Origin: Moniliella sp. 'wahieum'
Lineage: Eukaryota
Length of the DNA: 20,000 nucleotides
Direction: 5' to 3'
Assembly: GCA_003971905.1 (NCBI GenBank)
Contig: RSEE01000117.1
Span: 172,593-192,592, forward strand
Position numbers and translations under genes: made by a program
Notes under the pieces: model-generated
Databases searched by the model: none
Seen by the model: only the letters and a program-made list of their open reading frames with translations
What the model was told of the DNA's origin: nothing
Shown: positions 1 through 20,000 of the stretch, piece after piece
Layout of the letters: each line of letters starts with the position of its first letter
How positions within the stretch are numbered: the first letter of the stretch is position 1

Positions 1-814
1 TGCGCTGGACCAACTTGTGAAACCGGGGCCAGAGCTCGACACGGCGCACGCGGAGCAGACTGGCCACGTGCTGGAGGCCGCGCGAAGCGAGGACCTGAGG
101 CGCCTCGCTAAACGCTTTGAGAAAGCCTTCCTGGTTCTCGTCGCGAAAAGACGGATAATGTAAGCTTCCGTGCTGCCCTGCTCAAGCGTTCGGCATGGAG
201 CACAACAAGGCCAGTCACCAGCTCGGTCGGAAGCACCTTGCGCAAAATGTCGACACGATGATCTGGCTCGTGGCCGAGACCAAGCCGCCGTTGAGGTAGA
301 GTTGGCGCCGTTTGCTCTCGCCCTTGGCTTGGTCCACAATCTCCATCCCACCGGCGCCGAACGCCAAGCGTCAAGAGTTCCTCCCGATCGACGCTTCCTC
401 CTCCGCATTCGCACCCACCAGCAACACGAGATTGGACGGTGCATCGTAAATGCGTAAAATCGTCGACACCACCCGTCGTAGCCCCAGCCCAGGCGCCATG
501 ACCACCAGCGCATTCTCCTCGTCTTCGTCCCCACCACTGCCTCCTCCTCGTCGCCCGAGCCAGGGATGAGGGAGGCAATGATGGCCCGGTGATAGGGCAG
601 CAGCACGGCTCTCTTGCCGCCTGCTGCATCGCTTGCTCCCCCCTGCGGGTCGACGAGCGGCTGCGAGTTGAGCGGCACGGCGGGGGGAAGGGAGGGCTGC
701 GGGAGGGGCTGCGCGGGCTGGCGTGCGCAGGTGGCGGTGGCGGTGGTGATGACGGGGCGGTGGCGAGGGCGATGCGGGGGCAGGAGAAGGCGAAGGCGAA
801 GACGCTGCCTCCAT
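1..814 (-). CDS. RAD1: DNA repair endonuclease XPF/Rad1/Rad16 (ERCC4), N-terminal helicase-like region; partial (continues beyond base 1), frameshifted in this sequence
   Basis: Stitching minus-strand frames gives LLPYHRAIIASL..ENALVVMAPGLGLRRVVSTILRIYDAPSNLVLLVGANAEEEASIG..VDILRKVLPTELVTGLVVLHAER..ENQEGFLKAFSEAPQ..LLRVRRVELWPRFHKLVQ. This matches XPF-family motifs (GLGL, TGxxVLHAE, GFLKAFS, LWPRF). The start codon is uncertain; ATG at 814 is the best guess. Confidence 0.9.
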
Positions 815-1241
815 CTCTACCCACGCCGCCGCCGCCTTCTCCCACTCGCTCTGGCCCGACGCTGCGCCTGGGCGGCCATGGCGAGAGCAGCCCAAGTCAG
901 TCGTCGCAGCAGGCAGACTCCGTAAAAACTAACTCTACTCACTTGGCGTCTGGCCAGCCGGTGCTTAAAGTGCAGCTTAGGTAAGCGGCAATCCTCAGCG
1001 TAAGCGTCGTCATCGACTTCTCATCCGATCTGTTTCGGCTTCTCTGCGCCCCCGACGCTCCGTCCGTCGTCCTGTCGGGTGGAGGTGTGGCTACGAGAGC
1101 CTATGGAAGTGGATGCAGCTGGGGTCATTCCGGGCAAGAAATAGCATGTGGGAGCAGTAGAGCGGCAGACTAACGGGGCAACAACGCCAACAGCAGCAGA
1201 GGGATTGTCCGCAGAAAGAGTACTAGTAGGCAGAGAGCGGA

Positions 1242-2538
1242 TTAGGCAATGGTGCGAATCACCTGGTCAAACGCCTGCGCCACATACTCCACGTTCGACC
1301 CGTTGAGCCCGGCCATGGAGATGCGGCCGTTGGCGGTGAGATAAATGTGGTGCTGGTCCACCAGCGCCTGGCACTGGCCCGGCGTCAGCCCCGTAAAGCA
1401 AAACATGCCAATCTGCTTGGTGATGCGACCAGTCGGTGGCCGCGGCCGGCGCGGGCGTCTGTCGCCGTTCGAGCGCGGCGCGCAACGCGGTGCGCATATC
1501 TTGGATCCGGTACGACATGCCCGCCACGTCCTTCTTCCACTGCGCAAACACTCGGGCTGGGTCAGGAGACGCTGCACCACCTGCGCGCCGTACGCGGGCG
1601 GGTTGGAGATTTCGCTGCGACGAGGGTGGAGAGCTGCGACTTGACCTGCGCCGCGTGGCCCGGCGAGACGACATGCAACGCGCCAATCCGCTCGCCATAC
1701 AGCCCGGCGTTCTTGGCAAAGCTCTGGCACACCAGCAGCGGAATGTCGCGCGCTGGACAAAGTGGCGCACGGCCCATGCGTCGGCATCCAGGTCGCCCGA
1801 CGCAAAGCCTTGGTACGCACTGTCGAAAACGCAAAGTGGCGCTTGCGCGCAAACACATCGGCAATCGTCGTCCACTGCGCTCGCGTCGGGTCAACGCCGG
1901 TCGGGTTGTGCGCACATGCATGCAACAGAAACACGCTGCCGTCCGGCGCAGCTTCCAGCGTGGCCAGCAACCCTCGTCCAGCCCAATCGTCTTGGCGTCG
2001 TAGTAGACATAGTCAATCGGCCGGATGCCGGCCTGAGCCAGAATGGCCTTGTGGTTGGCCCAGGTGGGGTTGGAGAGGTAGACTGCTTGATACCGTTGGG
2101 GAAGGCGTAGAACTTGGACAAGAACAGCGCCCCCAGATGGTTCGCGCCCGTGCCCGAGATGGTCTGCACCGTCGCGACCCGGCCTTGGGCCAGGGCAGCA
2201 CTGTCGGACCAAACACCAGCTGGCCGCGGCGGCAGTGAACGCGGGCAAGCCCGTGATCGGCAGATACTCGTGGTTCAGCGCCGGGTCCTCGAGCCACGCG
2301 CGTGTCGCGGCCTGCACACTGGGCAAGACATAGGGCCGGCCCTGGTCGTCGCGGTACGCACCGACACCAGGTTGACCTTGGTCGGCGCCTTGTCCGCCGC
2401 GTACCCGGCGCTCAGCTTGAAGATGGCATCGGGCGGCGCCTGGGGCACGTCGGTCCACGCATCGAAGCTCGCCACGGGCTCGGCGGGCGCGGGGGGGCGG
2501 ATGTGGTTGGTGATGGCATTGAGGCGATCGCTGGCCAT
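1242..2538 (-). CDS. AAT2: Aspartate aminotransferase, cytosolic/peroxisomal type (class I PLP-dependent); apparently intronless, several frameshifts
   Basis: Motifs across frames: [16 protein letters not shown](G)[96 protein letters not shown] (PLP lysine), [39 protein letters not shown] at 2538, TAA at 1242-1244. Confidence 0.95.
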
Positions 2539-5500
2539 GGCGGGGGGGTGAGATTGGATGGCGGAAGAAGGGAGGGGCGGGGGGGGGGGGTTTAACGTTT
2601 AAGGCGGTGTGTGCTGGGGGTGCTGGAGACGGAGACACGCACACGTCCGCTCGCCTGGCCACGGGCCAAAATGCTCTGACTCTGCTGAAACCAGCGGCGA
2701 GTGCGCAGATAAGACACACGCCGCACGGGGGCAGTACAGCCCGCGCCCCTTGCGGCCCGCGGCGTGCGAGCAGCCGCCGGCAGCCCAGCAGTGTCCTGCG
2801 CGGCTTGCCCATGCGAGACACGCACGCCAGGCAGCCCAGCAGCTGCGGCAGTCCAGCGCACGCCACGGCCAAACACGCACCAGGTCCGCGCGCACCCGGC
2901 CAGTGTGCAGCGCGTCACACTGCCCCTGTGCGTGGCGCGTGCTGCAGCGGCAGGGGCAGGGGCGGCGGAGCAGGGGCTCAGCGCCACCAGCGTCAAGCCA
3001 AGCGATGCCCGCTGCCACTGTAACGCAACATTAGACGTTCGGCGGCGCGCAGTCACCATCCACACCCAAGTGCGTACAACCCGTACCCGTCGTCGGCAGA
3101 CGCGGGGCTGCTTGCCCGTGCCCCTTTGCAAACACTTGCTACGGAGTCTTTGCACTTCCCTCCTGCGCTCCTCCTCCTCGCGGGCCTTGGCTTGCTGGCT
3201 TGGCTTGCTTGGCTCTCGGCTGGCGCGTGGGCAGCCCAAATGCCTACGACTGCCCTCTCGACCCAATCATTGTGGCCTTTTGCCACCTCCTGTCTTCGCT
3301 TTCCTCCTCCAGCTGCCCAGGGGCCAGTCCCCTTCGATCCACCCCGAGTGTGCGTGGGGCCAGTGTGCCAAGGGCTGGTGGCGCGTGGTACAGTGGGGCA
3401 TGGCGCGTGGCATGGCTTGTGCATCAGCAACGTCCCCGGCTTTGGCCGGCAGGCACACCGAGCCGGGAGAGCATGCGTGCACCTGTTGCTCCGAGTCCTC
3501 AGGCCTCATTATTGCACCATCGACCATTGATCACATCGATATCAATATCAATTGGGCAACTCAGCCGGTGGGGGTGCAGCCTAGGACGTTGATGCGCACT
3601 GAAGACCCCACAAGGGAGCCTTTCAGCAGAACGCCACGTTGGGTCCTGTAATGCTGTATGGAATGTGCGTAGTTGTCGGCGATGGATGGATGCTCGGGTA
3701 CGTTTCTCCAACGACCGGCTGCCGTCTACGTTTTGTGTGGTCGTTGGACGCCTTTTGCCGGGAGAGGTTGGCTGGGCGGAGCATGATGGTGGCGTTCAAC
3801 GTGCCAGAGAGAGCTGCTCACCCGATGCCCAACGCAACAGAATACTCCTAGCCTCTCATCGACCTCGTTACTGACTGGCCCACTACGTGCACTCACTCAC
3901 TCAGATTCAATGGGCAACCAAGTGGACTCTCCAACCGTCGCGGAGACGAAATTATACTTAAGAGGCACAGGCGACTCGTCCTCCCAGAACATCCCTTACC
4001 TTCTCCTGTCCCTTGTCGACCCCACATCCGATCTGGAAAGGGTTGTTGTTGTCATATTTTCTCTTCCTGCTCATACTTACCTCCCGCACCAGCCGTGGGC
4101 CCCCCTCCATCAGACTTCCAAACTAGAAGATCTGCGTTCATTCATACACACGATCTTCTATAGTTCATACCGTGCCTCGGACCGTTTCTTCTTGGCGCAT
4201 ATATCTGCTACCCCCCCCGTTCTCAACTTGCTCGTTGTGTCGGATCAAGCAAGTCAAAATTATAATGCCTCCTAGGGGGGTGGCCGTGGAGAGAGAACTA
4301 ACCCGGGTGCACCGTCACTAGCCACTACGTATATAGAGCCCCTCTACTGCTTTTTTCTCCGTCCACAGTGTTGCGAGGGGCGTGGGGATTCGATAAACAC
4401 CAGAGCAACCAATTGTAGTAGTAATCATCAGCGATACGTTGATCTCAATGCGATGGGATGCCAACTCTTCAAGTTTACGAGCCCCTGATGGAAACACTAG
4501 CAGGTCAGATCGGTTCCATCGTTGCGGTTGGGGTCGGGTACTGTGCGCCCTCCCACCGGCCACCCTCATCTGTGGAGCACGACGAAAGATGCCAAAACCA
4601 GACGGCGAAACACATCTGTGCGCCATATGAACCACAGTTGGAGAGTACTGAGGCCTGAGGTGAGAGCCAGCAGCATCACCGTCGAGTCGGACAGCAGCGC
4701 GCAAGCGCTGGGATCGGGACTGGGATTCAATGAGGCACAAAATCTTACGGCTGGTCCGTCGACTTGCAAGTCAATCGAGGAGGAATCAGGCGTTGGGAAC
4801 TGTGCCTCGTCTCTACGGCTTGGTGAGTCAATGGGATATGTATTGCAAAAGGGAGGCTCTGCGAGTCGTGCTGTGATCTGCAGGTTCGAGTGGGAAACAT
4901 TCCATTCCGTCGGTTTCGAGCTTGCCTTTAACCGTAGCTATTAGTACGATATAAGAGGCTCCACCAGGGGCCGGTAAGACCTGGGGGTTTTCCTGGCCGT
5001 ATGAGTGGCTAAGGGAACGTGGCCAAGCCTCGTGACCGCACTGGCTCCTGAGTACCGCCTACTGAGTCCTGATGAGGTACGTGCGCCCCACTCCACTGCA
5101 CAATGCGATGCGTTCAACACACTACCCAGCCTTGCCGTTCTTGACAACCACCTCCACTAAATAGTACCATGGGGCGAACAGAGCAATTCTTAGCGGTGGA
5201 TCGCACGGATCCGTAAAGAACTTCACTTTTTGTTGAGGTGGACTTTGACCCCCCCCCCCACCCGCTCTGTCCTTTGACCCAACCCGTCCCCCACATCGCA
5301 CTCACGGTGCTATATATACCCACTCAAACTCCTTCTCCCCCACTCTCCCTCTCCTCTCTGTCCTTTTTGTCCGGGGGGGTATGGTCTCCCGCTGTGCTCG
5401 TCGCACCACGCTCATCCCTCTTAACCCACTGTATGACGGACCTCCTGCCCAACCTGCCCAACCTACTGGCTCTATACCGACCTCGACCGGGCTGTGGCCC

Positions 5501-6112
5501 ACCGGCTATCATGTCCGATCTGTAACATGCCCAGCAACCTCATTCCTCCTGTGGCCACACGCACCGATTGGGGATCCTATACCTACCCCCCGGCGCGTGT
5601 CATTCCTCGCGTCTGCTCGCACCCGCGGCAGGCGGATTGGGAGTGCGCGTTGGCAGAGTGGAGGGGGGGAAGGAGGCAACAAAACATAAGGCCACTTGAA
5701 AGCAATCATAAAGGGGAAGGAAAACGTGCGATGGGCTTCTCACTCGCTCTGATCTGATCGAGCGTTGGGGCCAAGAGCCGCCTGGTGATCCGGCTCACAC
5801 AATGCGGAGCAAGGAGCAGATGAGAACAGGAAAGTGTGCGAGGTGCAAGGTGCGGGGTGCGAGGGGTAGGAGGGTGCGGAGACGACACCCGACTGGTGCC
5901 AGACGTGCTAGGTGCTCTTACCGCTATGTACCGCCAGCATCGAGTCCCACCTATACGCCTAGTAAAAACCTGCAATCACAGAGCTCCCCCTACCACGCCA
6001 AACAAAAGCACGGAAGAAGGAAGGGAATCGGGGGCCGGCCAAGTAACGCCCGGTCCGGCGGGGGGTCCTGGCCTCCGGCCTCCGGCCTCAGGCCGGTGCT
6101 CGATCGTCGAGC

Positions 6113-7736
6113 TTACTGCATCTCGGCACTGGCACTGGTGTGCGCATGGTGGCGCTGCCACCAGGCGCGTTCGTGGCGGAAGAGGTTTGGACGTAGACGT
6201 AGGCCCAGCCGGTCTGGGCCAGCAGGACAAAGAGTAGCAAGGCCCATACGGGTGCCCAGGAATGCGCCAGGATGGAAACAAAGTGTTTCCCCTGGTTCTT
6301 GATCACCACCACCAACGCCACCTCGGGTCCGAGCAGCATGACGAGCGGCACGGAAATGCCCCATACAGCACGGTGACCATATGGCGAAACGGCGGCTGGC
6401 GTGCCACCGACGCGCGAACGAGTCCCGAAACAGCATGCCACCACCACCATCGACCGCGGTCAAGTCGGGCCAGATGTAGGCCAAACCAGGGAGGAGCGGA
6501 GCGTGGCGCGCATGGCCCGAGATGGCCACGGGCGATCGCCAGCCCAGAGCGGACGCCAAGTTGAACAAGCCAAACGCCAGCCCGATAAAGGCAAAATGAT
6601 AGGAGGACTCAATGCCATCAGAGGCCAGTTGCCATAGTTGCCATCCAAACACGTGCCTAGGAGCAAGGTCGTTGCGCCGGCCAGGATGCCCCCGAGAAAG
6701 GCCCATTGGAAGATATCCCAGCACTCAAACGATCGTCGGATGCGTCGGCGCAAGCGCGTCCACCTCCCTCGTTGACTTCGTGCCGCGTGGTGAGAAACGC
6801 GCTGTTTTTCCGGTAGCACTCCCACCAGCGCCAAAACCATTGCGGGATCCTGCGTGCACACGCGCGGGGTCAGCACACCCAACAAGCAAAGCGAAACGGA
6901 AAAAAGCAAAGCAAAGCAAAGCAAAGCAAAGCAAAGCAAAGCAAGCAAAGCAAAGCAAAGCAAGCAAAGCAGCAAAGCAAAGCAAGCAAGCAAAGCAAAG
7001 CAAAGCAAAGCAACACAAAGCAAAGCAAAGCAAAGCAGACTAGACGACACCATGCCGCTCGGTTCCATTCAAGGGACGGATACGTTACGCACTGCAAAGT
7101 CCCGAGGGTCGCCGTCGTTGCACCATACAAAACTGTGGCAGAAGGAAAGTCAGGCACAGGCAACTCCCAGTCAGCTGATCCAATCGTTCCACAGAGAGAA
7201 ACGCGAAACGAGGAGAGGAGAGGAGAGGAGAGGAGAGGACTGGGGAGGGATGCGTACTGCTGTTGTCGCCACGGGCAATGTGGTCCGTATCCCCATGGTA
7301 GAGAAGGACGTAGAAGATAATGTTGGGCAGATGGCATTGAAAAAGACCAGGGCCAAGACTGTGGGAGGCCAGCACGGTGGGTGTCAGCAGGGGGACGGTG
7401 GCGCAGGAGGGCGAGAGGGGGGCATACGCACTGTTCAGGCCAAAGGACAGACGACGGGCACGCCAGTCGTAGTTGAGACTGGGCGGTCGCGTCGGGTCGG
7501 ACTCGCCAGGCTGGCGGCACGGCTGGAGGGCACAGGGCGGGTCTTATCGTCGCTTTCGAGATCGGTGCGCGAGGCGGGCGGCTCAGCGTCGAGCACGACG
7601 AGATGGGGCTCGAGGATGCGCATGCTGTGCTCTTCGGGCGCGGGCTTGAGGCTGTGGAGGAGAAGGCGTCAGAGGGGGTGAAGGCGGAGGCGGAGGCGGT
7701 GGTGGTTTGGCTGAACGCGGGCGCGTGGCCAGGCAT
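6113..7736 (-). CDS. Uncharacterised fungal multi-pass membrane protein; 3 exons (7736-7258, 7132-7084, 6849-6113), frameshifted
   Basis: Two GT-AG introns splice in phase to give ..LPNIIFYVLLYHGDTDHIARGDNS-ILYGATTATLGTLQCVT-IPQWFWRWWECYRKNS... This is followed by WDIFQWAFLGGILAGATTLLLGT, AFIGLAFGLFNLASALGWRSPVAIS, PGLAYIWPDLTAVDGGGGMLFRDSFARRWHASRRF and two or three more hydrophobic segments. I recall the D..AVDGxGG..FR....R...S..F motif from a conserved fungal hypothetical membrane family. Start and stop are inferred. Confidence 0.75.
6850..7083 (-). other. Spliceosomal intron 2 of the membrane protein gene (234 nt), containing a microsatellite
   Basis: GTATCC donor at 7083, GCTGAC branch site near 6870, CGCAG acceptor ending at 6850. 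The AC|G join keeps the frame open. Confidence 0.75.
6886..7037. repeat. (GCAAA)n / (TTTGC)n imperfect pentanucleotide microsatellite
   Basis: Directly visible tandem aagcaaagcaaagc... with GCAA variants. It generates the spurious LLCFA and AKQSK ORFs. Confidence 0.97.
7133..7257 (-). other. Spliceosomal intron 1 of the membrane protein gene (125 nt)
   Basis: GTACGC donor at 7257, (CTCCT)n pyrimidine tract, CTGAC branch motifs, CACAG acceptor ending at 7133. Splicing preserves the frame. Confidence 0.8.
7211..7239. repeat. (AGGAG)n pentanucleotide microsatellite, in intron 1
   Basis: Visible aggagaggagaggag... tract. Confidence 0.9.
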
Positions 7737-8071
7737 GGCGCGGGGGGGGGGAGGAGAGTAGTGTGGTGAGTGGAGAAGGTGGTGGTGGAGATGGTAGTGG
7801 TGGTGGTGGTGGCGATGGCGATGGCGATGGCGATGACAATGCCATTGACACTCCCAATGGCCATGGCGACGCGGATAATACCCAACGCGCAGAGTGCTGT
7901 GGTTGGGCTGGCAGATGGATGGGACGCTGGCCCATGCGGTAGTGCCTGCGGCCACGGCGCCAGTGTGCAGGCCCAGCGCCGCTGCCCCACACTGGGCCTC
8001 GGCTGCGAGCACCCACGCAGGGCGGCAGGGGGGCAGTGTTTTGTTATAGCGCCTGCTATCAGGCGCAGGAT

Positions 8072-8124
8072 TATCCTCATCATCGACATCATCCTCATCC
8101 TCATCATCATCATCATCATCATTA
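8072..8124. repeat. (CAT)n imperfect trinucleotide microsatellite in the divergent intergenic region
   Basis: Visible atcctcatcatc...catcatcatcatt tract. Confidence 0.85.
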
Positions 8125-8862
8125 TCCAGGCCTACCCTACGTATTTCCTGCCCGCCATGCGTTGCTTGTCCACACACCTCTTCTGCTCGCGCCCCATGTC
8201 CTCCGCCCTCCCCGCCACATGCGCGAAGACACGTGTTGTGCGCCTTGGCCTCCTCCATTCATGCCCCCCTCAGCACGCCCTCGCCTATCCTCGGCATCCT
8301 CCGCTTGTCCATCACGTGGACCAGACTAACCTATTCCACCCATCGGCTGTTTCAACACGGCTGGGTCCACCGTTCTGCCAAGCCCCCGACGAAGCCACAC
8401 TGGCAGGAATCATTAATCGCATGCCACACTCCCACCGTCCTAGACAGATCCTTCTTTGGCTTTTCTGGCCTGCGTGTTGCCATGTTGCCATCTGCTCAGC
8501 CAGGTTCGTTTTTTCTGTGACGCTGCGCCACAAACGCCAACGCCAGCACTCCCAAACCACAGTATGTAGTGTGCACAGCACTCCGCATTCTCTCGCCTCT
8601 TGCCTCCTCTCCTCTCGAGAATGGGTAGCGCAGCGTCTCGCGCAGACTTCTGTCTCATCCAACGGGCGCGTCGAGTAGTCGCCTCCGCTGGCCATCGACA
8701 GCCTCTGTTGGGTTACCGGTTATCCTGGCCGCGGCTGGATGGGCAGCTCGCACTTCCCACGACAGGGACAGTGCCCCCCCCTGCACCAGCCGCGCAGCAC
8801 AGGCGCAGTGTCCCTTCACGCCGTCGCTCTCCCCCTCTCGAAAGCAGGGGGCTAGGGTTGTG

Positions 8863-8968
8863 TGCCACGTGGCCCGGCAGCAGCCAGGCACGGGCGCTGT
8901 GTGGACCGTCGGCCTGCGGGGGACGTTGGCGCTGCGCTGCGCCCCCCTCTGAAACAGGTGCCACGTCA
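8863..8968 (+). promoter_or_regulatory. Two UPRE-like bZIP sites: TGCCACGTGG (8863-8872) and TGCCACGTCA (8959-8968, reverse complement TGACGTGGCA)
   Basis: Both motifs are visible about 190 and 90 nt upstream of the HAC1-like ATG. They match the XBP1/Hac1/Cib1-type UPRE core (TGACGTGG / TGCCACGT). Confidence 0.6.
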
Positions 8969-9053
8969 CCGCCTTTCTCTTTCCCCGCCCTTTTCTTTTT
9001 TTCTCGCCACCGCCACCGCCACCGCCACCGCCATCGTCACTCCGCCCACCCCC

Positions 9054-10473
9054 ATGTCCGCGGTGGCCACCGACACAGACGGGCTTGCTGCGCTGGCTTC
9101 GGCCTCGGCCTCGGCTTCTTCCTCACCCTCTGCTTCGGCCTCTCCCGAAGCCGGCCGGGCACGCAAGCGGCCCACTCCGCCTCTGGTCCCCGACGATCCC
9201 GCCCAGACCACCCTGACCGCGGGGAGCAAACGGCCGAAGGTGCTTACGCCGGACCGGCAGGCGCGCTTGGAGGCGCGGCAGGCGCGCAACCGCCTGTCGG
9301 CCCAGGCCAGCCGCGACAAGAAGAAGAACTATGTGTCGCAGCTGGAGCGGCAGCACGCGCAGTTGTCGCAGGACCAGGCTGAGCTGTGGCACAAGCTGCA
9401 GGACTACGAGACTCGGTTCCACACGATTGGCGTGCTGCTTGGCGCGAACGCTACGGACGACGCACGGCACACGTTGCGTCAGGTAGCGGCCTATGTCGCT
9501 GCCGTCGGCCAGCCAGGTCCGGTACCCCTCGATCCGACCGTTCCCGTCCCCGTTCCCGCTGCTGCTCCCGCTTCCGCTCCCGCTCCCGAAGGCGAGAAGC
9601 TCGTCTCCACCAGACCCACCAGCACCAGCCCCACAGCCTCCCCTCTTTCCTCCTCACATCTACCCTCGCCAATCCCACCACGCACGTCTTGCCCGCGTGT
9701 GGGCCAGCCCCGGCTCGTCAGCTGCGTCCAGCACGGCCCCCGCGCCACCTGCGACGCCAGCATCGGCATCGGCACCAGCACCACCAGCATCGGACCGGGA
9801 TAAGGCTGACCGCGACGTGCCCTGCGCTGCTTCGGCCGGGCCCGAGACGTCGGAATTGAGCGCTCGCCTTCCTGCAGTGAAGGCGATCTCCCGCTGCGAG
9901 CGCTCTTCCCTCGCCCTCGACGCCCGTGCCGCTGCGGCCCACGACGCCGTCCTGCTCAGCCACCACTTTGCCCACCCCGCTTGACCTCGCGTCGTTGTTC
10001 CCCGCGGCGCTAGCCCCGACTCTGGTCCCCCTCCCGTCCCGGCCCCAGCTTCGGCACCAGCTCCAGCCTCATCCGACACCGCCAACGTGCTTCTCCCGCC
10101 CGAGACGTTGGCCGCGCTCATGCTGGACGTGGAGGACGCGGAGCAGGAACCATGCCCGGCCACCACGACGGACACTGGAGGCTCCCTGCCCTCGTCGCAG
10201 CACACTTGGTCTTGCCCAGGACCGGACGCGCAGCCGTGGATCGACACGTGGCTCATGCCGCTCGAGAGCTTGCCTGGCTCGCCGGTGGGTTGCGACGCGT
10301 CGGTGCCGTTGCCGTTGCCGTTGCCGTTGCCGCTTGGGTGGGACGCGTCGGTGCCGTGGCTGCCTGCGTGGGACGCGGACGCGTGTGCGGATGCGTGTGC
10401 TGACCCCCCGCTAGACCCACACCTTTACCCAGAGCTGGATGGGCCCGTGGGCGCGAGCGAGGGCGCGCTGTAG
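9054..10473 (+). CDS. HAC1: bZIP transcription factor, HAC1/XBP1/Cib1/Hxl1 unfolded-protein-response regulator; frameshifted in this sequence
   Basis: bZIP basic region RQARLEARQARNRLSAQASRDKKKNYVSQLE with a leucine zipper, resembling Ustilago Cib1. RLPAV is encoded across CCTGCAGT (compare Hac1 HPA motif) inside an Ire1-type stem-loop. The uninduced frame stops at TGA 9982-9984. An acidic Trp/Asp/Leu-rich activation-like tail ends at TAG 10471-10473. Confidence 0.88.
9852..9909 (+). other. Ire1 bifurcated stem-loop with predicted unconventional intron 9875-9893 (19 nt)
   Basis: TCGCCTTC-[CTG^CAGT]-GAAGGCGA (8-bp stem, 7-nt loop) and CTC-[CCG^CTGC]-GAG (3-bp stem, 7-nt loop). These are closed by GGAA..GAGCG / CGCTC-TTCC. 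Both loops fit the CNG^CNGN consensus. Confidence 0.88.
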
Positions 10474-11274
10474 CTCTGCCCGCTTGGCCCTGGTTGCGAG
10501 TAGTGGTTAGGGCTTGTATTGTTGTTTGTTTGATGTTGTTCGTACATCGTTGTTGGGGGTGTGTCGTAGTGGATTCGGTGGAGGTGTCGCAGCAGACAGC
10601 GTTGGTTACACGTTTAATTAAACGTTAAACGACAGGCGCACCCGGGCGGAACGCAGACACGCTGTTCCGCTCGAGTAGCGCTGCGGGTTAGGGGACGGAC
10701 TGGTCACGCGTCACGCGTCCCTCTGCAGGCTCAAGTGACTAGTGACTAGTGACTGGGCACACGCCCCGCGGCAGCACCAGGGCGCCCTCGCGCCGGCCGC
10801 TCCCCTGCACGGCATGGCGCCTGTGTGGGTGCAGGCCATCGCGTCACACACTGGCCTTGTGCGGCCGGCGGTGGGTAGGGTTGCGAGCTGTGTTACGTAA
10901 GACACAAGGCGGGGGACACTGGCGCGGTGGGGGGTATTGTGTGGGCACGGAGTGAGGGGCGGGGGATGGGTGACGGGGTGTCACCGGTCAGAGCTCCCCG
11001 CGCGGCCGCATCTCGTCGGCGTTTGGGCGCGTCGTCGTCTCTTCCAGGTGGTTGCCGTCGCCATCGCCAGAGCGCTCTCCACCACCGCCACGGCCGTCCC
11101 CGCCACCGCCTCCGCCGTCCCCGCCACCACCGTCCCCACCACCGCCACCACCGCCACCACCACCACCCCTACCGCGCACCTGGCTGCCTGTCTGCTCTCC
11201 TCCCTGCCCCCCCCTGCGCCAGCCCATGAGCGCGCTGCCGTAGACTGTGTGATCGCTGATCACTTTGTGCCGCC

Positions 11275-12501
11275 ATGGCCCAGCCGCCCGCCTACCCCTT
11301 CTCCCTCTTCCCGCCTGCCGCCACGGGCACTGGCCCCGGCACCACCAACGCCACCCCCGCCCCCAACACCATGTACCAGCCGCCCTCGAGCCAGTGGCCC
11401 TCGGCCGCCGCAGTCCCACCCGACTTTGCCTCGGTCCTGTCGGGTCTCTCGGCCGGCATGCCTTCGTCCCAGCTCCAGCCGCAGCAAGCGCAACACAGCA
11501 AGCGCAACAGCAGCAGCAACAACAACAACAACAACTGCAACAGCAACAACAACAACAGCAACAACACAACAACAACACAACAACCGCAACAGCAGACACT
11601 CCCCAACCCCGCCCTGTTTGCCGCCATGATGGGGCTCCCGCCCGGCACCCCTTGCGCCCCACCAGCAGCAGCTGCTTCTCCAGCAGCTGCGCCAGCGCCA
11701 GCAGCAGCAGGCGGCGTTTGCGCCTGGCCTCGGCACGCCTGCTGCGACGATGGGCATGCCCGGGATGCCGACGGCGTCCAGCATGCCTTCTGCTCCGGGC
11801 GCAGGTGCGGGCGCGATGCATGCCACGCCGACGGTCAATCCGGCGCAGATGCTGGGCTCGCCCTGGGCTGCCGCCGCGCAGCAGCAGCAGCAACAGCAAC
11901 AGCAGCAGCTGCACGCGTCGCAGGCCGTAACCGCCGGCCAGTCGCCCTCGCCTGCTGCGCACCGCACCCCGCAGCCCGCGCCGGCCCAGGCCCAGGCCCA
12001 GCTGCCCACGCCGCAGCGCCAGCGCCAGTCGTTCGCCTCCAACCTCGCCGCGAGCAACATGTCCTTCCTGGCGCAGCGGGCGGGCACGGCCGCCGCCCCG
12101 GGCCCAGGCCCAGGCCATCCCAGTGCCAATGCCAATCCCAATGCGAATCCCAATGCGAATCCCAATCCCAACAATGCCACCGCCGCGGCCGCCGCGTCGT
12201 CCGACCCGAGCTCCAATCCGTTTGCTGCGCTCTCGAGCCAGCTCGGCACTCCGACCCAGCAACAGGCCACGCCGAGCCAGACGCCCGCGCTGCCTCTGGG
12301 CCAGAACAGCACGCCGTTGGCCGCTTGGCTTTCCAACAGCGCTAACTTACAGCGAGCGGTACGTCTCCTCCTTCTGTCTCTGTCTTGTCTTTCTCCCCGC
12401 CGCCCACTGACACTGACGTTGGCCGGCATGCTCAGCAGGCGCAAACGCAGGCACAGGCGCTGGCCCAAGCCCAAGCCCAAGCCCAAGCCCAGGCTCAAGC
12501 C

Positions 12502-12533
<32 letters not shown>

Positions 12534-13878
12534 AGCGCAAGCACAAGCTCAGGCGCAAGCCCAGGCACATGCGCAAGCTCAGGCCCAGTCGTCCCAACCC
12601 ACGGCCTCTCCTATGCTCTCGCAGTTCGCCCAGGCGCAGGCGCAGCCCGCGGCGGCCGCGGCACAGATGACACCGCAGGCGCAGCCGCAGCCTGCGCCGT
12701 CGCAAGCACCGGGCAGGTCGCCGGCCATGACGGATACGGCGGCGGTGGCGATGCAGCAGTACAACATGCTGTATGCGCGCATGATGGAGCTCAACCAGCA
12801 AATTTCGCGCGAACGCGACCAGCTCAACCAGGCCAAGACCAATGAGGAGCGCGGCCAGATGGAGCGTCTGATCGCAGATCGGATGAATGTGCTGTCGACG
12901 TTGCGTGCGCAGGTGATGCAGTACCACACGCTGGCTCGCCAGGCGCAAGCGCAAGCGCAAGCGCAAGCGCAAGCGCAAGCGCAGGTCCAGGCGCAAGCGC
13001 AGGCTCAGGCGCAAGCGCAAGCACAGGCCCAAGCGCAGGGCCAAACGCCTGGCCCACTGGGCCAGGGAACTCCGCCCCAGGGCATGCTCGCCTCCATGCC
13101 GGCGCCGACGCCGGCGCAGCAACAGCAGATCATGGCCGCGACGCTGCAGGCGACACGGCAGAGCCTGACGGAGGAGCGTTTCAAGCACATCACGTCCGAA
13201 CTGTTGGCCAAGCGCGGCTCGGCGTGGCCGGCAGATCCGCGCGTGAACAATGTGCCGGTCAACTTGTTCCGTCTGTACCAGACTGTGGCCGGGTACAACG
13301 GTTCGGATGCGGTGAGTGCGGCGGACGCGTGGCCGAGCGTAGCGATGGCCTTGGACCTCGTCCCGCGCCCACCGGGCCCACCTACCGTCCCGCCCGCCGC
13401 GCGCCACGTCGCACCCGCCCTGCTCCAGCTCTACACGCAGTACGTCAAGCCGTTCGAGGAGGCGTGGAAGATGGTCGTGCGAAAGCACCAGATGTTGCAG
13501 GCGGCGCGACTGCAGCAGCAGGCTGCGAGCCAGGCTGGCCAGGTGGGCCAGGTGGGGCCGACGGTCGGAATCAGTTCCCCGGCCGCGCCGCCTGCCTCTG
13601 AGCCGGCTCCTGCTCCGCCGTCGGTACAGGCTCCGGCTCCGGCTCAGGTACAGCCACAACCACAGCCACAGCCTCAGCCTCCAACCCAGGCCTCGCAACC
13701 GTTTGCCCAGCTGGCCAACTTGTCGCAAATCACGCCCCAGCAGCTGGCTTCGATGAGCATCACGCCGGAGCAGTTCAATGCCTTGCTGAGGAACGCTCAG
13801 CAAACTGCCTTGGCTCAGCAGCAGCAGCAGCAGCACACAGCAACAGCAACAGCAACAGCAACACAACAGCAGCAACAA

Positions 13879-13912
<34 letters not shown>

Positions 13913-15970
13913 GGCAACACCAATCACAACCGCCACAACAGCAGCAACATCTGCCACCACAGCAACAGCAACAGCAACAGCATCCGCAACAGCAACAGCA
14001 ACAGCGACACCAGCCCCCGCCAAACCAGCAGCGGCCGCCCAGCCAGGCCCACCCGCAGGCTCAGTCTTCGCCGTTTGCGCAAGGACTTGCGCCGCAGCCT
14101 CCTGCTCCTGCTCCGTCCATGTCCCAGTCGTCTCAGCCCATGCGCCAGCCTGTGCCCGCCCCCGGTTTGGCGCTCAATGGCGCGCCTGGCACCGTCGGAG
14201 CGCCGGGAGCACCGGGGGCACCAGGGGCAGCGAGGCCTGGACCCGGCGGGACGGCTGCACCGGGTGCGCCCGGTGCGCCGTCGGCACTGACGATTACGCC
14301 CGAGATGGTGGAGGAAGGACGTCGGGCGACGTTGATGGTGGAAGAGGCGGCGCAGCGGGACGCGGAAGCGCGTCCGTTCCAACCCATCTCGGACATGCCC
14401 GAGTCGGAAAAGATCCAGGTGGTAGCTTCGCTGAGCCAGCTGCGGCCACTGACAATGCTAGCGCGCGCGCTGCAGCGCGTTCTGTGGGCGCTGGACCAGC
14501 GCGGACTGGCTAGCAAGCAGTTGGCTCAGGTCCTGCTGCTGTTGCGCGAACAGATTCGCCTCGCGCCCCAGGGCATCTTTATCATCCGCTACGCCGACCT
14601 CGAGCCGCGCATGCTCCAGCTCCGCCGCATCATCCAGGTCGTCCGCGCCAAGGCGCCCGAGCACGTCCAGCACATCACCACCAGCGTCGGCGCCGCGCTC
14701 GGCTTCCCGCCGTCGCAGTCGCAGCCACCCGCGGCGCCGCCGCCAGCGTCCTCGCAGCCGCCGAACGCGGCGGGACAGGCTGTTCCGGCGCAGCTGCCGG
14801 CCGCGCAGGCGCAGGCGGCTCAGGCACAGGCCCAAGCGCAAGCCCGCGCGCAGGCGCAGGCGCGCGCACAAGCGCAAGCACAGGCCCAAGCGCAAGTGCA
14901 GGCCCAGGCACAGCAGGCCAAGCACAGGCACAGGCCAAAGCACACGCCCAGCGCAGGCGCAGGCAGCACAGCCGGCGGACAGTGGCACGGCACGCCGCCC
15001 CTGGCCGCGAAGCGGGCGTCGCTCGAGGCGAGCCGGGCAAGCCCGTGTCGAAGCGCGGGCGTAACCAGGCCGCCGCCACGCCCGCCATCGACCTCGGCCT
15101 CGACCTCGACCCCGGGCCGTCGATGCTGCCTCCGGCCGCGCCGCTGTCGGCGCCGGACGATGCCGGTGCGTGGCAAGCGCGCCGCGCGGTGCGCGGCCGC
15201 GGCAGCGGGAAACGTGGTGCCAGAGCCACGCTTCGTCCCACTCGGTCTCGTCGATGCCCAGCCCGGCGCTCGCCTCTGCTGCCTCCCCCACGTTTTCCTC
15301 CTCCTCCACCCTGTCGGGCATCAAGGCGTCCGTGGCGTGCCGGACTGGCGGCGGCACAGGCGGCGCTGCGACAGCCGTCCAACCTCTCCCCAAGGACCCA
15401 GCCGCCATGGTCCCCTTTGCCCTGGCCAGCCTGGGCCAGACCAAGGACCAACCGCCTGCGCCGTGGGAGCCCACTTCGCTCGGCACGCTGGTGGGCCAGC
15501 TGGACGCGGGGGGCAACGGCCCCACTGGCCCAACGGTCCCAGCGGTCCCAGCGGTCCTAATGGCCCAACGCCAGTGGCGGCAGCAGCGCCTCGGCCCCCA
15601 CTTTGGCCGACGACCCGACCGCCGCGCGCGCCGCTGCCGACGCAGCGGCCGCACGCGAGATTGAGATTATGAATTACCTGACGTTTGAAGCGGATGTGGT
15701 GATCTCGAGCCCGAGGCGGGCGGGGACGAGTCGGTGTCGGTGCATGCGACCCCGGCGTTGGAAGCGGCGGCGGGCATGCCCCGCCCAGGCTCCCGTCCTA
15801 GCACCACCGACTTTCTCGCTGCTGGCTTGGATTTGAGTTCGTCCGACGAAGGTGAGGCCTCGCCCTTTGACCCGCCGCCCGGCCCGCTCCGACACGCTAA
15901 ACCCCCCGGCGACGCGTGGTGGGATACGAACCATGTCCTGCATGGCGAGCATTTGGCCCTCCTCCCCTGA
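11275..15970 (+). CDS. Large Q/QA-rich nuclear protein with ARID (BRIGHT) domain and a possible Gal11/Med15-like helical domain; one intron (12359-12435), several frameshifts
   Basis: ARID signature at about 13165-13467: F...L.KRG..P.V....[20 protein letters not shown]....WPSVA..L....[15 protein letters not shown]. PolyQ and (QA)n tracts, a helical domain at about 14293-14652, and an acidic C-terminus ending ...[11 protein letters not shown] at 15970. The start ATG at 11275 is in a CCGCCATGG context. Confidence 0.8.
12359..12435 (+). other. Spliceosomal intron of the ARID gene (77 nt) with NAGNAG acceptor
   Basis: GTACGT donor, CT-rich tract, tandem CTGAC branch motifs, CTCAG/CAG acceptor. 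The phase-0 splice joins ...NLQRA to QAQTQAQ... Confidence 0.88.
12436..12588 (+). repeat. Coding (CARGCN)n hexamer repeat encoding poly-(QA); further QA tracts at about 12940-13038 and 14805-14915, and polyQ at about 13816-14003
   Basis: Visible caagcccaggctcaggct... and cagcaacag... tracts in frame with the ARID ORF. Confidence 0.9.
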
Positions 15971-16024
15971 GGCCTGATCTTCCGCGTCGGCTCGGGTCGC
16001 GGCCGCAGATGTTGATCTCCATGT

Positions 16025-16094
16025 CGATGGTGATGGATGGTGATGGTGATGGTGATGGATGATGGTGATGGTGATGTGATGGTGTGATGGTGAT
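16025..16094. repeat. (GATGGT)n imperfect repeat downstream of the ARID gene
   Basis: Visible tgatggtgatggtgatgg tract. Confidence 0.85.
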
Positions 16095-16260
16095 CTGGAT
16101 TTGGCTCCTCTGCGTCTGGGCGTCTCTTCCAATGCCACCCCCCCCTACCCCCCTTTCGTCCTGCCCACTACGTGTGGCAAGGACAAGGGACACGCAAGTA
16201 GATACCGCGCGAATGGCGACGCGACGACCGACCGTGTTTGAGTTTTTGATCTGTCCCGTT

Positions 16261-16352
16261 CCTTCCGTCCTCCCCCCCCCCCTTCCCTCCCCCCCCTTCC
16301 CCCCCCCTTTCCCCCACCGTTTCCCCCCGTTTCCCCACCGTTTCCCCCCTCT
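16261..16352. repeat. C-rich low-complexity tract with TTTCCCCC(A)CCG-like units
   Basis: Visible runs of C separated by TT/GTTT spacers. Confidence 0.85.
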
Positions 16353-17859
16353 TTCACAGCTTACTCGCTTCCAGCTACTACTGCCACCCTTCCTGTGGTT
16401 TGTGTTGCCGTGTTTTCCTAGTGCACCTTTGGCGACTGGTCCTTGGCTCCTGGATATGTACGATTATCTATTTTGCGTTCAGTGGTTCTCGCGTTGGTGC
16501 TAGGCTGCTGCCTGGCAACAGGCGTTCGTTTTGTTGGCAGGGCGTGGGGTCGGGCGCAGGGCATCTACCCCTCGCGGGACTAGGGTGGGGGTGCTTGAAG
16601 GAGGGCGATGGTAGATTTCGGAGGGGCAGGAGTGTAACAGTCGGGGCTAAACGAGGGAGACCATTGAAGGTCCTGTCAGAAACAGGGGAAATGGCAAGAT
16701 CGTTCGAGTGGGAGTAGGAAATAGAGCATCGGGCAGAGAGCAGAAGCAAAGGAAACTACACTGGTGAAGAGTGAGAGACACTGAGGATGCAGAATGGAAT
16801 TGGAGCAGCTTAGTCATTCGGTGACACAGTCAGGGGAGAGAGGGAGGGCGAGTCGGAGTGTGGACTCAGCTCGCACACTGCAGGAAGAGATCGAGATCGT
16901 TGGTGAGGATGGGCACCGAAGAAACCGTCGGATGCGGAGGATTGGGCCGATCCTGATCCGGCATGTTGAACGTTGAGGCTGGCGATCGACTCGGGGATTC
17001 CATGAGAACGTGAGAAGTGAGTGAAATGAAAGGTTGGGGTTGTCGACTGCTTTATTGGCCTTCGGGACATTCAGCGAAGAAGGACGACCCGTCATGCTGC
17101 ATGGAGGGGAGAAAGCATTGGTTTCGTCCTATCGACGGCCGGCGCTCATCATACAGGCAGACCTTATACTCTTTCAGAGGGGTGGGACCAGGACTCCGAC
17201 AATAAGGACGCACACCACAACATCGCGCAACGCAAGACTCCAGGCAAAGACGTCGACGTCGGGGAACGCCACAGCCGAGAAGATTGAAGCACACCACAAA
17301 CTGCGGCATTGCGAAAAGGCGTGCCTAACTGGAGGGCCACTCCAGAAGAACCCGCCCACAAGATCTGTGTTCTCTGCTGTTCTTCCCCCTGGCCGTCATG
17401 TTATGCGGGCGGGTACTCTGGCACTCTGACCTACTCCACCACCGCCGCAACTGTCAAAAGGAGTGAACAAACACTGCCTGAGGAACCTACGGTTCTCAGT
17501 ACGGACGCGTCTTTTCTGTGGAACAGATTAGCTCACGCTGCCATGCACATTATTATGTCCACAACGTTATACCAGTCCGTTCCCACAGTTGCGCTACGTC
17601 CGATTTGGAAACAAATAGGCGCGGGCTTCAGAGGGAGGCCTGGAACTACTGCAGTGCACCACCAATCGGGTGCCTCATTCGAGCACGCGCCGATGGACTG
17701 AGTACTCGTGTTTGTCTCGCCTCATTTCTACGTTTGGGACAAACATGCAGCCGTCCAAGAACCCCACGCTTTCCCATTCTTTCCTTTTCTTCGCTACAAG
17801 TACATCCCTTAGAAGAAAACAGCCCAAAGGGAAACGAGATTGCATTCCTGTCCTGACCC

Positions 17860-20000
17860 TCAGCGCCCCCAGAGCGAGCTGAGCCAGCCCTTCTTCTGCG
17901 GCTGGGCCGCAGCATGCGACGCGACCGGCGACGTGGGGCCCTCATGCGCTTCGGCAAACTCATCGCCGCTATCGGCCGCCTCGGGCGCTTCGGCAAACTC
18001 TCTTCCTCCAGCTCCTCCTCCTCCACCGCAGAAGACCGCGAGGGGCCGGAAGGCGCGTGCGTCGTCTTGGGCTTGGCACCAGAGTGGCACGGAGGACGTT
18101 TGCTTCTGCTCTTGCGCTTGCACGCTGCGGCCTCGGCTTGCGCCTCGGCTTGCGCTTGCACATCCCCGGAACTTACTGGCAGCGGCGAGGAGGACGGGAT
18201 CAAACGTCACATAGCGCGCCGTTGTCGTGCGCAGCACTTCGCCCGAAAGCGAGTCGGTGAGCGCGCCGTGACCGACACTCGGCTCCACTCTCCCGTGCGG
18301 TGCGGAGCAAAGCGAGCTGGTAGACGCGTTTGGTGTGCTCCAAGTGGGCGAGACGCGCGTCGAGAATGGAAGGGTGGACGCGGGGCGGCAGCAGTGCATT
18401 TTCTTCCTCCACGCCCTGGGCCAGCGCCAGCGCATCCCCGGCCTGCTTGACAAAGCGCATCGAGTAGTCCAGCAGCACGATCGCCTGGGGCTCGGCTTGG
18501 ACGCGGCGTACGCCTCGGCCAAGTGGGCGGTGAGCGTGGCACGGCACAGGAACAGCTTGGCGTCCAGCAGCGACGACAGGTCCGCGTCGGCCTCGACCAG
18601 CTCGAGACTGGAGAGCGCCGCCAAGGAGCTCTCGATGCCCTCCTGCACCGGATCACACAGGGCAGCGCACGCGACCGACGACGCACGGCGCGCTCGTGCG
18701 CCACGGCGCGCAGACGCGCCATGCGCTCCGCCCCGCGCGTCTGCCGCACCTTTTTGTGCCCGACCGCGCCGGACGGCGGTGGAAGGGCTTGGGCTTCTTG
18801 GCGCGCTTCGAGGTGGCCCGCTTGGTCCGACGAGCGGTCGGGCGCGTGTGCGGCACCACCGACGCAGCACGCGCCTTGCGCTTGCCGCTCTTGCCGGGCC
18901 GCGCGTTTGCCCAGCTGGGCGCGACGCAGCTTGGGGCCCATCAGCGCTTCGCACGCCGTTGGCGCAGATGCGCATTGTGTTCCACCCGCGCGGCCAGGTG
19001 CGCGTTGCGCTGCACACGCAGCAGGCCCAACACAAACGCCAGGTACTCGTGGGCCTGCGCCAGCGGCGCCGTCGCCGCCGCATAGCGCGAACTGCGACCG
19101 CGCCAACGCTGCCTTTTCGTCCTGGACCAACTGCGACGCGAGCGTCTCTGCGTCGCCGGCAGCAGCCAGCGCACGGTCAAATGGATCCAGCTCCGTACGC
19201 GCCGTCGTCGCGCCGCCCCGGAACGGTGCGCTCCCGCCGCCTTGCGACGCGCATTGCGTTCGGCGTGCGTGTGTGCGCGATGCCAACCGGCGCAGGGCGG
19301 TTGGTGTCGGTTTGAGACTTGGCCTTGGACTTGGCCTTGGACTTGGCCGCTTGCTGGTCCTCATTTTCCTGCGCCAGCGCCACATCCAGCGCCTCGCGCT
19401 CCCGGTCCAGCGTTTGGATCGCAACGACCAGCTCGGGGTTGCGGATGGGGATGGTGTGTGCGCGGAAGGTGACTTGGGTCGGGCCACGGGAGTCGGCGCC
19501 GGCGTCTTGGATGCGGTGGGCGAGGGTGTGGTAGTGCGGCCGGAGCTTGTCCAGCGTAGCGTCATCCACCACCGCCGCTTCCACCACGTCCAAGTCCGCC
19601 TCGTCGATCTCGAGCTGGTACGCGGCTAGCGCATGCCGGGCTCGGCTTGGTCCAGGAAAGAATGCGCATACGCTTCGTCCTGTGACGGCGCATGGCCCGC
19701 GAGCAAGCTCAGCGTCTTCCTCGCCACCGCGTACTCGGCCACCCCGCCGCGTACCGCTCCGCATCCAACGACGCCGACGCCTGGATCAGGTTGGTGTACG
19801 CGCCCACCTCGAGCTGCGAGCGCGCATCCAGCGCATCCGTCTCGCCAGCGCGGCGGCGGCAGCTTGCAGGTACTTGGCCCACTGCACTGCGCGCTTGGCG
19901 CGCGCAGCGAGCTGCTTGGCGCTGACCGTTGGCCCTGCGCCTGCTCCGCCTTGAGCGCCTGCGCATGCGCCCAGTGCCGCTCCGCCTCAAACAGGAACAG
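17860..20000 (-). CDS. SRP68: Signal recognition particle subunit SRP68; partial (5' end beyond window), frameshifted
   Basis: Minus-strand pieces: LFLFEAERHWAHAQALK..RAKRAVQWAKYL..DARSQLEVGAY..AAYQLE..VTFRAHTIPIRNPELV..AHEYLAFVLGLLRVQRN..ELVEADADLSSLLDAK..RYVTFD..QPQKKGWLSSLWGR-stop. These match the SRP68 N-terminal RNA-binding helices (AERAW) and the typical fungal KKGW..G C-terminus. Confidence 0.9.

Follow-up and report, generated by a model that had tools for sequence, protein, structure and literature searches.

The window, by which we mean the whole 20,000-nt stretch of DNA analysed, probably carries (probability of about 0.8) a HAC1/cib1 orthologue from a GC-rich basidiomycete related to the smut fungi (Ustilaginomycotina-like), and the mRNA of this gene contains the standard Ire1 substrate at its most compact. 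As a prediction from sequence, a compact Ire1 intron at 9875–9893 is well supported. The initial annotation had proposed that a basidiomycete-type HAC1 carries here a complete Ire1 substrate enclosing a very short intron, and this proposal is backed by the orthology of the gene, the scaffold of its relatives and the failure of rival 3' sites. We infer cleavage, ligation, stress dependence and reading-frame continuity as follows. A short basal stem would hold two side-by-side hairpins, each with a 7-nt CNG^CNGN loop. When the ER is stressed, Ire1 would cleave the mRNA 3' of G9874 and of G9893, leaving the exons to be joined by tRNA ligase. The loss of 19 nt (possibly 20 in the real genome) would change the frame, so that the short unspliced tail (stop at 9982–9984) would be swapped for a long C-terminus running from LPAASAL to the acidic tail at 10080–10470. 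The features are as follows, with frames given as position modulo 3.

8863–8870, + strand: TGCCACGT motif lying 184 nt before the ATG, a candidate UPRE (autoregulation)
8959–8966, + strand: another TGCCACGT motif, lying 88 nt before the ATG
9054–9803, + strand: N-terminal HAC1/Cib1 frame as assembled (frame 0, ATG at 9054), with the bZIP at about 9255–9410
9793–9874, + strand: 5' exon end (frame 1), encoding ..GPETSELSARLP + G, a motif that fits the relatives
9858–9863, + strand: 5' strand of the basal stem (5–6 bp; 9859–9863 pairs with 9900–9904, plus 9858 with 9905)
9864–9886, + strand: hairpin 1 (8-bp stem 9864–9871/9879–9886; loop CTGCAGT at 9872–9878), with a predicted Ire1 cut after G9874
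9875–9893, + strand: predicted unconventional intron, the gap between the predicted cuts, 19 nt as assembled and not a multiple of 3
9888–9900, + strand: hairpin 2 (stem 9889–9890/9898–9899; loop CCGCTGC at 9891–9897), with a predicted cut after G9893
9894–10045, + strand: 3' exon in the predicted spliced reading (frame 2), which reads AASALPSPSTPVPL...
9900–9905, + strand: 3' strand of the basal stem at the start of the 3' exon, corresponding to GUGC[U/A] at the 3' exon start of the relatives
9982–9984, + strand: TGA closing the unspliced reading, 36 residues past the 5' site as assembled
10080–10473, + strand: acidic C-terminal tail (frame 1, stop at 10471–10473; GC3 0.9–0.95)

Gene identity, promoter and reading frames

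The encoded product was a bZIP factor of the Hac1/Xbp1/Cib1 group, as judged from the domain match and the identity of its relatives. The Pfam domain bZIP_1 matched residues 68–119 of the N-terminal frame (E = 5.7e-09), and the basic region RLEARQARNRLSAQASRDKKK aligned with the same region of the relatives. A library protein search gave 22 matches at E ≤ 0.001, and the six of these that were looked up with source names were all Ustilaginomycotina bZIP proteins. The named relatives were Tilletiaria (the best, E = 1.6e-13), Exobasidium, Acaromyces, Malassezia and U. maydis UMAG_11782 (Cib1 cluster). XP_011390112.1 is labelled cib1s in a figure legend of PMC8071499. The sequence SARLPAV was encoded across the 5' site; (A)RLPA[AV] was matched in 7 of 10 aligned relatives, an RLPA-type match across this site was also present in all four related DNA loci, and the Tilletiaria counterpart of the 5' exon end reads TEGSESSARLPAV.

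When both strands of the 20-kb window were searched, TGCCACGT was found twice, both times in the HAC1 promoter. The count itself was not above chance (at least two in 57 of 200 shuffles); what was notable was that both lay in this promoter. The Cib1-bound UPRE consensus of U. maydis has the same core and was reported in the cib1 promoter, according to a part of PMC4836707. The two sites may thus serve as UPREs, with putative autoregulation.

Relatives aligned by tblastn reached about 9660–9710 in the N-terminal frame, which GC3 (0.95–1.0) favoured up to about 9790. The TAA at 9801–9803 probably arose artefactually, through an indel somewhere around 9790–9840. Since the bZIP frame ends there, short of the frame of the splice site, a further frame break lies upstream of the element, which the initial annotation had overlooked. 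The frame of the 5' exon end was matched in tblastn by proteins P0001 and P0004. Downstream, the frames had been read correctly as assembled: the unspliced reading stops at 9982–9984, the spliced one gives PAASALPSPSTPVPLRP..LDLASLF, and the tail lies in another frame. GC3 (0.85–0.9) favoured the spliced frame over 9930–10049. The 3' exon starts with A-A-x-A, like the AAGA of the relatives, and the U. maydis Cib1s junction LPAADA would match this start as well. In the tail, the elements GGSLPSS and PWIDTWLMPLES resembled, by eye, NGSSI and AGWLxxL of the relatives.

The excision would change the frame, 19 nt not being a multiple of 3, and the assembly is itself broken at least twice outside the intron, on both of its sides. 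As assembled, the spliced frame runs into Arg-rich nonsense and not into the acidic tail, which is reached with at least one further indel correction somewhere in about 9985–10075. The missing C that the initial annotation had suggested near 10000 is not placed by GC3 within this interval. Because Pro/Ala/Ser-rich low complexity blurs the signal, GC3 gave rough intervals only for the frame breaks. The same kind of damage was seen in a nearby aspartate aminotransferase gene, with nine frame breaks in 1294 nt (approximately one indel per 144 nt), mostly single missing bases. Since this housekeeping gene is broken nine times and yet identical to its nearest homologue at 373 of 436 positions, the frame breaks were taken to be a property of the assembly. 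GT-AG introns had also been considered behind the frame changes; the candidates, shorter than about 105 nt, had poor 5' sites (GTCTTG, GTCAGC and GTCCAG, by eye), and they were dropped for assembly indels after the frame breaks of the aminotransferase gene were found. The locus is not fit for annotation or use before polishing.

The twin-hairpin element and its relatives

The loop consensus for Ire1 substrates is CNG^CNGN, in which positions −3, −1 and +3 relative to the cut are C, G and G (figure legend of PMC8071499). Both CTG^CAGT at 9872–9878 and CCG^CTGC at 9891–9897 fit it when read directly from the sequence, giving the window the two 7-nt loops of an Ire1 substrate with 19 nt from cut to cut, as assembled. 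Each loop was closed by a stem of 8 bp (hairpin 1) or 2–3 bp (hairpin 2), and three relatives likewise had 2 bp at hairpin 2. A third pair in the window, 9888/9900, is possible if the basal stem yields. All 15 structural pairs and both loops were intact, and direct reading bore out the positions that the initial annotation had given for two 7-nt loops on a common basal stem.

None of the other CNGCNGN motifs of the window (574 in all, 287 per strand) had a stem as long as that of hairpin 1: at least 5 bp were present at six of the 574 and 8 bp at this one only. In a strict scan (hairpin 1 ≥ 8 bp, hairpin 2 ≥ 2 bp, basal stem ≥ 5 bp, spacing ≤ 30 nt), this site alone was found in the window, and all 300 dinucleotide shuffles were empty. 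Relaxing the scan (hairpin 1 ≥ 6 bp, spacing ≤ 70 nt) again returned this site alone, with at least one match in 8 of 300 shuffles. When the spacing was extended to 400 nt, a second match appeared at 12685/12892, which is probably due to chance (at least one match in 21 of 100 shuffles).

RNA folding was among the checks that had been proposed. The 58-nt stretch folded at −26.2 kcal/mol (z = −2.96), and none of 200 shuffles was as good, but the minimum-energy fold was not the twin hairpin: the 3' site sat in an extended palindromic stem (−26.2 versus −19.0 to −20.2 kcal/mol), and both loops were open together in 0.7% of the ensemble of this stretch. The twin hairpin was thus not the thermodynamically preferred fold, which is a supporting and not a defining feature of Ire1 substrates. 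Because the minimum-energy folds of the relatives also lacked hairpin 2, this result weighs little either way. An Rfam search of 9000–10700 (E ≤ 10) gave two weak, irrelevant matches (WLE3 and naRNA4) and none related to HAC1.

The three-helix scaffold was shared with four metagenome loci (L001–L004), in all of which hairpin 1 (8 bp) lay at the RLPA motif. The introns in the DNA of these relatives were 47 nt (L003 and L004) and 380 nt (L001) long. The ORFs of L001, L003 and L004 were 199–533 aa to acidic ends when spliced and 121–411 aa when unspliced. In L002, an L001-type intron had its two ends joined, 3' to 5'; the junction fell precisely on the predicted cuts, inside a shared hexamer. This junction fits a circularised excised intron, and in environmental RNA or DNA the excised intron of the 380-nt relative may persist in circular form.

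In an alignment of four sequences including the window, 58 of 58 pair cells were paired (the window's two hairpin-2 pairs being left out of this count), and four pairs showed compensatory changes, a covariation that rests on four sequences. The pairing or covariation score was reached in none of 500 shuffles, and 38–53% of cells were paired when the partners were slid. The structure is therefore conserved with compensatory changes among the relatives. All five core pairs of the basal stem were present in the four sequences, with a compensatory G-C in the window where the relatives have A-U. Hairpin 1 kept 8 of 8 pairs in all four, two of them changed on both sides, and its stem and loop were identical between the window and L003. 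The hairpin-2 stem was UC/GA in the window and CC/GG in the relatives, that is, U-A for C-G; the window's pairs here were counted by script, in a register chosen by the analyst, because MAFFT on the four loci had misplaced those columns.

Intron length, choice of the 3' cut and integrity of the gene

The length of 19 nt given in the initial annotation holds as assembled, but whether it is exactly 19 or 20 nt is insecure at approximately one indel per 144 nt. It is conceivable, if unlikely, that the same element and sites enclose a true intron of 20 nt from which one base was lost, most likely in the linker between the hairpins (9887–9888). The aminotransferase gene, whose frame breaks mostly consist of one missing base, points this way, and the introns of the DNA-checked relatives (47, 47 and 380 nt) are all 2 mod 3, whereas 19 is 1 mod 3; together, the indel rate and the relatives leave room for a true length of 20 nt. 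With one base more, the 3' exon would open with LRALF in the unspliced frame, comparable to QRAL, QRVH and QRVL in the unspliced relatives, but this resemblance is not independent evidence because it follows from the conserved RNA strand. Tilletiaria, the nearest named relative, looks like a 20-nt case as judged from its protein alone. Against the longer intron, the lost base is confined to the 2-nt linker, since all stem pairs and both 7-nt loops are intact, which leaves about three positions at 1/144 each. In addition, fungi show no constant value of intron length modulo 3, with 19 nt in C. albicans and 252 nt in S. cerevisiae (from a part of PMC6222058).

From protein footprints we infer intron lengths of approximately 20 nt for Tilletiaria, 44 nt for two unnamed proteins and 56 nt for one; these lengths stay at that level because spliced and unspliced gene models are indistinguishable without DNA. 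The footprints of Acaromyces and U. maydis represented ambiguous or spliced models. Two word-indexed protein searches were empty: the N-terminal 249 aa had no match among 8000 candidates, probably because low-complexity words drowned the signal, and the acidic tail had none among 5922 candidates when compared with longer proteins. They therefore supplied no HAC1 of a close relative to decide between 19 and 20 nt.

Within the window, four 3' cuts can be considered for the predicted intron (after 9893, 9931, 9934 and 10004), and the basal stem and hairpin 2 are kept only with 9893. In the register of the relatives, this site retains 6 of 7 basal-stem and 3 of 4 hairpin-2 positions. A genuine 5' hairpin combined with another 3' cut is improbable. 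CCG^CTGC at 9929–9935 (57 nt), CTG^CGGC at 9932–9938 (60 nt) and CCG^CGGC at 10002–10008 (130 nt) all fit the loop consensus, and long introns on this scaffold are known from the relatives; the 130-nt option would even give an A-A-x-A start (AALA) and, by frame arithmetic, reach the tail with a single indel correction. The stems flanking these three loops, however, amount to 0–1 bp, and they retain at most 3 of 7 basal-stem and 2 of 4 hairpin-2 positions, with the pairs scattered. The first of them, which the initial annotation had singled out as the competing site, thus fails on the scaffold of the relatives, and a 57-nt excision would leave the frame unchanged and still meet the TGA at 9982–9984. 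A second unconventional intron starting from 10004 was also considered, and no CNGNNGN partner was seen by eye downstream in 10020–10100.

That the gene is a decayed pseudogene, with hairpins as relics and genuine frame breaks, is very improbable: the assembled coding sequence is indeed broken at least twice outside the intron, but so, nine times, is the well-conserved housekeeping aminotransferase 7 kb away, while the intact pairs and loops carry lineage-specific compensatory changes and GC3 remains high in the inferred frames.

Meaning and comparison with known systems

That Ire1 splices HAC1/XBP1 mRNA stands in textbooks, and the ascomycete range of intron lengths is known, so the mechanism is not new. 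Across ascomycete yeasts, this range extends from 19 to about 850 nt (from a part of PMC6222058). We see about even odds that the Ustilaginomycotina-type HAC1/cib1 Ire1 intron spans 19 nt (this lineage), 47 nt and 380 nt on one invariant three-helix scaffold. If so, no basidiomycete Ire1 intron would be shorter than that of the window, which would match the fungal minimum on record (C. albicans, 19 nt). It would also be the only one of four DNA-checked members that is not 2 mod 3, which would mean that the unspliced tail changed frame in this lineage. These lengths indicate that basidiomycetes, too, span minimal to long Ire1 introns. A survey by Hooks and Griffiths-Jones from 2011 may bear on the cataloguing of short basidiomycete HAC1 introns. 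Several public gene models of relatives finish in Arg/Lys-rich nonsense, having been mis-modelled by gene callers, and the scaffold worked out here (basal stem, 8-bp hairpin, 2-bp hairpin) can be used to locate unconventional introns in Ustilaginomycotina-type genes. The 56 nt at 9854–9909 form a natural minimal substrate and are a candidate for a direct Ire1 assay.

According to a part of PMC3154848, the intron is 56 nt long in Cryptococcus, 20 nt in A. fumigatus and 19 nt in C. albicans, in agreement with the values that the initial annotation had quoted for ascomycetes (19–20 nt) and Cryptococcus. HAC1 of C. albicans (19 nt) and hacA/hac1 of Aspergillus and Trichoderma (20 nt) resemble the window in having an intron of 19–20 nt (parts of PMC3154848 and PMC6222058) and a compact twin hairpin, in which hairpin 2 follows almost directly after the 3' strand of hairpin 1. 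These are ascomycetes, and the likeness is one of size and general plan only. HXL1 of Cryptococcus neoformans is, like the window gene, a basidiomycete bZIP mRNA spliced by Ire1 with CAG-type loop borders, but it differs in its 56-nt intron and in a bZIP very divergent from Hac1/Xbp1 (from a part of PMC3154848). It was absent from the library protein matches at this locus.

The metagenome loci L001–L004 share with the window the three-helix scaffold, the loop consensus, the A-A-x-A at the 3' exon start and a 5' cut that splits the Ala codon of LPA behind its first base. They come from metagenome contigs, and the closest named protein to L003 and L004 is that of Malassezia psittaci (43–44% identity). 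L001, L003 and L004 differ from the window in their introns (380, 47 and 47 nt versus 19 nt), in a basal A-U in place of G-C and in CC/GG in place of UC/GA at hairpin 2.

The cib1 gene of U. maydis encodes a Hac1-like UPR regulator, is spliced by Ire1 and has an intron of 65 nt. A literature search for this 65-nt intron returned nothing relevant. Its protein differs from that of the window, with approximately 32% identity over the aligned part. The two genes belong to the same bZIP family and to the same group at the level of the subphylum, and both have RLPA at the 5' site. The TGCCACGT motifs in the promoter of the window gene match the Cib1-bound UPRE reported for the cib1 promoter (from a part of PMC4836707). 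Their predicted spliced junctions follow the common pattern LPAA-x-AL, with LPAASAL in the window and LPAADAL in U. maydis Cib1s.

HAC1 orthologue and its predicted Ire1 substrate

The open reading frame (ORF) starting with the ATG at 9054 encoded a bZIP_1 domain (E = 5.7e-09, residues 68–119). At a threshold of E ≤ 0.001, a full HMMER search against 1.84 billion representatives returned 22 proteins; the top match had an E-value of 1.6e-13 and 37% identity. Eight relatives were looked up and six had source names, including Tilletiaria anomala, Exobasidium rhododendri, Acaromyces ingoldii, Malassezia psittaci and a cluster containing U. maydis UMAG_11782. UMAG_11782 is cib1 of U. maydis, and XP_011390112.1 is labelled cib1s, the spliced form, in a figure legend of PMC8071499. 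The neighbouring genes, encoding an aspartate aminotransferase and an ARID/Med15-like protein, were consistent with a smut-related basidiomycete.

Two motif matches were located upstream of the HAC1 ATG:

8863–8870, + strand, TGCCACGT
8959–8966, + strand, TGCCACGT

They were the only two matches in the 20-kb window, both less than 200 nt 5' of the ATG and in the same orientation. The motif was not found in the DNA examined of the four related loci described below. Since it matches the core of the UPRE, the motif bound by the HAC1-like regulator Cib1 in U. maydis, which PMC4836707 also reports in the cib1 promoter, the two sites are candidate autoregulatory sites.

The initial annotation had described two 7-nt CNG^CNGN loops with 19 nt between the cuts at 9852–9909, and the sequence reads exactly so. 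The features, with hairpins 1 and 2 (H1, H2) carrying the predicted 5' and 3' Ire1 cuts, are:

9872–9878, + strand, loop 1, CTG^CAGT, fitting the Ire1 consensus CNG^CNGN
9891–9897, + strand, loop 2, CCG^CTGC, fitting the same consensus
9875–9893, + strand, predicted intron between the two predicted cuts, 19 nt as assembled
9864–9871 with 9879–9886, + strand, H1 stem, 8 bp around loop 1
around 9891–9897, + strand, H2 stem, 2–3 bp around loop 2
9859–9863 with 9900–9904, plus 9858 with 9905, + strand, basal stem enclosing both hairpins

The 5' site encoded SARLPAV, and (A)RLPA[AV] was present in seven of ten aligned relatives.

Conserved scaffold and 3' site in related loci

Scanning of metagenome contigs with protein alignment yielded four HAC1-type loci (L001–L004). 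In each of them the RLPA motif lay on a hairpin of 8 bp whose loop was CWGCAGY. The second loop was 47 nt downstream in L003 and L004 and 380 nt downstream in L001. A 5-bp basal stem, an 8-bp H1 and a 2-bp H2 were common to the window, L001, L003 and L004. In the alignment of these four sequences, standard pairs occupied 58 of 58 cells, and in four pairs both partners had changed. The observed pairing or covariation score was not reached in any of 500 shuffles, and pairing fell to 38–53% when partners were slid by 1–3 columns. The basal stem had G-C in the window versus A-U in the relatives. H2 had U-A for C-G by script count, in a register chosen by the analyst since MAFFT misplaced the window columns of H2.

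Four positions in the window were compared as candidates for the 3' cut (9893, 9931, 9934 and 10004); only 9893 kept the basal stem and H2 and thus fitted the scaffold of the relatives, which upholds the annotated cut over its downstream rivals. The spliced junction would read LPAASAL in the window and LPAAGA in the relatives; U. maydis Cib1s contains LPAADAL, which we infer to span its splice junction. Removal of the intron gave ORFs of 199, 214 and 533 aa in three relatives, with acidic ends carrying a YxDVD-type motif, versus 121, 129 and 411 aa in the unspliced frames. L001, L003 and L004 were identical over the initial 10 bases of the 3' exon, because these bases form loop 2, H2 and the basal stem.

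In public gene models of named and unnamed relatives (P0001, P0005, P0007 and P0002), the RLPA site was read through into Arg/Lys-rich nonsense tails, suggesting that the unconventional intron was left out. Peptide footprints would put the Tilletiaria intron at about 20 nt and the other three at about 44, 44 and 56 nt.

L002 belonged to the same species as L001. At its positions 1061–1176, compared with L001 490–880, the 380-nt intron's 3' end was followed directly by its 5' start, with the join inside a hexamer shared at the predicted Ire1 cuts. A circular form of the excised intron, picked up in an environmental assembly, would account for this join; the alternative reading is a tandem duplication.

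Chance expectation and RNA folding

The window contained 574 CNGCNGN motifs (287 per strand), of which six had a flanking stem of at least 5 bp and H1 alone reached 8 bp. A strict architecture scan (H1 ≥ 8 bp, H2 ≥ 2 bp, basal stem ≥ 5 bp, spacing ≤ 30 nt) matched only the 9872/9891 site in the window and none of 300 dinucleotide shuffles; with H1 ≥ 6 bp and spacing ≤ 70 nt, matches occurred in 8 of 300 shuffles. Allowing spacing up to 400 nt gave a second window match on the + strand at 12685–12691/12892–12898, consisting of a 7-bp stem on CCGCAGC, a partner loop 207 nt away and a 5-bp basal stem. It lies within an ORF (12346–15672) with ARID and Med15_fungi matches and is probably due to chance, since 21 of 100 shuffles had at least one match at this setting.

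Folding, which the initial annotation had proposed as a check, did not return the twin hairpin as the minimum-energy structure. In that structure (−26.2 kcal/mol, z −2.96), the palindrome GAGCGCTC lengthened the basal stem and the 3' site was buried, whereas the twin-hairpin fold had −19.0 to −20.2 kcal/mol, with 0.7% of the ensemble leaving both loops open. H2 was also absent from the minimum-energy folds of the relatives; single-sequence folding is therefore a poor judge of this structure.

The scaffold kept in relatives and the bZIP orthology support the annotated Ire1 substrate in HAC1. Judged from sequence, the HAC1/cib1 orthologue of this smut-related fungus very probably carries a genuine, compact Ire1 substrate at 9852–9909, which by the tests applied is a predicted member of the HAC1/XBP1/Cib1 class. 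Splicing is predicted at the ends 9875 and 9893 or within one base of them, with a probability of about 0.8.

Assembly errors and intron length

The aminotransferase gene (about 1245–2538, minus strand), aligned frameshift-aware to its nearest homologue P0033, was identical in 373 of 436 residues, yet needed nine frame breaks in about 1294 nt, mostly single missing bases; a second homologue required ten. The assembly therefore has roughly one indel per 144 nt and is unreliable at the single-base level. The frame breaks in HAC1 are damage of the same kind. The bZIP frame (window position modulo 3 = 0) meets a TAA at 9801–9803 and the splice-site motif is in frame 1; GC3 localised this break, not mentioned in the initial annotation, to about 9790–9840. 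Excision of 19 nt leads into frame 2, which GC3 favours over 9930–10049, versus frame 1 for the acidic tail (10080–10473). At least one further indel must therefore lie in about 9985–10075. The missing C near 10000 proposed in the initial annotation is a possible form of this indel, which can be placed no more closely than this interval.

The true intron length is probably 19–20 nt. A 20-nt intron would agree with the three DNA-checked relatives, whose intron lengths all equal 2 mod 3, against 1 mod 3 for the assembled 19 nt, and with the deletion-prone assembly. We regard it as a realistic but unlikely alternative, because all pairs and both loops are intact and a lost base could fit solely in the 2-nt linker 9887–9888.

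The U. maydis cib1 intron is 65 nt long. Lengths of 56 nt for C. neoformans HXL1 and 20 nt for A. fumigatus are given in PMC3154848, as is 19 nt for C. albicans, the same length as the window intron as assembled. Saccharomycotina HAC1 introns range from 19 to 848 nt according to PMC6222058. Circular HAC1 introns, as proposed for the L002 join, are described in yeast (PMC6456296).
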